Assembly: GCF_041146345.1 (NCBI RefSeq) | Contig: NW_027191406.1 | Span: forward strand, 992,001-1,056,000 | DNA from: Neodothiora populina | Lineage: Eukaryota | DNA length: 64,000 nt | Reading direction: 5' to 3' | Shown: positions 1 to 64,000 of the stretch, in pieces | How the letters are laid out: each line of letters begins with the position of its first letter | Position numbering within the stretch: the stretch's first letter is position 1 | Translations under genes and position numbers: made by a program | Notes under the pieces: model-generated | The model's database searches: none | The model's input: the letters and a program-made list of their open reading frames with translations, nothing else | What the model was told of the DNA's origin: nothing

Positions 1-1514
1 CTGTCCTGACAGTTTCACGTGGTGGGCACATCTTCACTATACAAAAGTGAGATTGTCGCGACACCAATGCATGTCTGAAACCTTGCCCTTCGGAACCAGT
101 CGACAACGGCTGTGCGTGTGGTCTGGGGTCCAAAGGAGATATCCGTCTGATTGCTCTGTTTCAAGTGATTAATGCTTATAGGGGATGTTGTAGAGATACT
201 GTAAGTTCATCCCCGCATACTGTTCTTTGATGCGAAGACAAGTTATCTCCCCGTTGAAATCTTCATACCTCGACCTCGCTTGCTTCTTCCTATGAACAAA
301 AGCTCTTGCCAATCGTTTCATTGCACCGGTAGGTAAGCTAGCAACTCTCTCTCTCTCTCCCCTGCCTCTACTTTTACAAGGCTGTATGTTCGATCGGCTA
401 GTCTCCCCACCTCGGACCACTGATCATATGCTCCTTCGGAGAATGGTGTCTTCCAAGAACTCTTGCCGGAACTTTCTCGACAGACGACAAACACATTTCG
501 AAGATAAGCAGAAAGACCCCCAAATGGACAACGAGTTACATACCACGAACATATCCTTCCCAAGCGCCGCAACCAGGTTCATAAATAAGCATACCACAAC
601 AATCCGACGTTCTCCTCTTAATGTGGTTCTCTGCCAAGGGCTGTATCCAAACTCTTCAAAAAGGAAAACATCGCAATCTCGCCTTATCACATCAAACCCC
701 TCCCTTCTCTACATGCCCTAGTCCGAATTCCTAATCACATTCTGGAAAGTAGAAGAGAATGTATCCATGAGATGTAAAACCCGCTATTGTCATCCAGTTC
801 TGTCATTCATATCCCATCTTGCATACCGTATCACATGTTCAACATCTATCCCTTCCTTTCTTTCCCTTTTTCTTTCCCGCTAATCCTGGAGTCAGTAGTC
901 TTCTGTAGTAGATAACCTTCCTGTTCTACTCTCCCTTGCATTAAGTGCTCCTTCAGGGGATTGAGAGTGGGTTGTATATCCCACAAACATTTCGTATGAA
1001 GTCTACTCCGGTCTGTACTAAATGATACGTATGCAGGGTCTCCTCTTCATTGCGGAAAGGTGTTGTGATGCACGATGTAAGTTATGTTCTTGTTCGTGAC
1101 TCGGGAATCGTCTGGAGCAATCTGCGTGAGAAGTGCAGTGACAGGGTCACCCTGTCGGTCTGGTGTCTTAGCCCTGAACTGTGTGACGAGCATAATTATT
1201 GGAAAGTATACCACTCGAGTGTACCCTCATGATGATGATGGACGATCATGGCTGAGTTTTCTTTGACTCTATACCAATTCAAGGAACGAAACATGGTGGT
1301 GCTGAGTCCAATCCACCCCTCGCATGACGAGGCTATTTCTTCTGGTTAATATTGATGCGTCGTTATCATACGGCTGATATGCTAGTGAAAGAAGAAGAAT
1401 GACAGTAACAATCCAATAATGCTCATCCAATGATAGTTTACCTCCCTTGTCCTGGAACACCAATACCCTCATTACCCACCATGCTAATCGCTAAAGTCAC
1501 TGGCTTTCCCCTGC

Positions 1515-4037
1515 TTAAAGTCCACGAGGCTGCGATGGGTTATCCAACGGGACTAATGGAAGGTTGCGCCTCATAGGCACACTGCCTCCAGCTCTCGGAT
1601 TATGCCAGCCTTCTCGCTCGGCCCCCAAGGCTATGAAAGGATCAATGTCAACCTTGTTCTCCCGGTCACCGAAAACAGAAGGATGAATCTGGCCCTGGCG
1701 CGGTGGCATAAGAGTTCGTCGTGCACCATAACGTGGTGACATGAAAGGGATGGCAGTGAGTTCTGCTGTGCTGGGCTCAAGGCGAGGCCATGGTGCCGAT
1801 GTCGACGCCGGGTAACTCCTACGATTGGAGCTCGTCTCTAAGCTGGAAGCTGGACTCAGGACCGGATTGGGTGTCTTTGCAGCTGGTGGTCGTGATGGGC
1901 GCCATCTACTGACATCTGCAGGAGTTTGAGGCTGTCTTGCTGCAGGTAACTCATCATCGTAGATCCTGAAGCTTGGAGTCGTCCCTGGCCGAGCATGCAG
2001 TCCACTTGGGACAATAGGAGATGTTAAAGCACCGCGACGGGGAGGAGTCCTACGCTGAGTGGATTGCATGAGCAACGCCTGCGGGCCACTAGGAAGATCT
2101 TGGTGCGGCGGACTCGAAGAAGGTGGCGCAGGTGGCATTGATGTTGTTGGCAAGGAGTATGTGGGGCCTGATGTCAGAGGCGACATGCGCGCAGGAGACA
2201 ACGGATCGGGAAGTGGGATCGAGCCCACAGAGTAGACAGATGATGCAGACGGAGATCTGCTCGCAAGATGTTGTGACGCGCCAGTCAATCCGAGGGGAGT
2301 CGAAGATGCTATGATAGTCGGCTCACGCGCACGACTGGCTGGTGCGATCAAGGCGGGAAGGGTTTCGAGTCTTCGAGAATCCGAGACGTGTCCGACAGGC
2401 GGCACTTCCTCGTCCTCATCACTACCAACGCCCCCCTCATCGTACGTGGAGTCCTCGGAACAACCAAGTCCGCCACTGAGAAGACGTCCTCGAAATGGCT
2501 GTAGACTATTTGAAGAATGTCGGTCTGTGGATACAGAGGAGAATTGTTGCAGAGCAGCTGTCAACTCATCCAAGGGTGAATGATTGAGATAGTATGCTTG
2601 AGATGGGTATCTACGACGCGCATTTGGAGCGAGTGGAGCATCGGGTGGTACAAGGTCTCTTCGGATCCTGTTGCGGCCTGGACTAGCCGGCTCTGAAATT
2701 CCATTGCTTGATGCCGGTCTGTCCCAAGAAAGCGAGCTGTGTCTGGAATGTATCATTGAAGCACGTAGTGAAGGGTCAAATAAATCCGGGACTGAGTGGC
2801 TTCCAATAGAAGACACTAACCTTGCAGACGAACGACGTGCTCCGATGGGTCTGCTCCTCGCATCAGGAACATCACGCGAATACTGCCGATCTGTTTGATC
2901 GATTGGACTCAGGTCATGAGACAGCATCTCCCGCTCCGACGGTAAAGCTGTAGGTGAGGAGGTTGAGAGGGGAGATGGACATGATCCTGGTATCTTCATG
3001 ACAAGATATCTGTCTATCACTATACCCGACAATGATGCTGGTAGGTCCGATCGACGACCCAAGCTACTAGGTCGCTGCCTCTGGTACTCGCGGTCGCGTT
3101 GGGGTTGTTGATCATCGTATGGCGATCTCTGGGCACGAGTGCGAGGAGCATATGAAGACGCTGGATCAAGCTGACTGTTATCCGGATCTAGCAAAATTGG
3201 ATTACGAGGCCGAAGTGACTGCGCGCCTCGATTGTTGACTGCGTAAGAAGCAGCACGTCGAGTGTCGGGATCATCCGCTGAACCGAATTTGATCCTGGGG
3301 ATGAAAGAAGGTGCCATAGGATCCAATGACGTTGGCAGAGTGAAGGCCTCATCGTGACCCATCATCCTTGGCAGATGAGGCAGTCCGCACTCGTCTGGAA
3401 GGCCTAAGTTACGAGAAGTCGAATCGTAGTAAGAATCGTCAGCATGGCCACCACGAGATCGATAGGGCATCTCGCTGCTTCCATCAAGTCTTGGAGGCAA
3501 ACCGCCATCGCCTTCTAGTCCGCTGTTGTCAGATGTATACAGAGGCAAATCGAAGTAGGAGTGACCCGAGTTTCGGTGAGAAAGTCCCTCAGCCCTTGGG
3601 TTCAGACTCGACCTGGAGCTTGCAGCTGTTTGATCACGATTTGCGTCAACAGCATCGATGGCACGCCTAGCCTCTGCAAGACTCTCTGCAACGGTGAGAC
3701 TGCTAACATCACGATCATGCAATTGAGTATCAGACAAAGTGTCCTCTTCGAGCTCACTCGACGTGTCAGTGAAGGGTGCGAATTGCGGGGAGACGTGAGC
3801 ATGAGATGGATTCACACAAGATATGGCACCACGAATGGGACGTCGAGGGCTAGGGCGGAGGATTCCTTTGTGCCACACAGGAGGCTTTGAGTTTTGTGAG
3901 GGCTGAGATGCTTGCACAGTGAACCAGTCTGTACCTTGGGCGGGTCCAAGCTCTGTCGGTCGTCTTGCTATGCGGGACTTGAGGTCTTGTATATCAGCTG
4001 TCGTGACGCATAGCTTCGAAGGAGTAGGGCGAAACAT
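1515..4037 (-). CDS. Uncharacterised 840-aa S/P/R-rich, largely disordered protein with a Cdc26-like N-terminus
   Basis: Single long ATG-initiated ORF. N-terminus MFRPTPSKLCVTTADIQDL; C-terminal FRIYDDELPAARQPQTP motif. No globular domain recognised. Confidence 0.7.
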   Translation of the reverse strand: MFRPTPSKLCVTTADIQDLKSRIARRPTELGPAQGTDWFTVQASQPSQNSKPPVWHKGILRPSPRRPIRGAISCVNPSHAHVSPQFAPFTDTSSELEEDTLSDTQLHDRDVSSLTVAESLAEARRAIDAVDANRDQTAASSRSSLNPRAEGLSHRNSGHSYFDLPLYTSDNSGLEGDGGLPPRLDGSSEMPYRSRGGHADDSYYDSTSRNLGLPDECGLPHLPRMMGHDEAFTLPTSLDPMAPSFIPRIKFGSADDPDTRRAASYAVNNRGAQSLRPRNPILLDPDNSQLDPASSYAPRTRAQRSPYDDQQPQRDREYQRQRPSSLGRRSDLPASLSGIVIDRYLVMKIPGSCPSPLSTSSPTALPSEREMLSHDLSPIDQTDRQYSRDVPDARSRPIGARRSSARLVSSIGSHSVPDLFDPSLRASMIHSRHSSLSWDRPASSNGISEPASPGRNRIRRDLVPPDAPLAPNARRRYPSQAYYLNHSPLDELTAALQQFSSVSTDRHSSNSLQPFRGRLLSGGLGCSEDSTYDEGGVGSDEDEEVPPVGHVSDSRRLETLPALIAPASRAREPTIIASSTPLGLTGASQHLASRSPSASSVYSVGSIPLPDPLSPARMSPLTSGPTYSLPTTSMPPAPPSSSPPHQDLPSGPQALLMQSTQRRTPPRRGALTSPIVPSGLHARPGTTPSFRIYDDELPAARQPQTPADVSRWRPSRPPAAKTPNPVLSPASSLETSSNRRSYPASTSAPWPRLEPSTAELTAIPFMSPRYGARRTLMPPRQGQIHPSVFGDRENKVDIDPFIALGAEREGWHNPRAGGSVPMRRNLPLVPLDNPSQPRGL

Positions 4038-5742
4038 CCTGGACGACGGCTTTCAAGGTTGTACGAGATGATATTGCCGACGTAGGGGACATGATTAGGA
4101 ACACGCACGCACTCAACTTCAGGGGAGGTCATAAAAGTGGCATAGCTCGCAGTAGAAGGATAGACGCAAGAATATGGAAACTACGACGACGGCTCCTACC
4201 TGAAAGAAAATACAGAGCAATAACTCATTGAGGGAAAAAGGGGAGCGCATTCGTGGGAGATGATCTTGCTCAAAGAAATAACGTGGAGGAAAGTGCGATC
4301 AGAGCCATACCTGCCTCGATCGATACACAAATAATCCGCAGCGCACGAAAATCATAACCTCCTGCTCAGTTCACATGAAATGCGATGCGAATTTCTTATA
4401 GCAGGACATTGCAAGAATGTTAAATGCTCGACTTGTCCCTCGGCCTTCTCTGCTTGCTCTTCAGGAGGCTGGGGATGTGTCTCACAGCTTGGTGCTCCTT
4501 GCGTCGCGTTGACATTCACGGATGTGAGGAAGGAAGTCGGCAGAAAGTCGGGACTCGCAGCGAGTGCATGCCAAGACGACCAACAAGTCGCGTGGGCTGT
4601 TACCAGAAATAGCATTGGCGGTGTGTAACAGCACAAATCTCATATTAGATGTGGCGCCTATGAGGTCAATCGATGACTGTGCGAAGAGGAGAGAGTGGAT
4701 ACATGGTCTAGTAGCCGAATATCATCAGAGCGGATGTGGAAGCAGATATAGGAGAGGATTGGAGTGACATCTCGCCGGAACAGAGGAACAACACTGATAG
4801 CTGTTCATATCCGTAGATGGACAGCTAGGACAAGCCATGGAAGTGATATGAATGGTCGAGGATGATTACTGGACCTGGCCCAAGCTTCGTAGATGCAACC
4901 CAATGCGACCAAGGGCAGACAGGTACGATTACGGTAGGTCTTCCGTACACTTAATGTACTGTAAATGACACTGGGGGGGGGGGGCAACAGTTGCACAAGA
5001 CATTATTACGACGAATCAAGAACGTGTGTGAATGGAGAGCCGCGCCGCTTCTTATCGTAGAGATTTCCTTGCGTTGCCGTACCTTATCTGACAGTGGTAG
5101 ACCACGAGAAGCCACGATAGCCTTGTCACTCTGTCGCACTTGTGAGGCCGCCACAAATTGTTATCGAGCTGGTTCGATGGTAGAACAGTAAATTTAGTTT
5201 TTTTTTTGTTGTCCCAGTTGTTAGATTTCGGCATAACAAGACGAAAGAACATAAGGGTCGTCGTCAGCCTGAAAGCCCGCAGTTGTTCTATCCCGTCTGA
5301 TCCAAGTAGAGAGCAACGCAGGCGCAGGCGTAGCGGAGGCAGCAATAATAGGTAGTCACAGTAGCAGCGCGAGCATCGGCAGCGGCATTATCATCATCAT
5401 CATCATCATCACCAGCAGCAGCAGCAGGTACAGAGGCTGCTACAGGTACGCGTCTCGACACAGCCGGCGCCCGCTGCCCGCTGTCGATCCTGGAGTGTGC
5501 CCTCGTTGGCTTTTGCACAGCACAATTGCTTGTTGGCGTGTGGGTTGTCGGCTTCTGTGCTTTTGGGAGTGTCCCTGTCCCTCTGTGGTCAGAAGTGTGC
5601 ACATCGCCAGTCGCAGGTGGTCAGAAGGGAGACCACGGGACTGCGGGACCACTGTACACTATTACTGTACTGGACTACTGAAGGACGGCAGACGGACAGA
5701 AGACGAAACGACGTTTCTGTAAAACGACGATCACCCACCCAC

Positions 5743-5890
5743 GCTCTGGCTCTGGCTCTGGCCCTGTGGCCCTGTGGCCCTATTTGGCGTCTCTTCTGGC
5801 GTCTCTTCTGGCGTCTGGCTCTGGCTCTGACTCTGGCTCTCTGAGGCTTTGTCGCTTTTGGCTCTGGATTTGGCTTTTGGCTCTGCCTCT
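5743..5890 (+). repeat. Compound pyrimidine-rich minisatellite (GCTCTG, GCCCTGTG and CTGGCGTCTCTT units) in the kinase leader
   Basis: Tandem units read directly from the sequence. Confidence 0.8.
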
Positions 5891-6000
5891 CTGAAGCTTC
5901 GAGGTTTCCCTTTACGATTATTATTGAATGCCGTCTTGGCTTTGTCACTCGCTTTAACAGTTGACACTATCCTCCCCAATCAATCAACCACCCAAAAGCC

Positions 6001-9000
6001 ATGAACGGCGACCTGAGTCTGTCGCAGTCTCTGGGTGGTTTGCGTATTGCCAATCCAGACGACGACGAGGACGACGAGCCCGCTGTTGATGTCGATGTTG
6101 CTGCCGCTGCCGGCGCCTCTTCCTCACAGCCTCCTTCCTCGCAGCAGCAGCCCACCTCCTCCTCCTCGCAGCAGCAGTCACAACAATTACGACTACCACA
6201 ACAACAACAGCAACAGCAACAACAGCAACCAGAACAACCAAAATCACAACAGGTCTTCGAACCCCCGGCCCCTCCTCTCCATACTGCCTCCACGTCACAA
6301 CCACAGCCCCCTGTCAGCTCAACCATCGAAGACAAACGCCCTACCATCTCCTCACAGTCGTCTGGCAGCACGATACGAGACTTGCAGCGGCCTCTGGGCT
6401 TATCGCAGATTTCATCCGACAACGGCAGCAACAGTGGTTCGTACCACAGCTATGTCGAGCAGGGAGTGGGTGCATATGCAACACCTGGTGCAAGCGCAGA
6501 CTCGGCTTCAATCTCGGGTGCGAATGTCATGAATACAGGTGCAGCAGCAGCAGCAAGCAGAGGCACGAGTCCAGGAGCAGCCCACCGAGATGGTCTGCTG
6601 GAATCATACAACCCCCAGAACCCCCAGAAGCCATACCGCGCCCCCTCGGTGTCCTCCGATCATTTCTATGTCCAGTCACGCATGAGTCGACAGCCTTACG
6701 ATACGCAATCCCAGTACTCTCAGAACTCACAATACAGCTCCCGCATGCGCGATCCCAACGACCCGAGGACGTCGGCCCGTCCGCTATCCATCTACAACCA
6801 TGGCAACGCCTCGAGCAGTTCTCAGATCTCCCACGCATCATATCGATACAACAATGACAACATACAACCGCCACAGCCCAACATGGGTCTGTCAAGGAGT
6901 GCCTCGAGGGCCACCGCATCTGCCGCTACTGCCGCCATGGGCGGCCAGATGCCCACCAGGCAGCCTAGTCGGAGCTACAGAGGTGATCCGCAGATGCCGG
7001 CATCGTCAGGGATGATACTGCCCCGAAGGAGCTCGAGGAGGGTGGCCCCTTCATACAACGGCACTGCCGCTCCTCCACAGGGTTCTCCTTACGCCATGGA
7101 AGGTGGTCCATTACCGAGCAGTGAGGAGTGGAAAGACAAGGGGGCCGCTGTGGCCACCCGGCAAGAGATAGACGCTAACGGAAGACCAGTGCAAAAAGTT
7201 ATCAAGAAGGGGGTCAAGGACTTCAATTTCGGCCGCACTCTGGGCGAGGGATCATACAGTACCGTTCTGGCTGCAACCGACAGGCAAACGATGCGGGAGT
7301 ACGCCATTAAAGTGCTGGACAAGAGGCACATTATCAAAGAGAAAAAGGTCAAATACGTTAACATCGAGAAAGATGCGCTGAACCGCCTGACCGAACACCC
7401 TGGTATCGTGAGGCTGTACTACACCTTTCAGGACGAGAGATCTCTCTACTTTGTCTTGGACGTTGCAAATGGAGGAGAGCTTCTGGGCGTTCTTAAGAAG
7501 ATGGGCACTTTCGACGAAGATTGTGCGAGATTCTACTCTGCTCAGATACTCGATTCCATCGCCTACATGCACTCCAAGGGCATCATCCACCGAGACCTCA
7601 AGCCCGAGAATGTGTTGCTCGACGACAACATGCACACAAAGATCACGGATTTCGGAACAGCCAAAATCCTCGACATCAAGCGGACGATGGACGGGGGACC
7701 TGGAAATGACAATGTCGGTGATACCATGGATGGTGCGGACCAGGAACGAGCAAATTCATTCGTCGGCACGGCAGAGTACGTCAGCCCCGAGCTGCTGACT
7801 GACAAGAATGCTTGCAAGGCCAGTGACCTGTGGGCCTTTGGATGCATTGTCTACCAACTTCTGACTGGGCGACCACCTTTCAAGGCGAGCAACGAGTATC
7901 AGACATTTCAGAAAATCGTTGCTCTGGACTACGTTTTCCCTGAAGGCTTCCCTCCTATCGCTAGGGACCTCATCGAGAGGCTCCTGGTACTCGACCCCTC
8001 GCAAAGAATACCAATCGACCACATCATGTCACATCCTTTCTTTGATGGCATCCAGTGGGGCAAGAGTTTATGGAAGCAGAAGGCTCCACGTCTACGAAGC
8101 TACATGCCTCCCCCGTCTGCTCCCATCAGTCTGAACAACAATGGTTCCACTACGAATCTCGGCAACATCCCCGGCATTGCAATGGCACCCGCACCTTCCC
8201 CGTCACATTCGATGCATCCGCAGCAGCAGTCGGTACAGTCTCCACCTCAGCAGCTCTCGCCGCCACAGACTCAGCCAGTCAGACCACAACTACGAGCCAT
8301 CACCGAGGTCGCACCTCCCAGTCAGCTCGACCTGGACTGGTCCTCTGTGCTCACGCGGAATAACGAGCGCATCCTCAAACTCGGAAACATGAACGTCTTG
8401 ACAGCACCAGCCCCACACTCGCCAAATACGAAACCTGGCGGAGATGGTGAACAGAAGGAGACGCCGAACAGGAAGTTCTCCCGGTTCTTTGGTGGAAGCA
8501 CTACGAAGAAGAGGGAGCGGCTGGTCATCATCACGTCTAGCGCGAGACTGATACTCGCGGCAGCTGGCGGAGGCGAGAAAAAGGCCAAGATGGAGATAAA
8601 CCTGCTCATACCTGGAACGTCATGGAAAAGCTACGTGGACGGCCGAGGTTTGACTGTATGGAGTGTTGATACGGTAAGCGTTTTGCTATTCTCTCTCTGG
8701 GCCGACAGCGACTGACACACGGGTTACTAGCGCGACAAGCACCTCTCTTTTGACGATCCACGCTCAACGCCTTCGGACCCTGAAGGTAGCGTATACAGCA
8801 CACAAGAATGGCTTGAAATGATCGAGCGGGCCAAAGAAGTGGCCATGTCTCAATCAGCCGCACATTCCTACTCCAGTGAGTCTGCGTATAACGATTTGGC
8901 ATCGAGCGTTTCCAGCCCGGCCAGTGCTAGCGGGGGCGATGGTGTTGATGGCATGCAACAGCAGGGAGGGCCTAGTGGCTTCGGCGGGAAAGAGGGCAGA

Positions 9001-9102
9001 AACACATTGCGAAAAGATCCGGGAGACACAGAAAGCTTGAAAGGGCGGAAACCACGATTCTCGAAGAGACATAGCAAGAGCGGGCTTGCCGCAGTGTTCT
9101 GA
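6001..9102 (+). CDS. PDK1-family Ser/Thr kinase (Pkh1/2, Ksg1-like) with C-terminal PH-like region
   Basis: Kinase motifs GEGSYSTV, AIKVLDKRHIIKEKK, HRDLKPEN, DFG and RANSFVGTAEYVSPE. Intron 8674-8730 (GTAAGC...TAG) joins in frame to RDKHLSFDD...GLAAVF*. PolyQ N-terminus. Confidence 0.95.
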
Positions 9103-10639
9103 GCAAAGGGCTGTACAGACACTCAGAAAAGGGAGGAGGAAAGAGAAAAACATAGGACGGACAGGCGCGCTCATGAGTTCCACGCCGCAGCTGCACGCAC
9201 CGCGTCTTGTCAACATCTTCTTACATTGGTCCAGCCGTTTTGGTTTCGTCCTTGCCCGTCCTGCGTTTTCTGCCAATTTTTATTCGAACTGGTCTTTGAC
9301 AGGAGACTAGCATGACTTATGACACTGTTTGATTCAAGGGCATGTTCTTGTTTCATGTTTTGTCTGTTTATTTTTTCTCACCTTTCCCCTTTCTGTCGTC
9401 CTCCTCGAGTAGTTCTTGACCCATCTTGTTTCTGCCCGGCGTTCGACGGCCCATTTGTTTCACTGTCTGATTGTTTCTCTTTCTTCGGGCCTGGCGAGCC
9501 CTTGCTGCACTCATCTATACTGCGATGGCCATTCTATATCTTCTCTCTCGTTTTCTTTCTGTTCTGTTTCGCGGTTTTTGACCTACTTTCCTAGCTTTTT
9601 TCTGTCCCGTTTCTGCTGGAGGATGATCGAGGGCGCACAAGTGACGGCCATTGCATATACACATACAACGACTACCAGAGCGCATGGTGTTGCGGAGTGT
9701 CTCACAAGCTTTGTTCTTGTCAGTCGACCTCAATTTTTTTTTTCCATGTTACTCGCTGGGATCTTATACTATTTTTGTTCCAGTTCTTTTTCGTTGGTGT
9801 TATTTTGTTCTATTCATTCACCTTACCCTCCTTTCCCTACATCTCCCTTATTGACATGGGTCGAACCAGAAGTACATGTGTTCGACCTTGACGCTTTTGA
9901 GATACAAGAGGAGGGAAATTGATACTGCGTCAAAGGCAGGAATATACAGGCACTGTGCATACAGACCGAAAGCAAGAAGAAGACAGGGTTGCAGAGTGCG
10001 ACTCATGGGGAAAATGGAGTTGAGTGTTTTTAGTCCGGCGGTGTATAGCGCATTGAGAAATTGTTCATCCTTTGGTTTCAACTTTTTCGAAAGAAGCGGA
10101 ATAGCATGTTGTTTTTCGATCCAATACTTCCAAGATTCTTCTTCATTTCGAGCTTCTGATTCTACGAGTGACACAACTCCCGTGACTCAGGGAAGGAAAG
10201 GACAGGATACCTCGGCCAGCAGCACTGGGCTTCTGACAGTGAACGTACGATGATCATCTGCTAAGGTACCTCCCGACCACAGTTTAGCAACTGTGCGAGC
10301 TTGTCATTCTACGTCATTCGCACGAGCTGTCTACACCAGCGCGTTTGATGTATCAATAGCACACCGGTATTGTCCAAGACCCTTTTCTTCTGCATATCAT
10401 CATGGCAGGACAGGAAGAAGGGGGGTGGGTTGGTCCTTCGGAAGAATACCTTACGGTATACAAAGATAGCTTCGAAGATGAAGAAGATACAGGGGCGCAG
10501 TCGGGCGTCAAGAGGTAAGTAAGGTTTAGCGATGTTGCTGCTGCTACTACTGCTGCTGCGGCCCTGTCTGCCTGTTTCTTTAGAGGGGATAGAAAGGGCG
10601 CGTGGGATTCATTTACATGTGATGCGTGGGCAGAGCCCC

Positions 10640-10640
<1 letters not shown>

Positions 10641-10673
<33 letters not shown>
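10641..10673 (+). repeat. Non-coding (CAG)11 microsatellite
   Basis: Direct reading. Confidence 0.95.
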
Positions 10674-10676
<3 letters not shown>

Positions 10677-11505
10677 TGCGTGGACTTCCCGTCGCCTTGG
10701 AAGAGGTCCATCGAGTGCATGCGGTGCTGTGCTGTTTGGCTTGTTCCTGTTTGATTGACTGGATCGACTACAGCGTTAGTTGATTGGTTGATAATCGTAG
10801 ATGGATGGACTATTCTGCCCTGGAATGGGTCAAGGCAACTGCGGTAGCTAGACCAAGGCAAGGTAAGGCAGAAGCAGAAGCCAAACACGAGTCACGCCTC
10901 TAATTACTGGCGTGCATTCCTGTGCGTGAAACCCAGAAGTCTGGAGGTGTGTATTCGCTCATCTCTATACCTTGTACATGTTTCATGGTCTCCTAGTTTG
11001 ACCAATTTCTGGATCTGAACAACGACAAGACTCGATCCGCTCCACAGTCTTCTTCTTTCTCGCCGTATTTTGTAACCGTCCATTTGGCGAAGCTTTGACA
11101 TTTACAGCATAAATTGTACTGTTGACAAACTAAACGTCGGCCAAACAACAGGTGAAGGTCGGGTCTGATTCACTCTACACTCTGTGATGCAACCTGTTTA
11201 ATCCACGACGAGAAGAGAAAACAAGTCTTTGCCTCTGCTCTGGAATCATCAACCCTCAGGATCTTCCTCTCGGCTTCCTTGGTCCTGTCGCACCGCCTCC
11301 CACATCTCCCAATCAAAGGCAGGGATTTGTTTAATTGGGCACACCCCACCAGCGTCAACGTCCACTTCATGTCAGGCCGCATTGTACAACACACTCCCTG
11401 ACGACCATCCATCTGTCTTCTTGTCATTTACTTCTCACTTTTCCTCACCATCTCACTTGTTCCCCGGACACCGGATGAAGGGTGTCACAGCGTCTTGTCG
11501 CAATC

Positions 11506-12012
11506 ATGCCGCTACGCGCAGACATCAAGATCAACTACTATGCTGCCCTTGAACTGCCCGCCGATGCCACGATTGAAGACATCAAGAAGCAGTACCGCAA
11601 GCTCGCTCTGAAGCACCATCCCGACAGGGGAGGAGCGGTAGAGAAGTTCCAGGCCATCCAGGCTGCCCATGAGATCCTAGAGGACCCCGCCTCCAAGGCC
11701 AAATACGACTCGGATCGCAGGAAGGCAGGACTTCTACCCACCTTCGGCCGCACTGCCGCTTCTGCTGCCTCAGCTGCCAGGCCTCAGGCATACACGACTC
11801 CTTCGAGTGGCGGCTTTGCCCCTCCTCCCAAGCGCAACGCGAGCACGGGAGTCCCGCCCGGATGGCGACCTGGTGCCACCCCTGGCGCTGATCGTTTCAC
11901 AAATTTCCCCCCGACCCCCTGCACCCACGAGCAAGAGAGAGGGAGACAAGGCGAGCAACTTCAGTGCGTGGCAGAGCATGTACACGGAGAAGAAGGGGTC
12001 TGCGCAGCAAGC

Positions 12013-12047
<35 letters not shown>

Positions 12048-14685
12048 GTCAATACACAAGGCCGCAGCCCAAAGGTGCATTTGGCGCCTCACCCCAAAAG
12101 CCACGTCCCGCTCCTCCGCCGAGGAACGACACGCGTCTCCCCACCGAAGAAGAGATTCGGGCGGGCATGAATTATCGGCCAGCGCCAGGAGCCTCGTCGT
12201 CCTCGGACCGCGCACCGCCTTCATGGGCAGACTTCCAGCAACAGAATGCAGGCAAACCTGGCATGGGTCGGAGTAACACCACCAAAACCCCCAAGAGAGG
12301 TGGATTCAACCCCATGTCTGGCGGTGACGAAGGCCAGGCCGGCAGCACCGCCAACTACTCGACTCGAGCGAGGACAAAGTCGGATGACACACGCGCTTTC
12401 CCACCCCCTCCTCCGCCACCTGCTCGTGATCCTGAGCCAACGCCCGAATCTCATAGCTACAGCAATGATGCTCCGTACACCGAAGGCTCCAGGGTCAGGA
12501 CGCCATATTCCTTCCATCCCGGCCAGAAACGATTCACATCCAGCGACAACCTGCGCCAGAGTACCCCGACGAGGGAGTCCGCTGCGAGAACAAGCACGTC
12601 TAGAGCGAACGGCTCTGCCCAGAAACCTGTCATTATTGACTCCGATTCGGACGACAACTCCAGCTCTGCAACCGACTCGACGGCCACAACGCCTGAAAAT
12701 GCGAACGCGCAGACAAAGCCTAGCACCCCATCTGCGCCCAATCCTTTCGCGCCCCGACCACGACGTACCCCCGTGCCTCCAAGTAGCCGGACCGCCTCAC
12801 CCTTCAAGACCTCGAGATTCGAATCTGCTTCACCCGGCAATCTGGCAGGCAACAAGCCGCATGCAGGCGCAACCGATGGTGCTGGAGCTGGCCACAAGGC
12901 CACTTTTACCGGCTCAGCAGCCAATGGCCAGCCTGCGGAACAGGGCAGAAACACAATGTACGATCCTCCATCCCTTTCGCGTTTTGATTTTCCACCAGCC
13001 ACTCCTGTTTCGAAGTCTTCTCGTGCTTCGACTCCTGTAAAGTCTGAATGGGCCAACATTGGTACCTGGGCGATTCCTTCTTCTGTGAAACCACCATCAC
13101 ATCTTCACGAGTCAGGTATTTCTCCACAGGAACACAGGCGTCCCTCGAATGTGGAGTGTCCAGGGCTTAATTCAACATCGGTCCCGAATGGAACACCTCG
13201 AGTTCGTGGAGAGGCTCGTTTACCCAGTCTTTTCGATCCTTTGTCCTTTTTCAAGCCTGCTTCTCATGGAAAGAATCCTCCTATGGTGAATGGCAGTGCC
13301 AATACATGGTTTGTTTTGCCATGAAGATTCTGTTTTTGCATCGTTCTCTTGTCGTAACGCTCGGCATGAGGATTTCTTGCTGATTTTCTTTCTGATCTAG
13401 TTTTACGTTTCCGATTGACGCCAGCACCTTCGGCACGCCTGGAGTCAACAGCACGGCGACAAGCAAAGGCGATGGCCCGATCAACACGGACTTTACTCCG
13501 GGCCTATGGGAGGGCAAGTTCTCTGCCCCCAATGTGTTCGCCGCTCCTGTACCTGCTAGAAAGCCATCTTCTCCGACTCGTAAGTCTTCGAGGATATTCA
13601 GGACGCAAGCCAATGGATCTGCTACATCGGAGTCGAATGGGGGTGGGTTTGCTGCTTATAGCGGCAGCACAAACACGGAGCCTCCCCCACCAGCACCATC
13701 ACCGCCTCAGAATCCCGTGAAGTTTAGTGCCGATGAGTGGGCAAAGACAATGAGTAACCCCTCTTGGATTCTACAGCCCGAGCCCTCGAGATCGAGCTCG
13801 ACCGCGCCCACTTCCTCGCGACCCTCATCGAGAGGCAACAGAAAAGCTAGCGCAAAGACGTCGGCCGTGAAAATCCCGGCGACTATGCCCAAGCCTGCCA
13901 ACGTGACTCCGGTCGAAGACGAAAGCACCAACGACAGGGAAGCTCAGACAACGAAGACTGCTCCTGCTCAACCACAAGCTTCTCAGCCTGTACCTGCAGA
14001 GGATGCCATGGACATTGACATGGGCGGTATCTCTCCAGCCCCTAGCACTACGTTCGACTTTACAGCATCTGCTTCTCAAAAGAAAGAGCCAAAGTTCGTG
14101 CAAGTGGACCCGTCGAACCTGCGTAAAAGTGCAAGTCTAGGTGAAGTAAACAGTAGCAACACTGGGCTGAGGACCAAGCTTGACGATCTCGCCGATGTTC
14201 TGTCTCAGTCCACCACGGGGTCGGGCCTGGCAGACCTTGCCGACGTGGCCTCTACTCTGCCGTTCCAGTCCAAGCCATCCACGACCTTGCCAACCAAGAG
14301 CTACGCCCCACAACTCCTCGTCCTGCCCAAACTGCCAATCGCGCCCGAGGCACCCGTCAAGCTGACCAAACAGTCCTGGCAGCGCTACTGCGAAGTGTTT
14401 TCTCGTTACATGACTAGGTTTCATGACTTTGACGGGACCATCGTGGGTCACTTTGACAAGCGTCGGGTCGAGGCCAGGGAGATGCTCTTGCGCGGCGCCG
14501 CGGAGCTGGAGAGCGTGGGCGCGCTGAAATGGTTGGACTACAAGAAGAGTGTCGAGGAGGACGAGCGCGTCAGGGCGCATTGGAGTATCGGACACGAGAA
14601 ACATCTCGACGCGGTGCGTGGGTTTGAGGCTGTCAGGGAGAGGGTGCGCAAGTTGTCCGAGGGCACCGGGCTGGCTGATTTCTGA
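11506..14685 (+). CDS. DnaJ (J-domain) protein with long low-complexity body; apparent +1 frame break near 11910
   Basis: NYYAALEL...YRKLALKHHPDR J-domain with HPD. The protein continues in the +1 frame (ORF 11807) after a C6 run. Intron 12958-13400 (GTACGA...CTAG) joins in frame to ORF 13534-14685, which ends in a helical block (WQRYCEVF...EEDERVRAHW). Confidence 0.8.
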
Positions 14686-15276
14686 GCCCTTTTTCTTCTT
14701 CTTTTTAACAATGACATGAGTCGACGTGATTTTGACCAGGGCTCTGCTGCTGGATGTTTTTCTATTTTTCTTCTTTCTTCGGCATCTCAGGGGAACAATA
14801 ACACCCTGCCAACACTCGACGGGCGTATGGTTTGAAGGACCGCCGCGCTTGCTTTTCCGAGCTCACTCGTCTTACTCGCCTCATTATTGGGAAACACATA
14901 CAATCAATATCCACACGACGTCACAAGATCAGGCGTGTAGAGGTGTCAGGAGCAACGCCGTCATATCACAGCTTTCTTCTTGATCATTTTTCTGTCGTTG
15001 TCAGCCACGCACGAGGTCATATGAGGAAATGTGGTAGTCATGGACGGATGAATGGCATGAAAGGAACGGGAGTTTACCGCGGCCTTTTTGCTGTTCGGTC
15101 GTAGCTATGATGGTATGATAGAACGGTTCGTATGAGATGAATAGAGACCATGAATTCTCTCTTTGTTTTTCATTTCTCCTGTTTCAGAAGATACGCAGAG
15201 TACCTAAGTTCCTATAGTCCCTGCTTCATCACTAATGCCCTCAACCAATGGTAGGTACACAAAAAGAACAGGACCG

Positions 15277-16009
15277 CTATTTCCCCGCCTTCCCCAGAAG
15301 CATCTCATAAGTCCTGCGCACCTCGGCGCTCAAATACTCCCAAACGACCTCGTCGGAGTAAGGCAACGCAAAAGAATCCAACCGATCAGGGGGGTGAAAC
15401 CAGTAGTTCAACGCCATGTGGATGTTCGCATCGTTTTCTAGTCGTTGTTTTCCTTTTCCTTTTCCTTTTGCAGATACAGATCCATTGCTTTTGTTGTTGT
15501 TTTCGTGGTCGTCGCTGAACGACGTCACTTCGTGCCACCATGAAGTGGGTAGGTAGAGCATTTCGCCTGCTTTGAGGTCTACGATCAGAGGTTCTGGAGC
15601 GGAAGCTAGAGATGCGCACGGGATGGTCGGTGTTGCCAAGGAGAGGTGGTGGTGGAGTTCTTGGGTAGGGATTTGAGAAAAGGAGAGGGGTTCGCTGTTG
15701 CTGCTGCTGCTGCTTGGTTTCAAAGGGTTCGTTTCGTCGTCGTCGTCGTCTTGTTGGTTCTCTGACATGTCGTCGTAATCGTCGTGGTCATCGTTGAGTG
15801 GGAAATCGTCTTCGTCTTCGTCTTCGTCTTCGTCTTCGTCTTCGCTGTTTGGCTTGGGGGCTTTTTTGGCGTCTGGCGTTAGCTCGTCTTCTGCTTTTCG
15901 CTTGTTCGCAAGAGATGAAGAGGAGGCGTGCGCGTCGGCTTTGATTTGGGCGCTGATCTTTTGCATCAGTCCCTCGAATTGTTCGTCGCCTTTGAGATTG
16001 TCCGTTTCG

Positions 16010-16041
<32 letters not shown>

Positions 16042-16938
16042 GTCGTCGTCGTCGTCCTCGCCCTGCGCCTCCTCCATGGCGAAATCCATCATCTTGTCGA
16101 CAGCTTCATCGTAGAATAATTCCAGCGCCTCGAGTTCTGCGTCTGTCCCGTCTTGATCTCTCAGCAGATCCATCTTCTTCTCCAGAGCCTTGACTTTGAT
16201 CTCGGCGGCGTCTCTTTCCGTTAGTCCGTCTGCTCTGATGCCATCTTTGCCCGGAGACTCGTCGAGGCCCGGCTGTCTATAGACGATCAAGCCGTTGTCG
16301 TGAATCTTTTCCAACTGGCCATATGGTTTGGCGTGCTTGGCCATGTCGGGCGGGAAGAGAACAAAGCGTTTGCGTCCTTTGAGAAGAATATAAAGATTGT
16401 CGTGGAAGTCATGATGCAGACCAGAGCTGGCGCCCGATGACCTGGTCCTGCCGACCCAGAGGTTCATTTGTTGTAGAGAGAGATTGCCCATGAGGGACGG
16501 AGTGAGGGGAACGTCTCTGAGCAGAGACCTCACAGGCTCAGGAAACGCAGTGGCGGCCAAGTCCTCGTCGAGTGTGTTTTCTGCCTCTTCATCGTCATCG
16601 TCTTCCTCTTCCTCGTCGTCATTCTTCTCTTCAGCGTACTGCGTCGTCAAATAATCGTAGACGTCCCTCTCCTCGCTCAGCGACTCGAGAAAGTCCCCGA
16701 ACGTCGTCTTGACTCGCTCGACGTCGGTGCCGTATTGTTTCTTGCTGGCGTGCATGGGCTCGACCTTGACTCTTGCGTCGCCCGCATTCTGCTTGAGGTA
16801 GCTGATGTCTGTCCATCTCTGGTAGGCGAGGAACTCCGGGTCTGTCGGTACGCCGGTTATGACGAGCGGCTTGCGGGTCGAGATGTGGTGCTCGAAGAGG
16901 TATTCCGGCGTCAGGGTTTTGGTGTCTTTGCGCTCCAT
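15277..16938 (-). CDS. JmjC/cupin-8 Fe(II)/2-oxoglutarate-dependent oxygenase with acidic insertions
   Basis: RKPLVITG, NLWVG, SSGLHHDFHDNLY (HxD), GRKRFVLFPP, GEMLYLPTSWWHEV (distal His), MALNYWF. Intronless; start taken at acaacATGG (16938). Confidence 0.9.
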
Positions 16939-18518
16939 GTTGTCGTCTGTCTTCTTCTCTTGCAACAATGAAAAGCAGGGAGGGGATTGGGGTGGATCAG
17001 CAACTGCTCTGCTGGAGTAATTTAATAGAATAAAATAAAATAAACTCGTGGAAACTCGACTTTGCGCCGGAGATTAAAGTCGGGGTTTGGATGGACCTGT
17101 AAATCTCTTGGCATGTGCTATTACTGTGTCTAGGTATTCACCTGACATATCACTTTCGTGGCACTGGTATCCCGTAGCTGATAATAATATCATCGAATCA
17201 TCTCGTTACTTCATTGCACAGCTTGAACCCCATATCAATCTTCTATCGGTATGAGATCCCTCATAGTGCATGACTCGTGACTCTAGTGCCAAAGGGCGGA
17301 AGACCATGCTAGGATTGTGAAAAGGTCAACGGGGTGGTCAGCAGAGAAATCGTCGCAGAATCAGCATGACGACTCCTGAGGCATCTAACTATCGTTGTAG
17401 ACTACGAGGATACAGTCGACTGTTCTTGTGTACATGTGTGGCATGTGGTGGCACCGACATCTGAGACCTTTGCACCGGGAGATCATGAAGTAGCGGCAGC
17501 AGTGAAACGAGCAGAGCCCAGCGTAGCACAACCGTCGCACCTATCGAGATCTTACCGAGTCTCGAATTCCGATCACTGCTCTGAGCTCTTCTTTCTTCTA
17601 TGGAGCCCCGGACGGGGAGGTGTACATCATTCAGTGGTGCGTCTCTCTATAGTACCTATGAAAATGATAGGGAAGAAGTTCTTGGCAGCATGAAGCCAAG
17701 CTCATCAAGCAAATCCAAGCTCGCAATCCCGAATCAGAAGAAAATCATCAGAACAAAAAGCCAACCGTTCTTCCATGTCAACGACTCCCCCTGATGATCA
17801 TGTCTTTTACTTTCAATGTCTCCCGGTAACAATGTCGAAATCAAGGACTTGCAAAAGATGATTGTCATTATTCGTACATCGATCAAATCAACAATATCCG
17901 GCTTACGTCTCTGTGCCTCTTTGCTGAATCGTCGCATGTGTTGCGATAGCCGCCTGACGCGGCCTCTTGCACAGCACATCTCATCACTACCACATCCGAC
18001 CCGTTCGTCCTCGAAAGATCCTCAACCATCTTGAGACCCTGTAACTTGCAAGGATGCGACCGTTCTATACCTCTCGTGATCTCCACCCAGCACTTACGAA
18101 TACGGTAGGATGGTACCTGTATCTACTCGTGGTACACGAGATGATCGACCCTTGTCTGCGTCAAGCCCGGGAATGAAGACCCACCGATCAGCCTGCCTTC
18201 GCGTTTCAAACTTCTTGTGACAGCCACAAGGGACCTTGCACACGAGACATCCATGAGCGCGTAAACTTGGGGTGAAGATCCATGTGGGTTCGTCGGTACA
18301 AATTCATCATCATGTCTGCGCATCTGTGTTCTTGTATTTTTGTTTCCTGGTAGTCTTCCCATCTCCTGCTTGCTTTTCGTTGTGTCATTCATTCTCCCAT
18401 ACTCGTGCCTGTTTTCTTTATCGATTGAATTGTAAAGAATTTCGTATTGTGACTGTCATTTCTGGTTCCCATCTTATTCTTTTTTGCTTCAACTATATAC
18501 CCGCATCAGCTTTTCGTT

Positions 18519-20762
18519 ATGCAACTTTCTCCTACTTCACCACAGCGCAGATGCAGAAAGTATGGACAGGCTGTCCTGAATGTGGCAAAGGCTCCTCGAT
18601 GGAGAGCTTTGATTTTGACTTCTATCTTGTTGCTGATCACATGCTGGACATGGCGAGCGAGTCACGGCAACATCTCTGCAGCAAGACTTCCTTCATGGAA
18701 CAAGTCCGCATCGTCTGGCCTGCAGGACCAGAGTGCTGCGAAGCCGGCAACGCTGCAGATCTCTAACATTACGATCGATCTCGAGTCAGGAGAGCACAAG
18801 ACAGTTCCTGCTCGATTGAAGAAAGAAAACCCGCAATTCCATTTACTCATACATGCCCCCAAGATCAATGCGGGTGTTTGCAGATGCCTTCTGTCATCAT
18901 ACATCCTAAACTATCCCCCACCTACCTTGGTGGGATATGAGCCACCCGCAAACCAGCCGGAAGGGCAGACTATCATTCCTACCCCGAGGAACTCGACGAA
19001 TGACCAGAATGGGATACCCGATGTTTCACACTACCTCAAGACGCAACGGAAGATCAAGGATCAAGATGCTGTACTTCTGGTGGACGGAGAAAGTACCTTG
19101 TTCCAATTGCCTTCCGAGGTCTTGTTATCTGCCTTCACCGAAGAAAGCGCACGCCACAATCGCGAACTCGCGCGAAAGTATCCACCAGTGACATTACAAA
19201 CACCTCATGAGCCCCAGTCCGTGCAGAGATTCAACCAATCTGTACTTTTCGCATCATCGAATCAACGATCAGGCGGCGAGAGCTCGAACGAAAGATCCTA
19301 TAGCATCTTTGGTCTTCCGACTCAAGCTGTCGCGAAAGCGGCACAGGAGCCAAGCGTGAACGATGCAGCTATCATGGGCTCAGCACATTCATTGCGACGT
19401 CTTTTCAAGTCTGCCAGCGTTTCGAACAACCAATTCGTGCGACCAGATCTGACCACATTCCGCACTCTTCAGGCTCAACAGTCACGCGTCAGAGACGCAA
19501 CTTTCCATCCTCAGCAACAGCGACGAAGCGTCTGGCGCATCTGGAAGCTTTGGCTATCCGCCAGATTGTCCGTTGATCGTGCTGTGCGGTTCGAGCAGGA
19601 CAAGGAATCTCGGGCTGCGGCCGTTCGGGATCTGGGTATTGGTGTTGATGAGACGTCAAAGTTGGTATATGCTGTTCCTCCTGTCGATGTAAAGGAGCAG
19701 ACCCAGGACGAGGCAGGTCTTGAAGAGACCATTGCTACTGAACAAAAACAACGACTCGGGATTGTCAAGAGCGCCGACGAGTCTGGAGTTCGTATTCCAG
19801 GAGTGCTGAGAGCGAGCAAAGATGTGCAGGGCCCGTTCGGCATGCATCCCTCTCATCTACACATGAACGTCACCGCGCCACCAGCCTCCTCGGCGCGTGC
19901 CCGACGAAGCACAGATGAAGACTTTGAAGAAGACGAGTTTTGGATGGAGCCTGCACTTCCGTCTGACGACACGGCATGGTCGCAGATTCCCCTGGTCCTA
20001 AATCCAAACACTGGATCAGTCGCACCTGTAATCTCCACATCTTCTTCGACTTCCACGCCCGAGACCAACGAAGCGACCAATACATTAATCTACGAAAACC
20101 TCTGGTTCCACCCTTACGCCCGCAGTCTGCTCAATCAATATCTGCTCCGCGGCCAATCAAAAGAGGTGGCCTCGGAAGCAGCAGTCGGAGGAGAGAGATG
20201 GTGGGACAGCCGAGGGGGCAGAGGCGGCGTGTGGACCGTCGATGGCGAGTGGATCGACGCAGGGGAGCTGTGTGGAGAATTTGGAGCAGATTTATTTGTT
20301 GATGGCGAGGACTATTGGGTCGACGAGGAAGAAGTCTTGCCTGTGGTTGTCGTTCCAGCCGCCGCCGCTGCTGCTGCTGCTGCACCTGTTGCGCAACCTG
20401 CGCCTGCGGAAGATGCATCTGCGAGTGCTGCCACCGCAGAGGGACGCGAGGATGAAGAGCAGGATGTGAATGGAGAAGAAACGGTCGAGTCGACTGCTTC
20501 TCCTTCTTCTGCGTCATTGACTAGCGAACCTTCGACACAGTCTCCCGAGACTCCCCCACAAGAACAGACTCAACAAGCAGAGTCTGCTTCTCCTTCTTGG
20601 CCATTATCATCATCATCACCACCACCACCACCACCATCGTCATCCTCATCACCGGCATCAGTATCCCCCTCAACACCAGTCGAGGACGAAACCAACGACG
20701 TGCCGATAGCCATAATGGCAGACGGCACGAAAAAGGCATTATCCGAAGTGAGCAAAGCATGA
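18519..20762 (+). CDS. Type II membrane protein of an uncharacterised fungal GT-A glycosyltransferase-like family
   Basis: One N-terminal TM segment (ALILTSILLLITCWTW). Motifs FHLLIHAP..CRCLLSSYILNYPPPTLVG, VLLVDGESTLFQLPSEVLL and GGRGGVWTVDGEWIDAGELC. Acidic/Pro-rich tail. Confidence 0.6.
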   Translation: MQLSPTSPQRRCRKYGQAVLNVAKAPRWRALILTSILLLITCWTWRASHGNISAARLPSWNKSASSGLQDQSAAKPATLQISNITIDLESGEHKTVPARLKKENPQFHLLIHAPKINAGVCRCLLSSYILNYPPPTLVGYEPPANQPEGQTIIPTPRNSTNDQNGIPDVSHYLKTQRKIKDQDAVLLVDGESTLFQLPSEVLLSAFTEESARHNRELARKYPPVTLQTPHEPQSVQRFNQSVLFASSNQRSGGESSNERSYSIFGLPTQAVAKAAQEPSVNDAAIMGSAHSLRRLFKSASVSNNQFVRPDLTTFRTLQAQQSRVRDATFHPQQQRRSVWRIWKLWLSARLSVDRAVRFEQDKESRAAAVRDLGIGVDETSKLVYAVPPVDVKEQTQDEAGLEETIATEQKQRLGIVKSADESGVRIPGVLRASKDVQGPFGMHPSHLHMNVTAPPASSARARRSTDEDFEEDEFWMEPALPSDDTAWSQIPLVLNPNTGSVAPVISTSSSTSTPETNEATNTLIYENLWFHPYARSLLNQYLLRGQSKEVASEAAVGGERWWDSRGGRGGVWTVDGEWIDAGELCGEFGADLFVDGEDYWVDEEEVLPVVVVPAAAAAAAAAPVAQPAPAEDASASAATAEGREDEEQDVNGEETVESTASPSSASLTSEPSTQSPETPPQEQTQQAESASPSWPLSSSSPPPPPPSSSSSPASVSPSTPVEDETNDVPIAIMADGTKKALSEVSKA

Positions 20763-21553
20763 TCTTTGCTTCTTCCTCCTTTTCAGACGTTTTTCCTGTT
20801 TTCTTTGTCTCTTTTGGCTTCTAGCCTGTTTGGCGGCAAGCAGATGAACGGGTGGATGGATGGACATATCGGGCTGGGATGTTTCCTTACCATCGGTGTC
20901 GAAAGGCGTTTTTTTCCCAGCGGCGTTTCAGAGGCCCAGAGATGTTTGTGTAGTATGTATGTATGTAGAGACTCACGAGAACAAAACACCATTTCCCTTT
21001 TTTCACATTATCTTTTTTCAACTTTTTTTCTGGGACACCGGTCTTTCACATGAGTGAGAAACGAAATCGTCATAATGTCTGATCTGGTAGCAGAATCTTC
21101 AACATGGAAAAGAAAGTCTAGAAGAATAAGAAACGGAAAATATAACATTCTTTTTATCGTTTCGTCGAGAGGCGCGTTTCGCCTGTTCCCATCCCGTGCT
21201 TTTTCTCTTTCCTGCCCGCTCCAGTCCTCGATTCGGAAGGGTCGGAGCCAACGACTCTTTTTTTTCCTGTGATCGTGCTTCGTTTTGAAGTCCGACGCAA
21301 GCTTCACTACTGATCGGTCATCTTCGTTTCTCCTTCCTCGTTTCATGGCGGTCCGTTCGTGTCACTCTGCCTATGTAAAATACTGAAAATTTGGTCTGGA
21401 TGAACAGAAAAACCCCCCACTAGCAGCCCTTCGATTCATCTCGTCTTTCGTCCTCGTCTCGCCTCACTTCAACACGCCGTCGTCATCCTCATGTAGAAGG
21501 GGGGTGGGTGGGTGGGTATATGCTTGCGTTGTTGCTTTTCGTGTGCAAGAATT

Positions 21554-23617
21554 CTAAGCGGCGGTCTCGTCGGTGATGAGCTTGGTGATCTTGCCAATGG
21601 CGATGGTTTGACCCTGGAAGATGAGGTGTTAGTATAAGGAATATAGTGACAGTGGCAGAGAAAGAAAACTTACCTGGTCTCGCAACGTGAATCGTCCGAG
21701 TTGGGGGTAGTCCTCGAATCTCTCCACGCACAAGCTACCCGCACCACCGGTGACCTCGAGACGAGCGATGATGCTCATGCCCTTTGTGGCGAAACCGGGA
21801 GGCTTCTTGCTCTTCCTGCCCGTGCCCTTCTCGAGCTTGTGCAGCAGAGCGGTGAATGTGACTTCTTCGGTGGCGGCGTGCACGTGGCAGACGCAGTTGA
21901 AGCCGGCGGACAGGATCGACTTGATGTCCAAAAGGACGATCTGGGCCTCGAATGCAGCGACGTTGTGGACGGGTCTGCGAGGCGAGCACAGCACGAATCC
22001 CGGCAGGATGTCTTCTTCTTCCATGCCCTTGATGCGCAGACGCACCTGGTCTCCGCAGGTGGCGTATTCGACCTCGTCTTCGGTCTCGCCGTACAGCGCA
22101 GAGATGGTGATCTCGGTCTTGGTAGGCATCATTAGATACTTGATGTCCTTCTTGAGCACACCGGATTCGATCTTGCCCTCGATCATAGTGCCAAGATCGC
22201 GGTACTTGGCGGCGACGGGCATCATGAAGGGTGCGTTGAGCTTGCGCTCCAGCGTCTGCATGTTGTCGAGATACTCGAGCAGGGAAGGAGTGTCGCCGAT
22301 CCACGGGCAAATCTCCTTTGGCACGCGGTCCTTGATACCGACCGTCGTCTGGGCGGAGAGCGGCATGAAAGTAAGATCGGTCTTGGGGTTGTAGCCCACG
22401 CCCTTGAGGAAGACGGCGAGCTTGCCTGTGCACTCCTTGTACCTCTCCTCGCTCCAGTTGACAGTCGGGTCGTCCATCTTGTTGACGACGACAACGAGCT
22501 TGTTGACACCCTGGGTCTTGGCAAGGACGGCGTGCTCACGGGTCTGTCCACCTCTCTCGAAACCGGTCTCGTACTCGCCCTTACGCGCAGAAATGACCAG
22601 AACACCGACATCGGCCTGCGACGCTCCACCGATCATGTTGGGCACAAAAGTCTTGTGGCCAGGGGCATCGAGAATAGTGTAACGTCTCTTTTCCGTCTCA
22701 AAGAAACCACGACCGACTTCGACAGTCTTGCCCTGGCTTCGCTCCTCCTTGGTGAGATCGAGAGCCCAAGAAAGATACCAGGTCTCACGACCGGCCTCCT
22801 TGGCATCACGCTTGTACTTGTCCATTGTTCGCTCGTCAACCATGCCGGATGCATAGAGGATAGAGCCACCAAGAGTCGACTTTCCGGCGTCGACGTGGCC
22901 GAGGAAGATGACGTTGACGTGCTCCTTGCCATACATCTCCTTGAGCGTGGCGTCGTCGACATCGGCGGCCTGCTCTTGAGCGACCAGATCGGCCTGACGA
23001 CGCTCCTCGCGCTGCTCGGCCTTGCTGGAGGGGGAAGCACGGCCAGAGGGAGTGGGCGAAGTGCGTCCAGACACGGCAGCGGTGGGTGTGCCGGTCTTCT
23101 CGATGGCCTTTGCTGCCGCGACGGCCTTTCCGGCACCAGGCTGGGCCTTGTCGACGCTGTCCTTCTTCTCTTCCTTTGGTGCTGCAGGAGTGCCGATCGA
23201 AAGCACCTTGGATCCGCTGGCCGTCTTCTCGACCTTGGTGGGAGCGGCGGCGGCGGCGGCGGCGGTGCCGAGAGAGAGAACCTTGGCTCCGCCTACAGCC
23301 TTCTCGACCTTGGGAGCTGCGGCGCCAGTGTCGGCGGCGGACAGAGAAAGAGTCTTGGGCTTAGGTGCGGCAGCAGAATCGGCGGGCTTTGGCGATGCTG
23401 CGCTGGAGACGGCCTCGCCACGCTTGGCGATGGTGGGCACGCGTTGCTGTGATTGTGAGGGCTGGAATCCCTGGTTGTATGCTGCAAACTGCTGGCCCTG
23501 CTGGCCCTGGTGACCCTGGCCATATTGTTGTTGTTGCTGGTAGCCGCCCTGTTGGCCGTATTGTTGCTGGTATCCACCGTATCCTCCCTGCTGGCCGTAC
23601 TGGGGGTAGCCGCCGTA

Positions 23618-23654
<37 letters not shown>

Positions 23655-23842
23655 TGGCCGTAGCCCTGGTAGAACTGCTGACCGGGGTTGAATGCCTGAG
23701 CACCAGGCGTGAAGCTGCCGGCACCAGGAGTGAAGGTAGGAAGCTGCTGAGGTCGGCCCATGTTGAGCTGCCGCTGTGCCTGCCTGGAGAGTTCTTGGTC
23801 CTGAGCATCGGGCGAATCCTCCCACGAGTTGAGATCCGACAT
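21554..23842 (-). CDS. SUP35: Eukaryotic release factor 3 (Sup35) with Q/G/Y-rich N domain
   Basis: GHVDAGKST, DAPGH, NKMDD, YLSWALD, GRFTLRDQ. Intron 21614-21673, then final exon GQTIAIGKITKLITDETAA*. PAM2-like FTPGA repeats and polyQ/QQGGY N-terminus. Confidence 0.97.
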
Positions 23843-24900
23843 GGTGGCTCTTGCGGTGGAGTTTCGAATTCACGTGCTTCTGTGACTTTGCGCAATCGTA
23901 TGCGGCTTCTGCTGTTTCGAAATAAAGACACAAGAGGATGATCAAAGGGGGCGGCTGCTCGTGATGTCTTGTCTTCCTCACTTTAAGGCGCCGCTCAAGA
24001 TTTCTGGATCTCGTCGCCGCGAAACTTGGTGGGGCAGGTGCGCTCGCCGCCTTCTGCATCTGGTAATTGTCTTTCGCGACTTGGCAGAAAAGAAGCGGAT
24101 TGCGTCACGTGCTGATGCCCAATTTCTGTGCCTTTCTAAAACCACCTACCATTCTACTGTACTGTGAGTTCACTTACGAACGGGAAATCGTGGCAGTGAG
24201 TGGTACAGCATCCTTGATGCCTCATCATACTTGTGACTACGGCCAGCATAATGTCTGCGCACCTCTGTTACTCATGATAATGACGTTGTGTCCACTGTGT
24301 CTAGAAACATCTTTCTCTAAGTGAGCCCAACACTGACAGTCAACAGGAAAGTGTGACTACTGTAAGGTAAGGTACAGTACTCAATTCAAAGCTACCGCGC
24401 GGGCTGTCTGGTAGTGAATGCACCTTCCTTTACGTTCACGCTGTCTTCTCCGAGTACAAGATTCTATCCTTATGTTAGTGATCTTCACGTTGAAGGTAGG
24501 TGAGATGAGTGCTTACCTTTCTAAACTCCCATACTTTCAACAACCTGCTCCTTTGGTCATGCCCACCTTCTCGAGCACAACGAGATCTGCTCTGAACGGC
24601 GCAATGGGCAAGTCAATCGGATTCATAGCCGCATTAGCAATGTGTCAATTGGCGCTCCATCGCTTTCACAATACACACAGAGACTGACACTGTCATGACA
24701 AACACCACTGTTTTAGCACTCCGTCACTCAAGGCGATTTCTGCGAGTCAACGACGTTATTAATGAGCTACGTTGTGCTACCTTCGCACCCCTAATCAATT
24801 CTCCTTTACACAAAGTACGACACGCCAATCTGTCCCATCCGTCAAGACTCCCTTCACATTCCACCAGTCTGCGTGTTACATATGATGTTAATCAGACGTC

Positions 24901-25504
24901 TTAGATGTATGTCGGCTTGAGATAAACATCGACGCAGCTGGAGGGGAGTTCGAGGTCAAAGTGACTTTCACAGATTTAGTTGGTACACAAGTATCTGACA
25001 CAACAATCATACTGACCTCAGCTTTGCGAACAACTGAGGAACGCCATGCCACCAATCGCATACGATCCAGCCACCGAAAGTAGTGGGTGCACTGTATTGC
25101 AACCCAGTCTCATTGAGATAGAATGCAGCATCACCCTGCCCAACATTTATTCTGACTGGCGCCCAGGCCGAGTAAGAGTTGGCCGGTTGAACGCTAAGCC
25201 CCCATGGAAAATCGCCTCCCAGGTCAAATTCTTGGTGTTGATAGAATCCACCATCTGGCAAGGCTATATTTGTGGCATTGGTGAATCCCTTGATGGGGTC
25301 GGATGTGCTTGGATACAACACAGCGTCATTCAGGGCAGCACCTGTGTGCGTTGTGCCCAGCGACAGATTGTCGTACTTTTCCTTGCCTGGTTGACTTGGC
25401 TTCAGCTCAGTTCGGAGTTGGTATTCTTGAGTAGTGTTCAGGCCAGCCGACATCGCCAAGGTGGCAAAAGCAAGGCATTGGAGTGCAGTGATGGAGGTCT
25501 TCAT
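24901..25504 (-). CDS. Small secreted protein of unknown function
   Basis: Signal peptide MKTSITALQCLAFATLAMSA; motifs THTGAALNDAVL and FGGWIVCDWWHGVPQLF. Intron 24965-25016 (GTCAGT...AAG) gives final exon SHFDLELPSSCVDVYLKPTYI*. Confidence 0.8.
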
Positions 25505-26237
25505 GTCGTATGTTGTAATGTGAGTCGCGGTACTATACTAGATCTTGATGGGTATGAAGATGTAATTGCTGATACGAAAACTCTCGAGGACCATTGCTTT
25601 TATATTCGATATGGTTTGAGCATGACTCGTCTTACGTCGAAAGAATACGAGGGATGCCACTCGATACACAGTATCATCGGCTGTCCCGAAATGGAAATAG
25701 CTGTACTATTGCATTATACGAACATGATAGATCCATCGTGCATGTATTTGCACTACAGTATGTGAAGAGCTGATCATGTAGAGAAGCCGGAGCTCAACGG
25801 GAAAAGCTTGCTATATGGCAAATATAGCAACCACAAACGTTAGACTGACAGTCACATTCCTTCGACTTGTAGGACCAGTGTAGAATATTTATACTTCTAG
25901 ATTCAAAAATACATATATCGAGAAGATGATATCCAGCAGCGCTTACTGAAGTATATTGATGCGGCGATGCCGAAGTAGGCAATGACCTCTGGTCACGCCG
26001 ATTCATCATACGACACCGATTACTGGCATACGACGTCGTACTGCGAGGAGGAGCGACGACCCTTCGTATCACTAAACGGGAAGGCACGAGTTTACATACG
26101 GATGTCATTACACCAAGTCTTCTTAGCCTTCCTTAGCACATGCACACGTCTCACCTCAGGTGTCTTGGTTTAGGCGTCCTGCTCTAGGCGTCCACTGCTA
26201 TAGTAGAATTTCCAGACCTGTATCAATATTCCTAGAA

Positions 26238-28685
26238 ATGGCAAGTGTCTCCAGATCATCACCTCACCATACTATATGCACCGAAGGCAGTACCCTTGAT
26301 GAACCTGACCTGCGTATCCTACATTTCAATGACGTCTATCATGTCGAGCCTAGCGACCACGAACCAGTCGGTGGCATCTCTCGCTTCCAATATGCATGCG
26401 ATCATTTCAGATACGATTCTCAGTACCAGGGACAACCAGAGCTCATCTCGTTCTTTTCTGGAGATGGCTTCGGTCCAAGTCTGGAAAGCAGTGTGACAAA
26501 AGGTACATCCGTCACTGATTCACTTACACAACCGCATAGAACTGAACAGCTTGTGGAGGTAGTCATATGGTTCCGATTCTCAACAATATCCCCACGGCAG
26601 CAGCCTGCGTTAGAGTGTGTCAATTCCGATACTGGAACGGACCACGAACGTAATGGCTGATGTCTCTGTCTTCTTAGAACCACGACCTCGATCTTGGAGT
26701 TCACCAATTCGGACATTTAGCTTCTCAGTGCAAGTTCCCATGGCTACTTGCAAATGTCCTAGATCCTGCACTTGGCGATGGTGTCCCGCTCGGACATGCC
26801 GAAAAGACTGTGATCATTACAGCATCGAATGGCATCAAGGTAGGTCTGATAGGCTTAGTAGAAAAAGAGTGGCTGGAAGCTATCAACGCGCTTCCACCCA
26901 ATTTGATCTACGTCGATGGTCCAACAGCTGCGACCCAATTAGTTCCTGAACTTCGATCTCGTGGTGCAGAGATCGTCATAGCTTTGTGCCATCAGCGAGA
27001 GTATCACGACAACAGGCTAGCAGAAGAAACGCCTCCTGGGCTGATAGATATCATACTTGGTGGACACGACCACCATTATCGCTATAGCAAGATTCGGGAT
27101 ACACATGTCCTCTGCTCTGGTAGTGACTTCAAACATCTGAGCTATGTTGAAGCACAACGGCGCCGATCATTTTGTGCTGGAGCAATAGCCCAGGAGCGAA
27201 AATGGGATTTTTCGATCACTAGACACGACATCACAAGCGATGTCCCTGAAGATCTCAAGACGCTCCAGATCATGGACAATCTATTCTCTTCCCTCAAGCA
27301 TAAGCTTGAGAAACCCGTAGGCTACACGGCAGTACCACTGGATTCTCGTTTCATGACAGTCAGGACGCGAGAGTCCAACCTTGGCAATTTCGTCACTGAT
27401 CTGATGAGGTATTACTATGACACGGACTGTGCAATTATAGTTGGTGGGACGATAAGGGGAGATGTTGAGTATCCTCGCGGAGTCTTACGTATGAAGGACA
27501 TCATAGACTGGTGAGGAAACCCAACCTTTCCAGCATTCGTAGCTCATTCGAGATGCAGTTTTCCCTTCGAAGATCCCACTGTGGTCATTCAAGTCAAAGG
27601 GGGAGACATCCTGGAAGCCCTCGAGAATGGCGTAAGCCACTATCCAGCTCTAGAGGGTACTTGGCCTCTTCTGTACAATTCATATCTAATATTGCTGCTG
27701 ATTCATCTATAGGTCGTTTCCCACAGGTTTCAAATATCCACTTCGGTTTTGATCCAACCAAACCTCCCGGTCGCCGCATTGTTGAAGTACGCATAGGAGG
27801 ACAGGAGCTGGACACAACTAGAGACTATTCCCTTGCGACAAGAGCCTACATGGTCAACGGAGGAGGTGGAATTGTGACCGCCTTGCAACATATACCCAAG
27901 CTAATGGACTGTAGATGGATACATAAGCCTCGCTCTTGGTGGTCATGGCGGACACGCTATACCTCTCGTCAAAGAAGAAAACGGAATTCTGTTATCGATG
28001 CTCCTACGGCAGCACTTCCTGTCGAGCATGACTCTTGGTCGCTGGATGAATTGGGGCGCTACTCTCGGCCAGCACTGGAGTAGTGTGCATGACCAGTTGG
28101 CAAGAAGTGGTACCACAACTACAACACCAAGTACGGGACAAAACCTGCTCAACAACACTACCGAAGCGAAGAGCTCGACCGATCAAAAAGAGCATACGTC
28201 GAGTCTGGTCGTCAGATGTATCCGACAGGAGACCTATCGACCAATGCCTGCACAGGTCGTACCTCCTCTACTCCCGCATGAAATCAACATTTCGTCATCA
28301 GAAAAACCCCTTTTCTCACACGAGCAGCTAAAACCTCTTCCAGAGCCCAAAACCCAAGATCTTCAAATCATCGACAAACACGCAAGAAGAGATTAATCTA
28401 TCAGACTCGGAAGATGAAGTCGAACATTTGTCGCCATTTGCTCCGACAGCTTCAGGCATCGAGCACGCAACTGAAACTAGTCAAAGCGACCGAGAAATCC
28501 TCATTTCGAGGAAAGCCATGCGGAAATGGTGGAGACTCGCGGGCCTGAGCAAGGGTAAAGGACACGAATTGGGGTTCGAGAAAGGAGAGGAAATCGGCGT
28601 TGCCTGGACTAGGGGTATTTGTCCTAGAGTCGAGGGGAGGATCAGAGTTGTTGGTGGTGAGGGGGTGGTACAAATCACTGACTAG
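26238..28685 (+). CDS. 5'-nucleotidase family metallophosphoesterase (about 6 introns; possibly degenerate)
   Basis: LHFNDVYH, FSGD, NHD, LGGHDH, ESNLGNFVTDLMR, GGTIRGD, FPFEDP, GRFPQVS, WTRGICPRVEGRI. Introns at about 26503-26549, 26615-26677, 27511-27558, 27657-27712, 27866-27914 and 28256-28343 (the last is least certain). Confidence 0.85.
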
Positions 28686-28915
28686 AGGAGAGAAGGAAGA
28701 AGAGAATCCATAGCTTTATTATAGAGGCCTGAGACTCGACCACTCCTAACCTAAGAGTCCACAATTACTATTTCCACCCTATCACAATAGAAGATAGAGT
28801 TCTCAGAGTCCTACGCGTTCTTTCGTGCCCTTTTCACTCTCTCTATATCCGAATAAGCATTTGTAGGGCTGTAATTATCCAAAGCCAGCATCAAGCATGA
28901 ATCTAATCAAACAAA

Positions 28916-31900
28916 CTAATCACTATTCAACCACTCCGGCTCAGCATCTTCGTCTTCAGGATCATGACTCAACAACGAGCCTTTGTCGCTTTCTGCTCCT
29001 TTGTCTTGTCCTTCTCCGTCAATGTCGCCAGCTTTGTCGTCGTCGTCGTCGTCGTCGTCGTTATTGTTGTTATTGTCATCAGCAGCAGCAATATGCCTCT
29101 GTGGTACATCACCACCATTCTCAGACGAAACAGTCTCGAGGGTTTTCTTGTTGCGTGATGCTTCGCCGTCTCCTTCTTCTTCTGCGTCGCGTATGAATCC
29201 TCCGCCTCCGGAATCACTCATGCTCACATCTTCTCGAGTCCCAGTGTCATCCTCGACGTCGACGTCGTCCTCTGGAATGAAGCCCCCTCCTCCGCCGCTC
29301 ATCTTCACGTCCTCATCAAGTCCGGCTTTATTTTCTTCGTCGTTCTCGAGAATGAATCCGCCGCCTCCATCATCGTTGGGGATGAACCCACCGCCTCCGT
29401 CGTCGATGACATCGTCGTGTACGTCCGGAGTGGGGTCTACGACGAAGCCGCCACGAGTATCAGCTTCTGCGGCATGGTTGCTAGTGCTTCCATGCGTCGC
29501 TTGTGCAGAGGAGGGGTCATGGGAGTGAAAGAACCCCCCATCACCTACACTAGCGCTATCGTCGTCTACGCTGTCGCTCGCGAGATCAGATAGTGGTGAT
29601 GAGCTTGTCATGGCGGATGGGATGACGGCATCACGGGCTAGACTTTCATGCTGCGTGTCGTGGTCGGGTCCATCTTGTATTGCTGGGGGTTCGTCGTTTT
29701 CGGCGCTGGACTCCTCGGCGAGTTTGGCTTGGGATCTGGTGACTCTTGTGCTTCGTCTTGTGGCTTGTGTTGGTGTTGGTGTTGGTGTTGCTTTTGTCTT
29801 TGGTTTATTTCGTGGGGGTTTTGCTGGTTTGGGATCCGGAGCATGCGCTCTGCCTTGTTGTCGACGGACTGGAGGTGGACGGATCGGCTCAGGGACGAAG
29901 TCGTCTTCGCTGTCGTTATTGTTGATCTCTTCTGCTTCGCTTTCGTCTTTGAGGGTGATGTTCCGTTGACGACGCAGTCTGGGCGCTGGCTCATTTACTT
30001 GCTCGCCTTCGTCTTCGTCTTCGCCGTCGTCTTGGTACGTTGGGTGTTTGTCTGCTTCGTCATCGTACATTTCTGCGTCGGCTTCCTCTTGCGCTCGAGC
30101 AAGTAGACTCCTAGGCTGAGCAGCGCCGCCGAATCGGCTTGCGGTTGGAGCGGTCTCTTCAGCGGCATCAGGAAAAAATCCGCCGGCTCCCATTGCTTCC
30201 TCCTGCTTTTCCTCCACTTCATCGAGCTGTTTCCTCACGGTTTCAATCTTCCTACTGCTAGGCTTCGGGGCGCTGTCGTTGTCGTACATGCCTAGTCTGG
30301 CGCCGATCCTGAGACCTGTGAGAAACCTACGCCAGAGACGTAGAGACTCAATCGTCCTCTTGGCGTCTTCTTCCGCCTGAGCGGCATTTTGGAATCCTTC
30401 GATAGTGGCTCTCATGGACTCTTCATACTCGCTTGCGACTACGACACCGGCTTTCACGGCTTCGCCTATCCGACCTTTAAAAGTGAAGCCAGTGACCGCG
30501 TCTGCAAAGTCTATACCTAATACCTTGGCTGCTCGGGCTGCTAGTGCATGTCTGATGTGTACGGCTCCTGGAGGTACCATGGACGGAACATAGACGTCGA
30601 GATTTCCGAAACCATTTTTGGGGATGCGGCCATCGACAACTCGTGGAGGAATGTAAAGAGATGTCTGCGAGTAGGCGTACAGAGCTGTCGTTGGGTTTTC
30701 TTCGTCTAGTTCCTCTTGAGCTGCTCGTACACCTCGTCTAGCAGGGACATGTTTGAGGGCTTGTTCGCCAGGCTGCAAGACATTGTCAGCACAATTAACT
30801 TCATGCATATAAGTATGGGAAGTTTAAACCTCAATCTCACGTCCGACTCGATACCATTTATCTGCACTCCGTACCAATTGCACATCACTTCGTCGATATA
30901 CACTTTCCAGATTGCTACTTGAGCTTTTGCCAGTATTTATCTTGCCGACTTCACGCTTCGGGAATATGACTTCGTGTCGCTTTAGGTGTCGTTCCAGAGC
31001 ATAGTAAGGGTGGCCCTTGAAATCTTGTACGTTGTTGGGTAAACCCTCGGCGGCTTCTTTCGTTGCCAATTCCGCATCCTCGACTTGGTCGCGATCTGTA
31101 TGTTTGCGACGGCGGAATGGCTTGAGAGCCTTCCGCCACCACTTGTCCCCGTTTTCGGTCGACTCGATGCGGGACTTCCTAGTCTTTGCATTGAACGCTT
31201 TGGCGTACCGCCGTGTCACATCCCTCGCGCATCCATTACTCTCAAAGGCAAGCACATAACTCATAGAGTTCTGCTCATAAGATGCGGGCGGTTCCAGCTT
31301 TGAAGGCTTATTGATGACACCCGTCACTGTCGCATCAATAGGTACCCATCGCTGATATGCAGGATTGAATGCTTCGACCCAGAAAATGGGATAATCCAGC
31401 TTGCGGATGGAGCTAGGTTTCTTCTTAGGTTTGGCGGGTAAGTTGGGAAAAGGTTGGCCTCCTCCGGGCATAGCCATCATCGGCTGGCCGATCCTCCGCC
31501 TCCTACCCCTCGGTGTGCTGCTTGTGTCTGAAGCAGACCCTGCGGCGGATCCTTCTTCGGCGCTGGTAGTTCCGTCTGCGTAAGTGGTTGGTTTTGACCT
31601 GAGCGGCGTGCCGGACTTGACTCCAGCAGTGCTGAAAGGTAGAGCTTGAAGAGAGCACACCAACCGAGCTTCCACACCGACGCTGCGAAGTAGCGCACAG
31701 AAAAGCTGGTTGCCAAGGTCTTGCGATCCTTTCAGCGTTGACGCTCGTTTGATAAAAGTATCTTTGTCTATGGATGGGACTTCGTCTACTATTGCAGCGA
31801 TTTGCTGGTCGTGGAGTTAGCATGACGATGGGTTTTCTGACATTCTGGGTCGTACTTTTCTGATTGTGTCTGGGTCATCTGCCCATTGCGGTCTTCGCAT

Positions 31901-32727
31901 GCCGTTCTCCGTCACTCTGAATCTAGACTCCCATATCTCTACAGCGATCTTAAGTCCATTGATAAAACTTTCAGATCTACTATACTGGATTAGATCTTCC
32001 CTCGGGTGCATCAAGCCAACAACCTTGAGAGGCAAAACACCACGCAGACGTGACTGAGGTCATTAGCTATTGAGAGAAACATACTAGATGTGGGGACTTG
32101 GCTTACATGCACTTCATCTGAGTTGCACCACGCATTCCGTACGTGGACATGAAAGATTAGAAATAACAGATGCGATTCATGCACTGCCAGACGATGCAAC
32201 TTTTCGGCAGTAGTCACTGGCTTGCGCTTCGCTGCAACTTTCTTAGGGGTAGTTTTAGGTCCGACCTCAACTGCAATGTCCGATATGTCGTTATCGGCGT
32301 CTTTAGGTGCGACGGATGGTGATTCTGTCACTTGTTCTTGATCGAACCCAATTTCCTCCCAATCAATGTCGTCGTCGTCAGAGCCAGAATCGAAGACTGT
32401 TTGCTGTGGGAGTGACTCGAGTTCATTCTCGCTAAAATCTCCGGTCACAGATGGTGCTTTGCCACGGCTCTCCTGAGCCTGACGTTTTGCGGCAATAGGT
32501 GCAGGCTCATCACTGTCCAGTCGTCTTCGCTTGGCTGATCTCGCTGCATCTATGTGTGGTTCCGGCGGCGTTTCAGCCTCTGAGAGCATTTCCCTGAACA
32601 CATCTGGCACGCCATTCTGTCGCCTCGCCGCTGCAGCTGCTTCACTGCGTGTGGATGAATTTGCGATAGCAGCAAGGCGATCCTCGGCTCTGATCTGCGC
32701 TTTTGACTTTCCTTTCGATGCGACCAT
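28916..32727 (-). CDS. RAD4: Nucleotide excision repair damage sensor Rad4/XPC
   Basis: QLFCALLRSVGVEARLVCSLQ, YPIFWVEAF, ARDVTRRYA, FKGHPYYALERHL, PKNGFGNLDVYVPSMVPPG, ADAVTGFTF. Introns 32054-32106, 31805-31855 and 30773-30829 all keep frame. Confidence 0.95.
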
Positions 32728-33175
32728 ATCTGCTAATCAAGATGTCTCGATTTTGTCGCGAAAAGCTATGTTATCCATACTTGTGACCAGCACCTTCGTC
32801 GTAGGATATGTCACCAACTGAACATTATTAGGAACGTGCCATGCAAAAAGAGATCAATGCCAGGCTCAGAGAACTGCAAGTGATTACTGTTTCCAGATAG
32901 TTGGTATACCAGTCTGATCCCACGTGAGCCGGTGGCCGGTTTGGGGGCATGACGTAGCGCCAAGTGACTGCGATGGGGAAAGCGCGTCCTTGTCGCGACA
33001 GGCGCGTCGTCCTTAAGTCAGTCTTGGCATTAATGGAACAGGCAACTACGACACATTGACGAAACATCAATCACTTTGACGGTGGTGTCTACTCGGATCG
33101 TGGTGTGTTAAATTCAGGTCCCAGTAGGAGAAATTCCGCATCTCTACTAAGACAAAGAGCAAATGGAGTTCCAGC

Positions 33176-35827
33176 ATGGCTCCAGCAACAAAGAAGGTGG
33201 CAATGGATGATGATGTGGTTTATAGTTCTGGCACGACATTCCGTCAAAGGAAGTTCCCAGATCGTAAGACGAAAGTGAAGCAGCCGAGACGATCCTTACC
33301 TGCATCAAGTAAGCCAACGCTGGCAAAGCAGTCGACTCTCACTCAAAGCTGGTCTTTTGAAGGGAGCATATCTGACGAACAGGATGAGGTTGAGGAGATT
33401 GAAGACGTGGAAGATGGGGATTACAAGGCGGAAGAACCAATGAGAAAGAGACGGCGAACATGTTCCAAGCAGCAAATAAAGAGTACGATGAGTGTGAAGA
33501 GGCAAAATACCATGACTCAAATGGGGTATATTAAGCCGATGGGAAGCAGCCACGAGGGCCAGGAACAGGAAGACCAGACGACAGACGAGGAAGACAATAC
33601 TGCTGAGAGTGACGGACAAGCAACAGTGGATGAAAACGAGATTGAGCGAGTGCCTGAGTCGATAGCTTCCCAAGACACTCTTTCCCCAACACGCCCTGTC
33701 CAGGCTCGTTATCAGGAACGGCAGGGTCCTAGTCCAGAGCTGTCGTTTTCATTGCCTCAGCCTCGAACGCCGCAGAAGAACTTTCCTTCGGAAATCCCTT
33801 CGTCAAACACGCCACAGAGCGCTATTTTGTTCTCCGCCATGAGCCGGCGTTCTCGAAGATCTCCGGTCAATTCCCCCTTGAAAGCCCGCAGTATGGATAT
33901 ATCACCACCACGCCAAGCCGCCGCGATGAGTCCCGTACACGAGACACCGATCAAGGAAGCCATCCCCTTCTTCCCTTGGGCGGTGCGGAAGACCCCGCTG
34001 TTTCGTGTTCCCGAGATGCCTAGTAGAAGGATGCCTAAGCTCAAGCATCGGACTACCATTCCTGATTCTGATGACATGCCTGTGCTGGAGACTCAACACC
34101 AACCATCTACTGCTGTGAATGAGCCAGGTCGGAGACTCGTACGAGTGCTGTCGACTATCCAAGACAATCAGTTTCAAGCCTCAGCCGAGACACTGGCAGA
34201 TGACGTGTCTGCAGCACGGGCTCGAGAAGACGAGTATGTGAGCGGTGACACTTACCAAGCGACTTTGGAGTATAACGGTCCCTACTATGACACGGTCGCC
34301 AGCGCCTTGGACCGTGACGCTGCAAGATGTGACCAGACTCAGAGGTTGGAATTCTTCCGTCGTGCTCGACGTCCCAATGTCGTTCTGGACACCCAGGAGG
34401 GCTCTGCTGAGGACCTCTTGTTGGGCAGGTCTCGTCAACGGCAAAGAATGCCGGCTTTGTCACAAGCAGTAAACCCTCAAGCTGGCGCAAACTCGGCCGC
34501 TGATGATCAGTCTGTCAAGTCCGAGTCATTGCCTACCACGCCAGAGAACCCTGAGAGGCAGCACCACCGATCTCGTTTTCATGATGTCAACGTCGTTGAT
34601 CTCACCGCCGACTCGTTCGATCCCTTGATACCGACAACATCAGACTCCCCTACGCCAAGGGCAGATACTCAGCAACCACCAGACATGGCTCACTTATTGT
34701 CCTCACCGGCAGTCGAGAAGAACACTCGCATGACTTCTTCCCCTCCTCCGGCTTTCGACCGAACGAACGCAATGATAGACAAGAACGTGGAGTACCTGAC
34801 GTTGAACGATGTCCAAGTGAAGCAGACCGCGACTTCTGGATCCCTTCCACCACCGTCGACGCAGCGCCAGCGAAATGATCATTTCCGTGCACGCGAGGAT
34901 GCTTCGCATCTCAGCCAAGTGTCTACGATAGGGTTCCCAACCCAAGCCTGGAGTTCGCAGAAGCAAAACATGCGGATCAAGCAAGAATATGACGACTACT
35001 CTTTCGCAGAATCTCAAATACTGCACAGGGGCGAGGAGGAAATGGATCTGGACCCAGATATCGATAACATCGTCTCTTCCGAAGCAGTCCCACCACACCA
35101 CCAGCCTCAGGGAGCAGTGGAACATATCGACCTCAGCGACCAAATCGAACCCCCAGAGACAGAAGACGATGATTACGTCGATATCGATGAGGTTAATCGC
35201 CGCCATCATATAGTCAAGGGAGAAGCCCCATTGCCCAGCTCTCCTCTGCCCATCGCACCAGGCCACACATGGACAGAATACGACGATGTCCGTAACGAGG
35301 ACATGTCATCAGATCTGCCAGCTCACTTGAGTCCTCCACCATCGACCTCGTCTGAACCGATGCAAGCGGAGTCTCCAGAGTCTCACACCAGCCCCGCAAC
35401 GCACGTCCTCGCAGCACAGGCGCATGTTCCAGACATAAATCAAGAGACGACGCCACGCGCTCGTGGAGCTAAACTCAAAGCCGAAGAAAAGACAATCTCA
35501 CAAGCACCAGCAGCACGCGGCCTAAGTGAAAAAGCACTGGGAAAACGACCGCTGTACACGATCTCCTCGTCGGAATCTGACTCGGAAGACGAAGAGCTAT
35601 ATCTGCTCGCAGACGAGGAAGGTGAAGAAGGACCCTATGACACCGAATTCCCAGACGAGAGGCCTCGCTTCGACGAGCAACACTCGTGGCACTTCAGACC
35701 CGCGAATGAAATCGTTCCAGACACACAGTATAGCTTTGCGATTCCGCCGGTTCCGCCTTCTTCCGAGGATGATGGGCATCATTATCGTTCCGCTCGGATC
35801 ATGCAGCAGAGGCAGCAGGGAGGATGA
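33176..35827 (+). CDS. Uncharacterised 883-aa disordered, probably nuclear protein, S/TQ-rich
   Basis: Long intronless ATG ORF; NLS-like RKRRR; QSTLTQ and QNTMTQ motifs; divergent from RAD4. Confidence 0.75.
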   Translation: MAPATKKVAMDDDVVYSSGTTFRQRKFPDRKTKVKQPRRSLPASSKPTLAKQSTLTQSWSFEGSISDEQDEVEEIEDVEDGDYKAEEPMRKRRRTCSKQQIKSTMSVKRQNTMTQMGYIKPMGSSHEGQEQEDQTTDEEDNTAESDGQATVDENEIERVPESIASQDTLSPTRPVQARYQERQGPSPELSFSLPQPRTPQKNFPSEIPSSNTPQSAILFSAMSRRSRRSPVNSPLKARSMDISPPRQAAAMSPVHETPIKEAIPFFPWAVRKTPLFRVPEMPSRRMPKLKHRTTIPDSDDMPVLETQHQPSTAVNEPGRRLVRVLSTIQDNQFQASAETLADDVSAARAREDEYVSGDTYQATLEYNGPYYDTVASALDRDAARCDQTQRLEFFRRARRPNVVLDTQEGSAEDLLLGRSRQRQRMPALSQAVNPQAGANSAADDQSVKSESLPTTPENPERQHHRSRFHDVNVVDLTADSFDPLIPTTSDSPTPRADTQQPPDMAHLLSSPAVEKNTRMTSSPPPAFDRTNAMIDKNVEYLTLNDVQVKQTATSGSLPPPSTQRQRNDHFRAREDASHLSQVSTIGFPTQAWSSQKQNMRIKQEYDDYSFAESQILHRGEEEMDLDPDIDNIVSSEAVPPHHQPQGAVEHIDLSDQIEPPETEDDDYVDIDEVNRRHHIVKGEAPLPSSPLPIAPGHTWTEYDDVRNEDMSSDLPAHLSPPPSTSSEPMQAESPESHTSPATHVLAAQAHVPDINQETTPRARGAKLKAEEKTISQAPAARGLSEKALGKRPLYTISSSESDSEDEELYLLADEEGEEGPYDTEFPDERPRFDEQHSWHFRPANEIVPDTQYSFAIPPVPPSSEDDGHHYRSARIMQQRQQGG

Positions 35828-36223
35828 GCGTGGTTTAGCGTAGTCGGGCACGGTGGTATTGGAAACTAGGATGGAGTACTTGGAAGCAACGACCTAATGT
35901 ACCTATGCGTGTCCCAAGCACGGAAGCAGAATGAGTGTGAAAACGTTAGATCTATACTAGAAAGTGGGTCTATCACCATCTCTTGCCAAATCTATCCTGC
36001 GCACACCTAAGCTATACGCAAGATGAAGATCCTTACCAAAGCAAGAAAAACTGTATGATGATTCCATGAAGTCATGTTCTCGCCATGTGTGTAAAGATCT
36101 GTCTGGGGCAAGAATAGAAAGATATATGTACATGTATATGTTGTAGAAGAGGTATCACGACCCCGACGACGACTACTGCGACAACAGCAACGAGGAAAAG
36201 GTCGGCACAGGACACGATCTTGG

Positions 36224-36259
36224 CCTCTCTCTTTCTCTCTCTCTCTCTCTCTTTCTCTC
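36224..36259 (+). repeat. Interrupted (CT)n microsatellite between two convergent genes
   Basis: Direct reading. Confidence 0.9.
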
Positions 36260-36487
36260 TAGCTTTCCCCTCTTCCTTCCTCTGCTACAAGACAAAAGGC
36301 TAGGTCAATGGCAACACACATCGGAAAAACAAAAGGAACTCCCAGCAGAAGTTCAGAATCAGAATCAGAAAACGAAAAGAGGAAGAAAAAAACTGAGTTT
36401 TGAGCCTTCCTCCCTGACAAGCGACCCTATGCATGCGACACTCCTACAGCCTTCCTTCTATCTGCCACTGTATTTGATTTGCTTCGC

Positions 36488-39420
36488 TCAAAGTTCTTCC
36501 CTAGCAGTAACAAAAGTGTCCAGAGGAGGTCGACGCGGCGCGTCTGGCGCCAAGTGGCTGTTCTCTGCTACGCTCTGCTCGTTCGGCGATGGTTGATGGC
36601 CCTTGTTGTGACCACTCATGAGCCAGGCGTGGCTGCCTGGTTCGGTGCTCTCCGTGTCTTGCGCGTGGTTGTCTGGTCTTGTGGGGTCTGTGGTGTTGGC
36701 TGTCTCGTGAAACACTGCTGCTGTTCCTGCTGCCGGTGACCGATGAGTGGATCCGTCTTGTGGTTCGGCGGATCTGGGGTCTGACGCGGAGGGGTGATGG
36801 TGGTGGAGATGGGACCTTATGCCTGCCATGAGCCAATGGTGTCCGCCTGGCTCGTTTCCTTCTTCGTTTCCCTTGTGTACGCTAGCACCCTCGACCCGCT
36901 CATCACCTGGTGGTGAACTGGGACGACTGGCATCATCGTAATCAATGTCTCTAGAGTTCAGCGTGGCCATGCTTGCGCTAGCTGCTGGCATACTATGGAG
37001 CTTGAATGGGTAAGCGACAGTGCCGTTGTGGGGACGAGCGCTGCTACTACTGAGATAGGTGTTCTCGCTTCCTTGGACTTTGTGGGAGTCCTGTGCGGCT
37101 AGGACGCCACCTACACCTGCCGCGCCTAACACTGCACCTCCGGCGAGGACGGCGACTCCACTGTTACTGTCCTTCCGCGCTGAAGCTGGATCGGCATCAC
37201 TAGCTGTTGCTTGAGCTTCTGCGTTTGGAATGTCCTCTTCTGGATTCCTGGTCGCCGCGATGCCCGTGCCCGCCTCGGGCAAAGCGACCGACAGAGTAGG
37301 TCTCCTGCCGAATTTCTGCCTGCGTTCGATGGTGCTCTCGTCGTGCTTACTTCCCCAGCCACTCCACATGGCCATGGCCCAACTCTTGCCCTGTCGTTGC
37401 AGTTGCTGCATCATGCCCTCCTGTCTTCTACCTGCCAGAGCCGTAGGCGGAGGTGTTTCACCTGCGAAGACATCGTAGCCTTTCCTGAGCTCCTTGAGAC
37501 GGGTCTTCTGCACACGGCGTTTGCCCCTCGCGAACCGTGTGTCCCATTCGAGCTTCTTGGCGAGCCACTTGCGCACGGGACCAGGCTTGATGACACCAAT
37601 GCTGTTACGATCCATTTGTAGACCAGGAAGCTCGGGAGCCGGTAAGAGAGGGAAGATCATACCGTGTCGATCGACTCGTTGACGGATCATGTTGTTGATG
37701 AAGGGTGGAAGCGGATCGCCAGCTTTGCCGACGGCACCGGACGAGGTGGTAATCCTGTGGGCACGCATTTGTACGTCACCAGCCGACTGCGCCTCTTTTC
37801 GGTCTCCAGTAGCGTCAGAATCAGATCCTTGCTGCTCCTTCTCGCTCGAGGAGCCTCCGGAGGAGATGATGGAGATGTCGTCGTCGTCGAGAATGGCCAC
37901 TGGTCTGTCTTGCGCATGTGCCAGTGCCCACGCGCCGAATTGCGCCACTCCTCTGTACATGTACTTTGCCGGCCGCGTGAATGACAGTGTATGAGGAACG
38001 TGGCAGAGATCATCCCAGACCTGTAATTGTACTTTGGTGGGCTTGTAGCGGTGCAACATCTGGCTGTCGAGGTCCCATTCCCGCGTCACAACGGATGGAG
38101 GTGGGTATGCCGCAGGATTGGCAGCCTTGTGTGCAATGTAGACTTGTTCATCTTGCAGCAGCTCACCACCGCCGACCTGAATCAGTAGCGGAGGCAGGCC
38201 GCCTAGCGATGGTTGCATGACAGGAGAAACTAGCGGGTGGGCAAGTAGGTGGTTCGGAGCGTACATCTGGATTTGATCCTCAATCTCGATATGTTTGCCG
38301 TCGAGCTCGATAGTCAAGTTTTGGCCAGGTTTTGGGACACTTCTTTCTGGATCCAAGGGTCGTTCGGAGGTGGCATCTCTCACAGAAACTCCCTGGGCAG
38401 CATCTGCTTCATCCCTCTTCTGATTCGACTTTTCGGTCGATGATGATGACGAAGGTCTGCTGCCATCTGAGTCGCTGAGATCGGGCATCTCAGAGGCTTT
38501 GGGAGGCGGCCAGGCCATGGAGGGCTTGTGATGGAATCCCATTGCTGGGATATAGTCGAGTTTTCCGTCACCAGCAACACTAGGGAAACTATGCGTGAGA
38601 TCCACCCAAGGACTCAATAAGATGGCACCTGCAGGTAGCGGGATGCCTTGGTCGCGCAGAGCGACGAGCATCGACAGCACCATACCACCTCCAGCCGAAT
38701 CGCCGCCAAGAAGAATGGTCCGAGGGTCGTGATCTTGAATGAGGAACAGATAAGTAGCAATACAATCCTGCAGGCCGCAAGGGAAAGGAAATTGAGGGGC
38801 GAGTCTATATTCGGGAGCCAGGATCTGGGCCTTGAGCTTTCGCGCGTGTCTCTGCATCTGGTAGCGGTGCTCGCCAGTAGAGCCGAAATAGTAAGCTCCA
38901 CCGTGAACATAAAGAAGAATCCTGTCGCTCTTCTCTTTGCCCTGTGCTTTGCGCTCGTGTAAATCGTTCTTCATTTCCAGCCAGTCCGCCTTCAGGGGAA
39001 TTTCTGGCCGTCTCCATTGCCACCAATTCTTGCCACCCACAAGTTCGATGCCCTTCGGCCCGAGCTGGGCTTCGATGAGGTCTGCTGCGCGTGAGATACA
39101 AGAGTCGGCAATGACGACTTCCTCCAGGGAAACCCAGGTCGGACAAGGCACCCATTGTGCGGTGAATGCCTGGACATCCTCGACGGTATGCTCCGAAGCA
39201 TAAGTAAGAAACTGACGGATCAGGTTCAGGCCTTCATGATATGAAATATGAGCTGTGGGCTTTTCTTTCAATGGCTTGCGATTGAGATACTGCGAATGTG
39301 CATGAGCATATTTGTCTGACACATCAGGGTAAACAATGACGGAAGACTCACGTGCGAGAAGAACGTCTCGATAACACAAGGAGTGACGTCTGCAGCGACA
39401 CCCACAGTACTGAGGACCAT
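36488..39420 (-). CDS. Alpha/beta hydrolase, hormone-sensitive lipase family (Say1-like lipase/esterase)
   Basis: HGGAY oxyanion motif, YRLAPQFPFPCGLQD, GDSAGG nucleophile elbow, WDDLCHV. First exon MVLSTVGVAADVTPCVIETFFSH (ATG 39420); intron 39290-39351. Confidence 0.92.
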
Positions 39421-40062
39421 GGCGCGCACAGGTTGGGGAAAGGGTTCAGTATGGAAAGGGAAGGTTGTTTTGTGCGAGGACGAATAGGAGAAGATGAATG
39501 GTCGCTGATCTATCTATTTTGTATTTACCCCAAGACGGCCAGTTTTATTGGCAACCCAACAGTGATCATAACAAGGATCAAATATTCAAACAACAGGATT
39601 ATATCCTCGGGGAACGGACGTCAATCAAAGTGTCGGCGCACACTCCATCTCACACTGTCAGTAGGAAAGAGACCACAAAGGCAGTGATACTGTATATAGG
39701 TGAGTAACTGATGCTCCACTCCACAACGCGGTGTGTATGCGCCGATCCACTATATGTCCAGTAGGCTAGAGACTCGCGAGCCGACTCTCCTCTCCTATAC
39801 CAGAGATATTCCTTTGTAAGCCCGAGGAGACGGAAACACGTTAGCCGCGTTAGACGACGTCATAGCGCATGCCAAGTGACGCGGGGGAGATTCAGCACAG
39901 CCCACCATCTGCACAAACCCGTGTCAGGGTCTTGAAATTTTATGAAACGCGAACAAAACAATACCGTAACCATCTCGAATTATCTTCTGGAGGATCTAGG
40001 CAGACAACCAAGCAAAGGGGCTTACACATCTTACGTACCCTCAGACTTTCCAGCAGTCCAGA

Positions 40063-40677
40063 ATGGCTTCATCAGGTACGCATAGGCTCCCCGTTCTCGC
40101 ACACGGCGTCGGCTCCTTTCTAATCCCGTCGGCAGAGGCGACCCAGCAGTTCGATTTCGGCATCTGGTACACAATCTCCCTGTGGCCCGCCCTCACAGTG
40201 GCTGTACAGAACAACTGGGGAGGTCCAGACAGCGCGGGCAAGCGAGACTGGTTCGCAGGCGCCATCTCCGAGCTCTTCGACGAACGCCCAGACACGGACC
40301 AGATCGACGTCGAGTCCGTCCTGCTGCAGGTCATGCTGGACGAATTCGAGGTCAACGTCGAGGACGAGAGCGAGATCCCCGTCGCCCAGGAGATCATGAA
40401 GCTGAGGAAAGAGATCTTCGAGGAGGGAAGCTTTGCCGGGGTCGAGGCTGTCAAGGCGCGATGGACCGCCAGAGGTGGAAAGGCTGTGGCCAACGTCAAT
40501 GTCGTCACGCAGACCATTGGAGAGGACGGTCAAGAGATTGATAGTGACAGCGATGATGAAGACGGCGAGGATGTCGACATGGACGAGGCGCCTGACCTTG
40601 CCCCCCGCTCACCGAAACCAGAAGCCGAGGTTGACGATGATGGCTTCACGAAGGTTGTTGGCAAGAAGAGGAGGTGA
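40063..40677 (+). CDS. TSR2: Pre-rRNA processing protein Tsr2 (WGG domain; eS26 escortin)
   Basis: WPALTVAVQNNWGG, LLQVMLDEFEVNVEDES, acidic tail and VDDDGFTKVVGKKRR. Probable 60-nt in-frame intron 40076-40135. Confidence 0.92.
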   Translation: MASSGTHRLPVLAHGVGSFLIPSAEATQQFDFGIWYTISLWPALTVAVQNNWGGPDSAGKRDWFAGAISELFDERPDTDQIDVESVLLQVMLDEFEVNVEDESEIPVAQEIMKLRKEIFEEGSFAGVEAVKARWTARGGKAVANVNVVTQTIGEDGQEIDSDSDDEDGEDVDMDEAPDLAPRSPKPEAEVDDDGFTKVVGKKRR

Positions 40678-41344
40678 AGAGACGTCCAACAAGGACCACA
40701 CCAATACCAGCTGCACAAGTAAAAGACTCATTACAGATACCTCGATCGGCATACGCTGAATGGCTTCTGCTACCAAGGATGCTCAGAGTGTCGAATACTT
40801 CGACGACCAGGACGTCACGTGAGGTGGCATAGTGCTTGGGAAACCCCTGTGGCCATCGCAGAACTACCACTCGTGACCAGCTCAAGGCGACAGCGCGGTA
40901 GTAATGATGGCTCCTCATCACCATCTCGAGTGTCGTACACAATGTTGACACAGACGTGGTGGAGAGGTCGTTCCCCTGACCATGGTACTTCCGCAGATTG
41001 CAATGAGATACCCGCCGAGCACGTACATGAATGACCTATTGAGCCCTGTTCTCATACAAACTCAAAAGTTGCTAGAAATGTTCGCCACTTATATATATAT
41101 ATATCCACAGACAGTATTCGATTCAATGAACAACGTTGATTTGTCATTGAAATGAGAAACAATAGATACGCCTCTTCCAAGTGTAATAAAGATATAAAAC
41201 CAGGTGGTAGTATCATCAACACGAACAAATCATAGGTAGTCGTAGACCTCAACGCCCAACAACTAACGGAACAGCTTCTTAACCATGAGAACCACAACGT
41301 ACCATCACCAATCTTTGCTTCCCCTCAGCTTACCCCTGACAACC

Positions 41345-41993
41345 TCACTTTTCCAAAACAGAACCCGCTCCACCAGCATCAGGAAACCCACTCATCCGAG
41401 CTCCCTGCCCCTCGAACCCCACATCACTATGTGACACTCCACCCTCCCCTCCTGCAGCACCACTGGTAGTCTCGGGCTCGGTCTTGCTTCCCCTCCGAAA
41501 CAACTTATTCAGCACCTCCTTCGTGCTGCCCCCGAGTCCGGAACCTGAGCTGCTGTCTGCAGAGCTCAGGGACCAGAGACTTGTTCTGCGGTGGCTGCTG
41601 TGGACGTCGTCGCTTGTTCCACCGGCTGTATGGTAGAAAGTAAGTGATCTGGGCACGGAACAGTCGAGAGCACGATTTGGAAGAGTTATACTCGTCAAGA
41701 TTCTAGAATTGGAGTAAGATGGTAGGGTCCGAGAAGATAGGACTTACCGTCAGCATTTGTGCGTGTGTTTATTGCTGTCAGCTCTTCAAGCTCTTTCTGC
41801 GCTCTTTCGCGGTCTGAAGGACGGCCTGTAGCAATGGGGTCAGCTCATTCGAGGTCTCCCTGTTTAGGAAGCAGCATTAGAGCATGATACAAAGATACTG
41901 TACTACCATGACCTACTTACGCAGATTTCCAGCGCCACCGATCCCAAACGAAACCCTACGCTCCGCGGTAGTGTTTATATCCGCCTCTGTCAT
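41345..41993 (-). CDS. Small three-exon protein (143 aa) with a GxGGAGN (DUF3602/Par32-like) motif
   Basis: Exons 41993-41921, 41825-41748 and 41625-41345 total 432 nt in frame; both donors GTAAGT, both acceptors CAG. Sequence MTEADINTTAERRVSFGIGGAGNLRRPSDRERAQKELEEL... Confidence 0.7.
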
Positions 41994-43209
41994 CGCAGGA
42001 GACTTGAGGTTGTGATTGACAAGAGTAGGCGTCTCGCTCTGCCACGACGTGATAGTATCCTGACTATCTCTCGACACCGCAAGATTTCTTGTCGAACGCC
42101 CAGCAGGGACAGAATGCGAAAGAGAGGTGGAATTTTCCCGATCGTGACTAGAGGACAATGATTGACCAGAAAGAGAAGACGAACGATAGTAAGACCGAGA
42201 TATCTTGTCTATAAGCATCCAAGCTATTGTTAATCACGTGCCCCCGGAGGACAAGAATAAGCAATTCACGAGTCAAAGATAGCTCGTCGGCGTGCATGCT
42301 TATAGCCAGGAAGGGAGGGCTCTGGCTGGCCTTTTAGCTATCGACTTCGCTGGCCCCTCTTCTGACATACTTCCGGGTGTTAAGGTTCGTCAGACAAGGC
42401 TCCTTGGCGGGGTCACCCCATGATGCTTGATACTTGATCTGCCGGCGAATGAAGTCGAGGAACAGTGGTCAGTAGACGTGACGAGTCGTAGGTCAAGATA
42501 AGCAGATGGTGTTGGATTGGATACCGGCCAAGGACAACCCGTGAGACCCTGCAAAGCTTGTGTGTGAACAAGCAATTGTCGTTGCGGGGTGGTACTGGTA
42601 CATGCAGGGTGACGTGAAAGGTGAGATATGTTCATGCCTTCCTATTTGTTTGTTCGTGGTACCTTTAAAGTATCTCAATGAGGTGGTAATTGAGTAGAAC
42701 GCTTACCATAGGGTTTGGGTTGTATGAATATAAGAGCTGCATAGCTCGTGTGCTGCTGGACTTTCATCGGTATGAGGATTTCGAGAGTATTCCACGTTGT
42801 TACAACTTCACCTCCTTACAACTCACGACTCAATAAGCTCTGGACCCGTACTTTGCACTGTCTCCTGATAGGAAGCTGCAGACATATGCCGAAAATGACT
42901 GTCAGCACCGAGATCTGACCTTGAGGTGTCTTGCAAGCATTTCTTTAATCTATCACCGAGCCTAGCAATGTAGAGCTCCAGTCGACTAGGCAGAAAAAAG
43001 CCGACTATGGACAAGTAAACTGGTAATACTGCATAATGTTGGATCAATATCAAGTTGGTGGGCTATGTTGTCGATACTCGTTCTGACATTCGTGTGTCAA
43101 CTCCGATACTAACGACTACGTTACTTCTATGTACTACTATCTACACATACACATTACTCAATCTACTGACATAATCCTCCAACGCATGACTCATTTGAAT
43201 GTACAACGT

Positions 43210-44954
43210 CTAGTTTGGAATCACACCAGAAGTGTTCGCAAAGACAACACCATCGTAGTCATTGCCGTTGGTCGGATCGGCAATGGTGTAGTTGGCAAAG
43301 CAAGCGTAATCGTAATTGCTTTGGGCATAAGCAGTTTCCTGGCTGCTCAAGAACTTATCCATAGCACACATGCCGTCTGTACGACCGACACAGGCACCAC
43401 CACGGATGGTGTCGAGTGGCAGGATACCGTTGTTGAGTCTCATCCTGATAAACTTGTGGGTAGCATTAGCGGCGTTGTAGCCATATTGATCAGGACGATA
43501 CTGAGTCCTGTGCTTGTGTACGGCAACAGGGCTGGGCGAGGAACACCCGATGACTTCAGTGACGAGACGAGCTCCGAAAGGTGTCAGCTTGGCCATGTTG
43601 AAGTGACGCTTTGGATTGGGAGGAAACTGGGTCAGACTAGGAGCTTCGCGGAAGTAGTCGAGGGACATGGCAGCCATGACACTGATGATGATATCGTCGT
43701 GGCTGAAGTCGGCATAAAAGGGGCGTCCAAGAGGGAAGTCTCTGGCATTGTCTGTGAGAGAGCTGTTGACCGAGCTGTTCGAGCTCGTGATGTACTGGTT
43801 CGTGAGGCGGGCAATGAGCTCTTGCAGATAGCCGATACCTAGCAATTCGTTAGACTCCGTCTACATCAACGCTGAACGGGAGCATTTCTTACCCTGCGCA
43901 CGGCCAGTGGGGTTACCGTAACCGTAGTCGTAATAGTACTGGATATCAATGGTGTTCTCGAAGCCATCCCATTCGTCCAAAGTGAAAAGCGAACAAAAGT
44001 CAGATGAGCTAATGTAGTTCTGCTTACGGGTCAGAGCAGTCAATGTGCTGATACGGCATGTGCGCTCACCTGTTCGTATGCACATATCGACTGCATAGCA
44101 TAAGTGTCGTTGAGGGTCAACTTGAACCCAGCGGGAGCGTAGGCTTGCAGACGGGCAGTAGCATTGACCAGGTATCTGGGAATGTACTTCTCGACGTCGC
44201 TGTCGCCGAGATCGCCAATGCCGGCAGTGTAGTCGTTGAAACAAGAGTCGTACGAGGCAAGAGTATTGTTCTCAGTGCCTCCTTCGGGGATGATGACAAC
44301 GTCGAACAGGTCTCCATCAGTGAAGTTCTTCAAGGTGGGATCAGGCACGGTCTGGAAGGAAGGACCAAAAAAGCCCAGAGCCCAGGAGATCTGACTGTTC
44401 TCGATTCTTGATTGGCCGGTGGTTCTGAGAACAGGCTTAGGTCGCGCAGTACCGTTAGCTGCAGTGGCATTATAAGCCAATTGACCCGGAGCTGCGTTGT
44501 ACAAAGTTCTTCCGTAACGATTCCAGAAGGCAACGCCGGAGGAAAACTCGGTGGCAGCGCCCAAGCCGGTAAGCAGGGATTCGCCCAGCAAGTACTCGTA
44601 CGAGTTCAGGAAAGCGAGAGGTCCGATGAAGGATGTGGCAGGGTGTGCCTGAGTCCAGTTCTTGACCTTGGCTGCGAAGTTCTCGTCGTTGATGCCATCT
44701 ACAAGGTACGAGGTAGGAAAGCGATTGGCATGTCTCTGCAGGGTATGTGCTTGCTCTAATTGACAGCGGTCCGGCAGACCGATGTCATTCACGCCAAAAT
44801 AATCGTCCGCATTGTCAGAGTAGGGAGAGACCACGCCCCAATAATGCGAGATGGTATTAATATCTGTCACAATGCTCTGGTTGGTGGCCGCGACGGCTGC
44901 GGCATTGATAGCCAACAACGAGAGTGCCGACAACTTCACTGTAAAAGCAGACAT
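43210..44954 (-). CDS. Secreted histidine acid phosphatase / 3-phytase
   Basis: Signal peptide, RHANRFP (RHGxRxP variant), ADFSHDD (HD), TPFGARL. Introns 44020-44069 and 43839-43892. Confidence 0.93.
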
Positions 44955-45828
44955 GATCACGAGAAGAGCCGAAGTGAGCGTACCTGCATGAGATAATCTA
45001 CATCGATGGGGGATCGACCTACTTGTATGCGCATATCACCCAAGTTCACATATCTGAAGCACCCTCCGTCATCGGCTAATTGGTTGAGTCGATCGAATTG
45101 CTAAAGCGTGAAGCATCGCAATCCAGAAGCAAGACCAGCTAAAGTGCAGGGATAGTCATGACTCGATTGAGCTATCCAAGCCACGTCCGCGCTCTCCAAG
45201 GCTTTCTCAAAAGTGTAAACAGGCCACCGTCATGACAGTGGTATGCACTGCACTTAGCAATCTACAACGTTCGCGGAAAACGCACCGAAAAGGAATTAGA
45301 CCCTCGATTTCATACTCGCTATTATGTGGTGAGTGAATCTGTGCATTGGAGATAGGGCAACACATGGTATCGGATCTCTCGCCCATCAATTGATCCGATA
45401 AGAAGTCCGCAAAAGCACCATGGCCTGAGCGTGGGTTGGCGTTAAAATGTATGACGCAACCGGGTCAGCAAAAGCATGAGAGTTGAAATCGAATTAAGCT
45501 TAACACAAAAAACTGGCGAATCAATGACAATTCAATGTACCACGGATCGGCCATTGGAGAAAACGTATACAAAATAAACTGGAATAATAGAAAATCATAT
45601 TCAGTACTGCATGTATCGTGACTGCAGCTCTATTGTGATCATACAGCACTTCACGAAACAGACAGGCCGGAATTGATACCCAAGACTCAACAGCCCCGCA
45701 GAAGTCCCCCACCAAGTCGAAAAGGTGCCACGGCAAATCAACATTCAGACAAATACACTTACTTTCCTTAATTCGTTTACACCGCGACTTTACGACTCAA
45801 CATCTTCTATACCGTGGCTGTGTAGATC

Positions 45829-48673
45829 ATGGCGCACCACAGAATCAAGAACATCGCTCTTGACGAGGATGACTTGGACTACTCGGACGGTGACGACTAC
45901 TATGGCGATGACGGGGTTGTGGAGGGAGGAGATGAACTGAGTGCAGAAGATCAAGAGCAAATGCGCTCAGGCACAATCAGTGTCAGGCAAGCCTTAGGAG
46001 AGCAATACGAAGGATTCATCATAGATGCTCAGATACACGAAGCGTTGTGGCACTACTACTACGACGTGGGCAAATCGGTGACATACCTGAAAAGTGAATA
46101 AGACAATTTGATGGTTCATCAGACTCGACTAATGAGTCCTTAGATCAGGCAACAACTCCCCAGCAAGCGCAACCAACAAAGCAACAAAAACCAAAGCAAA
46201 TATCAAAATTCGATCAGGCAGCCGCAGCATCTGCAGCCCAAGCACCTGTGGTTTCAGCAAAGTCCAAGAATGGTAAGCAAATGTTCTTTCTCTTTTTACT
46301 CAATTTTTCTTTTTCTTCTGCGTTCAACGAGCACCATCACCACCGCGCAGTGACACTATGACACTGTGACAATGCGGCGATACTGGAGTCTCTAATCCCA
46401 AGCACTCAAATTCACATCCACTTCCACGGTACGCAATCGCCCCCCGCCGCCCAGCCTCCGCCGATGCAAGCAGTATCTGACAGTCCCGTCTGTACAGATC
46501 GCGACTCTCCAGCCCAGCCATGGGATTTCTTCAAGAACGTTCCCTGGCACAATGTTCCAGAGGAGAGGAAAGGCACAATAGTCACCGAAGCGCTACAACC
46601 ACCATTGCGACTCCTGGGTGGAGCTCCCTCAAAACTAGCTGCTCTGGCAGCCGCGAGGAGGAAGAAGGAGGCTGAGCAGAAAGCAAACAGTCAGGCTACC
46701 GAGCAGGAGGGGTCTGCAGGTCTTTCCCTTATGGACCGTCTAGGGACAAAGCCAACGCGACCTTTACCACCACAGCCGCTCCAATCCTCGTCAAATCAGC
46801 CCACCCAAGACGAGAATGCGTCGCCCGCTGCTTCTCGATCTTATCCTATACGAAAGCGCAAGAGTCCATCACCACCCCCTCCTGTGGCAGAAAGACGTCC
46901 CACTCCGTCAGAAGCAACGATACCTCCGTTAAAGCCTGCTGGACCCCGTGCTTCAGACATACGTGCCAGCCCCTCCATATTTGCCCAAGCCATGTGCGGT
47001 GGTGGTGCTCCACGCCCTTCAGTGCATTCCGAGTCGCTGTTGTTCAGCGAAAAGATTGCTCCTTCTCTTTTGGATCATCGTCCAACTCTTGCTGACACCA
47101 ATCCTTTTGCAGGTCCAAGTCCTGATGATGTAGTTATGCAGGCTCAGGCAAAAGGTTCGACGCGACAGTGAATGCGACATCAACATGCACTGACCACAAG
47201 CATTAGCATCAGCTTCCAAGAAGCAGAGCGGCCAGAAAAAGGACTCCAAGTCTGTATCTGGTGTGACCAATGGCGTATCAGAGATGAGCATTGATGACGC
47301 ACTGCAACCAAAGTAAGGCTCTGTATTTTGGACGTTCGGCGACCACTGTACTGACTTTACATAGGGTCAAGAGCAAACATCTAGACGTGCTCGCAGAGTA
47401 TGAGAGATCAGACCGCAAGAACGCAGCAAGCTTTGTAGTCATTGGTCATGTCGACCATGGCAAGTCGACGTTGATGGGTCGTTTGTTGTACGACTTGAAA
47501 GTCGTCGACCAACGGTCGATAGACAAGCTACGCAAAGAAGCAACCAACATCGGCAAATCATCTTTTGCATTGGCCTGGGTCATGGACGCCACGTCGGAAG
47601 AGCGGGAGAGAGGTGTTACTGTCGACATTGCCTCAAACAACTTCGAAACAGACAAGACGAAATTCACCATTCTTGACGCTCCTGGACATCGCGACTTTAT
47701 TCCGAACATGATCGCTGGAGCAAGTCAGGCAGACTTTGCGGTCTTGGTCATTGATGCTGGTACGAACAGTTTCGAGGCTGGCCTCAAGGGACAAACCCGC
47801 GAGCACGCTCAGCTTGTACGTAGTATGGGCTGTCAGCGAGTCATCGTCGCTGTCAACAAGATGGACAGCGTGCAATGGTCACGGGATCGCTTTGAAGAGA
47901 TCCAGCAACAAATAGCTGCTTTCCTCGAGAAGACTGGCTTCCAGGCCAAGAACATTGCATTTATTCCTTGTTCAGGTCTGACTGGCGAGAATGTCGTTCT
48001 GCCAGCTCCTGAAGCAGCATCTTGGTACACCACCAGCAAGGATACCCAAACACTAGTGGCAGCACTCGAGTCCTTCCAGCCTACAAAGGCCGCCTTGGAC
48101 TCTCCTCTGCGCTTACCCATCTCTGATGTCTTCCGTGGCGGAATCACAAATCCACTTTCGATATCTGGTAAAATCGAGGCCGGTACCTTACAAGTTGGTG
48201 ACCAGATCTTAGCCATGCCTGTTAGTGAGACAGCAACTATCAAAGGCATTGAGATTGACGGTCAACCTGCCGAATGGGCTGTCGCAGGCCAGATCATCAC
48301 TCTTCATCTCAATGATATTGATCCCATCCACCTTAGAGTGGCAGACGTCCTGTGTGACCCACGCAAGCCAATTCGGAACATCAAATCCTTCACGACCAAG
48401 TTACTAGCATTCGAACACGTGTTGCCTATGCAAGTAGATATCCATAGGGGACGCCTGCACGTTCCTGGTCGCATCACACAATTGCTTGGAGTACTTGACA
48501 AGTCTAGTGGAGAAGTTCAGAAAAAGAAACCAAGAGTCGTCCAACCCGGAGCAATCGCTAGGGTAAAAGTGGAACTGGATGCGGCTGTTCCTCTCGAGGT
48601 TCCGAGCAGGATTGTTCTACGAGCGAATGGTGCAACTGTCGCTGCTGGATTACTCGAGCAGGTGCATGCATGA
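45829..48673 (+). CDS. HBS1: Hbs1 translational GTPase (HBS1/SKI7-type locus with optional internal exon)
   Basis: HBS1 N-terminal EALWHYYYDVGKSV; GHVDHGKSTLMGRLL, SSFALAWVMD, DAPGHRDF, NKMD. Exons 45829-46093, 46144-46272, [46498-47154], 47207-47312 and 47365-48673, all frame-checked. Confidence 0.95.
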
Positions 48674-49013
48674 ATGGATAAAATATTAGATCTCATGAGA
48701 ACTATGAAATAAACGCAATACTCGAAATATGATGCATGTTCGTGCCATGCCCTTCTGATCTTAGTTGCGTTTGCACACTGCATCGCACTTTCCTCGACAG
48801 GGATACCTTGGGCTTGTGTAACTCATCTTACTCTCAACACTTTGGCTAAGTTGCATTAGTCCCGTAGCCTTGGCTAACTCAGCCCCAGATCTTACCATCT
48901 GTCGATACCTGAAGCTCGAGTAGGACTGATTTTGTTTCAAACCATCATACCGTTCACTGGGCTCAAAACACCATCATCGCCTGAGAAATCATCCTTTATG
49001 GAAGCCAGCACAT

Positions 49014-50396
49014 ATGGACGCAGCCACAGGACTCATCGGGTTAGCTGGTGCAGGCGCCCAGATCGTCTCAGCACTTTATAAATATGGTGAAACGGCTTAT
49101 CACGCAAATGATGATATACCTGAATTAGCTGGACACATCACTCTGACCAGTAATGTACTGAAAAGCGTCGGCAATGCCCTCAAACAGAAGGAATTCATCG
49201 CTCTGATCAGTGGAGATGCTCTGCAACAAGTGGACGACGTCAAAGAAAGGTGCAATTCTATCTTCCAAGATATAAGCGCTAGTCTCGAGAAACGTCAGAA
49301 GGTGAAAGCGGATGGCTCTGTCGATGTCTCTTTCAGAGGAAACCTCGTATGGGCATTCAAGGCAGATAGGGTTGAGAAACAGAAGAGGAAGTTGGAAGGA
49401 CTAAAGACAGATCTGTTGATCTTATTGAACGTACTCCAATTAGCATCGAAGAGTGCTTCGACGTCAGTTGCTTCGACTCCTTCATGTAGCGACTCTTCGA
49501 ATATCCACTAACGTTATTTCTCTAGACCAAATACAGAAGCACGACCAATAGAAAGCCCAGAGGCAGAAGCTATCCGTATCCTAATGACGAAAAAATCCTC
49601 TGTCGATCGCGCACCTCGGGGCAGCTCTGGAGCGAGTTCTGAGATGCTAAGAGACACTGCTTCCTCTCAGATGTCTTCCGCCGTATCGACTATGAAACCT
49701 GGTGATGTGACTATGAACGAACATCCTCCTCCTATTCGTGCCTCTTCCACAGAGGCCTTCAACACGCATACCATCATCCTCAATGGCGCAGGCACAAGTG
49801 CTTTCACTTCGCCCAGTGATCCCCCGATCACGGAAGAGTATACCCCAATCACGCTCTTTCAGAGAGAGCTCAATAATTGCAGCGAGCTCATCGAGGACTT
49901 CGTCTCAAAGATCTGCGAGGCGCAAGAAACCCTTGGCCGAGATGCTTCTCCTCGCAGTGCTACTGATGTACAGAGTAACGTACGCAAGGAGTTCTACAAG
50001 ACAAGCCATGCTGTCCGCAAGATATTGAATACACCGATCGTAGAAACTAGGTATATGACTATGAAAACCAGCGAGGACGAGGAATTCGGAGGAGCATCAT
50101 TCAACCATGAGATGGAACTTAATCGCGTGTCAGACTTGACTAAGCTTCTTTCTCCCGCTGGGCGTCGTCAGTTGAAGACCGTTCGGTCTCCTCCTTCTGT
50201 TCCTCCCTACGTACCAGCAAATCCATTGAGAGTGTTTGACGATGACACGCAAGCATCGCCAGAATCGACACCAATCCTCGAAGGGGAAACGTGGGATCAA
50301 GGACTAGAACCTGATACTGATCCCATTGCCGATCTCGTCTTCAAACTGACCAATCTTACCGAATTCGATGGCAAGACTCGGCCCGCGAAAGATTAG
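49014..50396 (+). CDS. Protein with fungal HeLo-like (STAND N-terminal) helical domain, no NACHT
   Basis: MDAATGLIGLAGAGAQIVSALYKYG...LVWAFKADRVEKQKRKLEGLKTDLLILLNVL resembles Helo_like_N domains. Intron 49463-49525 joins ORF 49584 in frame. Confidence 0.7.
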
Positions 50397-50805
50397 TGGA
50401 CAAACATGCTTAAGTGCGTGGAGTTCTCACATTTCCGTATGATTTGGAATGAACCTTATAAATTTCTTTCTCGGCTTAATTTGTGGGTTATGAAGAGACG
50501 CTGATCTACCATGACGATCCTCTCGGGATATTTGTTATTCGCGATGAGTCACACTACCGTACCAGCTATTTGATATGCATATCAAGAACCACTGCTGGCG
50601 TAGGAGCCCCTAACGAGACACTGTACCACTTCACACATAGAACGCTTGATGAATCATGAATAGCATGTTGTATCATAATGGAAAGTTCATCAATTAATCA
50701 TGTTGTTTGTCTGTTTACCAGAGCATTTCTTCATAGTCATCCATCCACCGAAAGAGAAGACGCTTCTTGTCCGCACCATTCGGCAGAGTCTGCACTATGG
50801 TCTCT

Positions 50806-53308
50806 CTAGTATGGCCACTTCCAGCTGACGTAGTCATCGGGGTCCTCGCCGGTTTCGTATCTGTGTGTGGAAAGTCAGCACATGTCTCATCAGGTTTTGG
50901 AAATTTAGATTGGGCGAAACTTACGCATGACTGGCGGAAGCAGTCTTTCTGTCCGCAAAATGCTCACGAGCAGAGGCACCCTTGTTGCCCAAGACGCCCT
51001 TCAAGCTATCAATGGCGAGGATGGCAAGACTGTACCTGTCGGTCTCGTTGCGGATGGCGAGCTCGAGCGGGGTATCGATGTTACCCTTCTCCTTGTAGCC
51101 GCGCACACGCATGAGGTTCTGGCCCTTGCGCTTGTAGGTCAAGCGGTGGATCAACCAGGGGTAACTGTGGAAGTTGAAGACGACGGGCTTGTTGTCGGTG
51201 AAAATTGCTGCGTACTCGTCGTCACGGAGGCCGTGAGGGTGATAGCCGTTTGGCTGGAGCTTGAACAGATCGACGACGTTGACGAAGCGGATCTTGAGAT
51301 CTGGGAGATGCTCACGGAGCAGAGCGGTGGCGGCGAGGGACTCCTGGGTGCTGGTGTCGCCGCAGCATGCCATGACTACGTCGGGCTCCTGACCGGCGTC
51401 GTTTGAAGCCCACTCCCAGATGCCGAGACCCTTACTGCAATGAGCGATGGCCTCTTCCGTGTTCAAGAACTGGAGGTGATTTTGCTTGTCGGCGACGATC
51501 ACGTTGACATAGTTGACGGAGCGGAAGCAGTGGTCCATGCAGCTCAATAGACAATTGGCATCGGGAGGCAGGTAGATGCGAGTAACTTCGGGGGATTTGT
51601 TACAGATGACATCCAAGAAGCCGGGATCTTGGTGAGTGAAACCGTTGTGATCTTGTCTCCAGACAGTGGATGTGAGCAGAATGTTGAGCGAGGCAACCTT
51701 TTCTCTCCACGAGACCTCTGCACACTTCTCGAGCCACTTGCAGTGCTGGTTAACCATGGAGTCGATGATGTGAATGAATGGCTCGTAACTGTTGAGAAGA
51801 CCATGGCGTCCACTCAGAGTGTAGCCCTCCAGCCATCCCTCGCAGGTGTGCTCACTGAGAATTTCCATGACTCTTCCTGTGGTTGCCAATTCGCCACCGT
51901 CACTATCGTAGTTGAGCAGCTCTCCCATCCATTGCTTTTTGGATACCTCGTATACAGCATCAAGCTTGTTGGACTGAGTCTCGTCAGGACCGAAGAGACG
52001 GAAAGTCTCCATGTTGTTGCGGACCACTTCAGCTAAGAACTTGGCGAAGATGTTCATGCTGGGGGCTGATGAGACACCCGCTTTACGTAGATCGAAGCCG
52101 AATTTTCTGAAGTCGGGCATTCTCAGAGGTCGATACAGTACGCCTCCGTTGGCGACAGGGTTGGCGCTCATGCGGCGCTTACCCTCGGGTGCAATGGCCC
52201 TCAATGCTGGGATCAATTTGCCATCCTTGAACAACTCTTCGGGCTTGTAACTTCTCATCCACTTCTCGAGGAGGCCTAGTTGCTTCTCGTCCTTCAAGAC
52301 TTGAGTCAATGGGATTTGATGGGCGCGCCAGTAGCCCTCGAGCTTGTGTCCATCTACTTCTTTCGGGGCAGTCCAACCCTTGGGACTGCGAAGGACGATC
52401 ATCGGCCACATCGGTCGAGTCGCCTTACCCGAGTCTCGAGCTTCCTTCTGGTACTTCTTGATCTTGGTCACGCAAGTCTCCATGGTAGCAGCCATGGCCT
52501 GGTGCATTGTGGGCAAGTCACTACCCTCAACAAAGTGAGGCTCCCAGCCATAACCCCAGAAGAGCGCACGGAGTTCTTCATGGCTAATTCTGGCAAGGAC
52601 GGTGGGGTTGTTGATCTTGTAACCATTGAGGTGGAGCACGGGCAAAACGGCACCATCCTGAATGGGATTGAGGAATTTGGTGCTGTGCCAGGAAGTGGCA
52701 AGCGGTCCGGTCTCACTCTCGCCATCTCCAACCATAGTCAAGGCGATGAGCTCTGGGTTATCGAAGACGGCACCGAATGCATGAGAGATAGAATAACCGA
52801 GCTCACCTCCCTCGTGTATACTGCCGGGTGTTTCGGGGGTAGCATGGGAGCCAATGCCGCCAGGGAATGAGAATTGCTTGAAGAACTTCTGCAAGCCTTC
52901 TACAGTTTCTGATTTGTCCGGGTAAACCTCAGAGTAAACACCCTCGAGGTATGAGTTGGAGATGACGGCAGGAGCACCGTGTCCGGGACCAGAGACGAAG
53001 AAAGCATCAAGGTCATACTTCTTGATGAGTCGATTCATATGAATCCATGTGAAGGATTGTCCTGCATCCGAACCCCAATGTCCCAGTAGTCGAGGCTTGA
53101 TGTGCTCGACCTTAAGTGGTTCTTCTAATAACGGGTTGTTCTTCAGATAGAGCATACCCAGACAAAGGTACATGCTAGCATTGAAGTATCTGTTGATTAG
53201 ATCTAGCTCTTCCTTGGAAAGAGGTTGTTCCTTTATGGTGGACCTTGCCTCTCCCCATGGAGAGAGGTCTCCGACCTCGAGGTCTTTCTCTGCAACTCCA
53301 GCCATCAT
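50806..53308 (-). CDS. xfp: Xylulose-5-phosphate/fructose-6-phosphate phosphoketolase
   Basis: LLGHWG, GPGHG, EGGELGY, GDGESETG (TPP-binding), QDHNGFTHQDPG. Intron 50861-50924, then YETGEDPDDYVSWKWPY*. Confidence 0.97.
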
Positions 53309-54633
53309 GACAATGCTGAGGTTGGATTAGTATAGCTATGGGTGTGTGCTAGGAGGGAAGCTGTCCTGGCAGGGAACGATGCAGCTCTCACTCTTTTAAA
53401 GAGCTCAACGCTCCAGCCAGCAACGGGACGACCGGCCTACGCATTTCAAATAAACGTTAATGGATAGCAAGTACCCACCAAAGTGGTGGAACACACGAAG
53501 GGGTGCTACATAATGATGTCATTCACGCCATTAGGAGATTGAATAGTTCCGTCCTCCGACATTAATTGTCTGTGCCATGTCCGGCTCGCTCGGAAGTATA
53601 GAGTATTTACAGTCACTTCGCCTGTCATCTCTTCACGGGCTAAGAGGTATCAAAAGCTGTAAGGTTCATCGCCTCAGCATGATTGTAATTCGATGCAGCA
53701 GCTTCGCAGGTTGCAGGACATGATCACCTTGTTGCGCAGCGATCAAGGTAAGCTGCAGGATCACAAAGCTTATGCTTCAGAGCTTGGGCCATGTCCCTTG
53801 AAGTAAGGTAAGGTAGGTGTGCAACCCCGCGGTCAGACAAGAGCTGCCCCTCCTTCTCCCGAGTTGACCGAAGCAATGAAGGATGCCTTACGTACGAGTA
53901 CTTACCTTATGATACAGCAACCACGTGTCCCTTAGGACGAGCTTGCGTCCTCTACCATCTAAGCGGATGTTTTGGCGACGTAACAGGTGGATAATTCGGC
54001 CTCGGCCGATTGCTGTTGCCTTTCCTATGCGCACCTAGTGCCAGTATGATAACGCCTCGGGCCCTGCATGAACTAATCCGCTCACACCACCTCAACGACC
54101 TTGATTTTCCTGATCTCCTCACGCACTGTATGCTACCATGTATGCGCTTGTATACCTAGGCTCGTTCGGCATCTGTCCTCGCATCCGACTTGCTGGTTCA
54201 GGGATGTGCACATGATCGACGTTGGCAGCAGTTGTTGCCGCATACCTTACCTTGCTTCGCACCCGTATAACCCTTTCGCAACGTTTGAAGTTTATACAGT
54301 GCTTCTATGACTACTCTAGATCTTGAATTCTCTCGACCACTAACATGACCTTCTTCTGATGTGACTACTTCCATTGGGGTCGGCAGCTGCATCTCAATGG
54401 AAAAGAAAATTAGGTTATCTCACGCTGACCAAGTCCTCTAGGCCCTCGCCTATCAGAGCTTGATGATGCTACAACACTTGAAGAAAGATTTGTATCGTTG
54501 TACAGCCAAGAGCATGCATGAGGGGCATCCAATGATACTCAAGGATGTCTTCTTGACGACGATGAGCTTCAAAATGAAGCCTCGACAGCTTCACTGTAGC
54601 TCTCATTACGCAGTTCTGTAATACTCTTGCATC

Positions 54634-56176
54634 ATGCTTCCGAAAGATGACACCCGCGTCGAGAAAGCGACGGCAGATTTGCACGATGGACGAACTTCGA
54701 CACGTAGGACGAGTACATGGAGTCGAAGCAGGTAAGAACACTGAAGTTTATGTTTGATGGGGAGGCGCTCATGTTTCCAGCTACACTGGCACACTAGCTT
54801 TCAATATTTGCGCGTTCATCTTGCCAGCTCTATATGGCACATTGAGCAAACTTTGGGTAGCGAACATCGATGCGTCGATGGTCGTGACTACAGATGCTTA
54901 CACCTATATCGGTGTTGTGGCCGAGTGTTTGAATGAAGGCTTACCGCGAGCAGCATGGAACGTGATAGGTGATAAGGCAAACCGATCCTTGTCGTCACGG
55001 TATAGCTTATCGTTCACGATGATAGCATTTCAGGCCATTCTCGGACTGATCATGTCGATTGCATTTGTGGCGGCAGCTAGACAATTCGCCAGCGGATTTG
55101 TGCCGGTCGAAGTGCGTGGAGCATCACTCACATACATCCGCATCTCAGCATTATCTGCTCTCTCGTCGGCCATCGAGACAGCCGTCACAAGCAGTACGCG
55201 TGCCCTTGACAAGCCAGACGTACCCCTGATCATCAGCTCAGTCAAGTTTCTCATCAACATCATTCTGGACTTGCTAGACATTTCGAAGGTGCATGTTGGA
55301 AGATTCACGCCGACAGTGAACATGCAAGCAGCTACACAGTTAGCATGCAACATGACTTCAGCACTGGTTGGACTTGTCTACTTCTGCAGTGTAGCAAGGC
55401 GTGACCACAGGAGACCTCTTGAAGAAGCTGAGCCGGTCAATCTGAGCTTCACCTGTCTAAAGACGTTAGCAAGGCCTGGAGCCCTGACCTTCGCAGAGTC
55501 GGCCGTCCGAAATGCGCTATACCTATGGTTGGTTAATGGTATAGTATCCATGGGTTCTGATTATGCCACTGCGTGGGGTGTTTTCTCCTCCATCAGATGG
55601 GGCTTGTTAATGGTACCGGTGCAAGCGCTTGAAGCAACTTCTCTTGCATTCATTGGCCATTCCTGGGGTCAGTGGAGGAATCAAGTAGGAGAAGACCGGA
55701 GGCCCGTTCTAACCAGACTGAAGCTACGAAGAATTGTTCGTCCGGCTGTGGTATCAAGCTTGATCGCAATCGTCGTCGAGGTCCCGTTATGCATCTTCCT
55801 TGCAGAGTACGGCGCTCGCCGCTTTGCTTTCTACCTCTCCGAGTCTCACACGGTGGCTGTCATTGTGGGAAAGATGTGGAAGACCATCGATTGGTGCTAC
55901 ATCTTCTACGCTGTCTCCACCCAACTGGTGACTATTCTGCTCTCGACTCGACCTCGATGGTACCTCTACCAATCTCTCGTATCCAATATCTTTTGGGTGT
56001 TGCCATGGGCAGTCGTAGTAAGCAATGTAGGCATTACGCCAGACGATGCATGGACATATCATTCCATTGTCTTTGGTGGATCTCTAGTCTTCAGCTTCTT
56101 CGATATTCTGCTGATCGATATATTATGGGCGTGGAGGTTGTTACGTGGAAAGATGAAGCTGCCTGCGATCTACTGA
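54634..56176 (+). CDS. Multi-pass membrane protein, MATE/MOP-like transporter family
   Basis: Many hydrophobic segments; [40 protein letters not shown]. First exon from ATG 54634; intron 54732-54780. The MATE assignment is by recall. Confidence 0.75.
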
Positions 56177-56788
56177 GCGCAGAGCTGCAGCAAGAAGTGG
56201 AATGCTTGTATTGTGTAATAGTCATGTTCTTCGTAGACCTGCTAGTGCAGGTGATGGAATCTCCGGACTTCAACGGAGTTATATTTGATAACGACAGTGG
56301 TATAAGGTATCTTAGCGTCGGATCATTTACTACATCACTATTCGTCGCTCATCCGTACAACATCACAAGCACAAGTCGCATCATGAATTCAAGAGTCTGG
56401 CAGTAGATCCGAGTAATCCATATATGCATCTCCATCCTGCAGACAAACATAAACTGCGACAACGCTTACAGATCAGCGAAGTCGGTGTGTGCTTGCATTC
56501 GGTCTTTCGGCACTTCCTGTGCATATTGTGCAACGATGACGTGTGGTACTTATAAGTCCAGATGCGATATCCGGTAGGTCATGGTCTACTCATTCTGCCT
56601 TATTTTTGCTTCATTGCTGTCTAACAAGTGACAACGTTGTAGAGCAAGACATATACCATCTAAGTAAGGATTTAGTCAAACTTGGTCTTAGACTGACAGG
56701 TTGAAGCACTTGACGTCTCTCGAAGTTCAGACCTCCGTCGTAGTTTCTTGAAAGTAACACACGCCTATCTCTCTTCCACCTCGTCAAA

Positions 56789-57869
56789 ATGAGTGAATCA
56801 CTGCAAGCAAGCAATCTGTTCTCCATCAAGGGCATGGTGGCTGTTGTCACTGGCGGTGCTACAGGTAACCATAAACAATCATGACGCATAAGACTCGGAA
56901 TATAAAGACTAATGTACACCTATAGGCATTGGCCTCATGATAACAAAAGCTCTCGCCCTTAATGGAGCCCACAAAGTATACATAGTCGGCCGTCGAAAGG
57001 ACAAACTCGACGAGGCATGCAAGATCTCTCCCAACATCGTCAGCATAGTAGGCGACGTGACGAACAAGGAATCTCTCAAATCCATGGCCGCGCAGATCAA
57101 ATCCGAGACTGGGTTCATCAACCTGCTCGTCGCAAACTCGGGATCCATGGGTCCTTCTAATGCGATCAAGTCTGGTGATGCTCCTTTGGCTGACTATGCC
57201 AAAGCTGGCTTCGAGCAAGACTGGGACGCTTTCAATAGCTGTATGAACGTCAATGTTGCCGCTGTCATGTTTACTGCTTTTGCGTTCATGGAACTGCTTG
57301 ACGAGGGCAACAAGCGCAATATCATTCCCGAAACTAGCAGCCAGATCGTCGTGACAGCCAGTATTGGAGGTTTCAATAAGGTTGGTACCATCGTGCTTAA
57401 TGTACGCCCCTTAGCTCATGAAGGGTCAAAAGTTGAGTTTCGCTAATCTTCTGCACCTTTCCAGCAAGGAAATATGAGTATGGCATATAAGTCCAGTAAA
57501 GCAGCTGTTACGCTCATGGCGAAAAGTCTCGCCACAGAGTTAATTCCGTACAACATCCGCGTTAACTCTCTCGCGCCGGGAAGTAAGTTTGCTGAACTTG
57601 GTTGCGAGTCGCACTTTGTGCGCGAAAGCTCTTGCTAACAAATCCCAGTCTTCCCGTCAGACCTCGCAACGTTCCTGTATCCAGGAATCGATGATCCGAC
57701 TAAGCTGGGTTCCTTCAAAAAGGACTATGTTCCGGCTACCAGGGCTGGTAAGGATGAGGATATGGCTGGTACAGCACTCTATCTAGCAAGCAGAGCTGGC
57801 GCATACCTCAATGGACTGTCGCTTGTCATTGATGGAGGTCGTCTGTCGGTACTGCCGTCAACGTACTAG
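56789..57869 (+). CDS. Classical short-chain dehydrogenase/reductase
   Basis: TGGATGIG, LVANSG, catalytic YKSSK, IRVNSLAPG, VIDGG. Introns 56865-56925, 57381-57464 and 57583-57648. Confidence 0.93.
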
Positions 57870-57943
57870 AAAACTCGAATCATAGTGGCTTGCACTTGAG
57901 CCGCGATGGGATCTGGCGCACTGCAGACAATCATGGTCATAGA

Positions 57944-59426
57944 TTATGGATCATGCAGTACGCCTAGATCCTGGCCAGGAAACCAGGCATTCTGAGTACG
58001 GAGGGCGTATCGTTCGAAGTCATTGCAGCCAACATCATCTTTTCCCGATACCGAGACCTCTACCGAAGTATTTTTCGTGATCGCACTCCTCGTTCCCATC
58101 ATTTCGACGTCTCGAGTTATATGAGTCCAGTCTTCTGTATCCTCGCTTAGGGCTGGCGATTTCCTACGTCTGAAGGGATTTGTTCGCTTTAACAAGCTCC
58201 GGTACATGGACCGCAAATGGCCTGTGGTGCCGAAGAGTAAGAATACTAGTAGACTGGCCGTTGCGCCAGGGATGTAATTCAATGTGTCTATTGCGAGATC
58301 AGCAGTTGTCATGGATAGGTCACTGAAAGTTGAAGCCTACCCGTGATGGTCGCAGCTACTCCGAAATCAGGCTGCTTCTGCCTGGCTGACTTCTGTATTT
58401 TCCGATACCTGCGGACTTCAAAAGTGATTAAGAACACCTCCAGGAGACTGAACAATCAGCTTCAGACATGGCTAACAAGATCGGACTATAAGCGAACATA
58501 CCACAGGAACAAGAAAGCGATCGTGAACCTCAGGACCAACCAGGGATCCACTCTGAACTTCAGCCCAGACCACATCGAGCGGTGGACTAACGTTCCTGGT
58601 CCCTCAGCAGAGGGTGCGTTGCCTGTGGAATAGCTGTCGACGGTAAGACGAGCTTGCAAGTATTTCGTGAGTATCAGTATGATACAAATCGTGCCTATGG
58701 AAAAGCTGCATAACACTGAGAATTGTTTAGCTACAGACCGACCTGCTGTGACGATATTGGACTTACAGAGAATATTGAGTAAGACTACAGCAGATGAGAA
58801 ATTGATCCGAAGCTGATATGCTTTCCGAAGACTTATGACTAACACTGGCAGGACCCATGCAACCACTTTCGAAGTGATACCGATCCAGTATTGATTGTGC
58901 TGTACCTTGCGCGACTTCCACCCCCAGACGCTGAAGACAAGTGAGATCGCCCTATCAACAAAAACGTGAGTAATAGTGATGTGGTATGGACTACGTGTCA
59001 TATACCAAAACATCATGAGCATTGAGTCGACATTGTAAAAATACAGGACAGTCCAGAAAAGTGCTTCGTTGGGGCCTTTCGCGAGAGGCCCCAGAGCTAA
59101 CGAGGGTTTATCATATGCTGCGAGCGATGCCTCGTACTGTCCTTGCCTCTGGTCGTGCCAGTTGGCAAGGTAATATATATGCTGGATCATGTTGAAAGAT
59201 GTACTGAGACTTGTCGAAACCGCTAGGAGGAAGACATCTGTACGCAAAGTGAGTAGGCATCTTGAGGTGATAGATAGCAAGCAAATCTACAAGAAGATAT
59301 GTCTCTCGTGGAGACAAGGACCCAAACCAGGAGCAATCCACAAGATAGACATATGGCAGAGTACACCAAGACAAATACAGCTGCAACCACAGCCTGGAAA
59401 GGGATGGTCGCGCTGCTGAAATCCAT
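57944..59426 (-). CDS. Orphan integral membrane protein, about 7 TM (GPCR-like topology), about 5 introns
   Basis: Hydrophobic ORF pieces 59223-59426, 58486-59280 and 57944-58312 are linked by GT-AG introns. The last TM, YIPGATASLLVFLLFGTT, is followed by a basic helix and an S/T-containing tail. Confidence 0.7.
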
Positions 59427-60760
59427 GTTGGATCTCTATAGTGCTAGCCTAAGGACTCATAGACCTTGATCTACATGATTGATGAGTCCAAGTCGGCGGG
59501 GCAAGCAGAATACATATTTCACAGAAAGTGTCTTGAGATTAACATGATAGTATCAGATGGGAGACGTAGCATTAAGCAAGGTAAGCATGAGTCTAATGCG
59601 CCGCAAGCGTGTGCGAGTTTCTTTAGTCGATCCCAGCAAATCCAGAGCACTCGATCATAGACTACTCTGAAACAGAGTGACTCCAGAGTATTGAAGTGGT
59701 AGGATGAGCCGCTAGGTGGAACACTTGCGGGACAGCAAGCTAGAGGAGTTCCGTGACGGTCCACTGCATGGTGGAGTCTAGCAATCTGATAGTCTAGGTA
59801 GTCAAGCCGCACTTGTCACACAATGCTACGAATGGTCCATTTAGACGGGACAGTCTTGTCAAGCAGACTTGAACTTCAAGACAGCACATCCCGGGTCTGA
59901 GGGCCCCCCCGCTGAGAGGGATGTTTCATAGACCTGGTGAGTATTTCTTTTTGGGGGCCAGGATGGTGTGATAGCTTAGTAGTTCTCCCGAACACAGTTT
60001 CTCAAGAATGAACCCTTGTGGGATGGTTGCTTGTTCTTGACCCAACATCATTCATGGCTAATGCAGACTACCCCTGCATTCTGACCCTCGGGAGCAGATC
60101 TGCTATCCCAAAAGGTAGGTCGCTACCGTGGACACGGAAGAATTAATGACAAGAGATTGCAACTCAAATGTGTTCAGGTATGCACTCGGTGCACAGGCCA
60201 CGCCGGGCAGAATTAGTAGGTCCATCGGAGCCACTCGAACTACTCCGAAGTAAGAAGCCATGGAAGAGTCGGCACCTACATATCAACGTCGGCTATCAAA
60301 AGTGGAAGGTGCCAAAACACCAACCACCAAGAATGGTACATGAAAGAAATATCGGTCCACATATAGGCCGTAAATGTTGGCACTTGCACTTAGTCGCGTG
60401 CTTCCATGCCGCCGGATTGGGGAGGACATTTTGTTAGTTATGTGGAGGGAGCACTTGGAATTGTTGGTGCTCGTAGGCTGTCACACCTCATGATCTAATT
60501 CCCGTGAATGGGCTTCCCGCCGTTGGAAGGGGGCCGGCCGGATCGTCTACTTTGACAGTCGCTTAAAAATCGTTCATGCCTACTTTACTTTGCATGTTCG
60601 AGTTGCGTTAGTTCAAGCCATAGTGAGACGGGTTCAGCTAGCTATCGCTTTGCATGTCCAAGGTCGTCAATCCTCGGCCGAAGTGAAGGTTCGATGTGAT
60701 CATCTCGACGTTCGTGACACGCATTTCTCTTTTATATGACTATTTGCTTAGATCTCTACT

Positions 60761-63267
60761 TCAAAGATGCGGCACGTGGAAACTCGCCAGCGCCAGGTTG
60801 ACGATACTGAAAAGACCCTCTCCGAGAATCAATCCGCTTGCCAAGATGATGATGGGGGTTTCACGCTCCTTTCGCCAGCTTTTCCAATACCAGCTGACAA
60901 GCCCGCCAATAGTGCGAGCAAAAGTGAATGAGGGTGTGTTGTACATGCCTGGGCCTCAAAGTCAGCATTCGTAATCACAAATGTGTCAGGAGAACTTCGA
61001 TGAACGTACCAACGGCTACGGCGATGCCACCAGGGATGAAAGGGGTCCAATTTGCATCCGTGGCATTTCCGTACATTCTGAGGATAGTGAGCACAGAAAA
61101 CACAATTGCTGCCCCTGTAGCCCACTCGCCCACCATAGGTGGCAAACCCTGACCGGTGACTAGTCTTGCAGTGAATGCCCATACATAGCCTGTCGGGACC
61201 TGGAACATGCCTCCAGGAACTTCGTATACATTTGTGTAAAGTTTGTATACACAAGCACTGATCACTGCACCGATCGCACTGCCGATTATTTGACCGTAAA
61301 ACTGAGCCTTCGGGCTGGCGCCGAGGTTGTGTCCGGTGCGTAGGTCCTGGAGCAAATCCCCTTTACATTCATGTCAGCCTGCCTTCGCACAATATATATA
61401 TTCGAAATAAAACTTACCAGCCTGGAGAGCGCCAGACTCACTGATGGCACCTGCAATAAGGTTGATGATGACCGCGTTCGGAGCACCTTGCGGAGTAACA
61501 AGGGCAAATACAAGCTGCGTGATCTTCGAAATACCAGAAACAGGGTTCAAGTCAGTTTCTCCCAGAGCGCGGACACCCATGATCGAGAGAATCAAGGCAA
61601 GCACGAGAGCTAGAACGGTGAGGCTGATGGGTATGAGACCAGCGAACGTATAATGTACGGCGCCCATACAGACAATGAGCGAAAGTATGAGGCCTATCAC
61701 GGTGACTTTCCAACCGATGAGGTGCTCTGGAGGTGCATCCGGCTCTGGCATATCCTTGCCAGATTTCGATTTCGATGGGTTCGTATTGGCAGCTCCGTAG
61801 TCTGGAGAGGTGCGGCCATTGCCCTCAAGACCAACTGTTCTGTAGCCCCTCGCTTTTGGATTCGCAAGTTCGCGAAGTTCTTGTTTTAGAGTGCCTCTTC
61901 TGATGCCCTCGATGATCCTCGGCAGATATAGCCGGCCGTAAGTTATGATAGGTCGCAAGACAAGCCAACCAAGGCTGATGATAGAATCAGCTAGCATGAT
62001 AGCGAGACTGATCCAAACTATCCATCCCTTGCTTCCAGTCTCCCAGTCACCGACAGGACCGGGTGCCCAGTGTTTCGCTTTCGCAAGTGGCGACAGTACG
62101 CCCCATCCGATGACTGCGCCAAGTAACATGTGTAGTGTGGTAGCAGGACCCATGATAATGCCTTGTCCGACGTACGCAGGTGACGGGTTCAGCGTCCACA
62201 GCCAAGACTCTGCTATGTACATTCCAAAAATTGGCAAATCGTGAAGACGCGGTATAAAGTATGAAACAACAGTCTGAGATTGGTAAGCTATAATTCAGGC
62301 AGGAGCCTGCAGTAATGGAGTTGGAGTCCAATTCTTTCGAGACCGATATACGTACATATAAAGCGGAAAGGCCAAAAGATAGTGTCAGCAACCTAATTCT
62401 TGCTCTCCAATCAGCGTGATCGTCTATACTCGACGCATCGAGATCAGCTTGAGATAGTTCTCCTGTATTCTGTCTGTCACTTGTGGAGTCGGGAGCATCT
62501 GCCATGAGCCGCTGCTCGTCCTCGGCCGCACGCTCCCCCTCGTGCTCACCGTCACCTTGGTCATTGATGGTGTTCTTCTCGCCACCGTGAAGTACACCGA
62601 TCATCAAAGCTGTGGCCGTACCAGATGGAAACTTCAATTTTTCTCTGATAATGAACTGCTTCCTCAGCGGCACTGCAAACACGACTCCAAAGAAACATAG
62701 GCCCAAAGCCCAAACAATCAATTTCCAAAGACTGAGGTGGAGTCCGGTACTGCCATCCGGCGTCTCATCAGGCTTCAGAAGGAACTCCAACGCGGGAATG
62801 ACCCCCACAAATCCACATCCGAGAGGCATCGTTCCTACTGAACCTGCCACTGTCTGGACCAGTACGTTCTCGATAGGCGTAAATGGGAAAGCTAGGTGCT
62901 TGGATACTGCCTTGAACCAAGCAAATCCCATCAACGCACTTGGCATGGCCATACTGGATACCCATCCTGTTTGGAGCCCAAAGTACGTGTTGGAGAAACA
63001 GATCACAACTCCGATAAGAGTGCCGAGTATCACGGATCTGACTGTGAAGTGATGTCCTTGTTCAGCCCGTTCAGCGAGCAGTGTCTCGGCATCTTCGCGG
63101 CTTCGTCGGTTTGAGTATGAATCGCTCAACAGCGAAGTCTCGTCGCTATCTCTGCCCGACATACCCCTGTCTGGAGCTCTGTCGTCCAGTTCGCAGGGCG
63201 AGGGCGAGTAGGGTCGCATTTGTAGAGGTTGTGATGGGGGATCCTGATGTCGTGCTCGAGTGGTCAT
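60761..63267 (-). CDS. OPT-superfamily oligopeptide transporter (YSL-like clade)
   Basis: SNTYFGLQTGWVS, ENVLVQT, EKLKFPSGTATA, GETDLNPVSG, DLRTGH, ASGLILGEG. Introns 62274-62355, 61361-61417 and 60949-61009. Confidence 0.93.
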
Positions 63268-63455
63268 AGCTTCGGCGATAGGCAGGAGATAGACGGGTCG
63301 ATAGGCCTTTTTCGAGGGTTCTCCTTCCCAAAACGGGGAAATCTTGGCGCCTGGCTGGCAACTGCGCAGCTTCAGTTGACAAATTATTAGTGACGAGCCA
63401 ATCGAACTACCACCTCAGCCTACCTCTTGATTATATCATGAAGATTAAAGAGACA

Positions 63456-64000
63456 ATGGTCCGTCCTGAGGATGATTTAAGCAGTGTTAGTAGTGAAGAG
63501 TCAATTGTACGACCTGACAGTGAAGGTTGGGAGGATGCAGAGCCTGACGAGGAAGTCATTCAAGTCAAAGACTTTTTCAGTGACAAGACTTTCCCTGATG
63601 CAGCCTCTATGATCAAATTTTGTGCGACTGAACATGACTTTGATTTTTTGAAGGTCGCCAAAAACTTTGGTGTGTATGTTTGGAAACCTCCGAAATATGA
63701 AGAATAGTCGCTTATGCATTGACATTAGATCTTGACTTTCTTGGTGGCATCAAGCTTGTCAACTACATCCGTAGTGAGGCAAAGAACGGAAACAAAAAGC
63801 CAGATGTATCTTCCAAGGATCTTTTCGAGGATGACAAGTACATGCAGCCCGCCCTCGAGGACGATGCTTTACTCTTCTCTCTAGATGATGTTCTCGATGG
63901 ACAAGAAGGTGATGAGGTCTCGTCCAATGAGGTGCCAGCCGGCAGTTCAACAGACAAGGTCACAGCCCTCGAGGAGGAATTAGCGGCTCTTCGCGCTCAA
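63456..64000 (+). CDS. RMT3: Ribosomal protein arginine N-methyltransferase Rmt3/PRMT3, 5' part only (runs off the window)
   Basis: EGWEDAEPD, F..AASMIKFC..EHDFDF; intron 63670-63728; then DLDFLGGIKLVNYIRS and DDKYMQPALEDDALLFSLDD, typical of the PRMT3 N-terminus. The catalytic domain lies outside the window. Confidence 0.8.

Follow-up and report, generated by a model that had tools for sequence, protein, structure and literature searches.

Cdc26 (APC12) is regarded as a tiny, chaperone-like peptide of the APC/C (anaphase-promoting complex), with a tail that is dispensable and unconserved. The human protein, CDC26, has 85 amino acids, the S. cerevisiae protein has 124, and the S. pombe form is called Hcn1. 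Residues 1-13 of Cdc26 are described as inserting in the groove of APC6, followed by a helix and a disordered C-terminus (PMC11473103); in the human protein a rod covers residues 1-12 and a helix residues 13-25 (PMC4344199), and an extended chain plus helix is also described in PMC5717348. In the account given by PMC1847674, the Cdc26 orthologues share only this N-terminal pattern and their C-termini are not conserved. That paper also presents a longer orthologue, B0511.9 from C. elegans, in which the N-terminal pattern alone is recognisable and which rescues yeast. A long Cdc26 of fungi is not described in the open-access text that we searched, where we also found no paper that brings Cdc26, filamentous fungi and anaphase together; a Magnaporthe Cdc26 subunit is only named in an expression list (in a paper that mentions Cdc26 and Neurospora), and a 2007 figure legend lists an Aspergillus nidulans EST.

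The window, that is, the whole 64-kb stretch of DNA analysed here, contains a gene that probably encodes the ascomycete's own long form of Cdc26/APC12, an accessory subunit of the anaphase-promoting complex. This reading draws on sequence comparison and structure prediction, and it concerns the following features.

1515..4037, minus strand: whole open reading frame (P0001), 840 amino acids plus stop
3957..4037, minus strand: putative Cdc26/APC12-type N-terminal anchor, residues 1-27 (alignments, PF10471 matches of the relatives, Cdc26 chains in the PDB, AF2 and hhalign)

The reading frame had been reported in an earlier note made from the DNA letters, and we confirm its position, strand and length, together with the places of all the motifs quoted there, the first 19 residues included. 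An in-frame stop sits seven codons 5' of the ATG, which is therefore the earliest in-frame ATG. The protein is disordered, as previously claimed, with no Pfam domain and an ESM Atlas model of mean pLDDT 0.41 and pTM 0.13. Its SP/TP sites, which had been described as many, number 21, against 21.5 expected from shuffled sequences, so there is no enrichment. The C-terminus of the window protein is shorter than those of its orthologues, and the FER..R ending was absent from every frame downstream of the ORF. One RNA run yielded a pair of short contigs (266 and 245 bases), which look DNA-like, contain no joints and leave most of the gene uncovered.

The anchor residues of the window protein are Met1, R3, P6, S7, hydrophobic residues at 9 and 11, D15 and I16. 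An amphipathic helix that ends in RP follows D15-I16, and positions 2 and 4 of the Cdc26 pattern are occupied by F and P. The motif M-[LIF]-R-x-x-[PA]-[ST]-x-hydrophobic-x-hydrophobic...D-hydrophobic begins at Met1 in each of the 12 family members that are complete and whose start is known (the window protein, P0002-5, P0008 and six complete metagenome ORFs), and the Met of the motif is the earliest in-frame ATG past the upstream stop in the window and at 6/6 loci. The Pfam profile of Cdc26, ANAPC_CDC26 (PF10471), matches five of 11 N-termini with E-values of 0.0011-0.077 (P0005 0.077, L001 0.011, L005 0.0018, L006 0.025 and L007 0.0011), all under the curated cut-off, which is an operational criterion and not a biological one; the best score among the 11, 20.3 bits for L007, does not reach the gathering score of 24.5 bits. 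All five alignments start with residue 1 at profile position 1, and PF10471 is the best or the sole weak Pfam match in these five N-terminal fragments. The five sequences are mutually related and are therefore not independent trials. When residues 1-30 were scored against this profile, a check that the earlier note had proposed, the window protein gave no match, and P0002-4, L003 and L004 gave no match whatsoever either.

Solved structures point the same way. With an 11-sequence N-terminal profile, hmmsearch of 177,635 distinct PDB sequences returned 13 matches at E <= 10, three of which are Cdc26 orthologues aligned in register with the profile: human 3hym_A (1-18/1-18), S. pombe Hcn1 2xpi_B (1-16/2-17) and S. 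cerevisiae 8a3t_G (1-23/1-23). Each of these matches is non-significant (E 0.92, 1.1 and 9.8; ranks 4, 6 and 13), and they rank behind a repressor with no relation to Cdc26 (E 0.16) and behind an aminopeptidase (E 0.25). Single-sequence searches of the PDB with the N-termini of the window protein and of P0005 gave 0 matches each, a 5-sequence, 66-column profile retrieved one unrelated match and no Cdc26 chain, and an ESM Atlas query with residues 1-48 of P0005 gave no usable match. Moreover, AF2, run on the 11-sequence N-terminal alignment, predicts coil for residues 1-12 and helix for residues 13-25, with a pLDDT of about 88 at residues 11-20.

One could speculate that the likeness to Cdc26 is convergent or due to chance, and that we are dealing with a disordered scaffold of other origin and with no APC/C link, for example a kinase-regulated adaptor built around its R-x-x-S site and its PAM2-like/RVxF-like island (both listed below). 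Such a reading would fit with every Cdc26 match lying under curated or conventional significance, with the lack of a PF10471 match in the window protein, and with P0007, a distant relative of 600 aa that keeps the body of the protein while the N-terminal motif is missing from its gene model, which may be truncated. We consider it improbable, however. Five relatives match one and the same family, and no other, in register from their residue 1, against 0/42 control N-termini (Met-started 70-aa fragments from the window, E <= 10); all three solved Cdc26 orthologues are among the 13 PDB matches; and the prediction places the change from coil to helix at residues 12/13. Together with the motif at Met1 in 12/12 sequences, these observations bear out the Cdc26-like N-terminus that had been noticed earlier.

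The protein had also been called an orphan, which the comparison with databases contradicts; its architecture, of which the earlier note knew no description, belongs to a widespread Ascomycota family. An exhaustive phmmer search gave seven proteins, the query counted, and P0008 is an additional orthologue beyond this set; the orthologues that are full-length number five to six and have 795-849 aa. More distant relatives are present at seven metagenome loci, in six of which the ORF is complete (463-767 aa). In the ESM Atlas, the nearest clusters consist of hypothetical proteins from Ascomycota, with lengths of 892, 885 and 588 aa; in a further cluster (score 0.85), whose proteins have about 500 aa, 12% of the 137 members carry PF10471, which is a lead only. 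When the N-terminal profile was used against 5.8 billion proteins, nothing besides family members was found in the long size range; between 35 and 119 aa, 0/36 word-sharing candidates scored, which is weak evidence against a second, short Cdc26. No APC6 gene is present within the 64-kb window. The neighbourhood provides a separate marker of orthology.

6001..8715, plus strand: PDK1-type protein kinase, transcribed divergently from the ORF (Pfam Pkinase; closest solved structures PDK1)

This kinase lies head-to-head upstream of the gene in the window and at four of the six complete loci, L001 and L005 among them, and is 60-64% identical; we use it as a syntenic marker, separate from the 840-aa protein itself. 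In addition, hhalign between the subgroups gives E 4.4e-8 for the ABBA-shaped island described below and E 1.6e-4 for the N-termini (1-19 to 1-19). Because of the common head-to-head kinase and these hhalign scores, we take the window gene to be orthologous with the relatives that match PF10471.

Beyond the anchor, the family keeps several short islands in its otherwise disordered body.

3852..3929, minus strand: subgroup-specific extension, residues 37-62, DWF...SQN..P..W/YHKG.L
3270..3329, minus strand: island SLDPMAPSFIPRIKFGSADD, residues 237-256, PAM2-like and RVxF-like by eye
2724..2753, minus strand: IHSRHSSLSW, residues 429-438, putative R-x-x-S site for a basophilic kinase, His at -5
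2550..2591, minus strand: island YLNHSPLDELTAAL, residues 483-496 (alignments A4 and A9)
2451..2501, minus strand: island PF.GRLLSG.L..SED, residues 513-529 (alignments)
2148..2189, minus strand: island RMSPLTSGPTYSLP, residues 617-630, in close orthologues only
1734..1778, minus strand: island EPSTAELTAIPFMSP, residues 754-768 (alignments)

In the extension, D37, W38, F39, Q48, N49, P52, G58 and L60 are invariant in alignment A3, and AF2 predicts a short helix at 38-43; the extension is missing from the L001/L003 and L005-7 groups. The YLNHSPLDELTAAL island has an invariant S487 in alignment A4, and A9 shows no variation at Y483, L484, S487-D490, L492 and L496. All 10 sequences of alignment A4 share R432 and S435, and HSRHSS is found by regex; this may be a site for a basophilic kinase. 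For residues 237-256, Pfam PAM2 (PF07145) gives E 0.15 and 12.3 bits, with a cut-off of 20, in the window protein only, and LDP.AP.F.P is present in 7/13 sequences, all of a single subgroup. The PAM2 reading is at most a lead: the match is under the Pfam cut-off, position 2 is Asp, and the strict regex, which we assume to have Asn/Ser at that position, fits 0/13 sequences. The RVxF reading of the same island is not established. The weak PAM2 match and the invariant R432 and S435 would suit the unrelated scaffold considered above; against it, the PAM2-like island is confined to one subgroup and falls short of both the strict regex and the Pfam cut-off.

The best conserved part of the family lies further along the tail.

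1899..1982, minus strand: ABBA-shaped island, residues 686-713
1970-1953, minus strand: FRIYDD, residues 690-695, ABBA-shaped hexamer within the island
1656..1667, minus strand: DREN, residues 791-794, with E793 and N794 conserved; KEN box excluded
1539..1571, minus strand: RRNLPLVPLDN, residues 823-833, D-box-like match, unconserved

The island, with FRIYDD and an invariant TP inside, follows the consensus [FLVI]-x-[IV]-Y-[DEN]-D-x-x-P-A-x-x-Q-P-Q-T-P-A-D-[VL]; 8/8 sequences of one alignment and 10/10 of another (A4) share its Y, its D, its PA and its QPQTPAD. FRIYDD, located in a disordered region, satisfies the ABBA hexamer consensus, given as Fx[ILV][FY]x[DE] in PMC5717348. A relaxed ABBA-like regex fits the homologous position in 13/13 sequences, with 0.2-0.4 matches expected per protein by chance; eight of the 13 have the strict, F-first form, and L, V or I stands at position 1 in the other five. 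As a sequence shape, the ABBA motif proposed earlier is thus upheld. The island profile retrieved one chance match from the PDB, no ABBA-bearing chain and no Acm1, and had zero matches in Pfam. Because conservation runs 13 residues past the hexamer (PA..QPQTPAD), unlike the ABBA motifs quoted in the papers cited here, the island may bind something else.

The KEN and D-box readings suggested alongside the ABBA hexamer did not stand when relatives were aligned. At the DREN site, the E-N pair is invariant in alignments A2 and A9, the site reads REN, QEN, NEN, AEN or IEN and never has K, and Lys-Glu-Asn is found in 0/13 sequences; sequences of the L005-7 group lack the island at this place. The D-box is given in PMC5717348 as RxxLxx[LIVM], or more fully as RxxLx[D/E]OxN[N/S]. 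The R..L..[LIVM] form occurs once in the window protein, against 1.3 expected, no relative has a homologous match, and R..L....N occurs in 0/13 sequences; we attribute this match to chance. Conservation across orthologues, which had been put forward as a way to judge these motifs, retains the N-peptide and the ABBA-shaped hexamer, retains an E-N pair without a KEN box, and removes the D-box.

The earlier note had assembled these elements into a giant Cdc26-like protein, a candidate APC/C-tethered regulator that could also engage the co-activator. In this model, a separate regulator present beside a canonical Cdc26 would bind APC6 via its N-peptide and Cdh1/Cdc20 via the ABBA-shaped island, as a tethered pseudosubstrate or a coactivator clamp. 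The N-terminal evidence for such a regulator is the same as for a long Cdc26. It would also account for an ABBA fit that is exact in eight sequences, relaxed at the first position in five and always at the homologous position, in what is the best conserved island of the family, and for an E-N pair that is kept, with Asp or Glu two positions earlier, in the longer subgroups. However, the absence of KEN from all 13 sequences, the restriction of the D-box-like match to the window protein, the failure of the island profile to find an ABBA-bearing PDB chain or a Pfam family, and the conservation beyond the hexamer argue against it, and we regard a separate regulator as unlikely. Of that proposal, the Cdc26-like N-terminus and the ABBA-shaped hexamer stand, while the KEN box, the D-box and the orphan status do not. 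It is simpler to suppose that this is the Cdc26 of the lineage itself, extended by a long tail.

If the gene does encode the long Cdc26, residues 1-12 would lie extended, from the initiator Met, in the TPR groove of Cdc16/APC6, and residues 13-25 would form a short helix packed on that groove, an arrangement known from the complexes of human and yeast; both points are suggested by the sequence and the predicted secondary structure. The remaining roughly 800 residues would project from the TPR lobe as a disordered tail with conserved short motifs. The strongest of these, ABBA-shaped and with its invariant Thr-Pro, could serve as a docking or phospho-regulated site and provide a lineage-specific added function. 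It is tempting to go further and speculate that the tail island of the filamentous-ascomycete Cdc26 docks the WD40 domain of the coactivator in cis, possibly switched by CDK, as a built-in tether or pseudosubstrate and not as a soluble inhibitor, but we hold this idea to be doubtful.

Throughout one lineage of fungi, Cdc26 appears to be 5-10 times longer, and one 20-residue island in it appears to be conserved better than the APC6 anchor. The length of this Cdc26 and the conservation of its island therefore imply an unrecognised function on the TPR lobe of the APC/C in filamentous fungi. Our analysis also supplies a probable name for a set of 'hypothetical proteins', the Delphinella strobiligena entry included.

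How does this family compare with the systems described so far? Like Cdc26/APC12 (PF10471), it has a motif anchored at Met1 and in register, a predicted extended segment at 1-12 followed by a helix at 13-25, and a disordered remainder. In contrast to Cdc26/APC12, the fungal proteins have 463-849 aa and not about 80-125 (the window protein is 7-10 times the length of known Cdc26 proteins), their tail has strongly conserved islands whereas the Cdc26 C-termini compared in PMC1847674 are not conserved, the window subgroup has Pro at position 4, and the Pfam cut-off is missed. The C. elegans Cdc26 of PMC1847674 is similarly longer than usual and known by its N-terminal pattern; the fungal proteins are far longer still, and that account describes no conserved tail motif for the worm protein. 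Finally, the family resembles Acm1-type pseudosubstrate inhibitors, which combine ABBA, KEN and D-box, in being disordered and in having an ABBA-shaped hexamer; it differs from them in having neither KEN nor a conserved D-box, and in its Cdc26-type N-terminal anchor, a feature not described for Acm1.

The gene studied here (window 1515-4037, minus strand) is a single unbroken ORF of 840 codons, with an in-frame stop codon 7 codons 5' of its ATG, and it carries in place every motif that the earlier note had quoted from it. A Pfam scan of the protein gave zero domains above threshold, and the disorder ascribed to it is indicated by its ESM Atlas model (mean pLDDT 0.41, pTM 0.13). Its supposedly many SP/TP sites number 21 against 21.5 expected, which is no enrichment. 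Nor is it an orphan, since protein searches yielded orthologues and metagenomes yielded further relatives. A word-indexed search found 3 proteins and an exhaustive phmmer search 7, the query counted in both; the latter comprise the full-length orthologues P0002-P0005 (795-849 aa), a fragment of 255 aa (P0006) and a distant relative of 600 aa (P0007), and a separate search added one more orthologue (P0008). The one named orthologue, from Delphinella strobiligena, is annotated as a hypothetical protein, as are the nearest ESM Atlas clusters, all from Ascomycota (892, 885 and 588 aa). That name makes a dothideomycete-like ascomycete the probable source of the window. When the two best-conserved peptides were used to scan metagenome contigs, 507 stretches fitted a pattern and 7 loci (L001-L007) were confirmed; in six of these the ORF is complete (P0009-P0014, 463-767 aa) and in one it is partial.

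Alignments of these proteins reveal sharply conserved islands amid variable, disordered stretches.

Conserved islands, from the alignments
N-terminal 27 residues, then a DWF...SQN...HKG.L segment
SLDPLAPSFVPRVRFGSAD
IHSRHSSLSW
YLNHSPLDEL
RPF.GRLLSGSLFYSED
RMSP.TSGPTYS
TPRFRIYDD.LPA..QPQTPAD
EPSTAELTAIPFLSP
D-Q-E-N-E
LD.TPP.EGRFERMMR, C-terminal, absent from the window protein

In a 10-sequence alignment, M1, R3, D15, R432, S435, S487, S521, Y693, D695, P698, A699, Q702-D708 and P755 are invariant. The C-terminal island is without a match in any alternative frame at the window gene. Elsewhere (P0009, P0010, the L002 ORF, P0002-5 and P0008) the proteins end in GRFER[YF]LR, or in ER[ML][ML]R plus one residue; three relatives have an exact Leu-Arg terminus, an ending that the window protein (1515-1571) does not have.

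Relatives' ORFs with the C-terminal ending
L001 3714-5474: P0009
L003 2299-4065: P0010
L002 1-687: partial ORF

These endings may resemble the IR/MR/LR tails that bind TPR subunits of the APC/C.

The loci of the divergent groups are orthologous, as shown by a shared neighbour and by two profile comparisons. In the window and in four of the six complete loci, the gene has a PDK1-type kinase as its head-to-head neighbour upstream (kinase identity 64% in L001 and 60% in L005), while L004 and L007 have other neighbours.

Head-to-head PDK1-type kinases
window 6001-8715, plus strand
L001 149-2779, minus strand
L005 418-2733, minus strand
L003 3-1349, minus strand
L006 2-1513, minus strand

With hhalign, the close-orthologue profile aligned to that of L005-7 over the FRIYDD-containing island with 94.9% probability (E 4.4e-8), and the N-terminal profiles aligned 1-19 to 1-19 (E 1.6e-4) at a modest probability of 50%. 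The intergenic spacers between the kinase and the Cdc26-like gene measure ~0.9-2 kb, and the persistence of this arrangement across deeply diverged relatives suggests that both genes share one bidirectional promoter region. In its 5' portion (6001-6300, plus strand), the window kinase ORF codes for long Gln/Ser/Pro runs; the 126-aa Cys/Glu-rich ORF on the opposite strand (5967-6347, minus) is probably a low-complexity mirror artefact. By gene content the window is ordinary fungal chromosome, including, besides the kinase, DnaJ, Rad4, an eEF1A-like GTPase, an OPT transporter and a complete phosphoketolase (50921-53326, minus strand) with XFP N, middle and C domains (N-terminal domain E 2.5e-168).

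All six complete metagenome ORFs begin at the first in-frame ATG, with an N-terminus of the same kind (MLRC.P[TS]RIRIT in L001 and L003, MLRNRPSRVPL in L004, MIRLP[AP]T.I.[IL]S in L005-7). The Pfam CDC26 profile PF10471 matched 5 of the 11 N-terminal fragments scanned, aligning residue 1 with profile position 1 in every case and ranking as the top or sole Pfam family (E-values: P0005 0.077, L001 0.011, L005 0.0018, L006 0.025, L007 0.0011), with scores of 14.3-20.3 bits, all below the curated 24.5 bits. It gave zero matches in the N-terminal fragments of the window protein, P0002-4, L003 and L004, and none in the window protein as a 60-aa N-terminus, a 66-aa N-terminus or at full length; the HMM check suggested in the earlier note thus came out negative for this protein. 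As a control, it matched 0 of 42 Met-started 70-aa fragments of other window ORFs (E <= 10). A profile of the 11 N-termini, searched against PDB (177,635 sequences), returned 13 sequences at E <= 10, among which the Cdc26 orthologues of human (E 0.92), S. pombe (Hcn1, E 1.1) and S. cerevisiae (E 9.8) all align in register. These chains rank 4th, 6th and 13th, below unrelated chance matches, and are individually non-significant; by our rough estimate it is extremely unlikely that three of 13 matches would land by chance in one tiny family. PF10471 is also found on 12% of the 137 members of a 500-aa ESM Atlas cluster, which at a score of 0.85, below the 0.9 bar, is a lead only. From the N-terminal alignment, AlphaFold2 predicts residues 1-12 without secondary structure and a helix at 13-25. 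The Cdc26-like N-terminus claimed for the window protein stands as a conserved, Met1-anchored sequence whose predicted secondary structure matches Cdc26, but not as a PF10471 match in that protein. Against a universal anchor counts P0007, which keeps the body (LDPAAPAFVP, NSPLDELT, VNVYDD..QPQTPADV, C-terminal GRFERFL) without it; its gene model may be truncated, or else this form naturally has no anchor.

The ABBA-shaped hexamer FRIYDD (residues 690-695) proved real and conserved, at a homologous position throughout 13 sequences. The strict consensus Fx[ILV][FY]x[DE] (PMC5717348, available excerpt) occurs in 8 of the 13, and the first residue is L, V or I in the other 5; the six complete metagenome ORFs all carry [FLVI]-x-[IV]-Y-[DN]-D-x-x-P-A-x-x-QPQTPADL. 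Because the conserved block continues past the hexamer through PA..QPQTPAD, and a profile of the whole matches nothing in PDB or Pfam, binding of a coactivator is one possibility among others, which include another APC/C subunit and, at the invariant Thr-Pro, a site for a CDK or a phospho-reader. The KEN-box reading was rejected, as none of the 13 sequences has KEN and E-N alone is kept, only in the longer subgroups; so was the D-box reading, its match being confined to the window protein and expected by chance. An island at residues 237-256 with PAM2-like and RVxF-like appearance is present in only 7 of 13 sequences; Pfam PAM2 reaches E 0.15, under the cut-off, in the window protein only, and a strict PAM2 pattern does not match. 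The alignment also holds a likely phosphosite of a basophilic kinase, in which R432 and S435 are invariant across all subgroups.

R-x-x-S site (residues 432-435)
window 2724-2753, minus strand: H-S-R-H-S-S-L-S-W, residues 429-438

Presumably, it resembles sites of the NDR/LATS type.

The most economical reading, which we hold to be fairly probable, is that Cdc26/APC12 takes a long-tailed form in these ascomycetes, namely this family. The anchor of the family would then bind APC6 (Cdc16), and the family member would be the sole Cdc26 of its genome. The open-access text searched mentions fungal Cdc26 only in passing, and in it we found no description of a long tail whose island is more conserved than the anchor. 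The N-terminal module is of an already known kind. In the available excerpts, human CDC26 forms a rod at residues 1-12 and a helix at 13-25, with key contacts at T7 and L9 (PMC4344199), and the APC6 groove takes the first 13 residues of Cdc26, a helix following and the C-terminus being disordered (PMC11473103). At the positions of human T7 and L9, this family carries S/T and I/L/V, respectively. The length of the family is no bar to membership, since Cdc26 orthologues have the N-terminal pattern alone in common, with unconserved C-termini, and a longer nematode orthologue complements yeast (PMC1847674, available excerpt).

Follow-up and report, generated by a model that had tools for sequence, protein, structure and literature searches.

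Human XPA recruits the repair nuclease ERCC1-XPF through a short motif closely similar to the one described here, and in the textbook pathway it is XPA/Rad14 that brings in the 5' nuclease late. For XPA–ERCC1 binding, TGGGFI is essential and the glutamate run that follows it contributory; Gly72-74 adopt a U-turn, binding is lost with F75A, and no other mammalian protein was found to carry the motif (PMC3488251). XPC/Rad4 and Rad2, also excision repair proteins, bind the p62/Tfb1 PH domain through strings that are likewise short and acidic, contain an aromatic residue and lie in disordered stretches. XPC, in turn, carries C-terminal segments (residues 889-916 and 930-940) downstream of its centrin-binding helix, in a part of the protein on which TFIIH binding depends. 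Here we compare a Rad4/XPC gene of the fungus Neodothiora populina with these systems.

The window, i.e., the whole stretch of 64,000 nucleotides analysed (assembly GCF_041146345.1, contig NW_027191406.1, positions 992,001 to 1,056,000), holds a Rad4/XPC gene of four exons and ~1216 amino acids on its minus strand (28916..32727), delineated from open reading frames, Pfam, tblastn of orthologues and splice sites. The exons (32727-32107, 32053-31856, 31804-30830 and 30772-28919, minus strand; stop codon at 28916-28918) have inferred borders, placed by tblastn with the orthologues P0002 and P0007 and by splice sites; the introns read GTAAGC...CAG, GTACGA...CAG and GTTTAA...CAG in the window sequence, and the joined exons give a frame without internal stop. 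Pfam places the Rad4 transglutaminase-like domain (PF03835, E 3.2e-40) and BHD_1 (PF10403, E 1.2e-21) in the exon upstream of the last. The last exon, 618 uninterrupted codons continuous with BHD2/BHD3, opens with the C-terminal part of BHD2 and with BHD3 (30407..30772, minus strand, last-exon residues 1-122; PF10404, E 7.5e-09, and PF10405, E 1.1e-28), and AF2 pLDDT is 83-97 at its residues 71-160. With a transglutaminase-like domain followed by BHD1, BHD2 and BHD3, and with PDB matches to yeast Rad4 and human XPC, the window protein belongs to the Rad4/XPC damage-sensor family. As is usual in this family, BHD3 is followed by a putative centrin/Rad33-binding helix (the LRLWRRFLTGLRI region, 30293..30352, minus strand, last-exon residues ~141-160), which aligns to the helices that bind centrin in yeast Rad4 and human XPC, is nearly invariant across 64 sequences and is covered by a predicted AF2 helix (last-exon residues 114-159, pLDDT ~90). 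Near the N-terminus, the window sequence has an acidic string (GSDDDDIDWEEIGFDQ, 32338..32385, minus strand; equivalent orthologue consensus block ESDxSDxEWEDV) that appears to resemble the XPC acidic string binding the p62 PH domain (PMC13394385). One sequencing run, probably of DNA, contributed a pair of short, identical contigs (29223-29424 and 32569-32755) that showed no joints and are silent on both splicing and expression.

Beyond these folded elements the last exon encodes an acidic C-terminal tail, predicted to be mostly disordered (28919..30262, minus strand, last-exon residues 171-618, 448 residues). By its net charge of -0.163 per residue and mean hydropathy of 0.365 it falls on that side of the charge-hydropathy boundary where disorder is expected, and AF2 pLDDT is <50 over most of last-exon residues 257-593, the region with copies 2-7 of the motif described below; pLDDT is ~69 around copy 1, and short helices are predicted at 173-195, 210-213 and 223-237 (pLDDT 53-90). 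Like the XPA-type motif, the GGF motifs would thus lie in a disordered segment. The tail ends in an acidic tryptophan motif (GSLLSHDPEDEDAEPEWL, 28928..28981, minus strand, last-exon residues 598-615), most positions of which are at least 90% conserved in 64 aligned sequences. Searches with the tail alone came back empty—phmmer with tail residues 405-540 against 1.84 billion representatives (0 matches, E up to 0.001), a search of the PDB with 127 residues of the tail (0 matches, E up to 10) and an ESM Atlas search (no usable match)—because of low complexity, and not because relatives are absent.

An earlier note on this DNA had counted seven GGF-hydrophobic units in the Rad4/XPC tail, and all seven are found in one minus-strand open frame, in the last exon. 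The first, AGGFFPD (copy 1, GAGGFFPDA, 30164-30190, last-exon residues 195-203), is the positionally conserved copy and comes after the confident AF2 helix 173-195. It is followed, all on the minus strand, by DGGFFH (copy 2, GDGGFFHSH, 29519-29545), TRGGFVVD (copy 3, TRGGFVVDP, 29432-29458), GGGGFIPND (copy 4, 29372-29398), GGGGFILENDEE (copy 5, GGGGFILEN followed by DEE, 29342-29368, the copy closest to XPA), GGGGGFIPEDD (copy 6, GGGGFIPED, 29267-29293) and GGGGFIRD (copy 7, GGGGFIRDA, 29183-29209). Codons vary between the copies and Tandem Repeats Finder reported no repeat over them, so they are not recent DNA duplicates. Nor did the array arise by chance, an origin that is excluded: when the tail was shuffled with its composition kept (n=20,000), GG[FYW][ILVMF] occurred 0.018 times on average and at most twice, vs 7 observed in 448 residues, and seven was reached in 0/20,000 shuffles. 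As background, the same pattern occurs 3 times in the other ORFs of the window (34,594 residues) and 14 times in ORFs of unrelated fungal loci (128,333 residues), while the longer GGF-hydrophobic-P-[DE] occurs 0 times in these 162,927 residues.

Conservation in orthologues was a point on which the earlier note had let its proposal stand or fall, and the motifs proved strongly conserved. Among the best 120 of 696 matches, obtained with a query that included the tail, every orthologue (120/120) carries one to nine copies per Rad4, with 559 motifs in 34,963 tail residues vs 0 in 58,541 non-tail residues; enrichment vs background is ~150-fold. The consensus reads acidic-x-(G/A)-G-G-F-(L/V/I/F/M)-P-(D/E)-acidic, where +1 is set by the search pattern. 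Across the 559 instances (best 120 of 696 orthologues), position -1 is Gly in 63% and Ala in 23%, +2 after Phe is Pro in 70%, and both flanks are acidic, with D/E at +3 in 86% and mostly D/E at +4 to +6. The elements of the motif go together: Gly-Gly precedes 342 of the 376 F-hydrophobic-P-[DE] strings in tails (91%), and Phe comes next after 583 of the 694 tail occurrences of GG before a non-glycine. At least one GGG[FYW]-hydrophobic is present in 116/120 orthologues, and AGGFFPD is the first copy in 54/120 (best 120 of 696 matches in both cases). On this sequence evidence the GGF unit is a genuine and conserved short linear motif, and its arrays, variable in copy number, are conserved across Pezizomycotina.

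The motif is not particular to "these fungi," as had been supposed. S. cerevisiae Rad4 has GGGFLP at 694-699, which aligns to copy 1 with top posterior probability in a profile of 64 Pezizomycotina sequences and is the sole copy in that portion of the yeast tail covered by the alignment (to ~residue 735). The two proteins thus share the motif at an equivalent position, with one copy in yeast (aligned portion) vs seven in the window Rad4, and this one copy is conserved in position as far as S. cerevisiae Rad4. In the available part of the yeast TFIIH-Rad4 cryo-EM paper (PMC8184850), C-Rad4 is modelled only for 648-664 and GGGFLP 694-699 goes unmentioned; in the literature searched, we found no published description of a GGF motif in Rad4.

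How similar, then, is this motif to that of XPA? One copy had been called nearly identical to the XPA peptide, and copy 5 and XPA (72-GGGFILEEEEEEE-84; PMC2034474) indeed have seven consecutive residues, GGGFILE, in common. The Gly-Gly-Gly-Phe-aliphatic core of the ERCC1-binding motif (TGGGFI then a Glu run, 71-84) also occurs in Rad4, acidic residues lie downstream of the core in both proteins, and both are nucleotide excision repair proteins with the motif in a disordered stretch, predicted as such in the case of Rad4. However, XPA has one copy and fungal Rad4 one to nine (best 120 of 696 orthologues); the carrier is the damage sensor in fungi and the scaffold protein in human; and Rad4 usually has Pro at +2 after Phe, where XPA has Leu, and often Ala in place of the first glycine. 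In the window, four of the seven copies have GGGF or more, and three have A/D/R-GGF.

The prospective receptor is well preserved. A Dothideomycete Rad10 (P0121) aligns gap-free to human ERCC1 (E 1.5e-56) and shares 12 of the 14 ERCC1 residues named as contacting XPA (R106, Q107, G109, N110, L139, F140, L141, S142, Y145, H149, Y152 and R156), the changes being R144K and N147R. Across 43 fungal Rad10 sequences, none from the window's own genome, the groove positions vary little or not at all, an invariance that is partly by construction because 16 of the 43 rows are loci picked by YHxLHP[DE]YI, a pattern overlapping the groove; a Rad10 family search of 14 control genomes gave none. Two species supplied both proteins, Zasmidium cellare (Rad4 P0116, Rad10 P0169) and Lecanosticta acicola (Rad4 P0052, Rad10 P0189). 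By sequence, then, the Rad10 central domain appears to keep the XPA-binding groove, although the conserved groove may serve just Rad14. XPC and ERCC1 chains are both present in PDB entries 9pcp and 9pd3, so sensor and nuclease can share a complex.

We tentatively propose that the tail motifs dock on Rad10 as XPA does on ERCC1, a reading that we consider quite possible while judging it somewhat short of an even chance. The small residues before Phe would form a tight turn in the Rad10 groove, as with XPA TGGGFI, the motif Phe would occupy the aromatic pocket, and the acidic flanks would contact basic residues that surround the groove. Being long and flexible, the tail might then keep one or several Rad1-Rad10 near the lesion-bound sensor, and nuclease held in this way might supplement or partly replace Rad14-mediated recruitment. 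Docking on Rad10 is favoured by the GGGFILE identity of copy 5 with XPA, by the match to the XPA ligand of features outside the search pattern (-1 G/A, acidic flanks, +3 D/E), by the coupling of Gly-Gly to F-hydrophobic-P-[DE], by the confinement of the motif to tails, by the intact Rad10 groove and by the ability of XPC and ERCC1 to share a complex. It is disfavoured by the +2 Pro that replaces XPA Leu in 70% of instances, by the three window copies that have just two glycines and by the behaviour of XPC, which after its centrin helix is known to contact TFIIH and not ERCC1 (PMC13394385, PMC8184850). The earlier interpretation is partly supported overall, and its suggestion of a "rewiring" of nucleotide excision repair in these fungi is unsupported.

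The proline, foreign to the XPA motif, would also be consistent with docking on another partner (e.g., Rad23/proteasome, the Rad7-Rad16 ligase, RPA or a transport receptor), with the XPA likeness convergent or coincidental. A Gly-Gly-Phe turn, then Pro and an acidic residue, could suit many shallow aromatic pockets. Yet the sole documented GGGF-binding domain belongs to a nucleotide excision repair protein acting at the same lesion, and we regard such a partner as a rather unlikely, if real, possibility.

We know of no motif class that fits the GGF motif. Among those considered, the Rev1-interacting FF motif was rejected, as Pro comes after FF here; PCNA, clathrin and SHP boxes have unsuitable spacing; and the SUMO-interaction motif calls for a three-aliphatic run. 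PH-type strings, such as the protein's own N-terminal DDDDIDWEEIGF (consensus EWEDV), have Trp with an aliphatic residue three positions later and lack Gly-Gly, whereas the GGF motif has neither the Trp nor that aliphatic.

The main rival, and a serious one, concerns TFIIH: the motifs may be TFIIH anchors, homologous or analogous to the XPC C-terminal segments on XPB(Ssl2)/p52(Tfb2)/p8(Tfb5), that form a multivalent tether to lesion-bound Rad4. XPC 889-916 and 930-940 are built on the XPB/p52/p34/p8 body, and a C-terminal XPC segment remains on XPB RecA2 once XPA joins (PMC13394385). XPC without its C-terminal 125 residues binds TFIIH less well (as cited in PMC8184850), and contacts with XPC have been ascribed to the p52 C-terminal domain (PMC12618060). 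Both the XPC segments and the fungal array are downstream of the centrin-binding helix, copy 1 by ~35 residues, and a phmmer alignment of the XPC deletion construct 8ebt_H, extended from the BHD3 match, puts HLFP under GFFP. However, residues 150-215 alone match no XPC/Rad4 chain at E up to 10, so the 8ebt_H extension is not significant by itself, and the profile alignment to full-length XPC stops at 902/903, short of 930-940. Moreover, XPC HLFP has no preceding Gly-Gly, the element coupled to the fungal motif in 91%; little conservation is seen in the linker that leads from the centrin helix to copy 1, so two-segment homology to XPC is not evident; and the XPC segments and the fungal array show no independent sequence similarity in these alignments, with no array in the aligned XPC parts. 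On balance we judge a TFIIH anchor unlikely.

A different possibility is that the motifs have no single structured receptor and are generic aromatic "stickers" for self-association or condensates, or a DNA mimic that serves autoinhibition. The 10-17 residue spacing of copies in many orthologues, the copy number of one to nine (best 120 of 696 orthologues) and the highly acidic tail with its predicted disorder would all suit this. But a fixed seven-residue context (-1 G/A, +2 Pro, +3 D/E; 559 instances) is unusual for stickers, and one copy holds its position from Saccharomyces to Pezizomycotina; we think the sticker reading improbable. Finally, the idea that the tail is spliced out or misannotated and its motifs meaningless is extremely improbable, given 448 codons open beyond the last folded element and in frame with BHD3, a peptide motif kept while codons vary, an extreme C-terminus at least 90% conserved and deposited orthologous proteins that have their tails. 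Loss of the tail by splicing had been named beforehand as a point that would tell against the proposal, and it is answered in part, by the one 618-codon exon and by orthologue annotations.

Returning to docking on Rad10, the fuller model is that ascomycete Rad4 carries XPA-type Rad10-binding motifs, one in S. cerevisiae and up to nine in Pezizomycotina, by which Rad1-Rad10 would be tethered from the start of repair, multivalently, in parallel to or replacing the Rad14 route; we advance it with more doubt than belief, as a possibility that motif and groove make plausible. The S. cerevisiae Rad4 copy and the 12/14 groove residues in Dothideomycete Rad10 are new beyond the earlier note. A 2026 study (PMC13578500) reports that nuclease recruitment in yeast has diverged from the human mode, and that Rad14 sequence preceding residue 183 is required in a manner left unexplained. 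If the docking proposal is true, an XPA-like array on the sensor would be a second route to the nuclease, and Rad4-tethered Rad1-Rad10 would represent an assembly logic unlike the sequential human scheme. If the partner is instead TFIIH or another protein, the array would still be a docking element, highly conserved and previously undescribed, in a protein central to repair. The array also illustrates clearly how copy number turns over in a multivalent short linear motif.

Across ascomycetes, the tail of Rad4 carries a conserved, multivalent short linear motif of the GGF-hydrophobic type. In the window, the seven units that the earlier note had reported are all present, and in place, in the last exon of the Rad4/XPC gene, which is predicted to consist of four minus-strand exons (32727-32107, 32053-31856, 31804-30830, and 30772-28919; stop codon at 28916-28918). 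Exon 3 encodes the Rad4 transglutaminase-like domain and BHD1, and the start of exon 4 encodes BHD2 and BHD3 (Pfam). After BHD3 and a long helix with the centrin/Rad33-binding sequence, exon 4 remains open for 448 more codons (last-exon residues 171-618; 28919-30262, minus), and this tail is acidic (67 Asp, 48 Glu; net charge -0.163 per residue). With a 64-sequence alignment, AlphaFold2 gave pLDDT values of 83-97 for BHD3 and the centrin helix and <50 over most of last-exon residues 257-593. The core motif, GG[FYW][ILVMF], occurs seven times in the tail vs. a mean of 0.018 by chance (20,000 tail shuffles; maximum 2).

The third Rad4 intron (30773-30829, minus) spans 57 nt (divisible by three), with an unusual donor (GTTTAA) and in-frame stops, and its retention would truncate the protein before the remaining BHD2, BHD3, and the tail. 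Neither neighbor has an evident repair link: downstream lies a 5'-nucleotidase-like gene, and upstream, across a gap of ~400 bp, a divergent 899-codon ORF (33128-35824, plus) that is rich in Ser, Pro, and acidic residues and lacks any Pfam domain. Elsewhere, an intronless phosphoketolase gene (XFP_N, XFP, XFP_C; 50924-53326, minus) shares 55-66% identity with cyanobacterial, methanotroph, and acidobacterial enzymes, unusually near bacteria for a fungal gene.

Conservation of the motif, which the earlier note had named as a check, held throughout the survey: the core was found in 120/120 Rad4 relatives, these being the best 120 of 696 matches and coming most closely from Dothideomycetes such as Aureobasidium, then Eurotiomycetes and Lecanoromycetes, which places the source among filamentous ascomycetes or black-yeast-like fungi. 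Among these best 120, one, two, and three copies occurred in 3, 12, and 20 proteins; four, five, and six in 24, 23, and 17; and seven, eight, and nine in 11, 8, and 2, with at least one three-glycine copy in 116. Positions left free by the search pattern were also conserved across the 559 instances (i.e., position -1, G 63% and A 23%; second after Phe, P 70%; third after Phe, D 45% and E 41%), and the flanks were acidic on both sides. The two motif halves are coupled, as GG precedes 342 of the 376 F-hydrophobic-P-[DE] strings in Rad4 tails and F comes next after 583 of 694 GG-non-G strings. No copy of the motif occurred outside the tails of these Rad4 relatives (58,541 residues) or in Rad10 proteins (47,258 residues); other ORFs totaling ~163,000 residues contained the four-residue core about once per 10,000 residues (vs. 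once per 63 in tails) and the extended form, GGF-hydrophobic-P-[DE], not at all. The first copy, commonly AGGFFPD, sits steadily ~35 residues past the centrin helix, and the copies after it differ among proteins in how many there are and where they lie. Similarity searches with the tail alone returned no matches because of its low complexity. In sequence and profile searches of the PDB, Saccharomyces cerevisiae Rad4 (7k04_A, 7m2u_A) aligned through the centrin helix, and its GGGFLP (694-699) matched copy 1 with the highest posterior probabilities, so the motif predates Pezizomycotina. The array is real, and the motif is more general than the earlier note had supposed. The yeast TFIIH-Rad4-Rad23-Rad33 structure models only 648-664 of the Rad4 C-terminal region, and the available part of that paper does not mention GGGFLP (PMC8184850).

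The extreme C-terminus of Rad4, GSLLSHDPEDEDAEPEWL (28928-28981, minus), is an acidic tryptophan motif in which the majority of positions are at least 90% conserved across a 64-sequence alignment, exceeding each of copies 2-7, and could be a candidate second Tfb1 PH-type site. Between the array and this C-terminus lies a perfect (GAC)n/poly-Asp run after poly-Asn (DDNNNNNDDDDDDDD; 29036-29061, minus). At the N-terminus, the acidic string GSDDDDIDWEEIGFDQ (32338-32385, minus; orthologue consensus ESDxSDxEWEDV) appears to resemble the XPC acidic string bound by the p62 PH domain.

XPA-like docking on Rad10 is the most specific explanation of the motif, and the one that we favor tentatively. XPA binds the ERCC1 central domain via 72-GGGFILEEEEEEE-84 (PMC2034474); its TGGGFI is essential and its Glu run contributes, with Gly72-74 forming a U-turn within a V-shaped groove of ERCC1. 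F75A abolishes binding, and the available part of the paper reports no further instance of the motif among mammalian proteins (PMC3488251). Fungal Rad4 and XPA share a small-small-small-Phe-aliphatic core in acidic context, and copy 5 indeed has GGGFILE in common with XPA, the near-identity initially noticed. On the receptor side, a degenerate pattern served to retrieve fungal Rad10 genes from metagenome contigs, and 120 homologues, mostly Dothideomycete, were then collected. Rad10 from one Dothideomycete (P0121) gave a gap-free alignment with human ERCC1 (E 1.5e-56) and was identical at 12/14 residues named as XPA-perturbed or XPA-contacting (differences, R144K and N147R). Across an alignment of 43 sequences, the groove positions showed little or no variation; 16 of its rows were selected by a pattern spanning nine groove residues. 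This conservation indicates that the receptor pocket is present in these fungi, which is necessary but not sufficient for Rad10 docking because Rad14 may be its sole user. That XPC and ERCC1 chains occur together in PDB entries 9pcp and 9pd3 implies that, in humans, sensor and nuclease can be part of one complex. Among the metagenome loci, ascomycete-like ones carry the entire Rad10 central domain within one exon, and in many others an intron splits it immediately 5' of the SL[KR]YH block.

Docking of the motifs on a partner other than Rad10 or TFIIH is rather doubtful. The chief rival to Rad10 docking, anchoring of TFIIH, is unlikely. Human complex structures place XPC 889-916 and 930-940 on the XPB/p52/p34/p8 body of TFIIH, a C-terminal segment of XPC remains on XPB RecA2 once XPA arrives (PMC13394385), and loss of the C-terminal 125 residues of XPC impairs TFIIH binding (cited in PMC8184850). 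A phmmer alignment with an XPC deletion construct was extended such that the construct's HLFP fell opposite GFFP in copy 1, but this match is weak: the copy 1 segment alone matches no XPC or Rad4 chain, the profile alignment with full-length XPC ends at 902/903, Gly-Gly is missing before HLFP, and the linker ahead of copy 1 is poorly conserved. For these four reasons, a TFIIH-anchor role is ranked second, behind Rad10 docking. That the motifs are non-specific stickers seems improbable. Gly, Ile, and Pro codons differ among the seven copies and no tandem repeat was detected over them, so the peptide is being maintained rather than recently copied. That the tail is not protein is barely credible.

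In the literature searched, no paper paired Rad4 with the motif, and nothing on repair appeared for the motif strings themselves. The proposed "rewiring" of the repair pathway finds no support in these analyses. A 2026 paper reports that Rad1-Rad10 recruitment in yeast has diverged from the human mode: Rad14 contacts Rad1, and Rad14 fragments from residue 183 onward do not bind (PMC13578500), so an N-terminal element is also needed. While without direct bearing on Rad4, this requirement leaves room for extra or alternative nuclease contacts.

Follow-up and report, generated by a model that had tools for sequence, protein, structure and literature searches.

The window analysed here is a stretch of 64,000 nucleotides from Neodothiora populina (Dothideomycetes). 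On its forward strand, positions 45829–48673 are occupied by a gene that corresponds to N. populina locus AAFC00_004258. A database search with exon 1 retrieved two proteins with 100% identity across the query, each entitled 'hypothetical protein AAFC00_004258 [Neodothiora populina]', and the public isoforms of this locus are P0161 (616 aa) and P0162 (821 aa). It is highly likely (a probability of about 85%) that the locus is a single HBS1/SKI7 gene with the usual ascomycete layout, in which the second of four introns has two alternative 3′ splice sites. The features of the gene are as follows:

45829–46093, + strand: exon 1, from the ATG; HBS1 N-terminal domain (Pfam HBS1_N, E = 9.1e-24)
46094–46143, + strand: intron 1, 50 nt (aaa/GTGAAT, branch CTAAT, TAG); its removal yields both public isoforms
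46144–46272, + strand: exon 2, ending in phase 1; the donor GTAAGC at 46273 is common to both isoforms
46273–46497, + strand: intron 2, short form, 225 nt; proximal acceptor CAG 46495–46497, branch TCTGAC 46476–46481; junction of P0162
46498–47112, + strand: alternative region, 615 nt or 205 codons; in P0162, not in P0161
47092–47112, + strand: distal 3′ splice site within the coding sequence; branch CTGAC 47092–47096, tract CCTTTTG, CAG 47110–47112
47113–47154, + strand: mini-exon, 42 nt, common to both isoforms; encodes GPSPDDVVMQAQAK, the second half of the Patch 4 motif
47155–47206, + strand: intron, 52 nt; donor aag/GTTCGA, branch CTGAC 47190–47194, acceptor TAG 47204–47206
47207–47312, + strand: Lys/Ser-rich linker exon (ASASKKQSG...DDALQP)
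47313–47364, + strand: intron, 52 nt (aaa/GTAAGG, branch CTGAC, TAG)
47365–48673, + strand: last exon; eEF1A-like translational GTPase, domains G, 2 and 3; stop TGA 48671–48673

The last exon matches Pfam GTP_EFTU (E = 6e-54), as well as GTP_EFTU_D2 and GTP_EFTU_D3, and its translation retains intact G1, G3 and G4 motifs of the Hbs1 translational GTPase (GHVDHGKS, DAPGH and NKMD, respectively). A Pfam search of the 657-nt exon 46498–47154 gave no domain match. A tandem in-phase acceptor, CAG 47210–47212, which was absent from the original prediction, is located 6 nt past the TAG of the intron at 47155–47206.

The splice sites on which the original prediction was built are all present in the sequence: the donor atg/GTAAGC at 46273, the acceptor CAG 46495–46497 with its branch TCTGAC, the donor aag/GTTCGA at 47155 and the acceptor TAG 47204–47206, all four of which are in phase 1. 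The exon delimited by these sites, 46498–47154, comprises 657 nt, i.e., 219 codons, and its translation holds SKLAALAAARRKK, ASPSIFAQAM and NPFAGPSPDDVVMQAQ, as had been read from it, while read-through past 47155 terminates at the TGA 47169–47171. A third in-phase acceptor, the CAG 47110–47112, lies inside this exon; it had been overlooked, and it is the one used by the public short isoform.

Splice models were assembled from the window coordinates and then compared with P0161 and P0162. The model with the proximal acceptor 46497 and the 52-nt intron (47155–47206) removed yields 821 aa and is identical to P0162, in agreement with the earlier claim that a Ski7-like protein carrying the GTPase results from inclusion of the Ski7-motif region. 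As the joined exons reproduce P0162 letter for letter, the sites are beyond chance. The model in which the exon-2 donor is joined to the CAG 47110–47112 (46272 to 47113), again with the 52-nt intron removed, yields 616 aa and equals P0161 exactly, with a junction that reads ...KSKN/GPSPDDVV. Neither public isoform is reproduced by the full skip from 46272 to 47207 (602 aa), by the proximal acceptor with the 52-nt intron retained (355 aa), or by the distal acceptor with this intron retained (150 aa). Both acceptors, 46497 and 47112, are in phase 1 for one donor (46273), and the 52-nt intron is spliced out of both public isoforms; without its removal, the GTPase is out of frame. Since P0161 uses the 47112/47113 junction and keeps the 42-nt mini-exon, what varies is the choice of the 3′ splice site, with 615 nt (46498–47112) at stake. 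Thus, the proposal that Hbs1 is produced from the same gene without the Ski7 region is upheld, whereas its production through a skip of the whole 657-nt exon is not, given that P0161 uses 47112. The 46272–47207 skip is in phase and may conceivably exist as a minor form. Both mRNAs are probably made in the cell, as judged from RT-PCR results for Aspergillus nidulans (see below) and from the public annotation. One sequencing run related to the locus (a 0.15 share of words), probably of DNA, yielded four genomic contig pieces without joints, a result that has no bearing on expression.

The alternative region 46498–47112 encodes DFFKNVPW, PSKLAALAAARRKK, SLMDRL, YPIRKRKSPSPP, RASPSIFAQAMCG and NPFA. 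A phmmer search of 1.84 billion representatives with the exon peptide detected 399 relatives at E<=1e-3, including 186 at E<=1e-10, and an alignment of 40 sequences showed that the motifs DFFxDxPW, LLGGSxxKPSKLAALAAARKKKE, SVxLLDRL, YPxRKRKSPSPP, PSxFAxTMxG and NPFAGPSPDDVVxxAQxKG are kept. Based on the 399 relatives and on the motifs kept in the alignment, the Ski7-motif exon is more than chance. The SKI7-like exosome-binding motif (A+PShFAahL) is present as RASPSIFAQAMCG, with P158, S159, F161 and A162 invariant or nearly so in the 40 sequences, and in 9g8m_E it is aligned with LAARPSAFASTLC. NPFAGPSPDDVV represents the Patch 4 motif (PF..SPDDIV) and aligns to both human and yeast chains; F203 and P206–D210 are invariant in the 40-sequence alignment. 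The 40-sequence profile matches the human HBS1L short isoform (9g8m_E) with an E-value of 3e-4, covering the PSxFA and SPDD motifs, and yeast Ski7 (5g06_P, 8qca_E and 8qcf_L) with E-values of 0.003–0.004, confirming that these are the known Ski7 motifs. In addition, SKLAALAAARRKK...SLMDRL, a candidate for the N-terminal segment that binds the Ski complex, aligns to yeast SLLEQLARKRIEK...SLLERL, the alignment being weak (whole-chain E = 0.004, 8qcf_L).

The branch point, pyrimidine tract and CAG of the distal acceptor (47092–47112) simultaneously encode LADTNPFA(G). For comparison of this site among relatives, 80 related loci from metagenome contigs were combined with the window and grouped into 44 lineages at 85% identity. 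Of these 44 lineages, 35 have an AG at the phase-1 position before GPSPDD, 26 have a branch-like motif upstream of the distal AG, and in 35 the mini-exon is 42 nt long. The codon preceding GPSPDD has A as its third base, although variation would be expected at a free codon position. The distal AG is absent in nine of the 44 lineages (L022, L029, L031, L034, L035, L044, L059, L065 and L068). The short form was also surveyed among the 49 proteins obtained by the exon 1 search, nine of which are public models of less than 650 aa with the GTPase. Seven of these nine join just before (G)PSPDD and so keep PSPDD: those of Neodothiora, Delphinella, Aureobasidium pullulans, A. melanogenum, Cladophialophora immunda, Sclerotinia nivalis and Xylona heveae. 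The model of Xylariales sp. (P0202) is a short one without PSPDD, that is, a true full skip, and P0173 is an odd model. These data mark the distal site as genuine and ancient. In the minimum-energy fold, the distal acceptor tract CCUUUUGC (47103–47110) forms a hairpin with GCAAAAGG (47148–47155), which is not claimed here: the stability of the fold is no better than that of shuffles (z = +0.38 and +0.25), and pairing within lineages amounts to 6.05 of 8 pairs vs 5.95 between lineages (p = 0.076; p = 0.017 for run length).

A closely similar arrangement has been described for the SKI7/HBS1 gene of A. nidulans, which contains four introns, the second with two alternative 3′ splice sites that were both detected by RT-PCR (Marshall 2013, PLoS Genet, PMC3597508). 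In three ascomycete subphyla, motif S3 was reported to be closely preceded by the alternative intron (PMC3597508), and SKI7/HBS1 is listed among the events conserved with A. fumigatus (Hurtig et al. 2020). As in A. nidulans and other ascomycetes, the gene of N. populina is a single one with four introns, the two 3′ sites in the second intron are of the same phase, the Ski7 motifs lie between both sites, and the long form carries the GTPase. The distal site also lies just upstream of PSPDD, which probably equals S3. No essential difference from the A. nidulans gene emerges from the passages compared; the N. populina event is known from annotation and comparison, and that of A. nidulans from RT-PCR.

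Human HBS1LV3/SKI7 (Kalisiak 2017; 9g8m chain E) shares with the N. populina protein the aligned SKI7-like PSxFA and Patch 4 PF..SPDDIV motifs, and is likewise a product of the HBS1 locus through alternative splicing. However, owing to the use of an alternative terminal exon, it is devoid of the GTPase, whereas this domain is included in the public Ski7-like isoform of N. populina, and a form lacking it would depend on retention of an intron. In basidiomycetes and plants (PMC3597508; Brunkard and Baker 2018, PMC6143672), the Ski7 motifs are also located on an alternatively included segment, but whole exons are reported to be skipped there, in contrast to the public short form of N. populina, which keeps the last 42 nt. 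In Saccharomyces cerevisiae (5g06, 8qca and 8qcf), the stretches SLLEQLARKR...SLLERL and PSPDDIIQSAQ align to the exon profile, but SKI7 is a separate duplicated gene, with neither the Hbs1 N-terminus nor splicing.

According to the mechanism proposed, joining of the donor 46273 to the proximal acceptor 46497 would give an mRNA that keeps the 615 nt with the predicted Ski-complex-binding and exosome-binding Ski7 motifs, and its product would be an 821-aa Ski7-like adaptor retaining the Hbs1 N-terminus and the GTPase. Joining of the same donor to the distal acceptor 47112 would lead to the 616-aa Hbs1, the putative GTPase partner of Dom34. Both mRNAs would share the 42-nt mini-exon and would then have to lose the intron 47155–47206 to reach the GTPase; those retaining it would stop at 47169–47171 and may represent a minor by-product, probably cleared by nonsense-mediated decay. 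The division of labour between the 821-aa and 616-aa proteins is proposed by analogy with Lachancea kluyveri, the only species for which it has been shown.

The 52-nt intron itself has several unusual properties. Its donor is found at the K-G codon pair in 41 of the 44 lineages, as GT in 35 and as GC in six (L015, L029, L031, L044, L059 and L079), and four of the six GC-donor lineages are also among those without the distal AG. Three lineages (L003, L062 and L076) have no intron here, KG running directly into the linker and the GTPase, which confirms the KG/A junction. Among the 35 GT donors, G occupies position +5 in 32, and 12 are exactly GTTCGA, while position +3 is T in 24, G in eight, C in three, and A in none; the following intron of these loci has the donors GTAGGA, GTAAGT, GTATGT, GTACAA, GTGAGA, GTGGGT and GTAAGG. 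An alternative donor, GTGAAT at 47168, was set aside, as it would result in a 39-nt intron and a frameshifted product.

In 38 lineages, stop codons were counted within the intron from +6 up to its last 20 nt. The retained frame contains a stop in 32 of the 38, in comparison to 8/38 and 11/38 for the other two frames. A shuffle test, in which the donor of L065 was misplaced, gave 33/38 observed vs 16.5 expected (P ~8e-9, a value that would hold for independent lineages, and these are not independent). The stop is placed exactly five codons after the Gly in 12 of the 38, and the retention product of N. populina would also end 5 codons past the exon. The frame specificity of these stops indicates that translation of the unspliced mRNA mattered in evolution. 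Together, the conserved weak donor and the stop enrichment suggest that unspliced transcripts may have been translated often enough for selection to act, which sits uneasily with a mere by-product.

It is very improbable that the long form alone is real, with a constitutive 657-nt exon and a short isoform that is an annotation artefact. Hbs1 function requires a form without the Ski7 insert, as was shown in L. kluyveri (Marshall 2013, PMC3597508), and both sites were found in use by RT-PCR in A. nidulans (PMC3597508). Moreover, the distal AG and its branch motif are kept at a synonymous position in 35/44 lineages, and the same short junction recurs in independent annotations of seven species. 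The other reading to be weighed against the choice between two acceptors is that of the original prediction, namely, a 657-nt cassette exon and three proteins: a 602-aa Hbs1 from the full skip, an 821-aa Ski7 that has the GTPase, and, from retention of the 52-nt intron, a functional 355-aa Ski7 lacking the GTPase. It accounts for the phase 1 of every junction and for the retention end 5 codons past the exon, at a distance from Patch 4 about that seen in the solved human chain, in which the profile match extends to residue 267 out of 274. It also finds a place for a donor conserved as weak (+3 never A in 35 lineages), for the excess of stops in the retained frame (32/38 lineages vs 8 and 11 elsewhere), for the nine of 44 lineages that lack the distal AG, for the true full skip in the public Xylariales model P0202, and for a public GTPase-less model of 353 aa from Pseudovirgaria hyperparasitica (XP_033602835.1, P0019). 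However, the public short isoform of the gene uses 47112 and not 47206, six further public short models from four classes share the pre-PSPDD junction, and the 52-nt intron is gone from both public isoforms. A retained mRNA would also have a long 3′ region and an intron past the stop, and would therefore probably be a typical decay target. Taken as a whole, this cassette reading appears rather unlikely.

The part of it that concerns retention can be judged separately. Two explanations fit the stop enrichment: a safeguard by which the frame is closed and unspliced mRNA is directed to decay, and selection for a short, GTPase-less Ski7; the former accounts for it equally well. Short database proteins (exon relatives of 200–420 aa and exon 1 relatives of 314–449 aa) were rejected as transcript evidence; they read through the exon-2 donor (with G-K or G-E following the end of the exon), the contigs that they stem from are of genomic size, and they are thus ORFs called on DNA. 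Among the titles and abstract openings of the papers listed on Ski7, Hbs1 and intron retention, no retention-derived GTPase-less Ski7 was reported in an ascomycete. Selected and regulated retention of the 52-nt intron, by which the locus would also yield a 355-aa GTPase-less human-type Ski7 beside the 821-aa form, is put forward as an unlikely possibility. If it were true, the four GC-donor lineages without the distal AG would have moved fully to a cassette-plus-truncated arrangement, and a transition between Ski7 types would be visible inside one fungal subphylum. A transition of this kind across eukaryotes is said to be described in work by Marshall from 2018.

Under the preferred reading of a choice between two acceptors, the production of two proteins by alternative splicing is already published for ascomycetes, and both isoforms of this gene are already annotated. 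Nor is the idea of a Ski7-like product with or without the GTPase new: the same ambiguity was raised for basidiomycetes by Marshall 2013 (PMC3597508), where exon skipping is described and the included form is left ambiguous between one that retains the GTPase and one that, like that of animals, terminates early. The consequence for annotation is that the event is to be treated as an alternative 3′ splice site with its signals written in codons, rather than as a cassette exon. If the unspliced mRNA makes a stable GTPase-less Ski7, then one locus would hold two Ski7 types that are known from different eukaryotes.

Reading frames near the single HBS1/SKI7 gene of the N. populina window (45829-48673, forward strand) were included in the Pfam search:
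44040-45035, reverse strand, neighbouring reading frame
50921-53326, reverse strand, neighbouring reading frame
49014-50396, forward strand, neighbouring reading frame
The search identified a histidine phosphatase branch 2 domain (E-value, 8.5e-22) in one neighbouring frame and a phosphoketolase, with XFP_N, XFP and XFP_C domains (E-values down to 2.5e-168), in another, while two neighbouring frames had no match in Pfam.

Within the gene, the 52-nt intron that precedes the linker exon has a tandem, in-phase pair of acceptors, TAG (47204-47206) and CAG (47210-47212), spaced by 6 nt. Comparison of the splice models with the public proteins revealed that TAG is the acceptor of the public isoforms; the use of CAG would shorten the linker by two codons (Ala-Ser). 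The sequence CCTTTTGC in the tract of the distal acceptor (47103-47110) and GCAAAAGG, where the mini-exon ends (47148-47155), are perfect reverse complements. This candidate stem appears in the predicted fold, the stability of which does not exceed that of shuffled sequences, and weak covariation was observed for it among the 44 lineages compared.

The same short intron is absent in the related loci L003, L062 and L076 (also L073), where the Ski7 region continues in frame through the linker to the GTPase. In six other related lineages (L015, L029, L031, L044, L059 and L079), the donor of this intron is GC instead of GT, with the flanks otherwise unchanged, and in four of the six (L029, L031, L044 and L059) the distal AG that precedes GPSPDD is missing as well. 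These lineages may rely on GC-AG splicing, or else may produce a truncated Ski7 together with a fully skipped Hbs1.

The public Hbs1 model of Xylariales sp. PMI_506 (P0202, 560 aa) has no PSPDD motif. Its Ski7 region is skipped entirely, which is the arrangement that the original prediction had proposed for the N. populina gene. Among Pleosporales-like proteins, P0181, P0190, P0196, P0204, P0178 and P0189, as well as the model P0195, have an open stretch past the exon-2 donor. In this group, a JGI full-length model included, the donor is read through in frame ('GK...'). The Ski7 form of the Pleosporales-like group may result from retention of intron 2 instead of the use of the proximal acceptor.
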